This document shows positions 1 to 64,000 of a stretch of 64,000 nt of DNA, one piece after another. The stretch is from Chloroflexota bacterium (GTDB taxonomy: Bacteria > Chloroflexota > Limnocylindria > P2-11E). Numbering within the stretch: the first letter of the stretch is position 1; each line of letters starts with the position of its first letter. The DNA is taken from assembly GCA_038040265.1 (NCBI GenBank), contig JBBPIP010000013.1, forward strand, positions 5,546 to 69,545, read 5' to 3'. The notes under the pieces were generated by a model. The model was not told the origin of the DNA and did not search any database. It was given only the letters and a program-made list of their open reading frames with translations. The translations under genes were made by a program, and so were the position numbers.

Positions 1-10576: not shown

Positions 10577-12030
10577 CCGCTGCACCGTACGAGCTCGTCA
10601 TCGGGATCGAGACCCATGTCGAGCTCAAGACCGAGTCGAAGATGTTCTGCGGCTGCCAGGCCAAGTGGTTCGGGGCGTCGCCGAACACGCTCGTGTGTCC
10701 GGTGTGCCTGGGACTGCCGGGCGCGCTGCCGGTGCCGAACCGCCGCGCGATAGAGCTCGCGATCACCGCCGGGTTGGCGCTCCACTGCGAGACGCCGGCG
10801 CACACGAAGTTCGACCGCAAGAACTACCTCTACCCCGACCTGCCGAAGGGTTATCAGATCTCGCAGTACGACCTGCCCCTGAGCGTGAAGGGATGGCTGG
10901 AGCTCCCGACCGGAAAGCGGATACGGATCACCCGCGCGCATCTCGAGGAGGACACCGGCACGCTCAAGCACGGCGAAGACGCGGGGCGCCGCTACACGCT
11001 CGTCGATTTCAACCGCTCCGGGGTCCCGCTCCTCGAGATCGTGAGCGAGCCGGATATGAGCTCGGCCGACGAAGGCGAGGCCTACGTTCGCGCGTTGCGC
11101 GACATCCTCATCTTCTCCGGCGTCTCTGAGATGCGCCTCGAGGAGGGCGCCGGCCGCTTCGACGTGAACGTCTCGATCCGTTTTCAGGAGAACGGCAAGA
11201 CGATGTGGCCGCCGCAGAGCGAGATCAAGAACCTGAACAGCTATCAGGCCCTGCGCGAGGCCGTCGCCTACGAGTCAGATCGTCTCTGGCAGGAGTGGCA
11301 GGCGGGCGGTGAGCTCCGGACGCGCACCGGGAAGATCACGGTCGGCTGGAGTCCCGAACGTGGCCGCACTTACCTGCAGCGCTCCAAGGAGGACGTGGAG
11401 GACTACCGCTACTTCCCGGAGCCCGACCTGGTCGCGCTCTCGCCGTCCTCCGCGATGATCGCGAAGCTCCGCGAGGGGCTACCGGAGATGCCGGCCGAGC
11501 GGCGCGCGCGGTTCGTGTCGGTCTACGGACTTTCCGATTACGACGCTCGGATCCTCGTGTCGGACCAGGCGGTCGCCGAGTACTACGAGGCGGCGGTAAA
11601 AGCCGAGCCCGGTCAGCCGAAGGCGATCGCGAACTGGGTGATGGGCGAGCTCACCGCGACGCTGAAACGTGAAGCCGTCCAGATCGGGGAATCGCGCGTC
11701 GGATCCGAGAAGCTCGCCGCGCTGGTGCGCCTTGTCGCTTCCGGAAAGGTGAGCGGCTCGGCCGCGAAGCAGGTCTTCGCGGAGATGTGGAAGAGCGGGG
11801 GCGACCCCGAGGCGATCGTGAGCACGCAGGGGTTCGCGCAGATCAGTGACGAGGGCGCGATCGCAGCGGCCGTCGACGAGGTCATCAAGGCCAGCCCGAA
11901 GGTCGTCGAGGATTACAAACGCGGCAACACGCGTGCGCTCGGCGCCCTCGTTGGCCCCGTGATGAAGAAGCTGAACGGAAAAGCAAACGCCGCGGTGGTG
12001 AATCGAATCCTCGCCGACCGAATCGCATGA
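10573..12030 (+). CDS. gatB: Asp/Glu-tRNA amidotransferase subunit B
   Basis: IGIETHVEL, CLGLPGALPV, FDRKNYLYPDLPKGYQISQ, HLEED, DFNRSGVPLLEIVSEP, YRYFPEPDL. ATG 10573 (ATGA overlap). Confidence 0.98.
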   Translation: MTAAPYELVIGIETHVELKTESKMFCGCQAKWFGASPNTLVCPVCLGLPGALPVPNRRAIELAITAGLALHCETPAHTKFDRKNYLYPDLPKGYQISQYDLPLSVKGWLELPTGKRIRITRAHLEEDTGTLKHGEDAGRRYTLVDFNRSGVPLLEIVSEPDMSSADEGEAYVRALRDILIFSGVSEMRLEEGAGRFDVNVSIRFQENGKTMWPPQSEIKNLNSYQALREAVAYESDRLWQEWQAGGELRTRTGKITVGWSPERGRTYLQRSKEDVEDYRYFPEPDLVALSPSSAMIAKLREGLPEMPAERRARFVSVYGLSDYDARILVSDQAVAEYYEAAVKAEPGQPKAIANWVMGELTATLKREAVQIGESRVGSEKLAALVRLVASGKVSGSAAKQVFAEMWKSGGDPEAIVSTQGFAQISDEGAIAAAVDEVIKASPKVVEDYKRGNTRALGALVGPVMKKLNGKANAAVVNRILADRIA

Positions 12031-12782
12031 CCGAACACGCCCGACTCGAAGACGTGGTCGGTTTCCTTGATGAGCGCCTCGAGGTCTCTAAGTTCGATGA
12101 AGTGGAGTCGAACGGTCTGATCGTCCGCGCGTCGGATGTCGTCACGAGCATCGCCGCCGCGGTCAGCACATCGTTCCACGCGATCTCGCGAGCGAAGAGC
12201 GCGCAAGCGGATCTCCTGATCGTTCATCACCGGAGCTGGCCCGAGATCGACCTCGAGCTCGTCGAGGAGAAGCACACCCGGCTGCGGCAGAACGGCATCT
12301 CCCTCTACGGCGCCCACTCGGCGCTCGACGGCGCTCCGGGCATCTCGAACGGCGACGGCATCGCGCAGGCGACGGGCGTGAAAGTGCGCGAGCGTTTCCT
12401 CCCGTATCACGGCGGCATGGCGGGCGTCATCGGTACCTCGAGCGGGACGTTCCAACAGTTCGTCGACCGCCTGCGCTCAGCGCTCGGCACGCTCGTCGAG
12501 GCCCACGAGAACAGCGAGAAGTTCGGCGTCGTTGCGATCGCAAGCGGCGGAGCGCCCTTTACGACGTTCGTTCAAGAGGCGGCGGCCCGCGGGGCCGATA
12601 CGTACGTCACCGGCGAGATCACGATGTACACGCGCATGTACGCGAAGGAGCGGAAGATCAATCTCGTCGCCGGCTCGCACTACGCCACCGAGACGTTTGG
12701 CGTGCGAGCCCTCGCGCAGCTCGTCGAGGCGCGGTTCGGGATTGGCTGGACCTTCGTCCCTGAATCGACCGACGTCTATTGA
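12027..12782 (+). CDS. Nif3/YbgI-like dinuclear metal-centre protein
   Basis: NGLIV, LLIVHH, LYGAHSALD, YVTGE, GSHYATE. Confidence 0.92.
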   Translation: MTEHARLEDVVGFLDERLEVSKFDEVESNGLIVRASDVVTSIAAAVSTSFHAISRAKSAQADLLIVHHRSWPEIDLELVEEKHTRLRQNGISLYGAHSALDGAPGISNGDGIAQATGVKVRERFLPYHGGMAGVIGTSSGTFQQFVDRLRSALGTLVEAHENSEKFGVVAIASGGAPFTTFVQEAAARGADTYVTGEITMYTRMYAKERKINLVAGSHYATETFGVRALAQLVEARFGIGWTFVPESTDVY

Positions 12783-13300
12783 GCGAATCGGTGAAGCGCG
12801 CCGCGCTGTTCGCCCTGACAGGCCTTGTGTTCTTCGGCCACTGGTCGGTGGCCAACCCAAGCTTCGAGGCGTCACCGACCCAGGGTGAGTGGCCATCTGT
12901 GCTCGCATTCAGCGCCCTGATTCTGACGCTCGCGTTCGCGGTGCCGCAGTTCGCTCAGCTAGTTGGCGGACGAGTCGCGTTCCGTGCTTCGCGCGCGGTC
13001 GCTGTTGGAGCGGTGCTGAGCAGCGCCGCGAACGTCCTCGAAGATGGCTTGAAAATGGAATGGGCCTTCTTCGCGTTCGTCGCGGGACTGGTGATCGTGG
13101 AATTAGGTCTCCTGGCGCTCGCGATCGCTCTCGTGGCTCGCGGGGGCCAGCGGCACTTCGCGCTCGTTCCGGCCGGGACGATCGCCGGGCTTCTTTTCTA
13201 CGTGGTCGCGGGTGGGCCACTCATGCTCGTCACATGGCTGCTGGCGGCTGCGCTTACCCTCGCGCGAGCGCGCAGTCAGGCCAAGGAGTCCGCCGCCTAG
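12779..13300 (+). CDS. Hypothetical multi-pass membrane protein
   Basis: 173 aa with about 5-6 hydrophobic segments; TTGA overlap with the nif3-like gene. Confidence 0.65.
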   Translation: MSESVKRAALFALTGLVFFGHWSVANPSFEASPTQGEWPSVLAFSALILTLAFAVPQFAQLVGGRVAFRASRAVAVGAVLSSAANVLEDGLKMEWAFFAFVAGLVIVELGLLALAIALVARGGQRHFALVPAGTIAGLLFYVVAGGPLMLVTWLLAAALTLARARSQAKESAA

Positions 13301-13310
13301 TCGAGGGTCC

Positions 13311-13790
13311 TCAGAAGCCAACAAGTCGCGCGACCAGCAGCAACCCGAGGGCGATGATCCCGAAAGCGATCAGACTTGGCGCCAGGATCCCTCGCCGAGA
13401 TCGGCTGTTAGCGAAGGATCCTGCCGCGATCGCGACCGTAACGACGAGGGCCGAAAGTGCGACTCCCGTCGCCATGGTGCCGATGTCGTGCGCGAGCGCG
13501 ATGTCGCTCCGGCGCGTGTCGTTATCGGGACCGTACCCAAGGGCGCCGACCGACTCGATCACCTGGGCAGCGGCGATGAGCACGAGGCCGATGACCGGGG
13601 CTCGGCTCGCGATGCTGGGATTGGGTCGGGTAAGAAGGATCGTCCCGGCAATGAGGAGCGCAGCCAAGGCGATCGCGGCGTGCAGGCGCGAATGGTCGGT
13701 CGCCCCAGCCTCGGCGAGGATTCCGGCGCTCGCGAGCAGCGCCATTGCGACGACGATCCCGCCGGCAACGGCGAACGCGTAACGGCTCAC
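13311..13790 (-). CDS. Hypothetical multi-pass membrane protein
   Basis: 159 aa with about 5 hydrophobic segments; starts 8 nt after the aceB stop. Confidence 0.65.
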   Translation of the reverse strand: MSRYAFAVAGGIVVAMALLASAGILAEAGATDHSRLHAAIALAALLIAGTILLTRPNPSIASRAPVIGLVLIAAAQVIESVGALGYGPDNDTRRSDIALAHDIGTMATGVALSALVVTVAIAAGSFANSRSRRGILAPSLIAFGIIALGLLLVARLVGF

Positions 13791-13798
13791 TGGTGCGG

Positions 13799-15391
<1,593 letters not shown>

Positions 15392-15412
15392 CGACCGTAT
15401 CCTGCCACCGCT

Positions 15413-16171
15413 GTGAGTCGGCCGTTCGACCTGAGCGGGAAGCGCTCGCTGATCACCGGCGGTGGGCGCGGGATCGGCCGCGCTATCGCCATGGCGCTGG
15501 CCGAGGCGGGCGCCGATGTCGCTATCACCTCGCGGAAGGGGGAGGACGTCGAGCCGGTCGCGCGCGAGATCCGCGCGAAGGGACGCGCATCGATCGCCCT
15601 GCCTCTGGACGTGCGCAGCGTGGCCTCGATCGGCGCGTGCTTCCACGCCCTCGCGCAGGAGTGGGGGACGATCGACATCCTCGTCAACAGCGCCGGGACC
15701 AACATCCCGACCGACCTCGTGTCGCTCGACGAGGAGGGCTGGGACACCGTCGTCGACACGGACCTCAAGGGCGTCGCCTTCGTAACCCAGGCCGCGCTGC
15801 CGGTGTTAAGGGACGGTGGACGCGTCATCAACATCGCATCCATTTACGGCGTCCTTGGCCGGGTGGAGCGGATCGCCTACAGCGCGGCAAAGGGCGGCGT
15901 CGTGACCCTCACCAAATCCCTGGCCCTGGAGCTCGCGCCACGCGGGATCACTGTGAACGCGGTCGGCCCGAGCCTCATCGAAACCGACCTGACCCGCGAG
16001 CGGATGCGGAAAGACCCAGGCTTTCGGGCTGTGGAGGTCGCGCGCACGCCACTTGGACGTCTCGGCTCCGTCGAAGACGTGGCCGGCGCGGTCGTTTACT
16101 TCGCATCTACCGAGGCGGGTTTCGTGACGGGCCAGCTGCTGCTCGTCGACGGCGGGACCGGCGCGCACTGA
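15413..16171 (+). CDS. Short-chain dehydrogenase/reductase (FabG-like)
   Basis: [21 protein letters not shown] (YxxxK), GITVNAVGP; GTG 15413. Confidence 0.93.
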
Positions 16172-16257
16172 CGGGGGCAGGGGCCCCCGACGGGGCAGGG
16201 GCCCCGCGGCTATCCCCCGGCCGTACGTCCGTACTCCCCCAGGGGCAGGGGCCCCTG
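16172..16257 (+). repeat. Three copies of the 14-mer GGGGCAGGGGCCCC, each a GC hairpin with loop AGGG
   Basis: Copies at 16174-16187, 16192-16205 and 16242-16255; stems extend with compensatory flanks (CG..CG, C..G, CA..TG). Confidence 0.85.
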
Positions 16258-16355
16258 AACGCGCAGCGGGGTCGATCTAGTCCCGTTGGGTGATGGGCCA
16301 CATGGGCCGCCCGCCGTACAAATCAAGCACGAACACGGGAGGAAACGAGGAAACC

Positions 16356-18044
16356 ATGGGAGTCCTGGCCCAGAGCGTGGAGTCGCCCCGGATCGACGCA
16401 GCACCACTCAACGTCGTCCGGATGACGCCGCCCGTTGAAGCGACCCTCCGCATCCTCCTGAACAGCGTTCCCTATCTCATCGGCGCTGCCGTGGTGCGGC
16501 AGCCGGCCGTAGGTGATGCGGTCGAGGCCGAGGTCGGACGGATGCCGTGGCTCCACGACCGTCGCCTTCTCACCCTTCAGCTGCCCGACGACTCGCTTCC
16601 CGCGAACCGCGCGATCCTGCTCGACTGGCCCGTTCCGTACCAGGCCGAATGGGTGGGAGCGCCGCCTCGTCTTCTTATCTCGCGTCTCGTCACTCAAGAC
16701 CGCACCGTCGGGGTGCTCCTCGGCACGCTGATCAGCCGCGAGCAGATCTCCGCTGGTGCGCGCGAGGCGCTCGACCTGTCCTGCGAGCTCATCGCCGCGG
16801 CCGTCGGCAGCGACTCCCTCTCAACGCTTGCCGCAACACCACCCACTGCGGAAGAGCCGCGGCGGCTCGTGGTGGTGCCGGACGAGGTGCTGCCAGAGCC
16901 GGAGTCGTCGCTCGTCATGCCCGAGCCCGCCGAGTCTGAGCCGGTCCTCGATCCGAAGGACGAGCAGGACGAGCGCGACCGCCAGGTCGTCGATGAAGTG
17001 GCACGCGCTCTCGACGAGCTCACGGACGCGAAGTCGATCGGTCGCGTGCTACGCGACGCGGTCACCGCGATCGCGGGCGTCGACGGATTCTCCGTCGCGC
17101 TTTTCAACACCGTGCGCCGCGAGGTCGCCTACCGCTACAAGGTCGTTGGCGCTGATCCCGACTCGGCCGAGATGGGACGTCAGGCCGTCGACGATGGCCC
17201 GGACTGCTACGCGGCTCGTCACGACCGGCGCTGGCACGGCTTCATTCGCGAGATAGGCGTCCGCGGCCCCGAAGGCGTCGAGGCGCGAAAGATCTCCGTT
17301 CTCCAGTACCCACTTCTCGCCGCTGACGAGGTCTTCGGCGTCGCGACGCTCCAGGTGTTCGGTGACTCGGGGTTCTCCGATCACGCGACGCGTCTCGTCC
17401 TTCGCGTGATCGAGGTGTCGAGCGACCGTCTCGCCGCGGTGCGGCGCGCCGCGCGCTTCCAACCAAGTCTCTCCCCTCAGGAGTCCGCGGCGGCCGCCGT
17501 CCTCCCGCCGGTCGCCGCGGCTCCCTTCCCGGCTCCCGTCGTCGCCGGCTCCGAAGCGCCGACGACCGATCAGATCCTCAACGACCTCGTGAACGGCTGC
17601 ACCGAGATCGGTCTGCCGACCACGTTCATGGTTGGCGTGGACCCGGCCGCAGGGCTCATACGTGGCGAGCTCATCTCGAGCTCATCCGCCGCGCGCGAGC
17701 TCGACTACGCCCTCGGGATCTCCGTCGGTCGATTCAAGATCGAGCTCTCCGATCGCTACAACGCGATCGCGCGGGCGTGCCGCGAAGGACGCATCGTGAC
17801 CTCTCCGACCCTCGACGAGCTTGTGCACCCGCTTCGCGACGCGGACGGTGCCGCGACGCTCGAGCGGCTCGTTCAAGGCGGACGTTCGACGATCATCCCG
17901 ATCACCGTGTCCGGCGATGTCGTCGGAGCCCTCATCGTGGGGCCGATGGCGGACGAGCCCGGGTTCAGCACCATCGTGAAAGTGCGCGACCTGGTCAATG
18001 AGACGGCGTCGCGACTCACGGAGGCGTGGCGCACGAAGCACTAG
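16356..18044 (+). CDS. Protein with three GAF-like domains and no output domain
   Basis: Three segments ending in GAF-type 'P/RL...VGVL/VFGVATL/VVGALIV' strands followed by helices, separated by Pro/Glu/Ala linkers; SD GAGG before ATG 16356. Confidence 0.65.
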   Translation: MGVLAQSVESPRIDAAPLNVVRMTPPVEATLRILLNSVPYLIGAAVVRQPAVGDAVEAEVGRMPWLHDRRLLTLQLPDDSLPANRAILLDWPVPYQAEWVGAPPRLLISRLVTQDRTVGVLLGTLISREQISAGAREALDLSCELIAAAVGSDSLSTLAATPPTAEEPRRLVVVPDEVLPEPESSLVMPEPAESEPVLDPKDEQDERDRQVVDEVARALDELTDAKSIGRVLRDAVTAIAGVDGFSVALFNTVRREVAYRYKVVGADPDSAEMGRQAVDDGPDCYAARHDRRWHGFIREIGVRGPEGVEARKISVLQYPLLAADEVFGVATLQVFGDSGFSDHATRLVLRVIEVSSDRLAAVRRAARFQPSLSPQESAAAAVLPPVAAAPFPAPVVAGSEAPTTDQILNDLVNGCTEIGLPTTFMVGVDPAAGLIRGELISSSSAARELDYALGISVGRFKIELSDRYNAIARACREGRIVTSPTLDELVHPLRDADGAATLERLVQGGRSTIIPITVSGDVVGALIVGPMADEPGFSTIVKVRDLVNETASRLTEAWRTKH

Positions 18045-18062
18045 ACCTACACTCCCTCGCCA

Positions 18063-19898
18063 ATGGTCGGCGAGGTGACCTTCGCGGTTATCGGCCTCCT
18101 TTTTCTCATCGCCGACGTGCGCACGTTCTCGTCCACGTTCCAGCTGACGTTCTTCGGTCAATCGAACACGACGCTCGCCGTGATGGCCACGGCGGTCTTC
18201 GCGACCTCGTTCCTATCGCCCCTCGTCGGCTGGCGGCTCGGTCCGAAGCGAGGCGTCGCGCTGAGCGCCGCGATGCTCGGCATCGCGACCGTGATCGCGA
18301 CGGTTGCGCGCCACAACATCGCCGACCTCGCCCTCTCGATCGTCGGGGTGGCGGGTGGTCTGTGGTGGCTCGGCCTGCTCCACGCTTCGCGGCCGGCGGA
18401 TCGCGCCTCGCCGCTGGCAGTCGCGTTGCCCATCGCGTTCTCGGCTGATCTCGTGTTGCGCGCGGCGTTCAGGACGGTGCCGGTCGTCGACCTGAATCTC
18501 GCGCTCGCCGCGCCGCTCGTTCTCGTTGCCGGCCTCGTCTTTCTCGCCTCGGGGGTCGCCGCGATGTCAGGCGTCCGAACCTGGACCCGGCCGGACGCAC
18601 GTGGCGCGCTCGCTCTCATCGCGTTGCCGGCGCTCTTCCTCGTGGCGGAGACCGGCGGGACGAACGGCGCGCAGGTGGCGCTCGCGAGCGGGCTCGGGCT
18701 CGGACCCGAGCCGCCCAGAGCGACTCAGCTCGGCATGGTGCTCCTCGGTCTCGGTCTGGCCGCCGGGTCGCTCGCGCTCTCGCGTCAGTACCCGCGAGGC
18801 GTCGCGGCGGCGATCGCATGCGTAGCCGGGGCCGCGGCGCTCTGGTACGTGCACGCCCCGGTCGTCTCGCTCGTCGGCGGTCTCGTGCTCGCGGCCGGCC
18901 TCTTCATCGCAGCTGCGACGATCCCGGGCGCTCCGCTCCGGGTCAGCGGCTCGCCCGCGGTCGTGACCCTGGCGCTCGCGCTCGGGTGGCTCGTCTTCGT
19001 CGGCACCGCGTTCGGCTTCTACGCGTTCTGGGCGTACCTGCCGGCCGTGTACGCGGCGACCGCGCTCGTCGCGGTTGCGGCGCTGATCGTTCCGGGCGGC
19101 GGGCTCCCGGCCTGGCGCGCGCTTCCCATAGGACTCGTTCCGATCGTGGTTGGAGTGCCGCTCATCGCGCTCCTTATCACACCGACGCCACTGACCAAAG
19201 ATGAGCTGCCCGCGACTTTCAAAGTGATGACCTACAACGTCCATCAGGGCTTCAACGCGGGTCAGGTGCCGTCCCTTGACATGATCGTGGACGTCATCTC
19301 GCGCGAGTCCCCCGACGTCCTACTCCTGCAGGAGGTCGTACGGGGATGGATGATCGATGAGCAGCATGACGCCCTCAGCGTCATTGCGGAACGGCTGGGG
19401 ATGCCGTATGTGTTCGGCCCGAACATCGGCGACCTGTACGGGAACGCGATCCTCTCGCGCTTTCCCATGACCGACGTCAAACGCGTCCATTTCGCGGTCC
19501 AGCCGTCGGCGAGGCATCAGCCCCGCGGTGCAGTCGGCGTCCACATCGGCGACGTGCTCATCGTGACCACGCACCTCGACGAGGTCGCCGACTCGAGCTC
19601 GATCCGACAGGAGCAGGTGCGAACGATCCTGCGGGAATGGGACGGCGAGAAGGTCGCGATTATCGCGGGCGATATGAACGCCGAGCCAGGCGATCTGGAG
19701 ATGGCGCTCTTCTCAGAGGCCGGGTATGGCGATCTCGCCGAGCCGGCCGGCCCGACGACGACGATGGACGATCCGCCGAAACGCATCGACTACATCTGGG
19801 GCATCGGAGTGATCGGCTCGAACCCGCACACCGTATCTGCAGTCCCGATTCCACCGTCGGATCACCGCGCCGTCGTGGTCTTCGTGAGGAAGTCGTAA
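18063..19898 (+). CDS. Multi-pass membrane protein fused to an endonuclease/exonuclease/phosphatase (EEP) domain
   Basis: About 12 TM segments, then MTYNVHQG, DVLLLQEV, GNAILSR, TTHLD, IIAGDMN, RIDYIW, SDH. Confidence 0.85.
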   Translation: MVGEVTFAVIGLLFLIADVRTFSSTFQLTFFGQSNTTLAVMATAVFATSFLSPLVGWRLGPKRGVALSAAMLGIATVIATVARHNIADLALSIVGVAGGLWWLGLLHASRPADRASPLAVALPIAFSADLVLRAAFRTVPVVDLNLALAAPLVLVAGLVFLASGVAAMSGVRTWTRPDARGALALIALPALFLVAETGGTNGAQVALASGLGLGPEPPRATQLGMVLLGLGLAAGSLALSRQYPRGVAAAIACVAGAAALWYVHAPVVSLVGGLVLAAGLFIAAATIPGAPLRVSGSPAVVTLALALGWLVFVGTAFGFYAFWAYLPAVYAATALVAVAALIVPGGGLPAWRALPIGLVPIVVGVPLIALLITPTPLTKDELPATFKVMTYNVHQGFNAGQVPSLDMIVDVISRESPDVLLLQEVVRGWMIDEQHDALSVIAERLGMPYVFGPNIGDLYGNAILSRFPMTDVKRVHFAVQPSARHQPRGAVGVHIGDVLIVTTHLDEVADSSSIRQEQVRTILREWDGEKVAIIAGDMNAEPGDLEMALFSEAGYGDLAEPAGPTTTMDDPPKRIDYIWGIGVIGSNPHTVSAVPIPPSDHRAVVVFVRKS

Positions 19899-19969
19899 CC
19901 GTCCGACCTATAGAGTCCCCGTCCCAGTAGACTGAGCCGCAACCGCCGCGCTTCCTCGAGCGGCAACAC

Positions 19970-22900
19970 GTGGGGCAGGGTATTTCCAAGAACTTCGTGC
20001 ATCTGCACACCCACAGCGAGTACAGCCTGCTCGACGGGCTGTCCCGCCTCAGCGACCTCGTTGCGCGCGCGAAGGCTTTGGACATGCCCGCTCTCGGACT
20101 CACGGACCACGGCGCGCTGTATGGCGCCATCGACTTCTACACGCTGTGCCGCGACGCCGGCATCAAGCCGATCATCGGCGTCGAGACATACATCGCGCGA
20201 AACAACCGCTTCGATCGCGATCCACGGTCCGAAGGCCACGGGAAGCCCTGGCACCTCGTGCTCCTCGCCAAAGACTTCACGGGCTACCAGAACCTCGTCG
20301 CGATGGTCACCGCGGCACACCTGGAGGGCTACTACTACCGGCCTCGCATGGACAAGGACCTCCTCCGGGAGCGCAGCGAGGGCCTGATCGCGCTCTCCGC
20401 CTGCCTGCAGGGCGAGTTGGCGCGCGCCATACAAGACGAGGGCATCGACGCGGCCTGCGCGGTCGCCGAGGAGCACCGAGGCATCTTCGGCGATGGCAAC
20501 TACTACCTCGAGCTCATGTCGCACGGCATTCCCGAGCAGGAGCGCGTGAACGAGGGCGTGCGCGAAGTCTCGCGCCGCACCGGCGTCCCGCTCGTGGTCA
20601 CGAACGACATCCACTACGTCCACGCCGAAGACGCCGAGGCGCAGGACGTCATGGTCTGCATCCAGAGCGGCAAGACCATCGACACGCCCGACCGCCTCAA
20701 GATGATCGACAACCCCGAGCTCTTCATGCGCACCGCCGCGCAGATGAGCGAGCTGTTCCCGAACGACCACGAGGCGCTCGAGAACACGCTGCGGATCGCC
20801 GAGAAAGTCGATCTCAAACTACCTCTCGGCGAGCTTCGCCTCCCGCACTTCGAGGTCCCGGACGGGAAGACGCCCGAGGAACAGCTGCGCACGCTCGCGG
20901 ACGCCGGCGCCATGGAAAAATACGGCGCGATCACCCACGAGCTGCGCGAGCGGATCGACAAGGAGCTCGCCATCATCGCGAAGACGGGCTACACCGGCTA
21001 CATCCTCATCGTTCAGGACTTCATCCGCTTCGCGCACGAGCAGGGGATCCTGACGGCGGTGCGTGGCTCCGCCGGTGGGTCGGTCGTGAACTACGCGATC
21101 GGCATGACCGACATCGACCCGCTCAAGTACGGGCTCATCTTCGAGCGGTTCCTGAACCTCGAGCGCTTCACTCCGCCGGACATCGACGTCGATTTCATGG
21201 GCGACCGCCGCGACGAGGTCATCCAGTACGTGACCCAGAAGTACGGTGCCGACCGCGTCGCGCAGATCGGCACGTTCAACACGATGCTGGCGCGTGCCGC
21301 GGTCCGCGACGTCGCGCGGGTCCTCGGCATGCCATATGGCGAGGCGGACCGGGTGGCGAAAACTATTCCCTTCGGCACCGACCTCACCGACTCACGTCGC
21401 ATGTCCACCGAGCTCCGCGACCTCGAGCAGGAGCCGCACGTGCAGCGGCTGCTCGACCTGGCGGAGCGGGTCGAAGGCCTGGTGCGGTCGACCGGCACAC
21501 ACGCCGCCGGTGTGGTCATCTCGCGGGAGCCGATCACGCAGCTCGTGCCGCTCGAGCGCTCGAAGGGCAACGTCAACGCGCTTCAGACTCAGTACGAGGA
21601 CAAACAGCTCGAAAAGCTCGGCGTCCTGAAGTTCGACTTCCTCGGCCTCGGGAACCTCACGATCCTCGATCACGCGCTCCGGCTGATCGAGAGCAAACGC
21701 GGAATCAAGATCCGCCGCGAGGACATCCCGCTCGACGACAAGAAGACCTTCGAGCTCCTCGGCTCCGGAGAAACGACCGGCATGTTCCAGCTGGAATCCG
21801 CCGGGATGCGCCGCTATATCCGGGAGCTCAAGCCGGACCGGGTCGAGGACGTTATGGCGATGGTCGCGCTCTTCCGGCCCGGCCCGATGGACTACATCCC
21901 GACGTACATCCGGCGCAAGCATGGCGAGGAGCCGGTCACGTACGCTCACCCGACCCTCGAGCCCGTGCTCAAGGCGACGTACGGCGTCATGGTCTACCAG
22001 GAGGACGTGATGGCGGTGACGCAGGCGCTCGCCGGCTTCACCCTCGCCGAGGCCGACGTGCTCTGCTACGCCGTGCGCAAGAAGTTCCGCGACAAGCTCG
22101 ACGCGCAGAAGGTGAAATTCGTCTCGGGCGCGATCCGCAACGGCGTGCACGCCGACGTGATCGAGGCGGTCTGGAAGGACTTCGAGCCTTTCGCGCGGTA
22201 CGGATTCAACCGCGCGCACGCCGCGATCTACGGGATCATCGCGTACCACACCGCCTACCTGAAGGCCAACTACACGACGGAGTACATGACCGCCGTGCTC
22301 TCGGCGGAAATGGGGACGCCGGACCGGATCGCGATCGCGGTGGCCGAGTGCCGCCGGATGGGACTCTCCGTACTTGCTCCGGACGTGAACGAGTCGGAGC
22401 TCGATTTTGCGTTCACCCCCAAAGGCATTCGGTTCGGGCTGGGTGCCGTCAAGAACGTCGGCGAGGGAGCCGCGGAGGCCATCGTCGAGGCTCGCCGCGC
22501 CGGCGGTCCATTTGGGTCGCTTGACGACTTCTGCGATCGACTGGACCTGCAGCGCACCAACAAGCGCGTGATCGAGTCGCTCATCAAGTCGGGCGCGTGC
22601 GATGAGCTCGGCCCGCGGCTCTGGCAGCTCGATCGTCTCGATCAGGTACTGGAAACGGCACAGCGTGGCCAGCGAGATCGAGCCAGCGGGCAGGTCGGTC
22701 TCTTCGAGGAGCTTGGATTCAGCGGCCAGCTCCACGCCAAGTTCATTCCGGGGCCCAACGCCAAGTTCCTCGACTCACCCAAGGAGAAGCTCGCGTGGGA
22801 GAAAGAGCTGCTTGGCATCTACCTCTCGGCGCATCCGCTCAACGCCCTCGCCCCGCGGATGAAGGATGTCGAGAATCTCGTCGCCCTGGCCGAGCTCAGC

Positions 22901-23692
22901 GAGGCGGGGGAGGACCTGGTCACGATCGCGTGCGTGGTGACGAACGCGCGCAAGCACATCACCAAGAACAAGCAGCTCATGATGTTCGCGCAAGTCGAAG
23001 ATCTGACCGGCAGCATCGAGGTCACTGTCTTTCCGCGTGTCTACGAAGCGACGGCGCCCATCTGGAGCACCGACGAGGTGCTGCTCGTGCTCGCGCGTGT
23101 CGAGCAGCGTGACGAGGACCCGAAGCTTCTCTGCGAGCACGCGGTGCGTTTCGACGACGCCGGAATCGAGGAGATCAAGCGCGTCGCCGAGGAGCGCCGG
23201 CAGTTCCTCGCCAAGCGTGCCAAGTACACGGCGCGCAGTGGAAACGGCGGGAGCGCGCAGTCTGTAGCCGTGCAGACGGGGTCTGGGGGCCCTACTCCAT
23301 CAGGGGCCCCTTCCCCTGGGGCCTCTCTTCGTCGGACCTATGGGCCGGGGCGGGACGAGAGCGTGATGGCTCCAGCCCAACGGTCCTCCTCAGAGAAACC
23401 CCTCCCCCCGTCAATGGAGACACCCGAGCCCGCTCCCGATGAGCCTCCTGCCCTCGTCATTCGGTTCCGGGAGGTGCTCGACTATGAGCGCTCCATCGCG
23501 CTCTTCCAGAAGATCCAGGAGGTCCTGAAAGACCACGCCGGCGTGTCGCAGGTCGTGCTCGAGCTGCCACGAAATGGCGGCGGGATGCGTCGGGTCCAGA
23601 CCTCTTTCCGCGCGAAACCCTCGAAGGAGTTGGCCGAGGCGGTCGCGCGTGAGGTCGGCGGCGACGTCGTCGAAGTCGTCCTCCCGCGTTGA
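19970..23692 (+). CDS. dnaE: DNA polymerase III alpha subunit
   Basis: PHP HLHTHSEYSLLDG/TDHG/TNDIH, RGSAGGS, FERFLN, PDIDVDF, HAAGVVI, YGFNRAHA, OB fold; long low-complexity linker near the C-terminus. Confidence 0.98.
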   Translation: MGQGISKNFVHLHTHSEYSLLDGLSRLSDLVARAKALDMPALGLTDHGALYGAIDFYTLCRDAGIKPIIGVETYIARNNRFDRDPRSEGHGKPWHLVLLAKDFTGYQNLVAMVTAAHLEGYYYRPRMDKDLLRERSEGLIALSACLQGELARAIQDEGIDAACAVAEEHRGIFGDGNYYLELMSHGIPEQERVNEGVREVSRRTGVPLVVTNDIHYVHAEDAEAQDVMVCIQSGKTIDTPDRLKMIDNPELFMRTAAQMSELFPNDHEALENTLRIAEKVDLKLPLGELRLPHFEVPDGKTPEEQLRTLADAGAMEKYGAITHELRERIDKELAIIAKTGYTGYILIVQDFIRFAHEQGILTAVRGSAGGSVVNYAIGMTDIDPLKYGLIFERFLNLERFTPPDIDVDFMGDRRDEVIQYVTQKYGADRVAQIGTFNTMLARAAVRDVARVLGMPYGEADRVAKTIPFGTDLTDSRRMSTELRDLEQEPHVQRLLDLAERVEGLVRSTGTHAAGVVISREPITQLVPLERSKGNVNALQTQYEDKQLEKLGVLKFDFLGLGNLTILDHALRLIESKRGIKIRREDIPLDDKKTFELLGSGETTGMFQLESAGMRRYIRELKPDRVEDVMAMVALFRPGPMDYIPTYIRRKHGEEPVTYAHPTLEPVLKATYGVMVYQEDVMAVTQALAGFTLAEADVLCYAVRKKFRDKLDAQKVKFVSGAIRNGVHADVIEAVWKDFEPFARYGFNRAHAAIYGIIAYHTAYLKANYTTEYMTAVLSAEMGTPDRIAIAVAECRRMGLSVLAPDVNESELDFAFTPKGIRFGLGAVKNVGEGAAEAIVEARRAGGPFGSLDDFCDRLDLQRTNKRVIESLIKSGACDELGPRLWQLDRLDQVLETAQRGQRDRASGQVGLFEELGFSGQLHAKFIPGPNAKFLDSPKEKLAWEKELLGIYLSAHPLNALAPRMKDVENLVALAELSEAGEDLVTIACVVTNARKHITKNKQLMMFAQVEDLTGSIEVTVFPRVYEATAPIWSTDEVLLVLARVEQRDEDPKLLCEHAVRFDDAGIEEIKRVAEERRQFLAKRAKYTARSGNGGSAQSVAVQTGSGGPTPSGAPSPGASLRRTYGPGRDESVMAPAQRSSSEKPLPPSMETPEPAPDEPPALVIRFREVLDYERSIALFQKIQEVLKDHAGVSQVVLELPRNGGGMRRVQTSFRAKPSKELAEAVAREVGGDVVEVVLPR

Positions 23693-23705
23693 GCACCGTT
23701 GGTAG

Positions 23706-23722
23706 CCCGCTCGCCTAGCGGG
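23706..23722 (+). terminator. GC hairpin after dnaE, possible terminator
   Basis: CCCGCT-CGCCT-AGCGGG 14 nt after the stop; no U-tract. Confidence 0.3.
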
Positions 23723-23755
23723 AGATTGGCACAGCGCGTGCCTCCCTCCCCTCAT

Positions 23756-25336
23756 ATGCCCAGCCGTGCGCGCCTGCGCCGATTACACGACGCCAACGAC
23801 GAAATGATCAGGTCGCTCGACCTCGAGCACCGGCTCCGGAACGCGGTCACGTCCGCGCGCGATCTCGTGCCGGCCGATGCAGCCGCGGTTTTTCTCCCCA
23901 GTAGCGAAGGAGACGCGTTCGTCATCCGAGCGCACGATGGCCTCTCCCAGGCGTACGCGGCCCAGCAGAGCCTCCCTATCGACGAAGTACGCGCGCAGTT
24001 TCGCGCCGCGGGCGAGCACGCGATCATCGATCTGCCGGCCGGCAGCGTCGGCGATCACGCACTGATCAAGGTCGAGGGCCTCGCGAAGCTCCTCTCACTC
24101 CCGCTCTTCTTCGAGAGCAAGCTGATCGGCGCGCTCGCGATCTACAGCAAGGATCCGAGCCGGTCGTTCACGCCTGAAGACATCGAGCTCGCCCACTTGC
24201 TCGCCGCGACGACGGCGATCGGGATCACCAACTCGCGTCTATATGGAGAGGCGGTCGCCCAGCAGGACCTGCACCGGCATCTGCTCGACGCCCTCGGCGA
24301 CGGCGTCCTCATCGGGTGGCCAAACGGCAGGTACGAGACGAACCCACGGGGCCGAGAGATTCTCGGGGTCGGCGACTTCGAGACGCTCGCCGAGCTTCGC
24401 GCCGCCATCGACGTCAAAGACCTGATGACCGGCGAGTCGATCGCCCCCGGCGCGTACCCGCTCGATCGGGCGCTCATGGGCGAGAAAAGCCGAGGCGAAT
24501 ACTTCGTGACGCGGCCCGACGCGGGCGACCGGCGCGACCTCGAGGTGAGCGCGGCGCCGGTGCGCGGGCCAGGCGGCGAGGTCGTTGCCGGCGTCATGAC
24601 GATCCACGACGTCACGGACCTCTTGGCGAGCGAGCGGGAGCGCGAGCAGTTCCTGTCGATCGTCTCGCATGAGCTGCGGACACCTCTGACGCCTCTCAAG
24701 GCGCTGGCCCAGCTCGTCCGCTCGCGGATGCGCCGATCGCAGCAGCAGGGGACGCCGCTCGATATGGAATCGCTCGACCGCAATCTCGCCGCGATCGAGC
24801 GTCAGGTCGATCGGATGAACGGCCTCGTCAACGATCTGCTGTCGGTTTCGCGGGCGGAGAAGGGCTCGTTGAGCATGGAGCGAGTGTCGTACGACCTCGC
24901 CGTCGTGCTCCGCGACGTCGTGCAGCGCTACATCGACGCGACCCTCGAGGAAGGACGCCACACGTTCACGGTCGAGGCTCCTGCGACTCTACCTGCGCAT
25001 GGGGATCAGTCACGCGTCGAGCAGCTCCTCATGAACCTCGTCGGCAACGCGGTGAAGTACTCACCGAGCGGTGGCCAGGTGCGTGTGGCGCTCGCGGCCC
25101 AGGACAGGAGCGCCGAGATCGCGATCAGCGACAACGGGATCGGGATTCCTCCCGACGATCTGCCGAAGCTGGGGCATCCCTTCGTGCGCGGCGGAGGACG
25201 CGCCGGGACCTTCGCCGGGATGGGCGTGGGTCTGTACGTCGCGCGGATTGTGGCCGAAGCGCATGGCGGGTCGCTCGCGCTCGAGAGCGATGGAGACGGC
25301 AAGGGGACGATCGTCCGGGTGAAGCTACCCCTCTAG
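23756..25336 (+). CDS. Sensor histidine kinase (GAF-PAS-HisKA-HATPase_c), cytoplasmic
   Basis: H-box SHELRTPL, N-box NLVGNAVKYS, DNGIGI, GMGVGL; GAF 'LSLPL...IGALAIY'; no TM. Start ATG 23756 or GTG 23699. Confidence 0.92.
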   Translation: MPSRARLRRLHDANDEMIRSLDLEHRLRNAVTSARDLVPADAAAVFLPSSEGDAFVIRAHDGLSQAYAAQQSLPIDEVRAQFRAAGEHAIIDLPAGSVGDHALIKVEGLAKLLSLPLFFESKLIGALAIYSKDPSRSFTPEDIELAHLLAATTAIGITNSRLYGEAVAQQDLHRHLLDALGDGVLIGWPNGRYETNPRGREILGVGDFETLAELRAAIDVKDLMTGESIAPGAYPLDRALMGEKSRGEYFVTRPDAGDRRDLEVSAAPVRGPGGEVVAGVMTIHDVTDLLASEREREQFLSIVSHELRTPLTPLKALAQLVRSRMRRSQQQGTPLDMESLDRNLAAIERQVDRMNGLVNDLLSVSRAEKGSLSMERVSYDLAVVLRDVVQRYIDATLEEGRHTFTVEAPATLPAHGDQSRVEQLLMNLVGNAVKYSPSGGQVRVALAAQDRSAEIAISDNGIGIPPDDLPKLGHPFVRGGGRAGTFAGMGVGLYVARIVAEAHGGSLALESDGDGKGTIVRVKLPL

Positions 25337-25344
25337 GTGGTCGG

Positions 25345-25429
25345 TGCCGGAGGAGGGATTTGAACCCTCACGGGCTTTTCAACCCAAGAGATTTTGAGTC
25401 TCTCATGTCTGCCATTTCATCACTCCGGC
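25345..25429 (-). tRNA. tRNA-Leu (anticodon CAA)
   Basis: GCCGGAG/CTCCGGC acceptor stem, AGAGA-CTCAAAA-TCTCT anticodon arm, long variable arm, GGTTCAAATCC T-arm; CCA not encoded; TAGAAT -10 at 25444-25439. Confidence 0.97.
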
Positions 25430-25434
25430 GCAGA

Positions 25435-26247
25435 TCACATTCTAGGTTTCGCTAAGAGCGCTATCGCATCTTTCGCCAGGCGCGGATTTGCGATGACGAC
25501 CTGCCGCTCGTTCCACGCCGCATCGCTCCCGGTCTTGAGCGACAGCACGGCCGCACCGGCCTCGCGCGCGAGCAGTGCTGGCGCCGCGACATCCCAAGGC
25601 GACAGCGCCTGATGGACGAACAGATCGAACCGCCCCATCGCGACGTAGGAGATCTCCAACCCCGCGGAGCCGATCACGCGAAGGCGCGCGCACGTGGCGT
25701 TCAGTTTCACGAAGCGCGAGTCCTTCTTCTTTGTCTCGCCAAAGCCAAGGCTCGCGACGGCGAACGCCTCGGTGAGACTTGTCACCCGCGAGACCCGGAT
25801 GGGTTGGCCATTCCGTTTCGCCCCCGCGCCCTCTGACGCGATGAAGGTCTCGCCCGTGCGCGGCGCATGGATGGCCGCCGCGCGCGTGCGGCCGCCCTCG
25901 ACGTAGCCGATAAGCACGCAATAGAAGGGAAGGCCGCGGCTGAAGTTGAGCGTGCCGTCGAGGGGGTCGACGACCCAGAGCCGCTCGGCGTCGACGATCC
26001 CCTTGCGGACGCTCTCTTCCGCGAGGATCGGAATCTGCGAATCGTGAGCCGATAGCCGCGAGATGATCGCTAGCTCGGCGGCGTGATCGGCCGCGGTCGC
26101 GAAGTTGGCCCGCCCGCGCTTGCGCGTGACGATCTCGGTGTCGCTGACCCCGATTGCGTCGCCGACCGCCACGGCGGTGTCGGCGGCTAGGCGCGCGAGC
26201 TTGGCGAAACGGGCCTGGTCGCGCGAGCTAGGTTTTGCGTCCGGCAT
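25435..26247 (-). CDS. Inositol monophosphatase family protein
   Basis: ATAADHAAE, ILAEES, WVVDPLDGTLNF, GSAGLE, PWDVAA. Confidence 0.93.
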   Translation of the reverse strand: MPDAKPSSRDQARFAKLARLAADTAVAVGDAIGVSDTEIVTRKRGRANFATAADHAAELAIISRLSAHDSQIPILAEESVRKGIVDAERLWVVDPLDGTLNFSRGLPFYCVLIGYVEGGRTRAAAIHAPRTGETFIASEGAGAKRNGQPIRVSRVTSLTEAFAVASLGFGETKKKDSRFVKLNATCARLRVIGSAGLEISYVAMGRFDLFVHQALSPWDVAAPALLAREAGAAVLSLKTGSDAAWNERQVVIANPRLAKDAIALLAKPRM

Positions 26248-26638
26248 CGGTCGGGCAGAGTACGCGTACGCGGTCCAGCAGATCGTTGAGGTCGAAGGGC
26301 TTGGAGATCACCTCTTTTATGCCCCGCTGCGCGAAGTCTTTGTCGTATTGAGTCGTCGCGGCGCTGACAAAGAGCACGGGCATGTCGCGAATGTCGGTGT
26401 CTACGCGAACCCGATCGAACACCTCAAAGCCGTTGAGGCCCGGCATCATGATGTCGAGGATGAGGAGGTCGGCGTGCACTTGACGAACGGTTTCGATCAC
26501 CAACGCGCCATCAGACACGACAACGGCCTGGTACCCGGCCTCGTCGTTGATGGAGTCGCGCAGCAGCGTCGCGATCGGTTCGTCATCTTCACCGATGACG
26601 ACGACCTTTTTCTTTTGTTCTCCGGTCATGCTTTCCAT
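26228..26638 (-). CDS. Stand-alone response regulator receiver (CheY-like)
   Basis: VIGEDD, DLLILDIMMPGLNG, VLFVSA, SKPF; ATG 26638 preceded by TAGATT-N5. Confidence 0.92.
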   Translation of the reverse strand: MESMTGEQKKKVVVIGEDDEPIATLLRDSINDEAGYQAVVVSDGALVIETVRQVHADLLILDIMMPGLNGFEVFDRVRVDTDIRDMPVLFVSAATTQYDKDFAQRGIKEVISKPFDLNDLLDRVRVLCPTDAGRKT

Positions 26639-26682
26639 GAGGCAATCTACAGAAGAAGTTGCGACCAGGCGAAAGTTCCCTG

Positions 26683-27276
26683 ATGCGGCCGGACCCCGGG
26701 GGAGCGAGCGATGCGCTCCTCGATCGCGCGCGACGTGGCGACGCTCGGGCTTTCGAGCAGCTTGCTCTCGAGATCGAGCGGCCTCTGTATCGCCATGCGG
26801 CGCGCATGCTGGGTCATGACGACGCGGAAGACGCCGTGCAAGACGCGCTCCTATCCGCTTGGAAGTCCCTCGCGTCATTCGAGGGAACGTCGTTCCGCGC
26901 GTGGGTTTTCCGCATCGTGACGAACCGCGCGCTCGACAAGCTTCGCGCGCGGAAACGCCGGCCCGAGCTTCCGCTCGATCCCCCGACCGAAAGCGACGAT
27001 TCGGCGGCTTGGGCTGAGCCGACAGCGCCCGGCCCCGAGCTCGCGGACCTCGCCGCGGATCGCGAAGCGTTGCGCGTCGTGGAGGAGGCGCTCGCGACGC
27101 TTCCGGCGGAGCAGCGCGCGGTGCTCCTACTTCGAGACGTCGAAGGCTTCGCCTACGAGGAGATCGCGACGATCACGTCGACCGAGGTCGGAACCGTGAA
27201 ATCGCGTATCCACCGCGGCCGTCTCGCCGTACGAAACATCCTCGTAAGTCGTGGCTGGAAGGGATCAGCCGGGTGA
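26683..27276 (+). CDS. ECF (sigma-70 group 4) RNA polymerase sigma factor
   Basis: DAEDAVQDALLSAWK, FRAWVFRIVTN, region 4 'LLLRDVEGFAYEEIA...GTVKSRIHRGR'. Confidence 0.95.
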   Translation: MRPDPGGASDALLDRARRGDARAFEQLALEIERPLYRHAARMLGHDDAEDAVQDALLSAWKSLASFEGTSFRAWVFRIVTNRALDKLRARKRRPELPLDPPTESDDSAAWAEPTAPGPELADLAADREALRVVEEALATLPAEQRAVLLLRDVEGFAYEEIATITSTEVGTVKSRIHRGRLAVRNILVSRGWKGSAG

Positions 27277-27277
27277 G

Positions 27278-27302
27278 GGAACTGATCCAGAGCCCCAGCG
27301 TC
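27278..27302 (+). promoter_or_regulatory. Candidate ECF-sigma promoter (GGAACT-N16-GTC) in front of the anti-sigma gene
   Basis: GGAACT 27278-27283, GTC 27300-27302, then SD AGGAGG 27311-27316 and GTG 27324. Confidence 0.55.
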
Positions 27303-27323
27303 CTAGGGATAGGAGGCTAGGCC

Positions 27324-28004
27324 GTGCATCCGTTCGGCGACCTTTCGGCATACCTGGACGAGGCGCTTTCGTCCGAGGATCGGACCTCGGTGCAGGCGCA
27401 CCTCGACACGTGCGGCCTCTGCCGGACCCGTCTGGCGGAGCTTCGCGGCACCGCTCGGCTCATCGCCGCGCTTCCCATGCCGGTGCCGTCCCGCTCGCTG
27501 GTTCCGCGCGTCTCCGTCCCGATCTGGCTCGCTCCTCTTCGCACGTTCTCGACCTTCGCGAGTGGGGCTGCGATCTTCCTGTTCATCGCTTCCGCGATTC
27601 TCACGACCTTCCCGCGCGCGGTCGGCACCAGTGCCGGCTCGGCCGCTGCGCCCGCCCCCAACACCGTGAGCGCGCCTCAGGCGTCCGGTGGCGCCGTGGC
27701 CGACTCGGCGACGAGCGACCCGGCGAAATTCCAGGCCTCCGCGCCAAGTCCCGCGCCGAGCCCAGCGACGTCGCAGGAGCGCTCAATTCAGGGCAGCTCA
27801 CCAACCCCACCCGATGCTTCTCAGGTCGGGAGACAGGATGTGCAGCCTTCCTCTTCGACCGCCCTGGCCGTGGATGGCCGTGCACAGGCTTCGCGCAACG
27901 AACCCGGGCTTTTCGTGCTGCTCTCGCCATGGTTGTGGCTCGCTCTCGGCCTTCTGTTCGCCGCCCTTTCGTTCATCGTCAGCCGGAGGCTCCGCTCCAC
28001 CTAG
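27324..28004 (+). CDS. Zinc-binding (ZAS, zf-HC2) anti-sigma factor with two TM segments
   Basis: LSAYLD...HLDTCGLC (HxxxCxxC); TM near aa 72-95 and at the C-terminus; Ser/Ala/Pro/Gln-rich linker between. Confidence 0.88.
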   Translation: MHPFGDLSAYLDEALSSEDRTSVQAHLDTCGLCRTRLAELRGTARLIAALPMPVPSRSLVPRVSVPIWLAPLRTFSTFASGAAIFLFIASAILTTFPRAVGTSAGSAAAPAPNTVSAPQASGGAVADSATSDPAKFQASAPSPAPSPATSQERSIQGSSPTPPDASQVGRQDVQPSSSTALAVDGRAQASRNEPGLFVLLSPWLWLALGLLFAALSFIVSRRLRST

Positions 28005-28020
28005 CGGCGATACTCGTCTA

Positions 28021-30762
28021 GTGACCGAACGTCTTGCCCTCATCGACTCGAACAGCCTGATCTACCGGGCGTTCTTCGCTGTGCCGCCGCTCACCACGAC
28101 GAAGGGCGAGCTGGCCAACGCGACGTTCGGCTTCGCGTCGATCCTCCTGAAGTCGCTCGAGCAAGCGACCCCGCAGCACATCGCGGCGGCGTTCGACCTG
28201 CCGGTGCCGACGTTCCGACACGAGAAGGACGCGACGTACAAGGCCACGCGCAAGCCCATGCCCGACGAGCTCCGTCCGCAGATCGAGCGCTGCAAGCAGC
28301 TGCTCGAGGCGTTCGGTATCCCGATGTACTCGCTCCCGGGATTCGAGGCCGACGACGTCATAGGTGCGCTCGCGCGGCAGGCCGAGGCGATGGGCCTCGA
28401 GACCATCATCGTTTCCGGGGACCTCGATCCGCTTCAGCTCGTGACGCCGCGGATCAAGCTCATGACGACGCGACAGGGCTTTCAGAACACCGTCGTCTAC
28501 GACGAGGAGATGATCCAGCAGCGCTACGGACTGCGGCCGGACCAGATGGTGGACTTCAAGGCGCTCAAGGGCGACGCGACCGACAACATCCCGGGCGTAC
28601 CCGGTGTCGGCGAGAAGACCGCCGCGAAGCTCATCGCGGAGCGCGGGACCCTCGAAGGCGTGTATGCGGATCTCGGCGCGTACACGCCGCGTCTTCGCGA
28701 GGCCCTGACCACGAACAAGGAGCAGGTCCTCCGCAGCCGCGAGCTCGCGACGATCGTCACGGATCTGCCGATTACCCTCGAGCTCGAGCGGACTCGTCGG
28801 ACCACGTACGACCGTGCCGCGGTGCTCGAGCTCTTCCGTGATCTCGAGTTTCGGAGCCTCGTGCCCAGGCTGCCGCCGGCCGATCAGAATCTCGCCGCAC
28901 CCGCGCCGACCGCATTCGCTCCGATCGTTCCCCGCGGCGGGCAGATGCAGCTTGGCCTCGAGCCCGCACCCTCGGTGGCACCTCCCGTCGAGACCGCGCT
29001 CGTTGCCGACATCGATGCGGACCAGGTCGCGAAGGAGCTGCGCAAGGCCGGCGCGTTCGCGGTCCACGCGGACGTGGACTCCACCGGTCGGCACCCGTTG
29101 CTCGTCGGTCTCGGCTTCGCTGCGGGCGAGCGCGCCTGGTACGTCCCAACACCCGATGGCGTCCTCGGTCCGATCGCGAGCGTCCTGCTGGACGAGACGG
29201 TCGCCAAGACCGCGCACGACGCGAAGACCGCGCGCCGCGCGCTGCGTCGTGCGGGTGCCGATATCGCCGGCCTCTCGATGGACACGATGGTCGCGAGCTA
29301 TCTCGTGAACGCGAGCCGGCGCTATCACGCGCTCGAGGACCTGGCGGCCGAGCGGCTCAAGCTCGAGGTGCCCGTCCTCCCGGTGGCCGATCGGAAGGAT
29401 CCGTACCGCACGCCGACGCTCGACGAACGCCTGGCGCGCGCGGGCGCTGGCGCGGTGGCGGCCGCACGGCTCGGCGAGCAGTTCGCGGTCGAGCTCGAAC
29501 GCCTGAATCTCGACCGTCTCTACCGCGACGTCGAGCTCCCGCTCGTCGACGTGCTCGTCGAGATGGAAGAGGCCGGTATCGCCGTCGACACCGTGTACCT
29601 CCGCGACCTCGGCGAGGAGTTCGCGCGCGAGGTCGCGCGTATCGAGCAGGAGGCGTTCGCCGCGGTGGGTCACGAGTTCGGGCTGAACTCGCCCAAGCAG
29701 CTCCAGGCGCTCCTGTTCGAAGAGCTGAAGCTGCCCCGCGGCCGCCGCACGGGGACCGGGTTTTCCACCGATGCGACCGTGCTCGAAGAGCTTCGCGGCG
29801 CGCATCCGGTGATCGACAAGATCCTCGAATACCGGGAGATCGAGAAGCTGCGCTCGACATACGCCGAAGGCCTAGGCGCGCTCGTCGATCCCGAGACACG
29901 GCGTGTCCACACCACGTTCGAGCAAACGGTCGCGGCGACCGGCCGCCTCTCGAGTCGCGCGCCGAATCTGCAGAACATCCCGATCCGCACGCCGCTCGGC
30001 CGCCGCATCCGCCGCGCGTTCGTGGCCGGCTCGCCCGACCGCGTCCTGGTCGCCGCGGACTACTCGCAGATCGAGCTCCGCGTGCTCGCGCACGTGTCGC
30101 AGGATCCCGCGCTGCTGGATGCCTTCCGTTCGGGTGCCGACATCCACCGGCGCACCGCGGCGGCAGGATTCGGCGTCGCCGAGAGTGCCGTGACGCGCGA
30201 GCAGCGCGATGTCGCGAAGATGCTCAACTTCGGGATCATCTACGGGATGAGCGACTTCGGTCTCGCGTGGCGGATGCAGATGCCGCGCGAGGAAGCGCAA
30301 CGCTTCATCGACGAATACTTCAAGCGATACGGCCAGGTGCGCCGCTATGTCCTCGAGACGAAGGCCTTCTGCGTCGAGCAGGGCTACGTCGAGACACTAC
30401 TTGGACGGCGCCGCTACATCCCCGACATGACGAGCCGAGTGAATGCGGTCCGCAACGCGGCGGAGCGCATGGCGATCAACATGCCGATTCAGGGGACGGC
30501 CGCGGACATCATGAAGATCGCGATGGCGCGCGTGCACCGCGCGCTCCACGACAGCGACCTCCACGCCCGCGTTCTGCTTCAAGTGCACGACGAGCTGGTC
30601 GCCGAGGTTCCGCGCCTTGAGGTCGAACGGATGGCGCGACTGTTGGGCGACGAGATGAGCGGGGCATATGACCTCGACGTGCCCCTCATCGTCGACGTCC
30701 GCGCCGGGCCGAACTGGGACGAGATGCAGCGGCTCGAAGTCCCCGCGACCGCGAATGCCTGA
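28021..30762 (+). CDS. polA: DNA polymerase I
   Basis: 5'-3' exonuclease LIDSNSLIYRAFFA, EADD, GDATDNIPGV; polymerase motifs ADYSQIELR, AKMLNFGIIYG, LQVHDEL. GTG 28021. Confidence 0.98.
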   Translation: MTERLALIDSNSLIYRAFFAVPPLTTTKGELANATFGFASILLKSLEQATPQHIAAAFDLPVPTFRHEKDATYKATRKPMPDELRPQIERCKQLLEAFGIPMYSLPGFEADDVIGALARQAEAMGLETIIVSGDLDPLQLVTPRIKLMTTRQGFQNTVVYDEEMIQQRYGLRPDQMVDFKALKGDATDNIPGVPGVGEKTAAKLIAERGTLEGVYADLGAYTPRLREALTTNKEQVLRSRELATIVTDLPITLELERTRRTTYDRAAVLELFRDLEFRSLVPRLPPADQNLAAPAPTAFAPIVPRGGQMQLGLEPAPSVAPPVETALVADIDADQVAKELRKAGAFAVHADVDSTGRHPLLVGLGFAAGERAWYVPTPDGVLGPIASVLLDETVAKTAHDAKTARRALRRAGADIAGLSMDTMVASYLVNASRRYHALEDLAAERLKLEVPVLPVADRKDPYRTPTLDERLARAGAGAVAAARLGEQFAVELERLNLDRLYRDVELPLVDVLVEMEEAGIAVDTVYLRDLGEEFAREVARIEQEAFAAVGHEFGLNSPKQLQALLFEELKLPRGRRTGTGFSTDATVLEELRGAHPVIDKILEYREIEKLRSTYAEGLGALVDPETRRVHTTFEQTVAATGRLSSRAPNLQNIPIRTPLGRRIRRAFVAGSPDRVLVAADYSQIELRVLAHVSQDPALLDAFRSGADIHRRTAAAGFGVAESAVTREQRDVAKMLNFGIIYGMSDFGLAWRMQMPREEAQRFIDEYFKRYGQVRRYVLETKAFCVEQGYVETLLGRRRYIPDMTSRVNAVRNAAERMAINMPIQGTAADIMKIAMARVHRALHDSDLHARVLLQVHDELVAEVPRLEVERMARLLGDEMSGAYDLDVPLIVDVRAGPNWDEMQRLEVPATANA

Positions 30763-31615
30763 GCTCCCGGAAGTCGAGACCATCGCGCGGCAGCTCCGCG
30801 GCCTCGTCGTGGACCGCACCATCAGCGAGTTCGAGTCGCGCTGGGTCCGCCTGACCGAGCCGGAGCCTGCAGAGGTCGTCGGTGCGCGGCTGCGCGGCCG
30901 GCGCATCAGCGACGTGCGCCGCCGTGGCAAGTTCGTCGTCTTCGATCTGGACGGCGGCGAGGCGCTCGTGGTGTCGCTGCGGATGACCGGAAAGCTTCTG
31001 TTCGGAGTCGCCGACGTCGACGAGCGCTACGTCCGTGGCGAGATCCGCTTCGTCGATGGGACGGCGATGCGCTTCTCAGACACGCGCAAGTTTGGTCGGA
31101 TGGCGGTGATCGATGCAGCCACGCTCGATGGACCGACCGAGCGCCGCCGTCCGAAGATGCCGCTGCATGCGTCGCTCGGTCAGGAGCCTCTCGCGCGCGG
31201 CTTCACGGTTGCGTGGCTCAGCGCGCTCCTGCGCCGCCGCCCGCGGGCCGCGATCAAGGTTCTTCTCCTGGACCAACGTGCGATCGCGGGCATCGGGAAC
31301 ATCTACGCCGTCGAGGCGCTGTGGCGCGCGCGGATCCATCCGCTACGGAAGGCAGGTTCGCTGCGAACCGAGGAGATCGCGCGACTGCATGAAGCGATCC
31401 GCTGGGCGCTCCGCAAAGGAATCCGCCTGGGTGGCGCGTCGCCGAGCGACTACGTCGACGCGCGCGGGAACAAAGGGCGCATGCAGCGCGAGTTCCAGGT
31501 CTATTCGCGCGCGGGCGAGCCCTGCCCGCGGTGCGGGCGAGCGATCGTGCGCACCGTCGTCGGCGGGCGGGGGACATTTCACTGCTCCCGCTGCCAGAGG
31601 GCACCCCGAGCGTGA
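30755..31615 (+). CDS. mutM: Formamidopyrimidine-DNA glycosylase
   Basis: N-terminal MPELPEVE, RRGK, LRMTG, DQRAIAGIGNIY, C-terminal CPRC...CSRCQ zinc finger. Confidence 0.97.
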   Translation: MPELPEVETIARQLRGLVVDRTISEFESRWVRLTEPEPAEVVGARLRGRRISDVRRRGKFVVFDLDGGEALVVSLRMTGKLLFGVADVDERYVRGEIRFVDGTAMRFSDTRKFGRMAVIDAATLDGPTERRRPKMPLHASLGQEPLARGFTVAWLSALLRRRPRAAIKVLLLDQRAIAGIGNIYAVEALWRARIHPLRKAGSLRTEEIARLHEAIRWALRKGIRLGGASPSDYVDARGNKGRMQREFQVYSRAGEPCPRCGRAIVRTVVGGRGTFHCSRCQRAPRA

Positions 31616-33600
31616 GCGTTCTTTCGGTCCAGGCCGTCGCCAAGCGTTTTGGCGAGCGGCTCGTCTTCAGCGAGGTCTCCTTCCGCCTCGCGCATGGCGA
31701 CCGTGTCGGTCTCGTCGGGCCGAACGGGGTGGGGAAGACCACGTTGCTGCGCGTCGCCGCCGGCTTCGAATCGGCGGACGCGGGTAATGTCGCCATCGCC
31801 CGCGGCACACGCGTCGGCTTCATGGAGCAGGAGATCCTCTTCGAGACGGCCGGGACCGTCGAAGAGCACGCGCGCGGCGCGGCGGCGCACCTGCGCGAGC
31901 TCGAAGCGGAGATGCACGAGCTCGAGCCCCTTCTTGGGACCGGAGACCAGGAGCTCTTGGAGCGGTATTCCGAAGCGCAGCATCAGTTCGAGCACGCCGG
32001 CGGATATGACTTCGACGCAACTGTGGGCAGAGTGCTCGGCGGGCTCGGCCTCGACGCGCTGCGCGAGCGCGAGGTCGCAACTCTATCCGGCGGCGAGCGG
32101 ACGCGACTCGGTCTAGCGCGGCTCCTTCTCGACGATCCCGACATCCTCCTGCTCGACGAGCCGACCAACCACCTCGACGTCGCCGCGCTCGAGTGGCTGG
32201 AGCGATTCCTCGTCGAGCAGAACGAGACCATCCTCGTAAGTAGCCACGACCGATGGTTCCTCGATCGGGTCACAGGCCGAACGCTTTCGTTCGAGAAGAA
32301 CACGGTCGTCGAATACCGGGGCGGTTACTCGTCGTATGCGCGACAGCGCACCGAGCGCGAGGCCGCGACCGCGAAGGCCGCATCGAAGCAGGCCGAGGAG
32401 ATTGAGCGGACCGAAGAGTTCATTCGGCGCTATGGCGCGGGCCAGCGCTCGAAGGAAGCGCGCGGTCGTGGAAAGAAGCTCGCGCGCCTCGAGCGCATCG
32501 ACGCTCCCGAGCGCGCGCAGCAGCATGGTTGGAAGCTCGAAGCCGCGCACCTTGCCGGGGACACGGTCGTGCAGACGACGCCGCTGGCGGTCGGGTATTC
32601 CGCACCGCTCGTGCGGACCGGGATGCTGCGGGTCTCGCGCGACGCGAGGATCGCCGTCGTCGGCCCGAACGGGGCAGGGAAGACGACGCTGGTGCGAACG
32701 CTCGTCGGTGATCTCACCGCGCTCGAGGGGTATGTGCAATCGGCTCCGACCGCGCGTGTTGCGTTCCTCGCGCAGGCGCAACTGGAGTTGGGTGGCGAGG
32801 AATCGGTACTAGCCGCGATGCGCCTCGCCAGTGGGATGACCGAATCCGAGGCGCGGGACCATCTCGCGCGGTTCCTCTTCAGAGGCGATGACGTCTTCAA
32901 GAGTGTCGGAGTCCTGTCGGGCGGAGAGCGCTCGCGCCTCGCACTGGCGCGGCTCGCCGCCCGTCACGCGAATCTCCTGGTATTGGACGAACCGACGAAC
33001 CATCTCGACCTTCTCGCTCGCGAACAACTGGAAACAGTGCTTGAGAACTTCGAAGGGGCATTGCTCTTCGTCTCACACGACCGCTACTTCATCGACAAAC
33101 TCGCGACTGAAATTTGGCCGATCGAAGCAGGCGTGCTGAAGCGCTTCGAGGGCAACTGGTCGGGCCTCCAACGCCTGCGTGCGGCAGGCACCGAGTTGCC
33201 GATGCCGGAGTTGACTTCCCCCGGCGCCGGGGGTGGCACCGCGGAGAGGGTTGCTAGCGAGCCGCGGGTGCCCAGGACCCGGCCCGCCGCAGAAGCGGCA
33301 AGGGCCGGGAAGGGTGCGGCGAGCGAGCGACCCCGGAGCGGGGACAGGACCCCCGGCGCACAAGGTAGATCGAACGCCAAGGCATCGCCGGTTCGGAGGG
33401 TCAATCCGATGCGGGCGCTCGAGGCCCGGATCGAGGCGATGGAGCTTCAGCTGCGCCAGCTTCAGGAGAAGGTGGGTCAGATCGCGCAGAGCGGGAACTA
33501 TATGGAGACGCGTCGCGTCGGCGAAGAGTACGCGTCCCTCGAACGCGATCTGCGGACGCTGTACGACGAGTGGGCGAAAGAGAGCGAGAAGAGCGAGTGA
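31612..33600 (+). CDS. ABC-F family ATPase (Uup/YheS-like) with C-terminal coiled coil
   Basis: Two ABC cassettes (GPNGVGKT/LSGGE/LLDEPTNHLD; GPNGAGKT/LSGGE/VLDEPTNHLD), no TM; GTG 31612. Confidence 0.95.
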   Translation: MSVLSVQAVAKRFGERLVFSEVSFRLAHGDRVGLVGPNGVGKTTLLRVAAGFESADAGNVAIARGTRVGFMEQEILFETAGTVEEHARGAAAHLRELEAEMHELEPLLGTGDQELLERYSEAQHQFEHAGGYDFDATVGRVLGGLGLDALREREVATLSGGERTRLGLARLLLDDPDILLLDEPTNHLDVAALEWLERFLVEQNETILVSSHDRWFLDRVTGRTLSFEKNTVVEYRGGYSSYARQRTEREAATAKAASKQAEEIERTEEFIRRYGAGQRSKEARGRGKKLARLERIDAPERAQQHGWKLEAAHLAGDTVVQTTPLAVGYSAPLVRTGMLRVSRDARIAVVGPNGAGKTTLVRTLVGDLTALEGYVQSAPTARVAFLAQAQLELGGEESVLAAMRLASGMTESEARDHLARFLFRGDDVFKSVGVLSGGERSRLALARLAARHANLLVLDEPTNHLDLLAREQLETVLENFEGALLFVSHDRYFIDKLATEIWPIEAGVLKRFEGNWSGLQRLRAAGTELPMPELTSPGAGGGTAERVASEPRVPRTRPAAEAARAGKGAASERPRSGDRTPGAQGRSNAKASPVRRVNPMRALEARIEAMELQLRQLQEKVGQIAQSGNYMETRRVGEEYASLERDLRTLYDEWAKESEKSE

Positions 33601-34196
33601 CGGCGTTCGTCGTGGGACTCACCGGGCCGATGGGCGCGGGGAAGTCGACGGTGGCGGCAATGCTCCGAGAGCTCGGCGCCAAGGTGCTCGACGCCGATGC
33701 GATCGTCCACGATGAGCAGCTCCGCGGAACAGTGGGCTACAGCGCGATCGTGCAGACCTTCGGAACCAAAGTTCTGGGCGAAGACAAGGAGATCGACCGC
33801 TCAAAGCTCGCGGCCGAGGTGTTCGGCGATCCGACGAAGCTTCGGCGGCTCGAGCAGATCCTCCACCCGCGCGTGATCGCCCGCGTGCTCCAGGCTCGCT
33901 CGATGCTCCCTGAGGACGCTGTGCTCGTCGTAGAGGCGATCAAGCTTCTCGAGGGCGAGGTGCGCAAGGTGTGCGACCGGATCTGGGTCGTCGTGGCGCC
34001 GCGCGAGACGATGATCGAGCGGCTCGCTTCACGCGGCTTCAGTCGGAGCGAGGCGGAGCTCCGCCTCGCTCAGCAGCTGACGGACGAACAGTTCCGGGCA
34101 GCCGCGGACGCCGTCATCGTGAACGACGGCGACCGCGAGCGGACGCGCGAGCGGGTACGTGAAGCCTGGGCCGCTCTCGCGAGTGCTAGGGCGTGA
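33597..34196 (+). CDS. coaE: Dephospho-CoA kinase
   Basis: VGLTGPMGAGKST, DAD, IDRSKLA..VF, LEQILHP, RLAQQ, ADAVIVND; usual polA-mutM-coaE neighbourhood. Confidence 0.95.
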   Translation: MTAFVVGLTGPMGAGKSTVAAMLRELGAKVLDADAIVHDEQLRGTVGYSAIVQTFGTKVLGEDKEIDRSKLAAEVFGDPTKLRRLEQILHPRVIARVLQARSMLPEDAVLVVEAIKLLEGEVRKVCDRIWVVVAPRETMIERLASRGFSRSEAELRLAQQLTDEQFRAAADAVIVNDGDRERTRERVREAWAALASARA

Positions 34197-34974
34197 TCTT
34201 CTCCGGGACCTGGATCTTGACCTCGGGGTAGACCGTTCGGAACGTCGCGCCGGTCGTCCCGGTCGCGCGATCGTCTTTCGGTCCACGCAGGATGAACTGA
34301 AGCACGCCACCTGACGCCTGCAGGTAGGCGATGCGCTCCGACGTCGCGGCATCGGTGCGGATCGTGTAGATGGCGGCGGTGCGCGCCAGGACCGGCACGC
34401 GCTCGAGGACGATGCGCGCCGAAACGTCAGGACCATTTCGCGTCGGGTTCGGGTTGACCAGGTACTTCACCGGGTCGAACGTGAAGCTGAAGAGGACGTC
34501 GATGATGTCGCCGGGCTGAATGTTGCCGCCGGCGGCGTTCGCGTCAGGGATGGTCAACGACATCGCTCGGTAGTGCGCTGACCCGGCAAGGATGCCGCCG
34601 TCGGTCCCCAGCGCTGCCGCTGGGATCACGACGAAGACCTGGCCGTTCGCGCCGCCGAGCTTGCTCGCCAGGATCGGCTCACCCACAGAGATCGAGGTGA
34701 TGGTGATCCTGCCGATGACGTCCTCGGCCTTCGTCAGGGCGGCCGGGGGGACGACCTCGGTGTTCATCTTCACGAGCTTCAGGTCGGACGTGGTGATCTG
34801 GGTCTTCGGCGGGATCTCTCGAGCCGCCACGATGATGCTCGAGGTCGGGATCGGCGCGGGAGCCTCTGATTTGGCCGTGTTCGCGATGAAGAAGGTCGTC
34901 GCTCCGGCGCCGACGGCGAACAGGAGTCCAACAATCAGCACCAGCCGAGCGCGGCGTCGGGATCGATCTTCCAC
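34186..34974 (-). CDS. cpaB: Flp/Tad pilus assembly protein CpaB/RcpC (SAF domain)
   Basis: N-terminal TM, SAF 'IIVAAREIPP.TQIT..DL', 'RAMSL', 'GGNIQPGD.IDVL'; SD GAGGAAGG. Confidence 0.82.
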   Translation of the reverse strand: MEDRSRRRARLVLIVGLLFAVGAGATTFFIANTAKSEAPAPIPTSSIIVAAREIPPKTQITTSDLKLVKMNTEVVPPAALTKAEDVIGRITITSISVGEPILASKLGGANGQVFVVIPAAALGTDGGILAGSAHYRAMSLTIPDANAAGGNIQPGDIIDVLFSFTFDPVKYLVNPNPTRNGPDVSARIVLERVPVLARTAAIYTIRTDAATSERIAYLQASGGVLQFILRGPKDDRATGTTGATFRTVYPEVKIQVPEKITP

Positions 34975-35109
34975 AATTACCTTCCTCTACGGCCCTTTTA
35001 TGTGAGAACGGGGTCGGCGGCGACTGTAGCAACGGGTTACATCTGCACGGGACTCAAACCGGTGTTGATGCGCGACAATGGGAGCAGCTTCGGGCGGCAA
35101 TTTCGTACC

Positions 35110-35123
35110 AGAACGCCTGTTCT
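35110..35123. promoter_or_regulatory. LexA (SOS) box AGAAC-N4-GTTCT overlapping the uvrB -10 (TAGAAT 35123-35128)
   Basis: Perfect palindrome AGAACGCCTGTTCT; matches the GAAC-N4-GTTC box known for Bacillota and Dehalococcoides LexA. Confidence 0.85.
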
Positions 35124-35136
35124 AGAATGAGGGCAC

Positions 35137-37272
35137 ATGCCCCACGGCGAGACGCTCCAGGTTCCACTCGATAGACCAGCCGCGAAGGCGCCCTTCCGGC
35201 TCGTTTTGCCGTGGGATCTCGCCGGCGACCAGCCCGCGGCGACGGCTGGGTTGCAAAGCGCACTCGCCGCGGGTGAGCGACACGTAACGCTCCGGGGCGT
35301 CACGGGTTCGGGCAAGACCGTGACGATGGCCAAGATCATCGCGGACGCCGGGCGGCCGACTCTCGTGCTCGCGCATAACAAGACGCTCGCGGCACAGCTC
35401 TACGGAGAGTTCAAGGAGTTCTTTCCCGAGAACGCGGTGCAGTACTTCGTCTCGTATTACGACTACTACCAGCCCGAGGCGTACATCGCCCGAAGCGACG
35501 TGTACATCGAGAAGGACAGCTCCCGCAATGAGGAGATCGACCGGATGCGCCACTCGGCGACGCGGTCCCTCTTCGAGCGGCGCGACGTGATCATCGTCGC
35601 CTCCGTCTCGTGCATCTACGGCCTCGGCGCGCCGGTCGACTACGGAGCTGTGACCGTCCGTCTGAACAAGGGCGAGCGCGTGCGGCGCGACACCGTGTTG
35701 CGGCACCTCGTCGACATCCAATACGAGCGCACCAACACCGATCTCATCCGCGGAAAGTTCCGCGTGCGCGGCGACACGCTCGAGATCCAGCCGGCGTACG
35801 AGGAACTCGCCGTTCGCGTGGAGTTCTTCGGGGATGACGTCGAGCGGATCACCGAGCTCGATCCGCTCACCGGCGAGGTGCTCGCGGAGCGCGACAAGGT
35901 CGATATCTACCCGGCCCGCCACTTCGTCACTCCGCGCGAGAAGATGCTGGAGGCGATAAAAGACATCGAGATCGAGCTCGTCGACCGCTTGAAGGAGCTC
36001 GAGGACGCGGGGCGGCTGCTCGAGGCGCAGCGTCTTCGGCAACGCACCAACTTCGATCTCGAGATGCTTCGCGAGACCGGGACGTGCGCCGGCGTCGAGA
36101 ACTATTCCCGTCACCTCGCCCGCCGGCCCGCCGGAAGCCGTCCGTGGACGCTCCTCGATTACTTCCCGCCGGATTTCCTCGCGTTCGTCGACGAGTCCCA
36201 CATCTCCCTCCCGCAGGTGCGAGGGATGTACTTCGGCGACCGCTCCCGGAAGGAAATCCTTGTGGACTACGGCTTCCGGCTGCCGAGCGCGCTCGACAAC
36301 CGCCCGCTGACCTTTGCGGAATTCGAGCAGCGGCTGGACCAGGCCATCTACGTCTCCGCGACCCCCGGGCCGTACGAGCTCGAGCATTCGTCCCATGTCG
36401 TTGAGCAGATCATTCGGCCGACCGGCCTCGTCGACCCGCAGATCGAGGTGCGCAAGACCGAGGGCCAGATCGATGATCTCCTCGCGGAGCTCAACCTGCG
36501 CGTCGAGAGGGGTCAGCGCGCGATCGTCACAACGCTCACCAAGAAGATGGCCGAGGACCTCGCGGACTACCTCCGCGAGATGGGGGTCAAGGTGCAGTAC
36601 CTGCACTCGGAGATCGAGACCTTGCAGCGGGTCGAGATCCTGCGCGACCTGCGCCTTGGCGTGTACGACGTGGTCGTCGGGGTGAACCTCCTGCGGGAGG
36701 GCATCGACCTTCCGGAAGTGACGCTCGTCGCGATCCTCGACGCGGACAAAGAGGGCTACCTACGGTCGGAAGGGTCGCTCATACAGGTGATCGGCCGCGC
36801 GTCCCGCCACGTCGAAGGGCGCGTGATCATGTACGCCGACCGGGTCACCGCGTCGATGAAAGCGGCGATCGACGAGACGGATCGTCGCCGCGAGATCCAG
36901 GTCGCCTACAACACGAAACACGGGATCGACCCGCAGACCATCGTCAAGGCCATCCGCGACATCGGACTCCGTCTGCGGGACGTCGCGGATGTCGAGGGCG
37001 TCAACGAGAAAGCTCGACGACCGCTCGCCGCAGGGTCGATGCCGAAGGACGAGCTCCTGCGTCTCATCAAAGATCTCGAGGGCCAGATGAAGCGGGCCGC
37101 AAAGGATATGGAATTCGAAAAGGCCGCCCTGCTCCGCGACGAGGTCGTCGAGCTGCGCGGTCTCATGGTGCTCGAGCAAGGTCCGGAGAGCCTCGAGGCC
37201 TCCGCGGAGCCGGTCGGGACGACGGCGCACGTGATACGTGCCGGTGGCCGGCGACGCCGGCAAGGGCCCTAG
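35137..37272 (+). CDS. uvrB: Excinuclease ABC subunit B
   Basis: [58 protein letters not shown]-terminal UVR coil. Confidence 0.99.
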
Positions 37273-37275
37273 GGC

Positions 37276-37979
37276 ATGCTCGTCGGCGTGTTGACCGCGC
37301 TCGCGGTCCTCGGGGCGATCGGCCTGCTCGTTGTGCTATTCCTCCAGCGCGGCCGCGACGGGATGGACCTCTCGCTGGGCGGCCTCCTTCGCGTGTACCT
37401 CTATCTCGCGTCGCTCGCCGGGGTTGTTGCGTTCACGATCGGCCTTGCGGGGATCATCTCGTACGTGCTCGCCGCGGCCTTCGGTGTCGAGGTCATATAC
37501 GGCGGTCAGCCCGAACGGCCAATCCCCGCGATCGCTCCGGCCTGCCCTCCAAATGCCACGTGTCCGCCATTCGTCACGTCCTCTCCGTTGGTGTTGGTCC
37601 CCGACGACCGCGTCCGGCGTCAGACCGAAGACCTCGTGCGCGGCGTGACGTTCGTCATCTTCGGCGGGGTCTTCTGGGGGGCGCACTGGTGGGCGCGTCG
37701 TGCGCTCGCCGGTCTCGCGGAGCGCGCCAGCGGTCTCCACCGCGCTTATCTGATCCTGGGCACCGCGATTTTCGGTATCGCGACGATCGCCCTGCTTCCG
37801 ATGGGGATCTACCAGGCGCTCTCGTTTGCGCTGGTTCCCGTAAGCCAGTTCAGCTACAGGCCGGGGGCGGGCGAGGCGCTCTCTGGGGGTCTCGCCGCGC
37901 TGCCTCTTTGGCTCGCGTACCTCTGGCTCGTTCAGCGTGCCTTGCGGGCCGCGCCGCCCCAATCACCTCCGGTGGCCTG

Positions 37980-37980
<1 letters not shown>
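37276..37980 (+). CDS. Multi-pass membrane protein (DUF5671-like)
   Basis: Five TM segments; '[11 protein letters not shown]', 'WGAHW', 'RAYLIL' patterns; coupled to uvrB (3-nt gap) and uvrA (TGATG). Confidence 0.7.
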
Positions 37981-40862
<2,882 letters not shown>

Positions 40863-40882
40863 TCGTACCATCGCGCGCAGCC

Positions 40883-41863
40883 GTGACGAGCCTGCCGTTC
40901 AGCGTGGTCGACGTGGCTGTGCTCGCGCTCGTTGGTTTTGCGGCCTGGCGCGGGTACCGCGCGGGGTTCGTCGCGACGACGTACAGCCTTGCATCGTTGA
41001 TCCTCGCGGTCGCGGCAGCGCTTGCGTTCGCTGGGCCGGCGACGAACCTCACGCAGGCGATCGTTGGGTTGCCACAACCCCTCGCCGCGACGGTCGGATT
41101 CGTCGTGACGATTGTCGTGATCGAGGCACTCTTCTCGGTCGCCGGCTACATCGCGATTCGGCCGATCGTGGCGGTCGTGCGGCGCGGCCCACTCGGCGCC
41201 ATCGACCGGATCCTCGGGACGGTTCCCGCCACGCTCCGCTCCCTCTTGATCGTTGCGCTCGCCATCCTCGCGATCGAGGCGCTTCCCGTCGCGAGCGATA
41301 TGAAGGCGGCGGTCGAAACGAGTCGCACCGGCCGTTTCGTGACCGCGAAGATCGCCGCCTTTCAGCCACAGATCGAAGGATTCACCGGGCAGCTCGGCGG
41401 GTCACCGCTCCTCGTCACGAGGATCGGCGAGGACCAGACCGAGCAGCTTGATCTACCCGACGGAATCGACCTTGTCCCGGATGCCGTGGCCGAGCGACAG
41501 CTGTTCGATCTCGTCAATGAGGAGCGCGTGCAGCGCGGCCTCGGCGCTCTCGTGTGGGACGAGCGCCTCGTCCCGGTCGCGCGGTCTCACTCGGAAGAGA
41601 TGTTCCGGCTGAAGTACTTCAGCCACGAATCTCCCGTGACTGGCTCGCCATTCGACAGATTGAAGTCGGCGCAGATCAGCTACTCGAGGGCGGGTGAGAA
41701 CCTGGCGTACGCGCAATCCGTGTCCGTCGCCCATTGGGCTCTGATGCAGTCACCAGGTCACCGCGAAAACATCCTCCGACCGGAATTCACCCGAATCGGA
41801 ATCGGCGTGATCAACGCCGGCGCCTACGGCCGCATGGCCACGCAACTTTTCACGACCCCGTGA
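40883..41863 (+). CDS. CvpA-family membrane domain fused to a CAP/SCP domain
   Basis: VDVAVLALVGFAAWRGYRAGF and 'IDRILG' (CvpA); LVNEERVQRGL, ARSHSEEM, GENLA, LMQSPGHRENIL, IGIGV (CAP). Confidence 0.88.
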   Translation: MTSLPFSVVDVAVLALVGFAAWRGYRAGFVATTYSLASLILAVAAALAFAGPATNLTQAIVGLPQPLAATVGFVVTIVVIEALFSVAGYIAIRPIVAVVRRGPLGAIDRILGTVPATLRSLLIVALAILAIEALPVASDMKAAVETSRTGRFVTAKIAAFQPQIEGFTGQLGGSPLLVTRIGEDQTEQLDLPDGIDLVPDAVAERQLFDLVNEERVQRGLGALVWDERLVPVARSHSEEMFRLKYFSHESPVTGSPFDRLKSAQISYSRAGENLAYAQSVSVAHWALMQSPGHRENILRPEFTRIGIGVINAGAYGRMATQLFTTP

Positions 41864-41902
41864 GATAACGCCGCGGCGCAGCGTTCCCGTAGGCTCTCGC
41901 AG

Positions 41903-43177
41903 GTGACTGAGAGAAAAGTTGATGCACTAGAGGTCGACCCGGACGCCGGCGTTGTCGCGCCGAGATCCGTTCGATTCGAGGCTCTGGGCGTGCCGACGTT
42001 CCGCTGGTACTGGATCACCAGCTGGATCAGCTCGACGGGCGACGGCATGGAGAACGTGATCCGCAACGTGCTCGTGCTGCAACTGGCCGGGGCGACGGCG
42101 CCGTTCTGGCTCGGGATGATGGTCTTCGCGCACTGGGTGCCGTTCACCTTCTTCTCGCTGTACGGCGGCGTGCTCGCCGACCGCTACGACAACCGAAAGG
42201 TCCAGATCGTCGCGCAGCTCCTGCTGATGACGGCCGCGGTCGCGATCGCCATCGTCACCATCGCCGGCGTCGTCACGACGTGGTGGCTGTTCGGCCTGCT
42301 CCTCTTGCACGGATTCGCCGGCGCGATCGGTGGCCCCGCCCAGCAGACGCTCATTCACTCGATGGTCGGGCCGTCCAAGCTCCTCTCCGCGGTCAGTCTC
42401 AACTCGACCGCGCGGCAGTTCTCTTCGGTGATCGGCCCCGCCGTCGCCGGATTCGTCGTCCTCGCGTTCGGGCCGGGTTGGGGATTCCTGGTGAACGCGC
42501 TCACGTTTGTCCCACTCCTCGTGTTCCTCGCGCTCGTCCGAGTGAAGGCGCTAGGCGCGCGATCGACGACCCCGATCGGCGCCGCGCTCCGCGACGGCCT
42601 GCGCTTCGTCCGCGGGCGCCCGTTTATCGCGGCGCTCATCGGGGTCGAGATGCTCGGCGTCATCTTCCTCGGCCACACGTTCAGCTCGTTCCTCGTGCTC
42701 TTCGCGCACGACGTGCTGCACGTCGGCGTCCTCGGGTACTCGTTCCTGCTCGTCGGGAGCGGCATCGGCGCGGTTGTGGCTGCTTTCTATCTCGCGTATG
42801 CGCGTGACCGCCGTCACAGCGGGCGGTTCATCGTCGCCGCCGCGATGGCGGAGATGGTCGCGATCCTCATGTTCGCCTTCTCGACGAACTACGCGCTGTC
42901 CTTCCTGCTGCTCATCGTCGTCGGCGGGGCGGCCGTTCTGACGCAGTCGCTCACGAACACGAAGATCCAGCTCTCGGCGCCGGACAACATCCGCGGGCGC
43001 GTCATGGGCGCGTACACCTTCGGCACGCAGGGGATGCGCGTACTGAACGGGCCGCTCCTCGGGGGCGCGGCGATCCTTTTCGGGGCGCCCATCGCCGTGG
43101 CCGGCGCCGCGGCGGTCGTGTTCGCTGGCCTGGCGGCGATCGTCGCGCGCGTGCCGCAGCTGCGTCAGGACCGGTAG
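41903..43177 (+). CDS. MFS transporter (DHA3/MFS_3-like)
   Basis: About 12 TM; GGVLADRYDNRK motif A; C-terminal 'RGRVMG'. Confidence 0.92.
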   Translation: MTERKVDALEVDPDAGVVAPRSVRFEALGVPTFRWYWITSWISSTGDGMENVIRNVLVLQLAGATAPFWLGMMVFAHWVPFTFFSLYGGVLADRYDNRKVQIVAQLLLMTAAVAIAIVTIAGVVTTWWLFGLLLLHGFAGAIGGPAQQTLIHSMVGPSKLLSAVSLNSTARQFSSVIGPAVAGFVVLAFGPGWGFLVNALTFVPLLVFLALVRVKALGARSTTPIGAALRDGLRFVRGRPFIAALIGVEMLGVIFLGHTFSSFLVLFAHDVLHVGVLGYSFLLVGSGIGAVVAAFYLAYARDRRHSGRFIVAAAMAEMVAILMFAFSTNYALSFLLLIVVGGAAVLTQSLTNTKIQLSAPDNIRGRVMGAYTFGTQGMRVLNGPLLGGAAILFGAPIAVAGAAAVVFAGLAAIVARVPQLRQDR

Positions 43178-43187
43178 ACTCGGAGCG

Positions 43188-43520
43188 ATGGCCATGGACG
43201 GAAGCGCCACGACGATCGAATTCACGCCAGAGGCGGCGACGAAGCTCCAGGAGCTCCGCGCGGACGACCCCAAGCGCGCGTATCTACGCCTCTACGTGTC
43301 CGGTCGCTCGTGCTGCTCCTTTATGTACGGGCTCGCGTTCGACGAGAACGCTGACGAGACTGACGCGATCACGCAGGCGGCAGGACTCAAAGTCGCGATC
43401 GACGCGCAGAGTCTCCCGTACTGCGACGGCGCGAAGGTGGAGTGGGTTGACGGCCCCGAGGGCACCGGCTTCCTCGTGCGCAATCCCAGCGTGGGCGGCA
43501 GCTGCGGCTGCTCGGGCTAG
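43188..43520 (+). CDS. HesB/IscA-family A-type Fe-S carrier
   Basis: LRLYVSGRSCCSFMYGLAFD, 'VAID..S', GFLVRNP, C-terminal SCGC. Confidence 0.88.
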   Translation: MAMDGSATTIEFTPEAATKLQELRADDPKRAYLRLYVSGRSCCSFMYGLAFDENADETDAITQAAGLKVAIDAQSLPYCDGAKVEWVDGPEGTGFLVRNPSVGGSCGCSG

Positions 43521-45689
43521 CTAACTCTCGTTAGACAGCGACTCCCATAGCACTTCCGCGATGTGCCGGATCCGGATCGTCTTCTCCCGCGCGTCCATCG
43601 CGCCGCGCAGGTGGGTGAGGCAGCCGGGGTTGTCCGCGATCACGAGATCGACGCCGGTCGCGTCGATGTTCGCGAGCTTGCGCTCGAGCACACGGTTCGC
43701 GACCTCGGGATATTCGAAGCTGAACGATCCGCCGAACCCGCAGCACACCGAGGACTCCGCCATCTCGACGATCTCGACGCCCGCGAGCTCACGAAGCAGC
43801 GTCCGCGGATCCTGATGGATGCCGAGGACGTTCGCGGACTGACACGCGTCGTGATAGGTCGCTCGTAGCCCGAGCCGCCGCCCGCGGAGCGGACGCTCGC
43901 GAAAGAGCGACGCGACGAACGGCGTGAACGCAGTGACCCGTTCCGCAAGCTTTTGCGCCCGCTCCGCCCAGACGGGTTCGTCTGACAGGATGCGCGCGTA
44001 GTCCTGAGCGATCGTGATCCCACAGGACGACGAGGGGATCACGATGCGGTCGGCGGAGACGCGTTCGAGCGACTCGATCGCCGCCTTCGCCATCGCGATC
44101 GCGGTCGCGCGGTCGCCGCTGTTCAGCTGCGGCAGTCCGCAGCAGCGACGGCCCTCCACGACATGGACCTCGGCGCCCATCGACTGAAGGACCCGCGCCG
44201 CCGCGTATCCCGCGCCCGGCAGAAAGTGGTCGACGATGCACGACGGGAACATCGCGATTCGCATCGTCGGCGACGCCGGATTGCTTTGCGTGATCTCGCG
44301 AGCCCGGTAGTGGAGCGGGTTGTCGGCCACCGCCGGGAGGCTCTTCTCCTGCGCGAGCGAGCCGAATGGAAGGCGCACGCTTCCATTGCGACGCAGCGGG
44401 TTCTGGAAGGTGGCGAGCCAGCCGGTGAGCCGATCGATGCGATCGGGCGTCGACCACTGGCGCATGAAGAGACGCTTCGCCCACGACATACCGGTCCGGT
44501 CCACCGCCTTTGCGCGGACGTCGCTGATGAGCGACGCGAGCGGAATCGTCACAGGGCAGACCGTGTCGCACGCGTTGCAGCCCATACAGAGGGCCTGCTC
44601 GTGAGCGACGCTGTCGATGCCGTGATGCCAGGGCGAAACGACGAGGCCGATGGGTCCCGTGTAGATGTGACCGAACACGTGCCCGCCCACTTCCTGGTAG
44701 CTCGGACACACGTTGCTGCACGCGCCGCAACGGATGCAGCGGAGGGCGTCGCGGGCGAACGGGTCGTCGCGCATTGCCATTCGACCGTTGTCGAGGAGTA
44801 CGAAGTGGAGCTCCTTTGGTCCGTGCACGCCGATCTGCGTCTTGAGCTCGATGTCGGCCGTGCGCGATGGTCCCGTGATGAACTGGGTGTACGACGTGAT
44901 CTTCTGACCCGTCCCGCTTCGCGCGAGTAGCTTCACGATCGCGATGGCGTCGTCGATCGTAGGGACGATCTTCTCGATCCCCACGACCGCGATATGCACT
45001 GCGGGCAAGGTCGTGGCGAGGTCGGCGTTGCCTTCGTTCGTAACGAGCAGGAGCGTGCCGGTGTCGGCGATGAGCGCGTTGCCGCCGGTGATCCCGATGT
45101 CCGCATCGATGAAACTTTGCCGCAGCTCCTTCCGAGCGACCGCGACGAGCGACGCGATGTCGTCCGGGACCGGATGACCGACGACCTTGCTGAAGAGCGC
45201 CGCGACCTCCTCGCGCGTCTTGTGGATCGCGGGGGCGATGAGGTGCGACGGCCGCTCACCGGCGAGCTGGATGATCCACTCGCCGAGGTCGGTTTCCACC
45301 GCGTGGATGCCCTGCGACTCGAGGTGATCGGTGAGGCCGATCTCCTCGGTCGCCATCGACTTCGACTTCACGACGAGCTTCGCCTTCTTCGCGCGGCAGA
45401 TCGCGGTGACGATCCGGCGGGCCTCCTCGGCGTCGACCGCGCGGTAGACCTTGGCGCCGACCGCCTCGGCCTCGCGCGTGAAGCGCTCGACCAGCTCCGG
45501 CATGTCGTCGATCGCCTTCGCCTTGCGCGCGGTGAGGTCCGCGCGCAGGCCCGACCAATCGATCTCGCGCATCCGGGCGTCGCGCCGCTCCTTGAGCTCG
45601 GGGAGCGCGCGACGAAGCGCGGTGCGCAGTCGATCGGACGCGAGCGCGCGATCCAGGCGCCGTTTGAACTCGGTCTTCGATGTGGTCAG
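43521..45689 (-). CDS. lutB: Lactate utilisation LutB (LUD + 4Fe-4S) fused to LutA-like CCG domains
   Basis: VKSKSMATEE, ETDLGEWI, PSHLIAPAIH, TNEGN, CIRCGACSNVCP, CMGCNACDTVCPV, then CCG motifs (RCCGLP, VCCGFGG). Start extended to CTG 45689; track start 45572. Confidence 0.88.
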   Translation of the reverse strand: MTTSKTEFKRRLDRALASDRLRTALRRALPELKERRDARMREIDWSGLRADLTARKAKAIDDMPELVERFTREAEAVGAKVYRAVDAEEARRIVTAICRAKKAKLVVKSKSMATEEIGLTDHLESQGIHAVETDLGEWIIQLAGERPSHLIAPAIHKTREEVAALFSKVVGHPVPDDIASLVAVARKELRQSFIDADIGITGGNALIADTGTLLLVTNEGNADLATTLPAVHIAVVGIEKIVPTIDDAIAIVKLLARSGTGQKITSYTQFITGPSRTADIELKTQIGVHGPKELHFVLLDNGRMAMRDDPFARDALRCIRCGACSNVCPSYQEVGGHVFGHIYTGPIGLVVSPWHHGIDSVAHEQALCMGCNACDTVCPVTIPLASLISDVRAKAVDRTGMSWAKRLFMRQWSTPDRIDRLTGWLATFQNPLRRNGSVRLPFGSLAQEKSLPAVADNPLHYRAREITQSNPASPTMRIAMFPSCIVDHFLPGAGYAAARVLQSMGAEVHVVEGRRCCGLPQLNSGDRATAIAMAKAAIESLERVSADRIVIPSSSCGITIAQDYARILSDEPVWAERAQKLAERVTAFTPFVASLFRERPLRGRRLGLRATYHDACQSANVLGIHQDPRTLLRELAGVEIVEMAESSVCCGFGGSFSFEYPEVANRVLERKLANIDATGVDLVIADNPGCLTHLRGAMDAREKTIRIRHIAEVLWESLSNES

Positions 45690-45730
45690 TGCGGCTCAGC
45701 CTCCCCTCGCAGAACGTAGCGCAGTCGCGG

Positions 45731-47020
45731 TCAGCCCGTGCGGTACGCCTCGTCGAGCAGGTCGAGCAGATGCACAACGCGCACCTTATGGCCTGCCTTG
45801 CGCAGGCCGCTTTGGATCTGCATGAGACAGCCCGGATTCGCGGTCACGACCGTGTCCGCGCCCGTCTTGACGATGTTCGCGACCTTTCGGTCGAGGATCG
45901 ACCGCGCGAGGTCCGGCTGCGTGACGTTGTAGGTGCCTGCGCTGCCGCAGCACCAATCCGCTTCCTCGAGCGGGACGATGTCGAGGCCTGGGATCGCCGC
46001 GAGCAGAGCGCGCGGCTGCTCGCGGATCTTCTGGCCATGGAGCAGGTGACACGGATCGTCCCAGGTCGCCCGCCCGCGAAGCGTGCCCGGTGTCTCGCTC
46101 AGGCCGAGGTCGCCGACGTATTCGGTCGCGTCCTTGACCTTCGCGGCAAACGCCGAAGCTCGTGCCGACCAGGCGGGATCGTCCTTCAGGAGCCAGCCGT
46201 ACTCCTTCATCGCGGCGCCGCAGCCTGCGGCGTTCACGATCACGGCGTCGACGGGGTCACGTTCGAATGCGGCGATGTTGCGCCGCGCCAGGTCTCGCGC
46301 GAGTTCCCGCTCGCCGGCGTGAGCGTGCAAGGCGCCGCAGCACGTCTGACCCAACGTCGCGACGACCTCCACCCCGTTTCGGGCCAGGACCCTCGCCGTC
46401 GCAGCGTTCGTGTCCGCGAACACGCTTCCCATGACGCAGCCTTCGAGCATCGCGACGCGGCCGCGCCGCTCGCCGTGCACGGGTTTTCTCGCGACCGGAG
46501 TGGCGCTCGCGCGATCGGGGAGGAGGTCGAGTAGGTCGGCCATCCGGCGCGCGACACCGAGACGAGTCGCGCGCAGGAGCGAGCCCATCCCGAGCCGCCT
46601 CGCCGCGATCGAGAACATCGCGAACGCACTCAGCGCGCGCCGGTGCGGCAGAAGCCACTCGAACGCGGCCGTGCGAATGAGCCGCTCCACGGGCGATTGC
46701 GGTCTCGCGATGGCGATCTGCGACCGCGCCCCCTCGACGAGCTTGCCGTATTCGACGCCCGATGGGCAGGCGGTCTCGCAGGCGCGGCAGTCCAAACACT
46801 TGGAGATGTGGTCCTCGAGGCCGGACGAGTCCGCCCCGACCCGGTGCTCCCACACGGTCTTCATGAGTCGGATGCGTCCGCGCGGCGAGTCCATCTCGAC
46901 GCCGAGCACCGCGAACGTCGGGCACGTCGGCAGGCAGAAGCCGCAGTGCACGCAGGCCGCGATCAGATCCTGTGAGGGCGCGTCCGCGTTCGGGTAGGGG
47001 AGGAGCGGTAGCCCGGTCAC
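45731..47020 (-). CDS. glcF: Glycolate oxidase iron-sulfur subunit
   Basis: CVHCGFCLPTCPT, SPRGRI, CLDCRACETACPSGV, CCGALH, CCGSAGTYN; GTG 47020 (GTGA overlap). Confidence 0.93.
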   Translation of the reverse strand: MTGLPLLPYPNADAPSQDLIAACVHCGFCLPTCPTFAVLGVEMDSPRGRIRLMKTVWEHRVGADSSGLEDHISKCLDCRACETACPSGVEYGKLVEGARSQIAIARPQSPVERLIRTAAFEWLLPHRRALSAFAMFSIAARRLGMGSLLRATRLGVARRMADLLDLLPDRASATPVARKPVHGERRGRVAMLEGCVMGSVFADTNAATARVLARNGVEVVATLGQTCCGALHAHAGERELARDLARRNIAAFERDPVDAVIVNAAGCGAAMKEYGWLLKDDPAWSARASAFAAKVKDATEYVGDLGLSETPGTLRGRATWDDPCHLLHGQKIREQPRALLAAIPGLDIVPLEEADWCCGSAGTYNVTQPDLARSILDRKVANIVKTGADTVVTANPGCLMQIQSGLRKAGHKVRVVHLLDLLDEAYRTG

Positions 47021-48174
47021 GCGAATGCCGTGCGCCCCGGCTCGAGGATGCCAGCCGGATCGAAGGCCTCCTTGATGCGGCGCATGAGGAAATCGCCGTT
47101 CGGTCGCGTCGGCCACGTCAGAAGACGCGAGCGAAGATGCTCCGCCCGGCGCTCGATCCGACCCGTGCCGCCGACCACGCGCGAGGCGAGGAGCAATGCT
47201 TCCGCGTCGCGGATGACCGCATCGTCGTCGCCGAGGAGGTGCGCCCGCGTGACTCCGCTCGCGGCATCGGCGACGAGTGACGCGAGCGTCTCGAGCCGCG
47301 CGGCGCTCTCCGCAAACGCTGCCGTCGCAGCGAGCGGAAGCGACACGCGCACGAGCGCGCCGTCGGTCGCCCGGGCCGGCAGCTCGCGCATCTCGGCGAG
47401 GACGCCCGCGAGGTCGTTCATGTCGCCGCCGCGCGCGGCGATCTCCCGGCGCGCGTCGTCCACCGCGCGCTTCACGGTCGGCCCGCTGCCTCGCGCCTGT
47501 ATCGCGAGCCGCCAGCCCGTCTCATTCCACTCGACGACGCACGCCTCGGCCCGCGACGCCGCACGAACGACCGCGTGCGCGGCGGCGAACGCATCGGTGG
47601 AGCGAGCGAACCCCGCGACGAGCCCGTCGCTCGCCGCCGGGACCGGGAGGACCCTGAACGTCGCCTCGACGATCACACCAATGCTTCCGAACGAGCCCAC
47701 GAGGAGCTTGTCGAGGTCATAACCCGCGACGTTCTTGACGACGCGTCCGCCCGCCCGCGCGACCGTCCCGTCGGCGAGGGCCGTCCGCGTACCGATGAGC
47801 AGGTCGCGGACCGCGCCGTAGCGGGCGCGCCAGAAGCCGTTGGAGTTCGCGGCGATCACTCCGCCGATGGTCGCTTCGTTCCTATGTGGCGGATCGATCG
47901 GCAGGAACTGTCCCGCCCGCGCGAGCGCCGCGGCTAGGTCGGCGACGCGCATACCGGCGCCGATCGTGACGGTGAGATCGGCCGGGACGTGATCGACGAC
48001 ATCGGCGAGCCGCTCGGTGGAGAGCTCGATGTCGGTCGCCGCGGTGTCGCCGATGTACGACTTGGTTCCCGATCCCCTGATTCGGACCGTGCGGTGGTCG
48101 CGCGCGGCATCCGCGAGGAGTCGCGCGCACTCGATGTCGTCCGCCGGGATTGCGCGTGCGATTGTCGCGGTCAC
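47017..48174 (-). CDS. glcE: Glycolate oxidase FAD-binding subunit
   Basis: 'IRGSGTK', ADLTVT, ATIGG, YGAVRD, GGRVVKNVAGYDL.KL.GS.G, 'IKEAFDPAGIL.PG'; GTG 48174. Confidence 0.9.
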   Translation of the reverse strand: MTATIARAIPADDIECARLLADAARDHRTVRIRGSGTKSYIGDTAATDIELSTERLADVVDHVPADLTVTIGAGMRVADLAAALARAGQFLPIDPPHRNEATIGGVIAANSNGFWRARYGAVRDLLIGTRTALADGTVARAGGRVVKNVAGYDLDKLLVGSFGSIGVIVEATFRVLPVPAASDGLVAGFARSTDAFAAAHAVVRAASRAEACVVEWNETGWRLAIQARGSGPTVKRAVDDARREIAARGGDMNDLAGVLAEMRELPARATDGALVRVSLPLAATAAFAESAARLETLASLVADAASGVTRAHLLGDDDAVIRDAEALLLASRVVGGTGRIERRAEHLRSRLLTWPTRPNGDFLMRRIKEAFDPAGILEPGRTAFA

Positions 48175-49574
48175 CGTGCGGTCGACGCGAAGCTGAACTC
48201 GCGGCATCGGCTGGGCGTGGGAAAGATCTTGCCGGGATTCATCAGGCCGTCCGGATCGAACGCGTCCCTCACGCGAAGCATCGCCGCGAGGTCCGACGAC
48301 TGGAACTGGAGAGGCATGTAGCAGTTCTTTTCCATCCCAACGCCGTGCTCGCCGGTGATCGAGCCGCCCGCTTCGACACAGGCCGTGAGGATCTCGAGGC
48401 CCGCGGCCTTCGCGCGTTCGAGCTCGTCCGGCCCGAGCCGCGAGTCGAAGAGGATGAGCGGGTGAAGGTTGCCGTCGCCGGCGTGGAAGACGTTGGCCAC
48501 TCGAAGCCGGTGACGTACGCCAGCTTCCTTCACCAGCCTCAGGATGTCGGGGAGGCGGGTGCGCGGGATCACGCCATCCTGCACGTAGTAGTCGGGCGAG
48601 AGGCGACCCATCGCCGCGAATGCGCCCTTTCGTCCGGCCCAGAGCCGCTCGCGATCCAGTGCGCTCTTTGCGACGCGAACTTCGGTCGCGGCGTGCTCGC
48701 GGCAGATCGCTTCGATGCGCACTCGCGCGTCTTCGAGGCCGTCGCGGGGTCCGTCGACCTCCAGGAGCAGGATCCCGCCGGCATCGAGCGGGTAGCCCGC
48801 GTGGACCGCGGCCTCGACCGCTTCTGTGGCGAGCTGATCCATCATCTCCATCGCGCTCGGGACGATGCCCTCCGCGATGATCGCGGAGACGGTCTCCGAC
48901 GCCTCATCCATCGTCGCGAACGCGGCCATGAGCGTCCGCTTGTCTTCGGGCAGCGGAGTCAGCTTGACGGTGATCTCGGTCACGAGGCCGAGCGTCCCCT
49001 CGGATCCAACGAACGTGCCGACGAGGTCGTAGCCCTCGCTCTCCACGGCCTTGCCACCGAGCCGCACGACGGTTCCATCCGAGAGCACGATCTCGATCCC
49101 GGTCACGTGGTTCGTGGTGACGCCGTACGCGAGCGTGTGCGGACCGCCGGAGTTCTCGGCAACATTGCCCCCGAGCGTGCAGGCCTTCTGGCTCGACGGA
49201 TCGGGGACGAAATAGAGGCTATGCGGTGCGACCGCGGTCGACAGATGCAGATTGATCACGCCGGGCTGCACGACGGCGCGCAGGTTGGGAACGTCGATCT
49301 CCAGGATCCGCGCCATCCGCGCGAACGACACGACCACGCCGCCCTCGACCGGGATCGCGCCGCCGGAGAGGCCAGTCCCCGCCCCGCGTGGGACGATCGG
49401 TACGGAGTGCTCGTGGCAGAACCGCGCGACCGCCGCGACATCGGCGGTGCTGTCCGGAAGGACGACCGCGTCGGGTGTCGCGGTGTCGACCGCGCCGTCG
49501 TACTCGTAGAGGAGAAGGTCGTCGTGCGCTCCGAGCACCTTCGCCTCTCCGAGAAGCGCGACCAAACCGCGCAC
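48171..49574 (-). CDS. glcD: Glycolate oxidase FAD-linked subunit
   Basis: VPRGAGTGLSGG, PDPSSQKACTLGGNVAENSGG, FHAGDGNLHP, GEHGVG, FDPDGLMNPGK. May start earlier at CTG 49622. Confidence 0.93.
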   Translation of the reverse strand: MRGLVALLGEAKVLGAHDDLLLYEYDGAVDTATPDAVVLPDSTADVAAVARFCHEHSVPIVPRGAGTGLSGGAIPVEGGVVVSFARMARILEIDVPNLRAVVQPGVINLHLSTAVAPHSLYFVPDPSSQKACTLGGNVAENSGGPHTLAYGVTTNHVTGIEIVLSDGTVVRLGGKAVESEGYDLVGTFVGSEGTLGLVTEITVKLTPLPEDKRTLMAAFATMDEASETVSAIIAEGIVPSAMEMMDQLATEAVEAAVHAGYPLDAGGILLLEVDGPRDGLEDARVRIEAICREHAATEVRVAKSALDRERLWAGRKGAFAAMGRLSPDYYVQDGVIPRTRLPDILRLVKEAGVRHRLRVANVFHAGDGNLHPLILFDSRLGPDELERAKAAGLEILTACVEAGGSITGEHGVGMEKNCYMPLQFQSSDLAAMLRVRDAFDPDGLMNPGKIFPTPSRCREFSFASTAR

Positions 49575-49618
49575 CAGCGGCGCGCCCCTGAGGCCGGCGC
49601 GAACGGGCGCGGCGGTGG

Positions 49619-50449
49619 TCAGGACGCCGCTCCGGCCGGATCGCGTAGCGCGTCCGCCAGCTCCGCCGCGGCGCGACGCAGGACCGGTGCGAGCTCGGCG
49701 CAGCGCTGCCGCGTCAGCCGGTTGGCTGGAGCGGAGATGGAGAGCGCGGCGACCGGCGCACCTGCGGCCTCACGGCCCGGCGCCGGAACCACGGCCACGG
49801 CAACGCAGCGCACGCCCTCGTCGTACTCCTCGTCATCCAGGGCGTAGCCCTTCTCGCGGACGTCGTCGAGCGTGCGGCGCAGCGCGGCTCGGTCGACGAT
49901 CGTCCGTGCTGTGTAGCCGCGCAGATCGAGCCGCTCCAAAAGCGCGTCCCGGCGCGCGGCTGGCAGGTTCGCAAGAAGCGCCTTCCCGGCGCCGGTCGCA
50001 TGCAGCGGCGTGCGGTTTCCGACGACCGTGAACAGGCGCACGACCTGAGGAGAGGGCATGGTCTCGATGTACACGGCCTGCAGATCGTCTAGGACCACGA
50101 GGTTCGCGGTCTCTCGCGTCGCCTCCGTGAGGCCGCGGAGGAGCGGCCGCGCGCGAAGGCGCAGCTCGCCGAATCGGGAGCGGCCCTCGGAAAGCGTCGC
50201 GAGTTTCGCCCCCGCGTAGTAACGGCTGGTCTCCGCATTCTGGCGCACGTACCCGCGCCGAAGGAGAGTGGCGAGCAGCCGGTGGACTGTGCTGACGTGA
50301 AGGCTGGTGCGTGTGGACAGTGCTGTGATCGCGACCTCACCGTCAGCGGCGGCCAGTGCCTCGAGCAGGTCCAGCGCCCGGTCGACCGACTGGACGGAAC
50401 GTCGCGCTCGCTTGATCGCAACGGTCGGCGTAACGGTCGTGTCTTTCAC
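49619..50449 (-). CDS. IclR family transcriptional regulator
   Basis: VQSVDRALDLLE, HTH 'STVHRLLATL...GYV', 'ETANL', 'PLHATGAGKALL', 'GYALDDEE...GVRCVAV'; GTG 50449; -10 TATGCT upstream. Confidence 0.95.
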   Translation of the reverse strand: MKDTTVTPTVAIKRARRSVQSVDRALDLLEALAAADGEVAITALSTRTSLHVSTVHRLLATLLRRGYVRQNAETSRYYAGAKLATLSEGRSRFGELRLRARPLLRGLTEATRETANLVVLDDLQAVYIETMPSPQVVRLFTVVGNRTPLHATGAGKALLANLPAARRDALLERLDLRGYTARTIVDRAALRRTLDDVREKGYALDDEEYDEGVRCVAVAVVPAPGREAAGAPVAALSISAPANRLTRQRCAELAPVLRRAAAELADALRDPAGAAS

Positions 50450-50513
50450 CCGTCGGAACCCCCCATCTGCGTTGTGGAAGCATACGCGCGGACGGCCTAG
50501 CGATACTCGATAG

Positions 50514-52382
50514 GTGAACAAGACATCGCGGCGGGAGTCGCTCGAGGCTCAGGTCGCCTCGTTTCCGGCGAAACCGGGCGTCTACCTATTCAAGGACGCG
50601 AAGGGCCGCGTTCTCTACGTCGGAAAGGCGGACGTCCTGCGCGACCGGGTCCGGGCGTACTTCGGACCGAGCCTCGAGGTCCGCCACATCCGCATGGTCG
50701 AACGCGCCGAGCGCCTCGAGTACGTCCTGACCGACACCATCTCGGAGGCCTATCTCCTCGAATCGAACCTGATCAAGCAGCATCGGCCTCGCTACAACAT
50801 CCGACTTAAGGACGACAAGTCGTATCCGTACGTGAAGGTCACGCTCGGTGAGGATTTCCCGCGGATCTTGCGCACGCGCACGCTCGGCGATCGCTCTGCT
50901 CGCTACTTCGGTCCGTTCGCGAACGCCAAGTCAGTGGACCAGTCGCTCGATCTGCTGCAGAAGCTCTTTCCGTACCGCACCTGCAAGCTGAACATCGTCG
51001 TGGACGAGGACGGCCGCGGACGCACGGTGCCGCCGTCCGCACTGCCGGGCGGCCGCCCCTGCCTTCTCTTTCATCTGAAGCGCTGCACGGCACCCTGCGT
51101 CGGCAACACGACGAAAGACGAATATCGGGCGACGATCGACAAGAGCGTGCTCTTCCTCGAAGGCCGGTACGAAGCCGTCGCGCGCGACACCAAGAAGGAG
51201 ATGCAGCAGGCGTCCGATGCGCTCGCGTTCGAGCGCGCCGCGACGCTGCGCGATCGGTTCGTCGCGATCGAACGCACGCTGGACCGACAGGAGGTCCACG
51301 CGTACAAGGGCGATGACTTCGACGTGCACGCGGCCGCCGTCGACGAGGGCGATGCCGTCGTCCAGGTCTTCCGAGTCCGCGACGGGACCGTCACGAGTCG
51401 CGATTACTTCGCGCTCGAGGGCTCTGAGGGCGCGCTCGCGCCGGACGTGCTCGAGTCGTTCCTTCGCCAGCACTACGCGGTTGCCGCGGCCGTGCCGCCG
51501 GAGATCGTCGTGCCGATGCCGATACCGGAAGTGGAAGCGTTCGAGGCTTTCGCCGCGGAGCGACGAGGCGGCCCGGTCCGGGTGCTCGTGCCTCAGCGCG
51601 GCAAGAAGCGTCACCTCGCCGAGCTCGCCGAACGAAACGCGAAGGACGCGCTCGAGCAGGAGCGCGTGCGCTGGCTTGCCGATCGGGGGAAGACCGACAC
51701 CGCGCTCCGCGAGCTCGCCGACGCGCTCGGGCTCGAAGGACCGCCGAAGCGCATCGAGTGTTACGACGTGAGCCACGTTCAAGGGACGAGCGTCGTGAGC
51801 TCGATGGTCGTGTTCGAGGACGGGCGCGCGGCCAAGCACGCGTACCGCCGGTTCCGGGCGAAGATCGTGGATCGCAACGACGACCTTGCGAACATGCGCG
51901 ATACGCTGCGCCGCCGGTTCCAGCGGTCGGCGACGGACGGAGCGGGGTGGCCGGTGCCGGACCTCGTCATCCTCGACGGCGGGAGGGGGCAGCTCTCCGC
52001 CGGACAGGCCGCCCTCTCGGACGCCGGCCTGCTGCAGATCCCGATCGCGGCGCTGGCGAAGGAGCGCGAGGAGCTGTTCGTGCCGGCCCGGCCCGATCCG
52101 ATCGTCCTCCCGCGGACCTCGCAAGGGCTCTACCTGGTCCAGCGGATCCGCGACGAGGCGCACCGCTTCGCGGTGACCTACCACCAGAAGGTCCGTGCGA
52201 AACGTGCCGTGCGAAGCGTCCTCGACGACGTCGAAGGCGTGGGGCCGGCCAAGAAGCGCGCCCTTCTGCGTCGCTTTGGCAGCGTCATGGCGATGCGCGA
52301 GGCGCCGGTTTCGGACGTCGCCTCGGTCACCGGAGTCGGGACCGCGCTGGCGGAACGCATCAAGCAGGCGATCGAGGGCTAA
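50514..52382 (+). CDS. uvrC: Excinuclease ABC subunit C
   Basis: GIY-YIG PGVYLF...YVGKA, ESNLIK...PRYN..LKDDKSYPY, four-Cys region, IECYDVSH, ILDGG, RDEAHRFA, HhH. Confidence 0.98.
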   Translation: MNKTSRRESLEAQVASFPAKPGVYLFKDAKGRVLYVGKADVLRDRVRAYFGPSLEVRHIRMVERAERLEYVLTDTISEAYLLESNLIKQHRPRYNIRLKDDKSYPYVKVTLGEDFPRILRTRTLGDRSARYFGPFANAKSVDQSLDLLQKLFPYRTCKLNIVVDEDGRGRTVPPSALPGGRPCLLFHLKRCTAPCVGNTTKDEYRATIDKSVLFLEGRYEAVARDTKKEMQQASDALAFERAATLRDRFVAIERTLDRQEVHAYKGDDFDVHAAAVDEGDAVVQVFRVRDGTVTSRDYFALEGSEGALAPDVLESFLRQHYAVAAAVPPEIVVPMPIPEVEAFEAFAAERRGGPVRVLVPQRGKKRHLAELAERNAKDALEQERVRWLADRGKTDTALRELADALGLEGPPKRIECYDVSHVQGTSVVSSMVVFEDGRAAKHAYRRFRAKIVDRNDDLANMRDTLRRRFQRSATDGAGWPVPDLVILDGGRGQLSAGQAALSDAGLLQIPIAALAKEREELFVPARPDPIVLPRTSQGLYLVQRIRDEAHRFAVTYHQKVRAKRAVRSVLDDVEGVGPAKKRALLRRFGSVMAMREAPVSDVASVTGVGTALAERIKQAIEG

Positions 52383-52430
52383 CCCGACCTCAAGCTTTCG
52401 CATCCTCGGCTACATATCACTGAGTTTGGC

Positions 52431-52460
52431 TTGACTTTCGATGAGGTCGACGCGCACCTT
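52431..52460 (+). promoter_or_regulatory. Candidate sigma70 promoter for a leaderless DUF2089 operon
   Basis: TTGACT (52431-36)-N18-CACCTT (52455-60)-N6-ATG 52467. Confidence 0.5.
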
Positions 52461-52466
52461 GAGTTC

Positions 52467-52850
52467 ATGACAAATCCGGTGATCGCGCGATGCCCCATCT
52501 GCGCGGAGACGCTCACCGTGGCACGCCTCGAGTGCGGGTCCTGCGGAACGCGCATCGAAGGCTCGTTCGGCCTCGGCCGGTTCCACCACCTCACCGCGGA
52601 CCAGCTGGAGTTCCTCGAGACGTTCATCAAGGCTCGCGGCAACTTCAAAGACGTGGAGCGCGAGCTCGGAATCAGCTACCCGACGGTGCGTTCGCGGCTC
52701 GATGCGATGATCCGCGCGCTCGGCTTTCCATCTCAGGCTGAGCCCGATCGCGAGGCGGAGCGGCGCAAGGAGATCCTGAGAGAGCTCGCCGACGGTCGCA
52801 TCGCGCCCGATGACGCAGCTCAGCTCCTCGAGAAGGAGGCGGTGAATTGA
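52467..52850 (+). CDS. DUF2089 family protein (Zn ribbon + HTH + SHOCT-like tail)
   Basis: CPIC...LECGSC, 'GNFKDVERELGISYPTVRSRLD', C-terminal 'EILRELADGRI..DDA'. Confidence 0.9.
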   Translation: MTNPVIARCPICAETLTVARLECGSCGTRIEGSFGLGRFHHLTADQLEFLETFIKARGNFKDVERELGISYPTVRSRLDAMIRALGFPSQAEPDREAERRKEILRELADGRIAPDDAAQLLEKEAVN

Positions 52851-54109
52851 CCTTCGACCCGATCGACGAGGAGCGCCGCCGCGCCGAGCGTGAGCGCGAC
52901 CGGGCCGAGCGTGAACGCGAGCGCGAGCAGCGCCGCGGGGAGCGCCAGGCTCGTCACGAAGCGAGACACGAGTTCCGCTTCGGCTCTCGCGGTCTCGACA
53001 TCAACGTCGACGTCGATGCCGATGAGATCGCGCGCTCCGTCAGCGCCGCGTTCGTCGGCATGGACGATGACGACGACGAGTCTCACGACCAGACCGTAGA
53101 GAAGACCTTCACGGTCGATGGAATGCCGCGCCTGCGTGTTCAGAACGTCTCGGGCGAAACCGCCATCCGCGTCGGCGAGCCCGGCCAGGTCCGCGTCGTC
53201 GCGCGCAAGCGCGTGAAGGGCGGGAGCGCCGATCGCGCCAAGCGTCTCCTCGAGAACGTCGAGGTCCGCATCGAGCAGAAGGGCAACGACATCTTTGTCG
53301 AGCCGCACCTGTACGAGCAGGAGCGCAGCTGGCTCGATCTGTTCCGTGGCAAGCGGTTCCGCGTCGATTTCGAGATCACCGTCCCCCGTGAGACGGCGGT
53401 CGACGCGCAGACCGTCAGCGGCGATCTCGATCTGCACGGCACCCGCGGGCCGGCGCGCGTCGAGAGCGTGTCCGGCGACGTGAACATCGAGGACGTCCAG
53501 GGGCCGATGCGCATCAAGAGCGTGAGCGGGGATGTGCACTGCGCCGACTACTTCGGCGCAGTGGAGGGCAGCTCGGTGAGCGGGGATGTCGAGATTCGCG
53601 GCCGCGTGCGCGCCTGCGAGCTGCACACGGTGAGCGGCGACATCTCGATCGACCTCGAGCCCGAGATCGGTGGCCGCGAGAGCCATCTGAAGACGATCAG
53701 CGGCGATGTAGAGGTCGGAATGCTGATGCCATCGTGCGTGTGCGAGTACCACACCGCGAGCGGCGACCTTGAGTGCGAGGCACCCGCGCGGATCATGCGC
53801 GAGGGTCGGAAGGACCGGACCGTCATCCTCGGCGACGGACAGAGTCGCCTCTTTGTGCGCACGGTGAGCGGCGATCTCGCGATCAGGCCCGCGTCGTCGT
53901 CGGTCCGCGAGGAGCCGGCCGCCGCGGAGGATTCGACCGACCCGAACGTCGAGACCGAGTCCGAGAGCGATCGCGATCCCGAGCGGACCGCCCCGATGGC
54001 GCCGCCGACGACCACGCAAGTCCGCGATCTCCTCGAGCGCCTCGCGCGAGGCGAGGTGAGCGTGGACGACGTGGCCGCGAAGCTCGACGAGACCCGAAAG
54101 GACCACTAG
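52847..54109 (+). CDS. DUF4097 (beta-strand repeat, adhesin-like) protein with SHOCT-like C-terminus
   Basis: About ten (T/S)VSGD-type repeats; N-terminal Arg/Glu coil; C-terminal 'LLERLARGEVSVDD'. Confidence 0.88.
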   Translation: MTFDPIDEERRRAERERDRAEREREREQRRGERQARHEARHEFRFGSRGLDINVDVDADEIARSVSAAFVGMDDDDDESHDQTVEKTFTVDGMPRLRVQNVSGETAIRVGEPGQVRVVARKRVKGGSADRAKRLLENVEVRIEQKGNDIFVEPHLYEQERSWLDLFRGKRFRVDFEITVPRETAVDAQTVSGDLDLHGTRGPARVESVSGDVNIEDVQGPMRIKSVSGDVHCADYFGAVEGSSVSGDVEIRGRVRACELHTVSGDISIDLEPEIGGRESHLKTISGDVEVGMLMPSCVCEYHTASGDLECEAPARIMREGRKDRTVILGDGQSRLFVRTVSGDLAIRPASSSVREEPAAAEDSTDPNVETESESDRDPERTAPMAPPTTTQVRDLLERLARGEVSVDDVAAKLDETRKDH

Positions 54110-54531
54110 TGCCGAGCGAAGAGGGCAAGCAGGTCCTCCAGCTCCTTGCGGAGGGCAAGATCGACGTCGAGCAGGCCTACCGTCTGCTCCGTGCCCTCGG
54201 TGATGTCGAAGACGGCGCCCCGCGTCCGCCGCGCGCTCCGTTTGCGCCCTTGCCGCCGACGCCACCGATTCCACCCGTGCCGCCGAGCCTGGGGCGGGGC
54301 CGGATCCTGAGGATCCGGGTGACGGAGGACGGCGAGCAAAAGGTGAACGTCGCCATCCCCCTGGCGATCGCGAGGGTGGGGAAGATGAAGCTCGCTTCGA
54401 GCGGGCTGGTGCGCGGTCATCTTGGAAAGTTCGGCATCGACCTCGACGAGCTGCTCCGCACCGTCGACTTTCCGGGCAAGATCGTCGACATTGCCGACGG
54501 TGAGGACCGGGTAGAGATCTTCGTGGAATGA
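54109..54531 (+). CDS. SHOCT-like domain protein (YvlB/LiaX N-terminal-like)
   Basis: 'KQVLQLLAEGKIDVEQAYRLL.AL', 'LRIRVTE...KVNVAIPL', 'VDI...DRVEIFVE'; GTG 54109. Confidence 0.85.
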   Translation: MPSEEGKQVLQLLAEGKIDVEQAYRLLRALGDVEDGAPRPPRAPFAPLPPTPPIPPVPPSLGRGRILRIRVTEDGEQKVNVAIPLAIARVGKMKLASSGLVRGHLGKFGIDLDELLRTVDFPGKIVDIADGEDRVEIFVE

Positions 54532-54603
54532 CCGGCCGCGGGATGCTCGCCCAGCATTGAACTCGGTGAACTGCTCGTCGCTCGTTCCTCTAATCTCTTG
54601 CGG

Positions 54604-54975
54604 ATGAAGCTGATCTGGCGAGCGCTCATCAACGCGGCCGCGATCGCGGTCGCCGCCTTCTTCGTTCCAGGAATCACATACGGAACCACGGCCTATGGCT
54701 TTGGCGAGGCCGACAAGTACATCTCCCTTCTCGCCACAGGCCTCGTCCTCGGCATCGTCAACGCCTTCATCCGACCGATCATCGAGCTCGTCTCCGCGCC
54801 GATCACCTGTCTCACCCTTGGACTGTTCCACTTCGTCATCGGCGCGCTGATGCTGTACGTCGTCTCGCTGGTGCCCGTCCTCGGATTCCACTTGGATGGA
54901 CCGGTCGCCGCGTTCCTCGGCGCGATCGTGATCTCGGTCGTCGGCGTCGTTCTGTCGTGGATCCTGCCCGACTGA
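54604..54975 (+). CDS. Phage-holin family 4-2 (YvlD-like) membrane protein
   Basis: 'LVLGIVNAFIRPII...PITCLTLGLF..VI.ALML' signature; TAATCT-N7-ATG. Confidence 0.88.
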   Translation: MKLIWRALINAAAIAVAAFFVPGITYGTTAYGFGEADKYISLLATGLVLGIVNAFIRPIIELVSAPITCLTLGLFHFVIGALMLYVVSLVPVLGFHLDGPVAAFLGAIVISVVGVVLSWILPD

Positions 54976-55850
54976 CCTCCACGGGTCAGCCGGACTTCGT
55001 CGTCGTCACAGGGCTCTCCGGCTCGGGCAAGTCTCAGGCGGCGAAGGTTCTCGAGGACCTCGGCTACTACACCCTCGACAACCTCCCGCCCGCGCTCATG
55101 GCTTCGGCGATCGAGGTGTCCCGCAAAGGCGGGAAGCAGAAGGTCGCGTTCGTGATCGACGCGCGGAGCGGTTCGCTCTTCGCGGACGCGAAGAAGGATC
55201 TCGAGGCGCTCGACAAAGCGGGCACACCCGCGCACGTGCTTTTCTTCGACGCCTCGGACGACGTCCTCCTCCGGCGCTACAGCGAGACCCGGCACCGCCA
55301 TCCGGTCGACGCGCCCGGCGGCGTGCAGCCATCGATCGACGAAGAGCGTCGGATGCTGGTCGATGTACGAGCCCGGGCCGACAAGGTCATCGACACGACG
55401 CACCTCTCGGTGAAGGACCTTCGCGACACGCTCCACTCTCTGTACGGATCCGGGAAGACCGGGATGCTCGTCTACGTCGAGAGCTTCGGGTACAAGTACG
55501 GGCTGCCGCCCGCCGCGGACCTCGTGTTCGACGTGCGATTCATGGAGAACCCCTTCTACATCCCTGAGCTACGCGACCTCACCGGGCGCGACCAAGCGGT
55601 GTGCGAGTACGTCCTGAAACATCCAGCGACGAAGGAGTTCCTCGGACACATCGTGCCCTTTCTGCGCTTCGCCCTCCCGCGCTACGAGAGCGAAAAGAAG
55701 GCGCGGCTCGGCGTCGCGTTTGGCTGCACCGGTGGCCGCCATCGCTCCGTCGTGATCGCCGACGAGATCGCGCGTGCGGCGCGCGAGTTCTGGCCGGGTG
55801 GTATCGAGGTGGAGCACCGCGACATCGATCGGCCGGAGGTCCGCACCTGA
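54957..55850 (+). CDS. rapZ: RNase adapter / P-loop protein RapZ (YvcJ)
   Basis: [55 protein letters not shown]. Start GTG 54957 or CTG 54972. Confidence 0.95.
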   Translation: MDPARLTSTGQPDFVVVTGLSGSGKSQAAKVLEDLGYYTLDNLPPALMASAIEVSRKGGKQKVAFVIDARSGSLFADAKKDLEALDKAGTPAHVLFFDASDDVLLRRYSETRHRHPVDAPGGVQPSIDEERRMLVDVRARADKVIDTTHLSVKDLRDTLHSLYGSGKTGMLVYVESFGYKYGLPPAADLVFDVRFMENPFYIPELRDLTGRDQAVCEYVLKHPATKEFLGHIVPFLRFALPRYESEKKARLGVAFGCTGGRHRSVVIADEIARAAREFWPGGIEVEHRDIDRPEVRT

Positions 55851-56593
55851 TGCGCGAGCGGATCGTGATCGGCAACTGGAAGATGAACCCTCCGACCATC
55901 GCCGACGCGGTCGAGCTCGCGCGCAATGTCGCCAAACGGATGCCCGGCGGCGTCTCTGTGGGCGTGGCGCCCGCCGCGGTCGCGCTGCCCGCGGTCGCGG
56001 ATGCGCTGCGCGACGCGAACGTCGACGTGTACGCGCAGGACGTGCACTGGGAGGAGCGCGGTGCGTTCACCGGCCAGATCTCGGTGTCGATGGTGAGCGG
56101 CCTCGCGGTGGGAACGATCGTCGGGCACTCGGAGGTCCGGCGCGACCTCGGCGACACCGACGAACGCGTCGCGAAGAAGCTCGCCCGCGCCGTCGCGGGC
56201 GGCCTGCGTCCGATCCTCTGCGTCGGCGAGAGTGCGGCGGAGCATGCCGCCGGCGAAGCGACCGCTGTCGTCGCGCGACAGATCTCGGCCGACGTCTCGC
56301 AGGCCGAGCGCAAAGGGCTCGGACGGCTCGTCGTCGCGTACGAGCCGGTGTGGGCGATCGGCACCGGGAACCCAGCGACCGCGGAGCACGCCACCGCGGC
56401 GGCGCGTGCCATCCGCGCGGCGCTCAAGCGCGCGGGCCTGGACCCCGACGCCATCCCCATCCTTTACGGAGGGAGCGTCAGCGCGCGCTCCGTCGGCGAA
56501 TTCGCAGGCGCCGATGGGATCGACGGCGCGCTCGTGGGTGGAGCCTCCCTCGACCCGGACGAGTTCGCGGCCGTGGTCCGCGCGTTCGTTTGA
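55850..56593 (+). CDS. tpiA: Triosephosphate isomerase
   Basis: GNWKMN, GAFTG, GHSEVR, AYEPVWAIGTG, LYGGSV, LVGGASL; ATG 55850. Confidence 0.98.
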   Translation: MRERIVIGNWKMNPPTIADAVELARNVAKRMPGGVSVGVAPAAVALPAVADALRDANVDVYAQDVHWEERGAFTGQISVSMVSGLAVGTIVGHSEVRRDLGDTDERVAKKLARAVAGGLRPILCVGESAAEHAAGEATAVVARQISADVSQAERKGLGRLVVAYEPVWAIGTGNPATAEHATAAARAIRAALKRAGLDPDAIPILYGGSVSARSVGEFAGADGIDGALVGGASLDPDEFAAVVRAFV

Positions 56594-58116
56594 ACGACAC
56601 ACGCAGGGCGCCATATCGACCGGTCGTCCTCTGCGTGCTCGACGGATGGGGTCTCGCTCCGGACTCGCCGTCGAATTCCGTGAGCCGTGCGAAGACGCCG
56701 CGGCTTCGCGCGCTCGCCGAGAAGTACCCGCATGCGACGCTGCGCGCGAGCGGGCGCGACGTCGGACTCCCGGATGGCGTAATGGGGAACAGCGAGGTCG
56801 GACACCTCACGATGGGTGCCGGCTACATCCAATACCAGGAGCTCGTGCGGATCAACGACGCCATCGCGAATGGGTCGTTCTTCGAGAATGATGCGCTGCG
56901 CGCGGCCGCGGCGGCGGCGCGCGGCAAGCGAACGCTCCATCTGATGGGCCTTATCTCCACCGGCGGCGTGCACGCGGACATGAAGCACCTCGCGGCGCTC
57001 GTCGAGCTCGCGCGGCGGGAGAAGGTCGAGAACGTGGTCGTGCATGCGTTCTTGGACGGCCGCGACATGCCGCCGCGCAGCGCGCTCGAGCTCATACCGC
57101 AAATTGCGGCTCGCATCGCGACGGTGCACGGCCGCTACTACGCGATGGATCGCGACAAGCGGTGGGACCGCGTCGAGCGCTCGTATCGTGCGATCGTCGA
57201 CGCGGATGCTCCGCGGGTCGCGACGGCGGAGGACGCGCTCCGCACGTGCTACTCGAATCCCGACTGCCGCGACGAGCTCCTCGAGCCGCATGTCGTCGGG
57301 GATGGCGCGCCGATGCGTGACGGCGACGCGGTGATCTTCTTCAACTTCCGCCCCGACCGCGCGCGCGAGCTGACCTGGGCGCTCCTCAAGCCAGACTTCG
57401 ATGGATTCAAGCGGACGCGGGTGGTGCGCGACCTGACTTTCGTGACCCTGACCGACTACAAAGTCGACCTGCCCAACGTGCGCGTCGCCTTTCGGTCACA
57501 GGACCTGACGCCGATGGCGCAGATCCTGGCCGAGGCGGGTCTGAAGCAGTTTCACACCGCCGAGACGGAGAAGTACGCGCACGTTACCTATTTCTTCAAC
57601 GGCGGCCGCGAGCAGCCGTTCGCGGGCGAGGACCGTGAGCTCGTGCCGTCGGCGAAGGTCGCCACCTACGACCAGAAGCCCGAGATGAGTGCGGCCGAGG
57701 TCGCCACCGTGCTCGTAAACGCGATCGGGCGTGGCATCTACGACTTCGCGATCGTGAACCTCGCCAACCCCGACATGGTCGGTCACACCGGAGACTTCGA
57801 TGCCGCGCTCAAGGCGATGGAGGCGACCGACGCCGCCGTGGAACAGATCGTCGACGCGACGCTCGCCGCGGGAGGCTGCGTGCTGCTCACCGCCGATCAC
57901 GGCAATGCCGAGGAGATGGCCTTTCCGAGTGGCGAGCCCAACACCCAGCACAGTACGAATCCGGTGCCCGTCGTCTTCATCGCGAAGGACGCGGCGCGCA
58001 CGAAGATGCGCGACGGAGGCCTCGTCGATGTGGCCCCCACGCTTCTCGGTCTCCTCGGCCTCCCGGTCCCCGACCGCATGACCGGGAGGACCCTTCTGGA
58101 CCGGCCCGAGAGCTGA
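56590..58116 (+). CDS. gpmI: 2,3-bisphosphoglycerate-independent phosphoglycerate mutase
   Basis: VLDGWG, MGNSEVGH, DGRD, GRYYAMDRD.RW, NFRPDRARE, AETEKYAHVT, NPDMVGHTG, ADHGN; TTG 56590. Confidence 0.98.
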   Translation: MNDTRRAPYRPVVLCVLDGWGLAPDSPSNSVSRAKTPRLRALAEKYPHATLRASGRDVGLPDGVMGNSEVGHLTMGAGYIQYQELVRINDAIANGSFFENDALRAAAAAARGKRTLHLMGLISTGGVHADMKHLAALVELARREKVENVVVHAFLDGRDMPPRSALELIPQIAARIATVHGRYYAMDRDKRWDRVERSYRAIVDADAPRVATAEDALRTCYSNPDCRDELLEPHVVGDGAPMRDGDAVIFFNFRPDRARELTWALLKPDFDGFKRTRVVRDLTFVTLTDYKVDLPNVRVAFRSQDLTPMAQILAEAGLKQFHTAETEKYAHVTYFFNGGREQPFAGEDRELVPSAKVATYDQKPEMSAAEVATVLVNAIGRGIYDFAIVNLANPDMVGHTGDFDAALKAMEATDAAVEQIVDATLAAGGCVLLTADHGNAEEMAFPSGEPNTQHSTNPVPVVFIAKDAARTKMRDGGLVDVAPTLLGLLGLPVPDRMTGRTLLDRPES

Positions 58117-59495
58117 TGCGCTCGCGCGCGACGCTCGCGTGGTCCGCATATCTGATCCCCGCGGCCGGGCTCGCGCTCTATGCGCTCGTGCAATGGCTGG
58201 TCGCGTTCGTGAACCGGACCCCGGTGCTCTATGGCGAAGGGGCGGTGGCCAACGCCGCGCGCCTGGCGCGCGACGGCGTCGCATACCTCGATCCGGATCC
58301 CGAGCGTTTCGTCGCGGCGAACTATCCGCCCCTGTACTTCCATCTGGCATCGATCGGCGACCCGTTCGTATCGGGGCGCATCGCGAGCATCGCGGCGACG
58401 CTTGCCGTCGCGGCGATGGTGTTCGTCACAGCGCGGTCCGCGGGTCGTCTCGCTGCAGCTGCGCTCGCGGTCGGGTGGCTCGCGCTTGCGCCGGTGATGA
58501 TCTGGGGGGCGGCGCTGAAGCCGGACCTGGTCGCGCTCGGATTGACGGCGCTGGCTGTGGTCCTGCTCGATCGTCGCCGCGAGCTCGCGCCGATCGCGGG
58601 GTTCGCGCTCGTGTTCGCGGCGCTCGCGAAGCCGACCGCGCTTCTGCCGGCGGTGGCGCTCTTCGCTTGGCTGGCTTGGTCAGATCGCGCGACGCTCGCT
58701 CGCTGCGTCTTCGGCGCAGCCGTAGCCGTGGTGGCCGCGGCCGTGACGGTATACCTCGATTCGGTACCCGATGTTTGGCGCCACGTGGTGGCCTGGAATG
58801 CCTTGACGTGGTCGCTCGACCAGGCCGTGTCGATCGCGGTCATCGGGGTCATCGTGATCGGCGTGCCGCTCGCCATCGCTCCGCTCACTCGCGCGTTCAG
58901 CGGAGCGCGCGCCGCATACCTCGCCGGCGCTCTTGCCATCGTCGTCCTCGGCGGACGCGAGGGCGCGACCCTCAATTACCTTCTCGATCTCACGGCCGCG
59001 ACCGCGTTGGCACTTGCCTCAATCGCGCCGCGGCTCCGGGCTGGCGCACTGTTCCCGACGCTGGCGCTCGCACAGCTTCTGCTCGCGACGGCGATCATCG
59101 ATCCACTTCGAGTCGTGCCCGGGCGGGTGCCGTTGACCGGCGCGTGGGGCGACCCATCGCGCGCGACGATTATCGCGACCGAGATCGCGAGCGGCGACGC
59201 GCTCCTCGTTGAGGATTCGGGGCTGCTCGTCGCCCGAGGGGCCACGCCCGCCATCGATGATCTGTTTCTGTGGTCGCGCCTCGTCGAGCGCGGCACGATC
59301 GACGCGGCCCCCATCCTTCGTCTGGTCGCGAACGCTCGCTTTCGTGCCGTCGTGAGCGAAGCCGATCTCGAGCATCTCGACGCGGCTCCGGGCTTCGAGA
59401 GACAGCGCTGGACCGCCGTCCTCACGCGCGCGGTCCTCGAGCGTTACCGACTGGACCGGCATGAGGGCGCGCTCTGGATCTACGTACCGCGCTGA
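58116..59495 (+). CDS. Multi-pass membrane protein, probable GT-C (ArnT/PMT-like) glycosyltransferase
   Basis: 'YGEG' and 'NYPPLYF' in the first loop, 'KPD', 'AKPT' and many TM segments; soluble C-terminal domain. Confidence 0.6.
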   Translation: MRSRATLAWSAYLIPAAGLALYALVQWLVAFVNRTPVLYGEGAVANAARLARDGVAYLDPDPERFVAANYPPLYFHLASIGDPFVSGRIASIAATLAVAAMVFVTARSAGRLAAAALAVGWLALAPVMIWGAALKPDLVALGLTALAVVLLDRRRELAPIAGFALVFAALAKPTALLPAVALFAWLAWSDRATLARCVFGAAVAVVAAAVTVYLDSVPDVWRHVVAWNALTWSLDQAVSIAVIGVIVIGVPLAIAPLTRAFSGARAAYLAGALAIVVLGGREGATLNYLLDLTAATALALASIAPRLRAGALFPTLALAQLLLATAIIDPLRVVPGRVPLTGAWGDPSRATIIATEIASGDALLVEDSGLLVARGATPAIDDLFLWSRLVERGTIDAAPILRLVANARFRAVVSEADLEHLDAAPGFERQRWTAVLTRAVLERYRLDRHEGALWIYVPR

Positions 59496-59517
59496 CCATT
59501 TACACTGAGGTCAATCC

Positions 59518-59742
59518 ATGGATCCACTTCAGATCACCCAAATCGTCATTGCCATCGCGGTCGCGAGCGCGATCCTGCTGCAGGCGCGCGGGACCGGACT
59601 TTCGTCCACGTTCGGTGGCGAATCGACCGCCTACCGTAGCCGGCGCGGGCTCGAGCGGACGCTGTTCCGCATCACGGTCATCCTGATCATCTTCTTCGTC
59701 GCCATCTCGCTCTACGGCGCGCGGCAGGCGACTACCGGCTAG
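59518..59742 (+). CDS. secG: Preprotein translocase subunit SecG
   Basis: 'ILLQARGTGLSSTFGG...YRSRRGLERTLF'; two TM. Confidence 0.95.
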   Translation: MDPLQITQIVIAIAVASAILLQARGTGLSSTFGGESTAYRSRRGLERTLFRITVILIIFFVAISLYGARQATTG

Positions 59743-61380
59743 GTGACCGGGCGCGACAAGTTCATCGTTGTCGCCCTCATCGGGCTCATGGTCGCGGCAA
59801 GCGTCGCGGCGATCGCAGCAGACCAGAACCCCTCGGGTGGTGACCCTGCCTACGGGGGCACCTATGTAGAGGGCGTCGCCGGCGTCCCCCAGTACCTCAA
59901 CCCCGTCATCGCCGCGACCGACGTTGATGAGGATGTCACGCGCCTGGCGTTCAGCGGGCTGACCCGAACCGACCAGACCGGAGCGATCGTCCCCGATCTC
60001 GCGTCGTCGTTCCGTACCGAGAGCAACGGGCGCATCTGGACGTTCGACATTCGCGAGGACGCGAACTGGCACGACGGCAATCCCGTCACGGCGGACGACG
60101 TCGTGTTCACCGTCAAGCTTCTTCAAGATCGGGGCTACGTCGGGCCCTACAGCGACGCCTTCCGCGGCGTCAGCGTCGAACGTGTCGCGCTTCGGACGGT
60201 GCGGTTCACGCTGCCCGATGTCTACGGTCCGTTCGCCGCCAGCACCACCGTTCCGCTGCTTCCATCGCACCTCCTGGGGAACGTGCCGTACGCCGAGCTC
60301 TCGCGACAACCGTTCAACGTCAGTCCCGTCGGCACCGGGCCGTTCCGGGTCGCCGATGTCGACGGGCGGCAGATCGTGCTCTTACGGAACGACGACTTCT
60401 ATCGCACCCGCCCGGCGCGCGACAGGCCCTATCTCGACAAAGTCATCCTTCGCTTCTATCCCGATCCTTCGGAGGCGCTGCTCGCGTTGTCTCGCGGCGA
60501 GATCGACGGCGTCGGAGGCCTCTCGAGCCAGGATGCCGAGCGCGCTCGCTCCCTCAAGAGCGCCGCGTTGTACAGCCTTCCGACCGACAACTTCGTGTCC
60601 CTTTTCCTGAACGTTCGTCCCGAGAAAATCGTCTTCCGCGACCGTGCGGTCCGGCAGGCGATCGCGACCGCGATCGACCGCGGGCGCGTATTGCAGCTGG
60701 CGGCGGACGGACGTGGGACCGTGGCGGATGAATTCGTGCCCTCCAGCTCGTGGGCCTACGTGAAGGATGTCACGCGCTACTCGTATTCCGTCGAAGACGC
60801 GACGGCCCTCCTCGACTCCGCCGACTGGAAGGACCACGACGGTGATGGCATTCGTGACAAGGGCGGGCAGAAGCTGGCGTTCACGATTTCGACGTCGGAT
60901 GAGCCGGCGCGGACCGCGGCCGCGACCGAGATCCAGCGCGGTCTGAACGCCGTGGGAATGAGCGTGACGGTGAAGTCGATGCCCTTCGGTCAGCTCGTCG
61001 ACAGCGTGGCACGACAGCGCGCGTTTGATGCACTGCTCGTCGAGATCGCCGTGTCGGGAGACCCTGATCCGTACACGTTCTTCCATTCGACGGAGGTGAA
61101 CGACCCCGGCCACAACTTCTCAGGATTCTCGACGCTGCCTATCGACCGCAATCTCGAGGCGGCGCGGCGGACGTTCGCCGAGCGCGAACGCCGCGATCTG
61201 TACGCGCCGGTATTCCAGGCGATCTCCCGTGAGGTCCCAGTCGTGTTCCTGTACTTCAGCGACTACCTCTACGCGCAGAGCCGCCAGGCCCAGGGACTGC
61301 GCATCGCGCCGCTAACTGACCCGCGCGAGCGTTTTTGGAACGTCGAAGACTGGTATGTGAGAACACAGCCCAAGCGCTGA
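59743..61380 (+). CDS. Peptide/nickel ABC substrate-binding protein (family 5), no partner permeases in window
   Basis: LNPV, 'FSGLTR...VPDLA', WHDGNPVTADDVVFT, 'PVGTGPF', 'VRQAIATAIDR', DPDP; N-terminal TM without a lipobox Cys. Confidence 0.92.
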   Translation: MTGRDKFIVVALIGLMVAASVAAIAADQNPSGGDPAYGGTYVEGVAGVPQYLNPVIAATDVDEDVTRLAFSGLTRTDQTGAIVPDLASSFRTESNGRIWTFDIREDANWHDGNPVTADDVVFTVKLLQDRGYVGPYSDAFRGVSVERVALRTVRFTLPDVYGPFAASTTVPLLPSHLLGNVPYAELSRQPFNVSPVGTGPFRVADVDGRQIVLLRNDDFYRTRPARDRPYLDKVILRFYPDPSEALLALSRGEIDGVGGLSSQDAERARSLKSAALYSLPTDNFVSLFLNVRPEKIVFRDRAVRQAIATAIDRGRVLQLAADGRGTVADEFVPSSSWAYVKDVTRYSYSVEDATALLDSADWKDHDGDGIRDKGGQKLAFTISTSDEPARTAAATEIQRGLNAVGMSVTVKSMPFGQLVDSVARQRAFDALLVEIAVSGDPDPYTFFHSTEVNDPGHNFSGFSTLPIDRNLEAARRTFAERERRDLYAPVFQAISREVPVVFLYFSDYLYAQSRQAQGLRIAPLTDPRERFWNVEDWYVRTQPKR

Positions 61381-61385
61381 TGCGT

Positions 61386-61440
61386 CTGTCGTCAAAATTG
61401 ACGACAGCTTTCGACGTCTTGTCGTCACTTTTGACGACAG
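61386..61440. repeat. Two tandem 22-bp palindromes TGTCGTCA-N4-TGACGACA (33-bp period)
   Basis: CTGTCGTCAAAATTGACGACAG (61386-61407) and TTGTCGTCACTTTTGACGACAG (61419-61440). Confidence 0.9.
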
Positions 61441-61494
61441 GTTTCGCACCCCTGTCACCTTCCCACGGCGTCGTGTTCATGCGTAGATACACAG

Positions 61495-62301
61495 ATGGGC
61501 AAAGGGTGGGCGAAGGGACTTACCGCGGCAACGGATCCTCGCATTGCAAGAGCCGCCGCGGCGCATCGCGGGCTGATCTACCAGCGCCTGACACCCTTCG
61601 AGGAATGCCGCTGGCCGATCGCAGGGCGTACGACGCTCCCCCTGGCCTGGTCCGACGAAATGGCCTACATCGTCGGGTTGACGGCCACGGACGGTTGCCT
61701 CTTCACGGGTAGGCGGAAAATCAATTTCAAGTCGGCCGACCGGCAGCTCGTCGAGACGTACCTCTCGGTTTTGGGCAGAACGAATCGCGTGAAACAGGCG
61801 CGCACCAGAAAAGATGGCGTCGTGTACTTCACCGAGTTCAGCGACGCGAGTTTGTACGAGTGGTTCCGGTCAACTGGGCTCACGCCGCGCAAGAGCCTTA
61901 CCTTGGGAGCCATCGACGTGCCGGACTCGTACGTGCCATCGCTAGCTCGCGGGCTGATGGACGGCGACGGGAGCATTCAGAATTTCGTGCACGCGCCGAC
62001 GCGCGAAAGGTATCCCGACTATCGCTACGAGCGCCTCTGGGTCTCTTTCAATTCAGCGAGCAAGACGCACATCGAGTGGCTTCGCGCTCGGCTTCGCAGT
62101 ATCGCCAAAGGGGACGGCTATCTACATGTCGCACATCGCGATGGACGTCATGACTTCTACACCCTCAGGTATGGAAAAGCGTGCGCGATCGAACTTCTAA
62201 ATCAGTTCTACGCCGACGCCAGTTCCCCTCGCCTGCTTCGGAAGTGGCGCCTTTGGGATGACTATGTTGCCCGCAGTCTCAGTGCGGAAGGGGGGATTTG
62301 A
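61495..62301 (+). CDS. Free-standing double-motif LAGLIDADG homing endonuclease with NUMOD3-like N-terminus
   Basis: Motifs AYIVGLTATDGCL and LARGLMDGDGSI; GLTPRKSLT; N-terminal WAKGLTAATDPRI; more A/T-ending codons than flanking genes; last 19 nt overlap tRNA-Leu antisense. Confidence 0.88.
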   Translation: MGKGWAKGLTAATDPRIARAAAAHRGLIYQRLTPFEECRWPIAGRTTLPLAWSDEMAYIVGLTATDGCLFTGRRKINFKSADRQLVETYLSVLGRTNRVKQARTRKDGVVYFTEFSDASLYEWFRSTGLTPRKSLTLGAIDVPDSYVPSLARGLMDGDGSIQNFVHAPTRERYPDYRYERLWVSFNSASKTHIEWLRARLRSIAKGDGYLHVAHRDGRHDFYTLRYGKACAIELLNQFYADASSPRLLRKWRLWDDYVARSLSAEGGI

Positions 62302-62366
62302 ACCCCCAAGCCCTTGCGGGCAATAGGCCCTGAACCTATCGCGTCTGCCGGTTCCGCCACTTCCGC
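62283..62366 (-). tRNA. tRNA-Leu (anticodon CAG)
   Basis: GCGGAAG/CTTCCGC acceptor stem, ATAGG-TTCAGGG-CCTAT anticodon arm, variable arm GCCCGCAAGGGC, GGGGGTTCAAATCCCCC T-arm; CCA not encoded; TAGAAT -10 at 62383-62378. Confidence 0.97.
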
Positions 62367-62424
62367 GTGACCATCCAATTCTAGCGGCGAGCGACCGTCA
62401 CGGCGACTGCATACGATTGCCACG

Positions 62425-63570
62425 ATGCGTCGCACAGCCGATGTGGTCATCGTCGGTGGAGGGATCGTCGGCGCCTCCATCGCGTACCACCTGACAAAGA
62501 AGGGCCTGCGCGATGTGCTCGTCCTCGAACGCGACCGCCTCGGCTCCGGATCAACAGGTAAGAACGCGGGCGGGATTCGTCTGCAGTTCTCGAGCGAGAT
62601 CAACGTGAAGTTGTCGCAGCATTCGCTGCCACACATCGAGCGATTCGAAGATGAGATCGGGACCGACCCACATTTCCATCAAGTCGGCTACCTCTTTCTG
62701 ATCACTGAGGACCGTGACGTCGCCGCCTTCGAACGCTCACTTGCAATGTGGCAGCGCCTCGGTGTCCCCGCGCGCCGAGTGACCGCCGCGGAGGCGAAGG
62801 CGCTCTTCAAGCACGCGCGCACCGATGACGTGCGGTTCGGCACCTTCTGCCCGAAGGATGGCTACGCCGATCCCTCGAGCATGCTGAACGGCTACGTCGC
62901 GCGCGCCCGCGACGCTGGCGTAACGTTCGCGGAGGGCGCGGCCGTGACGGCGATCTCATGCACCAACGGCCGCGTCGCGACGGTGCGCACGAAAGACGAA
63001 GAGATAGGAGCGCGAACCCTCGTCAATGCCGCCGGTCCGTGGGCGGCGCAGGTCGCCAAGCTCGCAGGGATCGACCTGCCAATCGAGCCGATGCGCCGGC
63101 ATATCTTCGTCACCGAACCTGTCCCCGGGCTCGACGAAGACTTCCCGCTGACGATCGAGTTCGCGACAGGTCTCTACGCGCATCGCGAGTCGGGAGGTGT
63201 GCTCCTCGGTATGGCGGATCCGAATGAGAAACCTGGATTCGACGACAGCGTCAACCAGGACTTCATGCCCACGGTCGTCGAGCAGGCCCTTGCGCGGTTT
63301 CCCATCCTCGAGCAGACCTCGATCAAGACCGGCTGGGCGGGGCTGTACGAGGACACCCCGGACAAGCATCCAATACTGGGAAAGGTCGACGCGGTGGAAG
63401 GCTTCATCAACGCGGCGGGTTTCTCGGGGCACGGCATCATGCACGCGCCTGCAACCGGAGAGCTCATCGCTGAGCTCATCGTCGACGGCCGGACGTCGCT
63501 GGACATCAGCGCGCTGAGCCTTTCCCGCTTCCGGACCGGCCAGCTCGTGCGCGAGCACAACGTCATATGA
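62425..63570 (+). CDS. FAD-dependent oxidoreductase, DAO / sarcosine oxidase beta-like
   Basis: VVIVGGGIVGASIAYHL, GSTGKNAGGIR, VNAAGPWA, WAGLYE.TPD, GFSGHGIM. Confidence 0.92.
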   Translation: MRRTADVVIVGGGIVGASIAYHLTKKGLRDVLVLERDRLGSGSTGKNAGGIRLQFSSEINVKLSQHSLPHIERFEDEIGTDPHFHQVGYLFLITEDRDVAAFERSLAMWQRLGVPARRVTAAEAKALFKHARTDDVRFGTFCPKDGYADPSSMLNGYVARARDAGVTFAEGAAVTAISCTNGRVATVRTKDEEIGARTLVNAAGPWAAQVAKLAGIDLPIEPMRRHIFVTEPVPGLDEDFPLTIEFATGLYAHRESGGVLLGMADPNEKPGFDDSVNQDFMPTVVEQALARFPILEQTSIKTGWAGLYEDTPDKHPILGKVDAVEGFINAAGFSGHGIMHAPATGELIAELIVDGRTSLDISALSLSRFRTGQLVREHNVI

Positions 63571-63752
63571 GCGCGGCGTTTCTGCTGCTCATCCTCGACC
63601 TTGTGCTGGTCGCGGGAGCTGCGCTCTTCCTCTTTCTCGTGATCATCCGCCGCGGACGCATAGTCACCAATCTCGGTTTCGCGCTGTTCCTGCTCGTACT
63701 CGCCGCGACCGTCTGGTATACGTCGATCCGCACGCCGCCACCGCTTCCGTGA
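63567..63752 (+). CDS. Small two-TM hypothetical protein (61 aa)
   Basis: ATGA overlap with the oxidoreductase; two hydrophobic helices separated by IIRRGR. Confidence 0.6.
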   Translation: MSAAFLLLILDLVLVAGAALFLFLVIIRRGRIVTNLGFALFLLVLAATVWYTSIRTPPPLP

Positions 63753-63767
63753 GTACCATCGCCTCCG

Positions 63768-64000
63768 TTGTTCACGCGCGATGAGATCCGGCTGACGACG
63801 CTTTCCACCTGCGCCGGCTGAGGAGCCAAGCTGGGCCCCGGCCCGCTGGCGCAGGTACTGCGTCCGATGCGCGATCAAAAGAGTCCCGCGGAGCTGCTCG
63901 TCGGCCTCGACGTCGCCGACGACGCGGCCGTGTATCTCGTTGGGCCCGACACGGCGGTCGTCGAGACCCTCGACTTCTTTCCACCCATCGTCGATGACGC
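63768..64000 (+). CDS. selD: Selenophosphate synthetase, selenocysteine-containing; 5' part only, runs off the window
   Basis: TTG 63768 MFTRDEIRLTTLSTCAG-(TGA 63819-21)-GAKLGPGPLAQVL...LLVGLDVADDAAVY...VETLDFFPPIVDD; absent from the ORF track because of the in-frame UGA. Confidence 0.93.
63849..63863 (+). promoter_or_regulatory. Candidate bacterial SECIS apical hairpin
   Basis: GCGCAG-GTA-CTGCGT; G-first loop 33 nt after the UGA; resembles the E. coli fdhF apex GCAG-GU-CUGC. Confidence 0.55.

What the first reader, a model, noticed from the sequence alone, without database searches (positions are those of the whole stretch)
23230..23450. Palindromic repeat element in frame inside the dnaE linker
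Positions 23300-23321 on the minus strand read CCCCAGGGGAAGGGGCCCCTGA, against CCCCAGGGGCAGGGGCCCCTGA at intergenic 16237-16258 (21 of 22 identical). Around it, 11 of 20 codons (23282-23341) end in A/T in an otherwise strongly GC3 gene, and a GTCTG/CAGAC hairpin lies just upstream. The Gly/Ser/Pro linker between the OB fold and the C-terminal domain therefore looks derived from non-coding palindromic DNA. This resembles Rickettsia palindromic elements that became protein segments. A family of such coding-tolerant elements in this lineage is unknown to me.
Basis: partly seen in the sequence, partly recalled or inferred. Interest (0 to 1): 0.62.

Follow-up and report, generated by a model that had tools for sequence, protein, structure and literature searches.

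The report
Mini hairpin repeat translated inside DnaE
A 33-base copy of a small GC-rich hairpin repeat, scattered through this soil Chloroflexota genome, sits in frame in the floppy linker of the replicative DNA polymerase and adds 11 amino acids; this is a new example, in a new lineage, of a known phenomenon.

Summary
dnaE lies on the + strand (19970-23692). Its linker carries a 36-nt block (23282-23317) where 13 congeneric genomes and 9 environmental contigs have only GGC. That is a clean +33 nt, +11 aa indel.

The block is a diverged copy (3 of 32 mismatches) of a dispersed two-hairpin repeat, GGGGCCCCTRCCCC-NNNN-GGGGCCCCTRCCCC. A reversed control pattern gives no hit at up to 6 mismatches. 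The 14-nt unit has 47 exact copies in the 2.68-Mb MAG (Ca. Limnocylindria).

The family is confined to one clade of the genus. In the sister genus sampled, 5 of 19 genomes carry a single copy each.

Other copies are read in frame in GrpE, a DHH phosphoesterase, an acetyl-CoA-synthetase-like enzyme, an amidohydrolase C-terminus, a PMT-type glycosyltransferase and a 485-aa protein. Most of these are indels against orthologues.

No Y1/RAYT transposase was found in 22 genus genomes, and the repeat has no invariant GTAG or CGTC end tag.

Only 11-12 of the roughly 62-70 linker residues come from the repeat. The GTCTG/CAGAC "hairpin" is at chance level.

Intragenic REPs, including one in Rickettsia conorii DnaE, are published (PMC3733652). 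This scan has also met the same kind of event in other genomes. It is a new member of a known kind.

The parts
19970..23692 (+). dnaE (DNA polymerase III alpha subunit, 1240 aa)
   Evidence: Pfam PHP, DNA_pol3_alpha, finger, HHH_6 and OB fold. Orthologues are 82-93% identical in congeners.
23282..23317 (+). Inserted repeat block TCTGGGGGCCCTACTCCATCAGGGGCCCCTTCCCCT. It replaces GGC of the relatives (net +33 nt) and encodes residues 1105-1116, SGGPTPSGAPSP.
   Evidence: DNA alignment with 9 congeners, with 13 at protein level, and with 9 metagenome contigs that all have the empty site.
23285..23316 (+). 32-nt dimer core GGGGGCCCTACTCCATCAGGGGCCCCTTCCCC, with 3 mismatches to GGGGCCCCTRCCCCRTCRGGGGCCCCTRCCCC
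   Evidence: The second unit at 23303-23316 has 1 mismatch to the 14-nt unit. Hairpin potential has decayed (z = -0.9 and -0.3, against -2.8 and -3.1 for the consensus).
23246..23431 (+). Disordered DnaE linker (residues 1093-1154) between the OB fold and the C-terminal domain
   Evidence: AF2 pLDDT is below 50 for nearly all of fragment residues 142-203. Its length is hypervariable across 16 family members.
23453..23680 (+). Conserved C-terminal beta-alpha-beta-beta-alpha-beta domain of DnaE (residues about 1162-1237)
   Evidence: pLDDT above 90. Conserved across the family. No Pfam match.
16174..16205 (-). Intergenic dimer copy directly after the stop codon of the upstream SDR-like gene
   Evidence: Present in G000, G017 and G007 (degenerate in G007) and absent in G005 and G015, with a gap of 30-31 nt.
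16240..16266 (+). Intergenic singleton-type copy (hairpin CAGGGGC-AGGG-GCCCCTG plus a GCGCAG module).
   Evidence: It is a 27-nt indel: absent in G017, G007 and G015, and 21 nt long in G005.

Best explanation
The segment is a copy of a lineage-specific, REP-like mini repeat that entered the dnaE linker at the DNA level and is now translated.

What the repeat is. The unit is an 18-nt hairpin, CAGGGGY-AGGG-GCCCCTG, whose 14-nt core reads GGGGCCCCTRCCCC on the other strand. It occurs either as a head-to-tail dimer of about 33-36 nt, or as a roughly 27-nt singleton joined to a small GCGC-TTC-GCGC hairpin.

What is shown. About 40 loci exist in this genome. The dimer is confined to one clade of one Ca. 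Limnocylindria genus, apart from single copies in 5 of 19 genomes of a sister genus. Copies are present or absent at orthologous intergenic and genic sites among species. The dnaE copy is absent from all relatives examined.

What is inferred. The element is copied to new sites by an unidentified process that favours G4C2-4-like targets, including its own GGGG|CCCC core. Selection then keeps only insertions whose length is a multiple of three, that lack a stop codon in the reading frame used, and that fall in disordered linkers, loops or termini. In DnaE the result is 11 extra Gly/Ser/Pro/Thr/Ala residues in a linker whose length already varies widely, so polymerase function is probably unaffected. 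The three substitutions in the dnaE copy all weaken its hairpins, which fits drift or selection against structure inside a gene. No role of the insert itself in DnaE is proposed.
For: - Clean +33-nt indel; 9 further empty-site contigs.
- Family statistics: 47 exact units against 0 for the control; 18 dimers at up to 6 mismatches against 0 for the control, with the dnaE copy at 3 mismatches.
- Atypical A/T-ending codons show the segment was not shaped by this genome's codon usage.
- The same DNA is read in at least four different frame and orientation combinations in other genes.
- Other indels against orthologues: DHH phosphoesterase +30/+33 nt in 3 species; Acs-like +27 nt in 4 species, with a nested +33 nt in one of them; GrpE +33 nt in G000 only; amidohydrolase C-terminus +33 nt in 2 species.
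- Intergenic presence/absence at orthologous sites.
- Taxonomic restriction.
- Hairpin folds of the consensus.
- The insert lies in an AF2-disordered stretch of a length-hypervariable linker.
- Junction microhomology: 4 of 6 empty sites carry a core 5-mer, against 6% of random CDS 18-mers.
- Published precedent for intragenic REPs, including DnaE: PMC3733652.
Against: - No mobilising enzyme was found. PF01797 is absent from all 22 genus genomes, but these are MAGs that are 60-92% complete.
- No reads could be examined, so the insert rests on a single assembly.
- No independent contig with the filled dnaE site was found.
- The microhomology test was framed after seeing the data.
- The gene calls used for the census come from my own crude caller.
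- The glycosyltransferase and 485-aa cases sit in variable loops and are not clean indels.
Confidence: 0.88

Rival explanations
1. The similarity is convergent low complexity. A Gly/Pro/Ser linker in a 67% GC genome would happen to resemble the repeat.
For: At up to 2 mismatches the 14-nt unit is no more frequent than its reversed control (106 against 106). Some environmental relatives carry GGGGCACCTTCCCC-like strings elsewhere in the linker.
Against: The full 32-nt dimer matches with 3 mismatches, and the control gives 0 hits at up to 6 mismatches. The block is a discrete 33-nt indel. It uses A/T-ending codons that are atypical for the gene.
Confidence: 0.03
2. The block is an assembly artefact: repeat-containing reads were wrongly joined into dnaE in this MAG.
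For: The insert is seen in one assembly only.
Against: The dnaE copy differs at 3 of 32 positions from the family consensus and has more mismatches than any other clear dimer listed there, so it does not look like another copy spliced in. Both flanks continue dnaE in frame on a long contig. Equivalent in-frame inserts recur at the same sites in independently assembled species.
Confidence: 0.03
3. The origin is at the protein level. A Pro/Thr/Ser/Gly/Ala linker cassette (GAPTPS) would be selected as a peptide and passed between genes by gene conversion, with the intergenic copies being secondary debris.
For: Three genes (dnaE, the glycosyltransferase and the DHH phosphoesterase) read the element in the same frame, as G-A/G-P-T/R-P-S-G-A-P.
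Against: Other genes read the same DNA as GVGAPDGVGAP, QGQGPLMGQGP or GPLPHQGPLP. Of about 40 loci, 28 lie outside predicted CDSs, in both orientations. Copies keep nucleotide identity at synonymous sites and use non-preferred codons. The singleton type carries a non-peptide hairpin module.
Confidence: 0.04
4. The copy has a function as nucleic acid inside dnaE, for example as a G-quadruplex, i-motif or hairpin that pauses transcription, translation or replication and so tunes polymerase expression.
For: The consensus G-rich strand has the form G4-N2-G4-N8-G4-N2-G4 and folds into strong hairpins. Earlier notes on this genome raised G4 potential (e1-3245469, e1-5237770).
Against: The dnaE copy has lost most of its structure (z = -0.9 and -0.3). 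The mRNA strand carries the C-rich version. The insert is missing from all 13 congeners and 9 environmental alleles, so it is not a conserved feature of dnaE.
Confidence: 0.05

Closest known systems
Intragenic GTAG-/CGTC-tagged REPs (Di Nocera, De Gregorio and Rocco 2013, PMC3733652)
   Same: Both are 20-40-bp GC-rich hairpin repeats. They are dispersed, mostly intergenic and near 3' ends of genes, and they form singletons, dimers and arrays. A fraction lies entirely inside ORFs and is read in frame, often in replication and repair genes; the paper lists a REP in R. conorii DnaE and REPs in DnaE2 genes. CGTC REPs also lack a dedicated transposase.
   Different: There is no invariant GTAG or CGTC end tag; the variable position is A in 29 units and G in 31, and the spacer is ATCA or GTCG. 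The dimers are head-to-tail, which the paper says is rare. No RAYT was found in 22 genomes. The family belongs to Ca. Limnocylindria and was not described in the papers I searched.
Rickettsia palindromic elements, RPE (Ogata et al. 2000 and 2002, as summarised in PMC10969869)
   Same: Selfish palindromic DNA inserted in frame into unrelated housekeeping genes. It appears as clean indels against orthologues, lies in structurally tolerant positions, and a large share of copies is intragenic.
   Different: RPEs are about 100-150 bp and encode a conserved peptide of about 30-50 aa. This element is 27-36 nt (9-12 aa), is read in several frames, and comes from an unrelated lineage with no sequence likeness.
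REPIN/RAYT systems (REP doublets mobilised by a domesticated Y1 transposase; PMC5581495, PMC8266576)
   Same: Two adjacent short hairpins form the replicating unit, copy number is lineage-specific, and the elements are non-autonomous.
   Different: REPINs are inverted doublets with one RAYT gene per genome. Here the doublets are direct, and PF01797 is absent from all genus genomes searched.
Small in-frame double-hairpin repeats noted earlier in this scan in other phyla (e1-987268, e1-868287, e1-3750385)
   Same: GC-rich hairpin repeats of 18-40 nt, inserted as multiples of three into loops and linkers of essential genes such as dnaX, pcrA and lepA.
   Different: The sequences and host lineages differ. 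I did not re-test those notes here.

Membership tests
REP (GTAG/CGTC-tagged repetitive extragenic palindromes) | Short (20-40 bp) GC-rich stem-loop unit present in many dispersed copies | tested here: met
   There are 47 exact 14-nt units against 0 for the control. The 18-nt unit folds as a 7-bp stem with an AGGG loop.
REP (GTAG/CGTC-tagged repetitive extragenic palindromes) | Conserved GTAG or CGTC tetranucleotide at one end of the unit | tested here: not met
   The position that would give GTAG is A in 29 units and G in 31. The spacer varies between ATCA and GTCG. No invariant terminal tag appears in the logo of 63 units.
REP (GTAG/CGTC-tagged repetitive extragenic palindromes) | Associated RAYT (Y1/HUH transposase, PF01797) in the genome | tested here: not met
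   0 of 22 genus genomes, including G000; the control genomes ring. Caveat: these are MAGs, 60-92% complete.
REP (GTAG/CGTC-tagged repetitive extragenic palindromes) | Mostly intergenic, between co-directional or convergent genes, close to upstream 3' ends | tested here: met
   Of 28 intergenic loci, 24 are tandem, 3 convergent and 1 divergent. Of the 24 tandem loci, 16 lie nearer the upstream 3' end. Gene calls are my own and crude.
REP (GTAG/CGTC-tagged repetitive extragenic palindromes) | Dimers mainly head-to-head or tail-to-tail (inverted) | tested here: not met
   The dimers are direct repeats with an 18-nt period.
Rickettsia palindromic elements (RPE) | In-frame insertion in ORFs, seen as an indel against orthologues, at structurally tolerant sites | tested here: met
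   dnaE, GrpE and Acs-like, DHH, amidohydrolase. The dnaE insert lies in an AF2-disordered stretch.
Rickettsia palindromic elements (RPE) | Element of about 100-150 bp encoding a conserved peptide; Rickettsia lineage | tested here: not met
   The element is 27-36 nt and is read in at least 4 frames. The host is Ca. Limnocylindria.
MITE | Terminal inverted repeats plus target-site duplication, usually 50-500 bp, derived from an IS element | tested here: inconclusive
   The size is below the MITE range. Junctions show 3-8 nt of G/C microhomology rather than a fixed duplication. I did not search for a parent IS.

The most novel reading that the evidence does not exclude
The family may be a transposase-independent mini-element with three linked properties. 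First, it homes to GGGGCC-like microhomology, including its own GGGG|CCCC core (a nested copy in the Acs-like gene of G033). Second, all its size classes are multiples of three (array periods of 15 and 18 nt; inserts of 27 and 33 nt). Third, because of this it lives equally well in coding and non-coding DNA. It would then be a recurrent source of new linker and loop residues in essential proteins of a soil Chloroflexota genus, where about 40% of dimer copies are translated.
Probability: 0.3. Interest if true: 0.6.

Novelty: new member of a known kind. Interest (0 to 1): 0.4.

Why it matters
This is a well-documented case of selfish hairpin DNA being tolerated and translated inside essential genes (dnaE, grpE). 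The host is an uncultured soil lineage where no such repeats were reported in the papers I searched. Empty and filled sites are available across about 20 sister species.

That comparative set could be used to date insertions, to look for the factor that mobilises the repeat, and to ask how disordered linkers gain length.

It also matters for annotation. These repeats break MAG assemblies and can be mistaken for genuine low-complexity protein sequence.

Tried and rejected
- Rfam scan of 15900-23700: only a sub-threshold sX11 hit (25 bits against a gathering score of 70), so no known RNA family.
- Y1/RAYT search in the own genome and in the genus: none found.
- Idea that GGGGCCCC is a specifically avoided (restriction-like) palindrome: rejected. 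All G/C runs are depleted (GGGCCC 588 and CCCGGG 867, each against 3777 expected at zero order), and GGGGCCCC is above its Markov expectation because of the repeat.
- GTCTG/CAGAC hairpin: chance level.
- Stop-free frames as a special adaptation: rejected. By my estimate from base composition, each frame of a 36-nt stretch at 67% GC has roughly a three-in-four chance of being open, so about 4-5 open frames of 6 are expected, which is what the consensus dimer shows.
- Test for independent recurrent insertion at the DHH site: the gene tree is star-like, and the AU test does not reject a single origin (p = 0.283). Neither recurrence nor a single origin is shown.
- Metagenome scans for a second filled dnaE allele: the flexible junction pattern found nothing. 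The right-flank pattern found 9 contigs, all with the empty site.
- Fold search of the DnaE C-terminal model: dominated by OB folds and PolIII alpha, and it adds nothing about the insert.

Full report
**Observation.** The window is GC-rich; the genome it comes from has 67% GC. The long ORF at 19970-23692 on the + strand encodes a 1240-aa DnaE. It has PHP, polymerase, finger, HhH and OB-fold domains, with the OB fold at residues 984-1056.

The two 22-mers are the only matches in the window at up to 3 mismatches. They lie at 16237-16258 (+) and 23300-23321 (-), and none is expected by shuffling.

The codon statement is exact. Of the 20 codons at 23282-23341, 11 end in A/T, in a gene with GC3 of 0.873. 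This is the only one of 1221 twenty-codon windows to reach 11.

The GTCTG/CAGAC inverted repeat is present but trivial. About 45% of 60-nt windows in dnaE contain a 5-bp inverted repeat of that kind, and one arm is the insert's own left end.

**The repeat family.** The window's genome is a 2.68-Mb MAG of 37 contigs, 84.6% complete. Titles of near-identical dnaE contigs name Candidatus Limnocylindria, in the Chloroflexota.

GGGGCCCC occurs 64 times, nearly always as GGGGCCCCT[A/G]CCCC. That 14-nt unit has 47 exact copies against 0 for the reversed control, and 63 against 5 at one mismatch.

A logo of the 63 units extends the unit to tCA-GGGGCCCCTRCCCC-TG. On the other strand this is the hairpin CAGGGGY-AGGG-GCCCCTG.

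The units come in three arrangements:
- Head-to-tail dimers with an 18-nt period, GGGGCCCCTRCCCC-(ATCA/GTCG)-GGGGCCCCTRCCCC.
- Singletons preceded by a small GCGC-TTC-GCGC hairpin.
- A few arrays with periods of 15 and 18 nt.

The consensus dimer folds into two strong hairpins as single-stranded DNA (-12.3 and -13.5 kcal/mol; z = -2.8 and -3.1).

The dnaE copy is a whole dimer, not just a 22-mer. It reads GGGGGCCCTACTCCATCAGGGGCCCCTTCCCC at 23285-23316 and has 3 mismatches. The reversed control gives no hit even at 6 mismatches. Its three substitutions all fall in G or C runs, and its fold is no better than shuffled sequence (z = -0.9 and -0.3).

**The indel.** I fetched DnaE from 30 related genomes and aligned the C-terminal parts.
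- All 13 congeners with this region read ...CAG-ACG/CCG-GGG-[GGC]-GGG-GCC-TCT....
- G000 reads ...CAG-ACG-GGG-[TCTGGGGGCCCTACTCCATCAGGGGCCCCTTCCCCT]-GGG-GCC-TCT....
- So 36 nt replace 3 nt. The net gain is 33 nt, or 11 residues: SGGPTPSGAPSP instead of G.

Nine soil-metagenome contigs that share the right flank also have the empty site.

The rest of the linker is present in all relatives and varies widely in length across the family. AlphaFold2 with a 16-sequence alignment gives pLDDT below 50 for nearly all of residues 1093-1154. The insert (1105-1116) lies inside that stretch. It is flanked by a confident OB fold and a confident beta-alpha-beta-beta-alpha-beta C-terminal domain.

Hence the repeat contributed 11-12 residues to a pre-existing flexible linker. 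It did not create the linker.

**Other translated copies.** A simple codon-log-odds gene caller placed 28 of about 40 repeat loci outside predicted CDSs and 12 inside. Some of the 12 lie near dubious 5' ends and are probably non-coding: Pth, MurD and two others.

Pfam naming and orthologue alignments across 22 genus genomes confirmed the following in-frame copies:

| Host gene | Insert | Genomes carrying it |
|---|---|---|
| DHH/DHHA1 phosphoesterase | +30 or +33 nt in a DHHA1 loop | G000, G017, G033; G014 has a different 24-nt G/C-rich insert at the same site |
| Acetyl-CoA-synthetase-like enzyme | +27-nt singleton-type element | G000, G017, G032, G033; G033 also has a second +33-nt dimer nested in the GGGG\|CCCC core |
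| GrpE, N-terminal disordered region | +33 nt | G000 only |
| Amidohydrolase, just before the last codon | +33 nt (VP[GVGAPDGVGPP]A*) | G000 and G017 |
| Unannotated 485-aa protein, Pro-rich linker | not a clean indel | G000, G005, G015 |
| PMT-type glycosyltransferase (1237 aa), variable loop | not a clean indel | G000 |

The same DNA is read as GAPTPSGAPTP, GVGAPDGVGAP, QGQGPLMGQGP or GPLPHQGPLP, depending on strand and frame. Selection therefore acts on the DNA element and on tolerance of its product, not on one peptide.

About 6-7 of roughly 15 dimers in this genome are intragenic.

**Distribution and mobility.** The dimer pattern is found in 14 of 22 genus genomes at up to 2 mismatches, and the control gives 0. 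Among 201 genomes of the class, it occurs in this genus and as single copies in 5 of 19 genomes of a sister genus. It was not found in 134 genomes of the other families.

A four-protein tree puts the repeat-rich genomes in one crown clade.

Orthologous intergenic sites are also polymorphic. In the window's own spacer, the dimer after the stop codon is present in G000, G017 and G007 and absent in G005 and G015.

For the DHH insert, a single origin is not rejected (AU p = 0.283).

Four of six empty sites carry a 5-mer of the GGGGCCCC core at the junction, against 6% of random CDS 18-mers. This suggests targeting by microhomology or sequence preference, but the test was framed after the fact.

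**What moves it.** This is unknown. No Y1/RAYT transposase (PF01797) was found in any of the 22 genus genomes, while the control genomes ring. There is no Rfam family.

The mechanism I consider most likely is non-autonomous copying of a hairpin element into G4C2-4-like sites. This could happen through an unidentified trans-acting enzyme or through template switching at hairpins. Purifying selection would then remove all but insertions that are multiples of three, stop-free and located in disordered segments. That part is inference.

**Comparison with what is known.** Di Nocera et al. 2013 (PMC3733652) describe GTAG- and CGTC-tagged REPs of 20-40 bp.
- They are mostly intergenic and near 3' ends of genes.
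- A variable number lie entirely within ORFs, many of them in replication and repair genes. Examples include a REP in the DnaE gene of R. conorii and REPs in DnaE2 genes.
- More than half of the intragenic inserts are dimers or groups.
- CGTC REPs lack a dedicated transposase.

RPEs of Rickettsia are the classic in-frame case (PMC10969869).

The present family works like these. It fails two defining REP features that I tested: an invariant end tag and an associated RAYT. Its dimers are head-to-tail, which that paper calls rare. It is also far smaller than an RPE.

I found no description of repeats in Limnocylindria.

**Earlier notes of this scan.** Other readers had already flagged the same GGGGCCCC-core motif elsewhere in this genome (e1-3245470, e1-3245469) and in this window's spacer (e1-5237770). 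The scan also holds several followed-up cases of in-frame hairpin repeats in other phyla (e1-987268, e1-868287, e1-3750385 and others). So the scan has met this kind of event before on other DNA.

**Limits.**
- Three points argue against an artefact. The dnaE copy differs from the consensus at 3 of 32 positions and is not a consensus copy spliced in. Both flanks are in-frame dnaE. Analogous inserts recur in independently assembled species.
- Gene calls for the census are my own and crude.
- The MAGs are incomplete, so failure to find a transposase does not prove it is absent.

**Verdict.** This is a new member of a known kind and of moderate interest.

Noticed in passing
L157 (G033:C10, Acs-like gene; dimer at G033:C10:7985-8016): A 33-nt dimer is nested inside the GGGG|CCCC core of an older 27-nt singleton-type insert in the acyl-CoA synthetase gene. 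This gives 20 extra residues and suggests the element can target its own core.
   Followed up: partly
L145 (G014:C62, DHH phosphoesterase): A different 24-nt G/C-rich insert (GGGGCTCTGTCCCCCTGCCCCCGA) sits at exactly the DHHA1-loop site where three other species carry the dimer. It could mark an insertion hot spot or be an old, decayed copy.
   Followed up: no
G000:C8:48112-48191 (outside the window): An array of five tandem units (periods of 15 and 18 nt) would read GVGAPGVGAPDGVGAPDGVGAPGAGAP near the N-terminus of a 211-aa ORF. Whether it is 5'UTR or coding is undecided.
   Followed up: no
window 23453-23680: DnaE ends in a confidently predicted beta-alpha-beta-beta-alpha-beta domain of about 76 residues. 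It is conserved across the family and has no Pfam match. It probably corresponds to the tau-binding C-terminal domain of PolIII alpha (4iqj aligned over 294 columns but with poor rmsd).
   Followed up: partly
Genus genomes, paralogue of the 485-aa protein (for example G018:C3:37564-38865, G001:C100:17502-18734): In about ten genus genomes, a 35-40% identical paralogue is matched across one in-frame stop (TAG in all but G009, which has TAA). It could be two adjacent same-frame genes or a conserved read-through. I did not examine it.
   Followed up: no
whole genome G000: All G/C homopolymer junction words are strongly depleted relative to base composition (GGGCCC 588 and CCCGGG 867, each against 3777 expected). 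The repeat therefore holds most of the genome's GGGGCCCC sites.
   Followed up: partly
G000:C7:37199-39976: A second PolIII-alpha-like gene, 37-39% identical to DnaE, is matched in two pieces within one 1116-aa open frame. It is present in most genus genomes and looks like a DnaE2 or second alpha-subunit paralogue.
   Followed up: no

What the first reader, a model, noticed from the sequence alone, without database searches (positions are those of the whole stretch)
61381..62366. Free-standing LAGLIDADG endonuclease docked tail-to-tail into tRNA-Leu(CAG): candidate intron-less, tRNA-anchored mobile element
The 268-aa ORF has two LAGLIDADG helices with their acidic residues (TATDG, MDGDG). It also has an N-terminal WAKGLTAATDPRI motif similar to NUMOD3-type repeats of phage endonucleases. 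It is not in an intron or intein, since the tRNA and neighbouring genes are uninterrupted. Its last codons and TGA come from the antisense acceptor stem and T-arm (62283-62301), which implies a join right at the tRNA 3' end. No integrase, transposase or att duplication is visible, and codon usage is less GC-biased than the host genes. Intron-less homing near tRNA genes is established for phage T4 SegB. A roughly 0.9-kb chromosomal unit of palindromic operators plus monomeric LAGLIDADG at a bacterial tRNA is not a system I can name. Domestication as a WhiA-like regulator is an alternative, and whiA is absent from its usual place near rapZ here.
Basis: partly seen in the sequence, partly recalled or inferred. 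Interest (0 to 1): 0.75.

Follow-up and report, generated by a model that had tools for sequence, protein, structure and literature searches.

The report
Homing-endonuclease gene tied to leucine tRNA genes
This is an intact, free-standing LAGLIDADG "homing endonuclease" gene from a large, apparently undescribed family of selfish genes that sit flush against leucine-tRNA genes in several bacterial phyla, and here it shares its control region with the cell's DNA-uptake genes.

Summary
Window 61495-62301(+) encodes a 268-aa two-domain LAGLIDADG protein. Both catalytic Asp residues are kept (D66, D158). The AlphaFold model has pLDDT 88 and its best PDB match is I-Tsp061I. The last 20 nt of the ORF are antisense to tRNA-Leu(CAG) (62282-62366, minus strand).

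- About 50 copies in Limnocylindria relatives, and distant homologues (28-37% identity) in Patescibacteria, Planctomycetia, Omnitrophota and a deltaproteobacterial MAG, almost all have a tRNA-Leu gene at the 3' end of the ORF. The tRNA can face either way.
- The gene is patchy: 28 of 61 relatives have it.
- Several copies are frameshifted.
- Two internal-deletion remnants and several empty sites exist at the same syntenic loci.
- Genomes with nearly identical flanking genes carry alleles only about 50% identical, or the tRNA in the opposite orientation.
- Intact copies are under purifying selection (dN/dS about 0.1).

This is the behaviour of a homing endonuclease gene that turns over, not of a WhiA-like host regulator.

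- The N-terminus is not NUMOD3.
- The upstream palindromes are a host operator. They also precede comEA-comEC, including in LAGLIDADG-free genomes, and they co-vary with that site between genera.

Cleavage activity and the target site remain untested.

The parts
61386..61407 (.). Operator palindrome 1, CTGTCGTCA-AAAT-TGACGACAG (22 bp)
   Evidence: The motif TGTCGTCA-N4-TGACGACA occurs 1-4 times per genome of the genus, and 0 times for the reversed control. The other conserved site lies upstream of comEA-comEC, also in LAGLIDADG-free genomes.
61420..61439 (.). Operator palindrome 2, TGTCGTCA-CTTT-TGACGACA, starting 33 nt after the core of palindrome 1
   Evidence: One or two such sites are conserved in the leaders of most Limnocylindria copies. 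Variant motifs co-vary with the comEA upstream region in G022, G031 and G037.
61460..61489 (+). Inferred promoter: -35-like TTCCCA (61460-61465), 18-nt spacer, -10-like TAGATA (61484-61489). It ends 5 nt before the ATG, so the mRNA is probably leaderless.
   Evidence: The block CTTCCCAC ... TGCGTAGAT(A/G) is conserved 5-7 nt before the start codon in many copies, and there is no Shine-Dalgarno sequence. This is inference only: the strict sigma-70 scan found nothing here.
61495..62301 (+). Free-standing single-chain LAGLIDADG endonuclease gene (268 aa). Motif 1 is aa 57-68 (D66) and motif 2 is aa 149-160 (D158). The N-terminal 53 aa are a family-specific extension.
   Evidence: Alignments A1 and A2 show D66, G67, P131-L135 and G157/G159 invariant and D158 at 90% or more. 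The AF2 model has pLDDT 87.9. Foldseek top hits are I-Tsp061I, intein endonuclease domains, I-AniI, I-DmoI and WhiA. dN/dS is about 0.1.
62282..62366 (-). tRNA-Leu(CAG), the only CAG isoacceptor found in the assembly. Its 3' end overlaps the ORF end by 20 nt, in convergent orientation.
   Evidence: The same tRNA allele sits beside clade I alleles, clade II alleles and a deletion remnant in relatives.
62378..62383 (-). -10 box TAGAAT of the tRNA promoter, 11 nt upstream of the tRNA 5' end
   Evidence: The same TAGAAT/TACAAT box precedes the tRNA at the same spacing in both orientations in relatives. This is inference from conservation.

Best explanation
The ORF is a free-standing, single-chain (two-domain) LAGLIDADG homing endonuclease gene. 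It belongs to a family whose members live in the spacer next to tRNA-Leu genes.

Shown here:
- The fold and the catalytic residues.
- A near-absolute linkage of the family to tRNA-Leu genes (anticodons CAG, GAG, CAA, TAG, TAA) in Limnocylindria (Chloroflexota) and in distant phyla.
- A patchy distribution, frameshifted copies, internal-deletion remnants and empty sites at syntenic loci.
- Deeply diverged alleles, and flipped tRNA orientation, in genomes whose flanking genes are nearly identical.
- Purifying selection on intact copies.

Inferred:
- The protein cuts alleles that lack the gene, at or near the tRNA-Leu gene. This is the only sequence common to all occupied loci.
- Double-strand-break repair then copies the gene in. 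The conserved tRNA and the neighbouring genes serve as homology arms. This is intron-less homing, with rare jumps between tRNA-Leu isoacceptor loci.
- After fixation the gene decays and is lost, then re-invades.

Expression (inferred): the gene is read from a leaderless promoter preceded by a palindromic operator. The cell also uses that operator in front of comEA-comEC-holA. The endonuclease is therefore probably made together with the DNA-uptake machinery, under a host factor.
For: Protein:
- Pfam LAGLIDADG_3.
- Both motifs align to I-Tsp061I.
- D66 is invariant and D158 is kept in 90% or more of 87 sequences spanning several phyla.
- AF2 pLDDT 87.9; all Foldseek top hits are LAGLIDADG proteins, nearly all homing endonucleases (WhiA among them).

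Linkage to tRNA-Leu:
- 30 of 31 loci.
- 17 of 18 further loci.
- 53 of 56 GTDB loci, including CPR, Planctomycetia, Omnitrophota and a Deltaproteobacteria MAG.
- All strong hits in a CPR order lie 17-57 nt upstream of tRNA-Leu.
- Two apparent exceptions are secondary events. One is an IS insertion that left a 14-nt tRNA fragment beside the ORF. The other is a decayed tRNA pseudogene beside the ORF.

Mobility and turnover:
- Present in 28 of 61 relatives, and absent from the other families of the class.
- Present in 34 of 121 genomes of one CPR order.
- Pseudogenes exist.
- Deletion remnants in G011 and G018, and empty sites.
- On the flank tree, alleles of clade I and clade II (the two deeply diverged allele groups at the CAG locus, about 52% identical), remnant alleles and empty alleles are intermixed.
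- Flank dS is 0.4-0.6, against LAGLIDADG dS of 1.3 to saturation in the same genome pairs.
- Clades largely track isoacceptor loci, with a few switches.
- dN/dS is 0.06-0.13.

Regulation:
- The operator census.
- A conserved comEA site, also in LAGLIDADG-free genomes that are 95-97% complete.
- ComEA is confirmed by its SLBB and HHH_3 domains, and ComEC and HolA follow it.
- Genome-specific co-variation of the comEA upstream region and the LAGLIDADG leaders (Mann-Whitney p=0.005).
Against: - No cleavage activity or target site is known, and none could be deduced.
- The gene sits outside the tRNA, so its insertion does not obviously destroy a target inside the tRNA. Self-immunity is unexplained.
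- tRNA-Leu genes next to the endonuclease are no more diverse than a control tRNA-Val 2 kb away. There is therefore no signature of an arms race on, or co-conversion of, the tRNA.
- The two loci (CAG and GAG) are occupied across a whole family, and dN/dS is low. A host function would give the same pattern.
- In 5 of 9 genomes tested, the leader shows no detectable similarity to the comEA upstream region.
- The promoter is inferred only from conservation.
- Nearly all sequences are MAG contigs, so some frameshifts may be assembly errors.
Confidence: 0.72

Rival explanations
1. The protein is a domesticated LAGLIDADG protein with a host function. It could be a DNA-binding regulator of tRNA-Leu genes, or a nuclease or recombination factor belonging to the competence regulon, kept by selection on the host.
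For: - dN/dS is about 0.1.
- The same two loci are occupied across genera and families.
- The cis-regulatory module is shared with comEA-comEC.
- WhiA is among the structural neighbours, and no canonical WhiA HTH is present in this genome.
Against: - The gene is absent from genomes of the same family that are 95-97% complete (G025, G028, G029).
- It is present in 28% of genomes in a CPR order.
- There are frameshifted copies and deletion remnants.
- Alleles only 50% identical are swapped between near-identical backgrounds.
- Catalytic Asp residues are retained, unlike in WhiA.
- There is no WhiA-type C-terminal HTH.
Confidence: 0.12
2. The endonuclease gene and a cleavage-resistant tRNA-Leu form one 'cleave-and-rescue' cassette that moves as a unit. 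The enzyme destroys resident tRNA-Leu genes and the cassette replaces them. On this view the tRNA is cargo, not just a landmark.
For: - Within one genus the tRNA-Leu(CAG) at the same syntenic site differs strongly in sequence, and even in orientation, with its own promoter travelling with it.
- In family f2, the second family of the same order, the ORF-tRNA pair is inverted as a block.
- A decayed tRNA copy lies beside a live one in G026.
- Direct-repeat fragments of the tRNA 3' end, 12-22 nt long, lie downstream of some copies.
Against: - The same tRNA allele accompanies clade I alleles, clade II alleles and a remnant.
- Empty sites also show both tRNA orientations.
- The control tRNA-Val is equally diverse.
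- No tRNA fragment is present at the window locus.
Confidence: 0.2
3. The gene is a relic of another kind of element: a tRNA-Leu group I intron or intein endonuclease that escaped, or the leftover cargo of an integrase-type island that used tRNA-Leu as its attachment site.
For: - tRNA-Leu is a classical host of group I introns and a classical integration site (established knowledge).
- Some loci carry direct repeats of the tRNA 3' end.
- Distant phage homologues split a DNA polymerase gene.
Against: - There is no intron RNA family in the region.
- All linked tRNAs are of normal length, 74-91 nt.
- No integrase or att repeat is present at this locus, and the unit is only about 0.9 kb.
- The same compact arrangement recurs in more than 100 loci.
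Confidence: 0.04

Closest known systems
I-Tsp061I and I-DmoI (archaeal rRNA-intron-encoded single-chain LAGLIDADG homing endonucleases; PDB 2dch, 2vs7)
   Same: Two-domain monomer of about 200 aa. Both LAGLIDADG helices end in a catalytic Asp. These are the best sequence and fold matches.
   Different: Only about 20% identical. The gene here is not in an intron. It has an extra 53-aa N-terminal extension. It lies beside a tRNA gene rather than inside an rRNA gene.
Phage T4 SegB (free-standing GIY-YIG endonuclease in the T4 tRNA gene cluster; PMC2330249)
   Same: A free-standing endonuclease gene embedded among tRNA genes. It shows intron-less homing with co-conversion of flanking tRNA genes. 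SegB's recognition site includes the conserved T-psi-C stem-loop sequence of a tRNA gene.
   Different: A different nuclease fold (GIY-YIG). SegB spreads in phage co-infections. The family here is chromosomal in bacteria, specific to one amino-acid class of tRNA, spread over several phyla, and its activity is untested.
Collaborative or free-standing homing such as F-CphI beside psbA in cyanophage S-PM2 (PMC6083498)
   Same: A free-standing endonuclease gene placed next to the conserved gene it probably targets.
   Different: There an intron in the target gene gives immunity. Here the tRNA has no intron, and the source of immunity is unknown.
WhiA (bacterial LAGLIDADG-derived transcription factor)
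   Same: A chromosomal, non-intron protein with two LAGLIDADG domains. It is among the structural neighbours.
   Different: WhiA has lost the catalytic residues, carries a C-terminal HTH (PF02650) and is conserved vertically. This protein keeps both Asp residues, lacks that HTH and is patchy, with pseudogenes.
LAGLIDADG endonucleases in rRNA-gene insertion sequences of CPR bacteria (PMC11270868)
   Same: LAGLIDADG homing endonuclease genes that target highly conserved RNA genes in the same phyla where distant relatives of this family occur.
   Different: Those lie inside rRNA genes. That paper does not mention tRNA at all.
I-TevI autorepression through an operator resembling its homing site (recalled from the literature, not checked here)
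   Same: A homing endonuclease gene with a palindromic operator over its promoter.
   Different: Here the operator also controls comEA-comEC and persists in genomes without the endonuclease. A host factor is therefore the likelier binder.

Membership tests
LAGLIDADG homing endonucleases (single-chain) | Two LAGLIDADG motifs forming the interface helices of two alpha-beta-beta-alpha-beta-beta-alpha domains | tested here: met
   Pfam LAGLIDADG_3. Motif alignment to 2dch. AF2 pLDDT 87.9 with the expected order of secondary-structure elements. Foldseek top 50 are all LAGLIDADG proteins.
LAGLIDADG homing endonucleases (single-chain) | An acidic catalytic residue at the end of each motif | tested here: met
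   D66 is invariant and D158 is kept in 90% or more of 87 sequences from several phyla.
LAGLIDADG homing endonucleases (single-chain) | Site-specific cleavage of an 18-22 bp target, leaving 4-nt 3' overhangs | not testable with these tools
   No biochemical data. No target could be deduced from empty versus occupied alleles, because the whole spacer is replaced.
Free-standing homing endonuclease genes (intron-less homing) | Presence/absence polymorphism at one syntenic site, with decay and loss | tested here: met
   Empty sites, two deletion remnants and pseudogenes.
Free-standing homing endonuclease genes (intron-less homing) | Gene history discordant with that of the flanking host genes | tested here: met
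   Flank tree compared with allele clades. dS of flanks compared with dS of the gene.
Free-standing homing endonuclease genes (intron-less homing) | Biased inheritance and co-conversion of flanking markers | tested here: inconclusive
   The tRNA allele and its orientation vary between close relatives. However, a control tRNA-Val is equally diverse. No cross can be done in silico.
WhiA | C-terminal HTH (PF02650), loss of catalytic residues, universal vertical conservation | tested here: not met
   No PF02650 in the protein or the genome. Catalytic Asp residues are kept. The distribution is patchy.
NUMOD3-bearing phage endonucleases | NUMOD3 DNA-binding repeat | tested here: not met
   A Pfam scan of residues 1-55 at E up to 10 gives only a sub-threshold TetR_N match.
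Intron- or intein-encoded endonuclease | ORF embedded in a group I intron or an in-frame intein | tested here: not met
   Rfam finds only the tRNA. The neighbouring genes and the tRNA are uninterrupted.
tRNA-targeting integrative island | An integrase plus a direct repeat of the tRNA 3' end | tested here: not met
   No integrase among the neighbours. No tRNA fragment of 12 nt or more at this locus.

The most novel reading that the evidence does not exclude
The endonuclease is wired into the competence regulon. It fires when the cell takes up DNA, which is the only moment when a chromosomal homing gene in a bacterium meets an allele that lacks it. That would make this a transformation-coupled homing system, or an anti-curing system. 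In the second case the enzyme would cut recombinants in which incoming DNA has just deleted the gene. It would also be one branch of a multi-phylum superfamily of LAGLIDADG genes, each lineage tied to one tRNA identity (Leu here; Asp/Met and Cys paralogues in CPR and Planctomycetia).
Probability: 0.3. Interest if true: 0.85.

Novelty: new variant of a known kind. Interest (0 to 1): 0.72.

Why it matters
Free-standing homing endonucleases are well studied in phages and organelles. Chromosomal bacterial examples with a defined genomic niche are rare.

This finding defines a family with about 450 clusters (at 50% identity) at E<=1e-30. Its members sit beside tRNA-Leu genes from soil Chloroflexota to ultra-small Patescibacteria. 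It also comes with natural occupied, decayed and empty alleles.

That gives:
- A ready set of candidate new LAGLIDADG specificities aimed at tRNA genes.
- A natural system for testing the invasion-decay-loss cycle of homing genes in bacteria.
- Through the operator shared with comEA-comEC, a testable link between selfish endonucleases and natural transformation, which has been argued to cure genomes of such elements.
- A possible explanation for why tRNA-Leu genes at a fixed locus flip orientation between close relatives.

Tried and rejected
1. A tRNA fossil in the ORF tail. The 11-nt match of 62239-62249 to the tRNA 5' end is the conserved codon run for the R-K-W motif, which is present in all family members. 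Rejected.
2. Accelerated or arms-race evolution of the linked tRNA. Mean pairwise identity of tRNA-Leu(GAG) is 82.8%, against 80.7% for an unlinked tRNA-Val(TAC) in the same loci (p=0.28). Rejected.
3. NUMOD3 in the N-terminus. Not found.
4. A group I intron or other RNA in the region. None.
5. The palindromes as the endonuclease's own target or as private operators. The same operator precedes comEA in LAGLIDADG-free genomes G025 and G028 (95-97% complete), and in G003 and G019. A host factor is therefore more likely. Binding by the endonuclease as well is not excluded.
6. The palindromes as terminators. In the GAG-locus leaders the related, degenerate motifs lie between divergent genes, and the exact palindromes are conserved in sequence rather than by compensatory change.
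7. The first AlphaFold run, on 16 sequences, was too poor to use (pLDDT 60). A run on 87 sequences solved this.
8. Remnants at the other tRNA-Leu loci of this genome (CAA at window 25343-25429, TAG, TAA). None found.
9. Carriage on known phages or plasmids. Only relatives at 25-33% identity were found, for example a gene splitting the DNA polymerase of a T5-like phage.
10. Reads from public sequencing runs, to look for mixed alleles or expression.
11. A strict sigma-70 scan found no promoter.
12. The exact insertion boundaries could not be defined. The whole spacer between the flanking gene and the tRNA is replaced in empty alleles.
Full report
THE OBJECT

Window 61495-62301(+) is an open frame of 268 codons. 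It matches Pfam LAGLIDADG_3 above the curated threshold. Its only PDB sequence match is the archaeal intron endonuclease I-Tsp061I. Both LAGLIDADG motifs align there: AYIVGLTATDGC with DYLCGLIAADGH, and ARGLMDGDGS with IIGFIDGDGW.

ARAGORN places tRNA-Leu(CAG) at 62282-62366 on the minus strand, and Rfam agrees. The last six codons and the TGA of the ORF are therefore antisense to the acceptor stem and T-arm.

Two palindromes of the form TGTCGTCA-N4-TGACGACA start 5 nt after the stop codon of the upstream solute-binding-protein gene (SBP, family 5). Nothing else in 60800-63000 matches an Rfam family. The downstream gene is an intact FAD-dependent oxidoreductase, called OXRED below. A Pfam scan of residues 1-55 gives only a sub-threshold TetR-type HTH hit.

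FOLD AND ACTIVE SITE

A first AlphaFold run on 16 sequences was poor. With 87 sequences the model reached pLDDT 87.9 and pTM 0.82. It shows two alpha-beta-beta-alpha-beta-beta-alpha domains behind a loosely structured 53-residue N-terminal extension.

Foldseek against the PDB returns I-Tsp061I first (E=1e-9). It is followed by intein endonuclease domains, I-AniI, I-DmoI/E-DreI, WhiA, I-SceI and the I-OnuI group.

Across the 87 sequences, which reach down to 26% identity, D66, G67, P131-R132-K133-S134-L135, G157 and G159 are invariant. D158 is kept in at least 90%. The protein therefore looks like a working single-chain LAGLIDADG endonuclease. No activity has been shown.

A SECOND COPY AND THE FAMILY

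The assembly (37 contigs, 85% complete) holds a second copy 5 kb further along the same contig, outside the window at C13:71888-72672, on the minus strand. It is 71% identical over the first 174 residues. It is then shifted out of frame by one missing C in a C-run. This is either real decay or an assembly error.

This second copy lies directly upstream of tRNA-Leu(GAG) and is co-directional with it.

The big protein collection holds more than 1,000 relatives. Those that carry names are labelled Candidatus Limnocylindria or Chloroflexi MAGs. A profile search of 1.84 billion representatives gives 448 clusters at E<=1e-30 and 7,201 at E<=1e-10.

LINKAGE TO tRNA-Leu

Among 61 relatives, 28 have the gene. 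That is 17 of 21 genomes in the same genus, 9 of 15 in other genera of the family, one of two in a second family (f2) of the order, and none of 22 in other families of the class. Genomes that have it usually carry two or three copies.

- In 30 of the 31 first loci a tRNA-Leu gene lies at the 3' end of the ORF.
- The same holds in 17 of 18 further loci. The exception is a contig end.
- All isoacceptors occur as partners: CAG, GAG, CAA and TAG. Weak hits lie near TAA.
- The tRNA can be co-directional, with the ORF stop 5-50 nt before the tRNA 5' end and the tRNA's TAGAAT box in between. It can also be convergent, with the ORF running into the tRNA 3' end, as in the window. Among 39 intact copies, 21 are co-directional and 17 are convergent.
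- Two apparent exceptions are secondary events. In G021 an IS with a 385-aa transposase separates the ORF, plus a 14-nt tRNA 3' fragment, from the tRNA. In G026 the ORF abuts a decayed tRNA-Leu(CAG) pseudogene, with a live copy 500 nt further on.

A scan of species-representative genomes found 56 loci, and 53 of them have a tRNA-Leu just after the ORF. These include relatives at 28-37% identity:
- in Patescibacteria, next to tRNA-Leu(GAG);
- in Planctomycetia, Omnitrophota and a deltaproteobacterial MAG, in the order tRNA-Cys, ORF, tRNA-Leu(TAA), tRNA-Val.

In one Patescibacteria order, 34 of 121 genomes have a hit. Every strong hit is 17-57 nt upstream of a tRNA-Leu. More distant paralogues sit between tRNA-Met and tRNA-Asp, or just before tRNA-Cys. 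The linkage is a property of the family, not of this genome.

IS IT MOBILE?

Both loci are syntenic across the genus and beyond. One is SBP, ORF, tRNA-Leu(CAG), OXRED. The other is an efflux-pump gene (MATE), tRNA-Leu(GAG), ORF, and a gene I call DOWN2. Taken alone, that could mean vertical descent. Four lines of evidence speak against simple vertical descent.

1. Empty and decayed alleles.
   - At the CAG locus, G003 (same genus), G025, G028 and G030 have only a 50-110 nt spacer.
   - G011 keeps one palindrome, 46 nt of the ORF tail and a tRNA identical to that of the window. It is an internal-deletion remnant.
   - At the GAG locus, G018 is a similar remnant.
   - G022, G028 and G030 have just the tRNA promoter between DOWN2 and the tRNA.
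2. Pseudogenes. At least eight copies carry frameshifts or stops.
3. Allele turnover.
   - The protein tree shows two deep clades at the CAG locus. I call them clade I, which contains the window copy, and clade II. They are about 52% identical.
   - It also shows two deep clades at the GAG locus, all within one genus.
   - On a tree of the flanking SBP and OXRED proteins, clade I, clade II, remnant and empty alleles are intermixed among near-identical backgrounds. Starred branches force at least four changes for each clade.
   - In such genome pairs the flanks have dS of 0.4-0.6. The endonuclease gene has dS from 1.3 to saturation.
   - The pair G000/G021 is co-divergent: dS is 0.79 for the gene against 0.63-0.66 for the flanks.
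4. Flipping of the tRNA. Between genomes with the same flanks, the tRNA, with its promoter, flips orientation. In family f2 the ORF-tRNA pair is inverted as a block.

Intact copies are under purifying selection, with dN/dS of 0.06-0.13. Clades mostly stay with one isoacceptor locus, with a few switches: 10 changes against 20 expected.

This is the pattern expected for a homing endonuclease gene. It goes through invasion, fixation, decay and loss at allelic sites, with rare moves to paralogous tRNA-Leu loci.

WHAT DID NOT HOLD UP

- The match between the ORF tail and the tRNA 5' end is just the conserved R-K-W codons.
- The linked tRNA-Leu genes are no more diverse than a tRNA-Val 2 kb away. 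I therefore have no evidence that the tRNA is the battleground, or that it is co-converted.
- The exact insertion boundaries and the target site could not be read from the alleles. The whole spacer differs between occupied and empty alleles.
- How the resident genome escapes cleavage is unknown.

THE PALINDROMES

The motif TGTCGTCA-N4-TGACGACA occurs only one to four times per genome in the genus. The reversed control never occurs.

Besides the endonuclease leaders there is one other conserved site. It lies between a DUF6941 gene downstream of leuS and comEA (SLBB plus HHH_3 domains). comEA is followed by comEC and holA.

That site is present in genomes without any detectable copy of the endonuclease. 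These include G025 and G028, which are 95-97% complete.

The motif changes between genera, and it changes in step.
- G022 has GTCGTC-CGAAA-GGCGAC both at comEA and in its endonuclease leader.
- G037, in family f2, has a quite different CGGATGATC...ACGGATCG motif at comEA and in all three of its leaders.
- G031 shares a block of about 48 nt between the two.

A leader matches the comEA upstream region of its own genome best in 7 of 13 cases. Own-genome scores exceed cross-genome scores (p=0.005).

The simplest reading is a host DNA-binding factor that controls the DNA-uptake operon and also the endonuclease genes.

A conserved TGCGTAGAT box lies 5-7 nt before the start codon, and there is no ribosome-binding site. 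This suggests a leaderless mRNA. It is inference only, because the strict promoter scan found nothing.

COMPARISON WITH WHAT IS KNOWN

Structurally the protein is a member of the single-chain LAGLIDADG endonucleases. In lifestyle it resembles the free-standing endonucleases of T-even phages.

The closest parallel is SegB. SegB lies in the T4 tRNA cluster, recognises a tRNA T-arm sequence, and drives inheritance of the surrounding tRNA genes (PMC2330249). SegB, however, is a GIY-YIG enzyme and it acts in phage crosses.

Four full-text searches found no description of LAGLIDADG genes tied to tRNA-Leu, or to tRNA genes in general, in bacterial chromosomes. The survey of LAGLIDADG genes in CPR rRNA insertions does not mention tRNA.

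Known phages and plasmids hold only relatives at 25-33% identity. One of them splits a phage DNA polymerase gene.

Earlier notes of this scan report similar tRNA-linked LAGLIDADG families in archaea and Patescibacteria. I treated these as leads. I checked the bacterial part independently.

VERDICT

I rate it a new variant of a known kind. It is a chromosomal, tRNA-Leu-linked family of free-standing LAGLIDADG homing endonuclease genes that spans several phyla. In Limnocylindria it shares a control region with the competence genes.

Three things are still missing: cleavage activity, the target site and the regulator.

Noticed in passing
outside the window: G000 contig C13:71752-72672 (would be about 66207-67127 in window numbering): A second family copy lies on the minus strand, directly upstream of tRNA-Leu(GAG) and co-directional with it. 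It is put out of frame by one missing C in a C-run after the second LAGLIDADG motif. This is either a pseudogene or an assembly error. Its leader has a degenerate version of the palindromes.
   Followed up: partly
G000 contig C2:25880-25976 (locus L169:1480-1576): The same palindromic operator, plus a half-site, lies upstream of comEA-comEC-holA, downstream of leuS and a DUF6941 gene. It is conserved across the genus and co-varies with the endonuclease leaders in other genera. The binding factor is unknown.
   Followed up: yes
window 25343-25429 (-): tRNA-Leu(CAA) here is an unoccupied site. The neighbouring convergent gene ends 6 nt from the tRNA 3' end, and no endonuclease remnant is present. 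In G004, G016, G017 and G021 the CAA gene has its own endonuclease clade.
   Followed up: partly
loci L001-L010, L033-L037 (CAG locus in relatives): The single-copy tRNA-Leu(CAG) gene, with its own -10 box, faces either way between the same two flanking genes in close relatives. This also holds in empty alleles (G028 on the plus strand, the others on the minus strand). No mechanism for the flip was found.
   Followed up: partly
L144, L145, L148 (tRNA-Met, ORF, tRNA-Asp); L122, L143 (ORF, tRNA-Cys); L146, L147, L151 (near tRNA-Met): In Patescibacteria and a Planctomycetia MAG, paralogous LAGLIDADG genes (27-32% identical to the Leu-linked ones) fill the gaps between other tRNA genes. This suggests a superfamily with lineages specific to particular tRNA identities.
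   Followed up: partly
L131, L138, L141, L142 (CPR) and L006 (G017): Direct repeats of the last 12-22 nt of the tRNA-Leu gene lie 2-270 nt downstream of the complete tRNA. They look like leftovers of a replaced tRNA 3' end, or like att-type scars.
   Followed up: no
L046 (G021) and L026 (G026): In G021 an IS element with a 385-aa DDE transposase has inserted between the endonuclease ORF, plus a 14-nt tRNA fragment, and tRNA-Leu(CAA). In G026 a decayed tRNA-Leu(CAG) pseudogene abuts the ORF and a live copy lies 500 nt away.
   Followed up: partly
L067-L096: tRNA-Val(TAC), about 2 kb from the GAG-locus copy: tRNA-Val(TAC) at a syntenic position falls into two very different allele classes within the genus (GGGCAAC... 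and GGGGCCG...). tRNA gene replacement in this clade may therefore not be limited to tRNA-Leu.
   Followed up: no
window 63754-64000 and beyond: Between the two endonuclease copies lie genes for an FAD oxidoreductase, a SelD-like protein and a MATE transporter. The genome also has tRNA-Sec genes. Another first-reader note proposes an in-frame UGA in selD. I did not examine this.
   Followed up: no

What the first reader, a model, noticed from the sequence alone, without database searches (positions are those of the whole stretch)
61386..61460. Tandem 22-bp palindromes immediately upstream of the LAGLIDADG gene
Two copies of TGTCGTCA-N4-TGACGACA start 5 bp after the SBP stop, 33 bp apart (about three helical turns, same DNA face). 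The arms are conserved but the spacers differ (AAAT, CTTT), and a partial half-site CTGTCAC lies at 61452. That pattern fits binding sites for a dimeric protein better than a simple duplication. Options: (a) autorepression operators for the endonuclease, as I-TevI represses its own promoter; (b) the end of a mobile unit; (c) twin terminators, each followed by only three T, shielding a toxic gene from read-through.
Basis: partly seen in the sequence, partly recalled or inferred. Interest (0 to 1): 0.65.

Follow-up and report, generated by a model that had tools for sequence, protein, structure and literature searches.

The report
Shared operator: endonuclease and DNA-uptake genes
The two palindromes are real and are most likely binding sites for a host regulator protein placed at a fixed distance in front of the endonuclease gene's promoter; the same lineage-specific site sits at the same distance in front of the cell's DNA-uptake operon (comEA-comEC), so a selfish nuclease gene appears to be switched together with DNA uptake.

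Summary
TGTCGTCA-N4-TGACGACA occurs at 61387-61406 and 61420-61439, 33 bp apart, and no shuffle gave two copies. The genome (Chloroflexota, Ca. Limnocylindria MAG) has only one more full copy, upstream of comEA-comEC-holA, plus half-sites upstream of a second LAGLIDADG paralog.

The palindromes belong to the endonuclease cassette, not to the SBP gene. Two relatives with an empty SBP/tRNA-Leu site lack them.

They lie at fixed distances from the start codon, 65.5 and 98.5 nt, upstream of a -35/-10 pair that predicts a leaderless mRNA. The comEA palindrome is centred 65-67 nt before its start codon in 19 congeners and in 5 other lineages.

The half-site sequence changes between lineages, but the LAGLIDADG and comEA sites of one genome change together (permutation p = 5e-5). 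The motif follows the host, not the endonuclease tree. It also stays perfect at comEA in three of the four genomes with no detectable LAGLIDADG gene.

Best reading: an operator for a dimeric host transcription factor that co-regulates homing-endonuclease cassettes and the DNA-uptake operon. Autorepression and twin terminators are disfavoured. The factor is unidentified and no transcript data could be obtained.

The parts
61386..61407 (.). Distal operator palindrome CTGTCGTCA-AAAT-TGACGACAG (9-4-9), centre 98.5 nt before the LAGLIDADG start codon
   Evidence: A distal copy at -98/-99 is also present in G008 and G017 (degenerate in G021), and with different half-sites in L079.
61420..61439 (.). 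Proximal operator palindrome TGTCGTCA-CTTT-TGACGACA (8-4-8), centre 65.5 nt before the start codon
   Evidence: In the congeners measured that carry the gene here, the proximal copy is centred at -65/-66 (sequences). The exception is G014, where the start codon is uncertain and the centre measures about -76. The geometry matches the comEA site.
61452..61458 (.). Degenerate third half-site CTGTCAC abutting the -35 element. The paralog cassette has a full CCGTCGTCAC here.
   Evidence: comparison with C13:72660-72730.
61460..61489 (+). Putative promoter: -35-like TTCCCA (61460-61465), 18-nt spacer, -10-like TAGATA (61484-61489). The ATG lies 5 nt further on, which predicts a leaderless mRNA.
   Evidence: Inference from sequence. 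The block GTGCGTAGATGC plus 5-6 nt plus the start codon is conserved in most LAGLIDADG cassettes. The cTTGnCACG type of -35 is general in this genome. There is no Shine-Dalgarno sequence. No transcript data are available.
61495..62301 (+). Two-motif LAGLIDADG endonuclease gene (268 aa) with a NUMOD3-like N-terminal motif. Its last 20 nt overlap the tRNA gene.
   Evidence: Pfam LAGLIDADG_3. Invariant D66 and near-invariant D156/D158. PDB I-Tsp061I (2dch) by sequence, E 4.7e-10, and by fold, E 2.7e-10.
62282..62366 (-). tRNA-Leu(CAG), convergent with the endonuclease gene; right-hand boundary of the cassette
   Evidence: empty-site comparison.
59743..61380 (+). Family-5 solute-binding protein gene; left-hand neighbour, not functionally tied to the palindromes
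   Evidence: Pfam SBP_bac_5. Orthologs in G003 and G001 are followed by neither palindrome nor endonuclease.

Best explanation
The palindromes are DNA operators for a homodimeric, sequence-specific DNA-binding protein encoded by the host. This protein has not been identified, and a tetrahelical-HTH response regulator of the ComA/NarL kind is only a guess.

The operators sit upstream of the -35 element of the endonuclease gene's own promoter. Their centres lie about 65 and 98 nt before the start codon, which is probably also the transcription start. They are therefore roughly three helical turns apart.

The same operator, at the same distance, precedes the comEA-comEC-holA operon. Half-sites of the same kind also precede the other LAGLIDADG paralogs of the genome. 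The factor therefore co-regulates the tRNA-Leu-linked homing-endonuclease cassettes with the DNA-uptake operon. The position suggests class-I-type activation, or cooperative binding of two dimers.

Shown here: the sites, their rarity, their linkage to the cassette, the fixed spacing, the co-variation with comEA, and their independence from the endonuclease phylogeny.

Inferred: that a protein binds them, that it is host-encoded, the sign of regulation, and the leaderless start.
For: 1. Rarity. There are only 3 full sites in 2.68 Mb. All intergenic mixed-orientation half-site clusters lie at LAGLIDADG-1, LAGLIDADG-2 and comEA. The same picture holds in the 92%-complete congener G014, where the only hits with A/T-rich spacers are at those kinds of loci (partly checked).

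2. Conservation. 19 of 21 congeners carry the exact palindrome, at the two syntenic loci. The arms are invariant, while the 4-nt spacer varies and flips (AAAT, CTTT, TTTT, AAAA, GAAA).

3. Linkage to the cassette. G003 and G001 have the SBP and tRNA-Leu genes but neither the endonuclease nor the palindrome. G011 has an internal deletion of the ORF and keeps the palindrome with one mismatch.

4. Fixed geometry. In the window the centres are 65.5 and 98.5 nt before the start codon. In L079 the half-sites differ (CGTCGCAC-GAAY-GTGCGACG) but the centres are at -66 and -99. At comEA the centre is 65-67 nt before the start codon in 19 congeners and in 5 lineages with other half-sites, while the linker sequence is not conserved.

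5. Co-variation. In 16 genomes, the region upstream of LAGLIDADG and the DUF6941/comEA intergenic region of the same genome share lineage-specific motifs. These are TGACGAC, GTCGCAT-GAAC-GTGCGAC, GTCACAC, GGGACA, GGATGACATCC and GGCCGAACGGCC, or no motif at either locus. The diagonal of the shared-7-mer matrix sums to 101 (about 6 per genome) against 2.6 per off-diagonal cell (about 41 expected for 16 pairs); permutation p = 5e-5.

6. The motif follows the host. Cassettes of this genus with the TGACGAC motif fall into 4 LAGLIDADG clades. Two of these clades are sister to clades of other genera that use other motifs.

7. The comEA site is perfect in G003, G011 and G019 and present with two mismatches in G024. 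None of these four genomes has a detectable LAGLIDADG gene.

8. At the paralog cassette the half-sites lie in a divergent intergenic region, where no upstream gene needs a terminator.
Against: - No binding protein has been identified, and no transcript, TSS or Term-seq data exist.
- At both main loci the palindrome starts within a few nt of an upstream stop codon on the same strand and can fold as a stable hairpin, so an RNA role is not excluded.
- The four 'LAGLIDADG-less' genomes are only 66-80% complete.
- The putative comEA -10 hexamer (ACCCTC/AACGTC) is poor, so the promoter assignment there is weak.
- The 7-mer test does not fully correct for the relatedness of lineages.
- Similarity between the two loci sometimes extends about 10-20 nt beyond the palindrome. 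This could also reflect gene conversion.
Confidence: 0.6

Rival explanations
1. Autoregulation: the LAGLIDADG protein itself, or its NUMOD3-like N-terminus, binds the palindromes to control its own gene, as I-TevI does. It has also come to bind the comEA promoter.
For: - The 9-4-9 = 22 bp geometry with an A/T-rich central 4 bp matches the footprint of LAGLIDADG enzymes (my knowledge of I-CreI-type targets).
- The sites travel with the cassette.
- The half-site sequence evolves fast, as expected for a selfish element's own specificity.
- No other DNA-binding gene lies at the three loci, apart from an uncharacterised Zn-ribbon gene.
Against: - The protein is a single-chain two-domain enzyme, and such enzymes normally read asymmetric sites.
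- Four LAGLIDADG clades that are only 46-60% identical share the motif within one genus, while closer orthologs in other genera use other motifs.
- The comEA site is perfect in three genomes and near-perfect in a fourth, none with a detectable LAGLIDADG gene.
- The sites lie upstream of the promoter rather than over it.
Confidence: 0.13
2. RNA hairpins: twin intrinsic terminators or 3'-end stabilisers for the upstream genes (SBP, DUF6941), insulating the downstream gene. Alternatively, protein-bound attenuator hairpins in a 5' leader.
For: - The palindromes begin 5 nt after the SBP stop and overlap the DUF6941 stop.
- The predicted hairpins are stable; the region folds at -44.2 kcal/mol, z = -2.45.
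- In G022 and G001 one arm pairs through a G-U wobble on the + strand.
Against: - There is no U-tract (CUUUCG, GUUUCG), and the terminator scan does not call these hairpins.
- SBP orthologs at empty sites have no such hairpin.
- The distance to the upstream stop codon varies (5-32 nt), whereas the distance to the downstream start codon is fixed.
- Identical, co-varying sequence at unrelated loci is not needed for termination.
- Half-sites occur in a divergent intergenic region.
- The four independent single-arm mismatches at this locus are C-A on the + strand.
Confidence: 0.12
3. Target-site or gene-conversion relic: the palindrome is the cleavage site of the endonuclease, or a recombination site. 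Repeated break repair between copies homogenises the LAGLIDADG and comEA upstream regions.
For: - Similarity between the two loci can extend beyond the palindrome. For example, CAGCATTGGCGCG is shared by locus A of G015/G002 and by locus B.
- The 22-bp dyad resembles a meganuclease site.
Against: - Two to four perfect sites persist in genomes with intact, catalytically complete enzymes.
- No endonuclease gene is ever found at comEA in any lineage.
- Fixed promoter-relative spacing is unexplained by this model.
- The family's constant partner is tRNA-Leu, which is the more likely target.
Confidence: 0.05

Closest known systems
ComA boxes of Bacillus subtilis (tetrahelical HTH, NarL/LuxR-type response regulator), PMC4797271
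   Same: - Inverted repeat of short recognition elements with a 4-nt spacer.
- Located upstream of the RNA polymerase site (type I position).
- Extra degenerate half-sites next to the -35 element.
- A small regulon tied to the competence/quorum response.
- Mobile-element genes (ICEBs1 rapI) wired to the same host regulator.
   Different: - The half-site sequence is unrelated (TGTCGTCA against TTGCGG), and the arms are 8-9 nt rather than 6.
- The regulator here is unidentified.
- The direct target here is comEA-comEC itself.
- The phylum is Chloroflexota.
- The resemblance concerns architecture only.
I-TevI autorepression operator (phage T4 td intron endonuclease)
   Same: A homing-endonuclease gene with a protein-binding site in its own regulatory region.
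   Different: As I recall it, I-TevI binds an operator that overlaps its late promoter and resembles its homing site. Here the sites lie upstream of the -35 element, are perfect dyads, recur at a host operon, and do not follow the endonuclease lineage.
LexA- or PafBC-wired tRNA-Leu-linked LAGLIDADG genes
   Same: The same endonuclease family and the same tRNA-Leu linkage. The general theme is also shared: the cassette carries a host regulator's motif.
   Different: This organism's LexA box is TGAACATCCGTTCG, not the palindrome. The partner regulon here is the DNA-uptake operon, not DNA repair.
Rho-independent terminators
   Same: A perfect hairpin directly after a stop codon.
   Different: There is no U-tract. 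The sequence is conserved and shared between loci. It is absent from orthologous gene ends that lack the cassette. The spacing is constrained towards the downstream promoter.

Membership tests
Operator for a homodimeric transcription factor | Dyad symmetry with fixed spacer length; arms conserved, spacer free | tested here: met
   The form is 8/9-4-8/9 in 19 of 21 congeners. The spacers are AAAT, CTTT, ATTT, TTTT, AAAA, GAAA and GAAT.
Operator for a homodimeric transcription factor | Fixed position relative to the regulated promoter or start, independent of the flanking sequence | tested here: met
   Centres lie at -65/-66 and -98/-99 at LAGLIDADG cassettes, and at -65 to -67 at comEA in 19 + 5 genomes. 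The linker sequence is not conserved.
Operator for a homodimeric transcription factor | Recurrence at other promoters of the genome (a regulon) | tested here: met
   The sites are comEA-comEC-holA and the second LAGLIDADG paralog. No other intergenic clusters exist.
Operator for a homodimeric transcription factor | A cognate protein binds the site | not testable with these tools
   No candidate was identified. DUF6941 and the Zn-ribbon neighbour are too conserved to explain the motif turnover.
ComA/NarL-type (tetrahelical HTH) binding site | Bound by a NarL/LuxR-family response regulator | not tested
   Only the architecture resembles PMC4797271.
Intrinsic terminator | G+C-rich stem followed by a U-run | tested here: not met
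   The stem is 50% G+C in a 67% G+C genome, and only 3 U follow it. The scan does not call either palindrome.
Intrinsic terminator | Belongs to the 3' end of the upstream gene in relatives | tested here: not met
   The SBP genes of G003 and G001 have no such hairpin.
Intrinsic terminator | Structure kept through compensatory or wobble changes on the transcribed strand | tested here: inconclusive
   There are two G-U cases on the + strand (G022, G001) against four C-A cases on the + strand at locus A. Symmetric A-T to C-G changes (G024) fit both models.
I-TevI-like autorepression | Operator overlaps the endonuclease gene's own promoter | tested here: not met
   The sites end 20 nt upstream of the putative -35 element. 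The promoter itself is inferred.
I-TevI-like autorepression | Site specificity follows the endonuclease | tested here: not met
   The tree needs 4 changes for the genus motif, and sister clades use other motifs. The comEA site is kept in genomes without the gene.
LexA (SOS) box | Matches the box upstream of this organism's lexA | tested here: not met
   The lexA upstream region carries TGAACATCCGTTCG between TTGACA and the -10 element.
Terminal inverted repeat of a mobile element | A matching repeat at the other end of the unit | tested here: not met
   There are only two matches in the window, both at the 5' end. The right boundary is the 3' end of the tRNA gene.
LAGLIDADG homing endonuclease (the downstream gene) | Two LAGLIDADG helices with acidic residues; alpha-beta-beta-alpha-beta-beta-alpha fold | tested here: met
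   D66 and D156/D158 are conserved. The model has pLDDT 82.6. The best PDB match is I-Tsp061I.
LAGLIDADG homing endonuclease (the downstream gene) | Presence/absence polymorphism at a fixed site | tested here: met
   Empty sites occur in G003 and G001, a deletion in G011, and pseudogenes in G018, G006 and G017.
LAGLIDADG homing endonuclease (the downstream gene) | Site-specific cleavage | not testable with these tools
   None.

The most novel reading that the evidence does not exclude
Homing-endonuclease cassettes of Limnocylindria have captured the operator of the host's DNA-uptake (comEA-comEC) promoter, and keep re-matching it as it drifts. The nuclease would then be made only when the cell imports DNA. 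That is the one moment in a bacterium's life when endonuclease-plus and endonuclease-minus alleles meet. The timing would let the element drive into incoming DNA, or defend itself against being replaced by it.
Probability: 0.25. Interest if true: 0.8.

Novelty: new variant of a known kind. Interest (0 to 1): 0.6.

Why it matters
Free-standing homing endonucleases in bacterial chromosomes are poorly understood. In particular, it is unclear when they are expressed and how they meet an empty allele.

A host operator shared with comEA-comEC would give a concrete and testable answer: expression timed to DNA uptake. It would also be a first handle on competence regulation in an abundant, uncultured class of soil Chloroflexota.

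The data further offer a natural experiment in operator turnover. About eight different half-site versions are seen, and each is matched between a host operon and a selfish cassette.

Tried and rejected
- Rfam search of both loci: only the tRNA was found.
- Terminator/promoter consensus scan: no call on the palindromes.
- LexA box: rejected, because the organism's own box differs.
- DUF6941 (the gene ending at the comEA palindrome) as the binder: rejected, because its sequence is nearly invariant across lineages whose motifs differ.
- Zn-ribbon protein divergent from the paralog cassette: no Pfam or NCBIfam family. All listed homologs are at least 83% identical and are named hypothetical where a name is given. 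This is uninformative.
- The shared cTTCNCACG element as a special regulon mark: rejected, because it is the general -35 type of this genome (100 occurrences).
- Pattern search with 3 mismatches: swamped by coding GAC/GTC repeats.
- Two other half-site pairs (C4:47020, C11:38818): both lie inside long ORFs, so they are treated as chance.
- Literature searches found no description of tRNA-Leu-linked bacterial LAGLIDADG genes, nor of a homing endonuclease linked to comEA.

Full report
**Observation.** The window shows the SBP stop codon at 61378-61380. The distal palindrome CTGTCGTCA-AAAT-TGACGACAG lies at 61386-61407, the proximal palindrome TGTCGTCA-CTTT-TGACGACA at 61420-61439, and a degenerate half-site CTGTCAC at 61452-61458. 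A search allowing two mismatches finds only these two sites in 64 kb. The expectation is 0.03, and none of 100 shuffles gives two. The duplicated unit is 27 nt long with a 33-bp period.

**Genome context.** The window is C13:5546-69545 of a 2.68-Mb, 67% G+C, 37-contig assembly. Record titles of close relatives identify it as Chloroflexota, class Candidatus Limnocylindria, from soil MAGs.

The full palindrome occurs only once more, at C2:25901. There it lies between a DUF6941 gene, which follows leuS, and comEA. An extra half-site overlaps the DUF6941 stop codon. comEA is followed by comEC (Competence plus metallo-beta-lactamase domains) and by holA.

Mixed-orientation clusters of the 7-mer half-site occur in intergenic DNA at only three places:
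- the window site;
- the comEA site;
- upstream of a second, frameshifted LAGLIDADG paralog at C13:71669-72672, just beyond the window. This paralog is adjacent to and co-directional with tRNA-Leu(GAG). Its upstream 75 nt are homologous to 61428-61495.

**Conservation.** The exact palindrome is present in 19 of 21 genomes of the genus and in none of the 19 more distant genomes searched. Every hit lies at one of two syntenic loci:
- secG-SBP-[palindrome]-LAGLIDADG-tRNA-Leu(CAG)-DAO;
- leuS-DUF6941-[palindrome]-comEA.

The arms are invariant. The four central bases vary and even flip orientation. The tandem arrangement is not universal. G000, G008 and G017 have two copies, G021 has a degenerate distal copy, G014 has a partial duplication, and the others have one copy.

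**The palindromes belong to the endonuclease cassette.** I fetched the SBP locus from congeners that lacked a LAGLIDADG hit.
- G003 has 55 nt between the SBP stop codon and the 3' end of the tRNA gene, with no palindrome and no endonuclease.
- G001 likewise has neither, and its tRNA gene is inverted.
- G011 has an internal deletion that joins the promoter region to the last roughly 20 codons of the ORF. It keeps the palindrome with one arm mismatch.

That criterion is not met. The palindromes are the first bases of the present/absent segment.

**Position relative to the promoter.** Most LAGLIDADG cassettes share the block GTGCGTAGATGC, followed 5-6 nt later by the start codon, with no Shine-Dalgarno sequence. 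About 18 nt upstream lies a cTTCNCACG element, which is the general -35 type in this genome. I infer a -35 at 61460-61465, a -10 at 61484-61489, and a leaderless mRNA starting at about 61495.

The palindrome centres then lie 65.5 and 98.5 nt upstream. The same -65/-66 (and -98/-99) positions hold in the congeners measured, except G014, where the start codon is uncertain. They also hold in L079, a different lineage whose half-sites are CGTCGCAC-GAAY-GTGCGACG.

At comEA the dyad centre is 65-67 nt before the start codon in 19 congeners. It is 65-67 nt in five further lineages with other half-sites, and 54 nt (one helical turn less) in a sixth. The linker sequence between the dyad and the promoter is not conserved. 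By contrast, the distance to the upstream stop codon varies from 0 to 32 nt. Selection therefore acts on the geometry towards the downstream promoter.

**Co-variation between loci.** Outside the genus the half-site changes, but the LAGLIDADG upstream region and the DUF6941/comEA spacer of one genome carry the same version:

| Genome(s) | Shared motif version |
|---|---|
| G022 | GTCGYC-CGAAA-GGCGAC |
| G025/G026 | GGATGACATCC repeats |
| G046 | GTCGCAT-GAAC-GTGCGAC |
| G042 | GTCGCAT-GAAC-GTGTGAC |
| G047/G050 | GTCACAC-GAAC-GTGTGAC |
| G044 | GTCAC...GTGAC |
| G043 | GGGACA half-sites |
| G057, G051, G052 | GGCC-GAAY-GGCC, placed next to the -35 |
| G023, G054 | no dyad at either locus |

I made the prediction before fetching the second set of comEA spacers, and it held.

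A shared-7-mer matrix for 16 genomes has a diagonal sum of 101 (about 6 per genome). Off-diagonal cells average 2.6, so about 41 would be expected for the 16 pairs. The permutation p is 5e-5. This test is only partly corrected for the relatedness of the lineages.

**Who binds?**

*Not LexA.* The lexA gene of this genome is preceded by TGAACATCCGTTCG.

*Probably not the endonuclease.* The protein is a genuine single-chain two-motif LAGLIDADG enzyme. Its acidic residues are conserved. The model has pLDDT 82.6, and the best match by both sequence and fold is I-Tsp061I. Three results count against autoregulation:
- A maximum-likelihood tree puts the cassettes of this genus, which all share the TGACGAC half-site, into four clades. 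The tRNA-Leu(GAG) clade is sister to a cassette using GTCGCAT (support 100/98). The tRNA-Leu(CAA) clade is sister to cassettes using GGCC (93/92).
- At the window's locus some congeners carry a type only 52% identical to the window's protein, with the same palindrome.
- The comEA dyad is perfect in G003, G011 and G019, and present with two changed positions in G024. None of these four has a detectable LAGLIDADG gene, although they are only 66-80% complete.

*Not the neighbouring genes.* DUF6941 and a conserved Zn-ribbon gene divergent from the paralog are too invariant to explain the motif turnover.

I therefore favour an unidentified host factor.

**Closest analogue.** The architecture resembles the ComA boxes of B. 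subtilis. Those are an inverted repeat of recognition elements with a 4-nt spacer, located upstream of the polymerase site. They come with extra degenerate half-sites near the -35 element, act by type I activation, and have targets that include genes of the mobile element ICEBs1 (PMC4797271). This is a resemblance of design, not a demonstrated membership.

**Rivals.**
- *Terminator.* The hairpins are stable and abut stop codons. However, they lack U-tracts, are not called by the scan, are missing at empty sites, and also occur in a divergent intergenic region.
- *Cleavage target or gene conversion.* This would explain similarity that extends beyond the dyad in some genomes. It does not explain the fixed spacing, or the stable coexistence of the sites with intact enzymes.

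**Limits.** The promoter, the leaderless start and the direction of regulation are inferences. The regulator is unknown. The literature searches found no description of this link. Earlier notes of this scan report LexA- or PafBC-type wiring of the same endonuclease family in Actinomycetota. That fits the general theme of cassettes borrowing host switches, but I did not verify those notes.

Noticed in passing
window 61495-62366; loci L072-L151: The LAGLIDADG family is almost always next to a tRNA-Leu gene. In 114 of 125 tblastn hits the gene lies within 150 nt of one (anticodons CAG, GAG, TAG, CAA), with the ORF's 3' end towards the tRNA. This also holds in Saccharibacteria, Omnitrophota and Methylomirabilota relatives. 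Both orientations were tallied, but my strand parse of the ARAGORN output looked inconsistent, so the orientation split is unverified.
   Followed up: partly
G000 C13:71669-72672 (about 2-3 kb beyond the window end), minus strand: A second LAGLIDADG paralog, 71% identical over residues 1-174 and then frameshifted. It is immediately upstream of tRNA-Leu(GAG). It is divergent from a conserved 110-aa Zn-ribbon gene (CPRC...CREC) that has no Pfam or NCBIfam family.
   Followed up: partly
L170 (G011), L172 (G003), L173 (G001): Natural allelic series at the SBP/tRNA-Leu(CAG) site. G003 has an empty site. G001 has an empty site with the tRNA gene inverted. G011 has an internal deletion that leaves the promoter and the last roughly 20 codons of the endonuclease ORF.
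   Followed up: yes
locus A in G005, G012, G009, G007 compared with G000, G021, G015 and others: Two LAGLIDADG types, only about 52% identical and with different N-termini (MGKGWAKGLTAATDPR... against MRKVGKQRAKRY...), occupy the same chromosomal slot in different congeners. This suggests replacement of one cassette by another.
   Followed up: partly
G000 C2:~72000-72050, minus strand: lexA is preceded by TTGACA - AGTGAACATCCGTTCGG - TTAACC. This is a classic GAAC-N4-GTTC LexA box sitting between the -35 and -10 elements.
   Followed up: partly
G000 C2:25416-25892 and orthologs: The DUF6941 protein (about 135 aa) is wedged between leuS and comEA in every Limnocylindria lineage checked, and its N-terminal half is nearly invariant. 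Its last codons and stop codon are conserved at the nucleotile level and overlap the distal half-site.
   Followed up: partly
L162, L164-L166, L094, L121, L132-L141: In another Limnocylindria lineage the shared LAGLIDADG/comEA motif is GGCC-GAAY-GGCC(C), directly abutting the -35 element.
   Followed up: no
G000 C2:25930-25975: The conserved elements of the comEA spacer (CTATGCAC and GCTCAC) can also be read on the minus strand as TTGAGC-18 nt-TAGATG. That would be a promoter-like pair pointing into the palindrome and could give a short antisense RNA.
   Followed up: no
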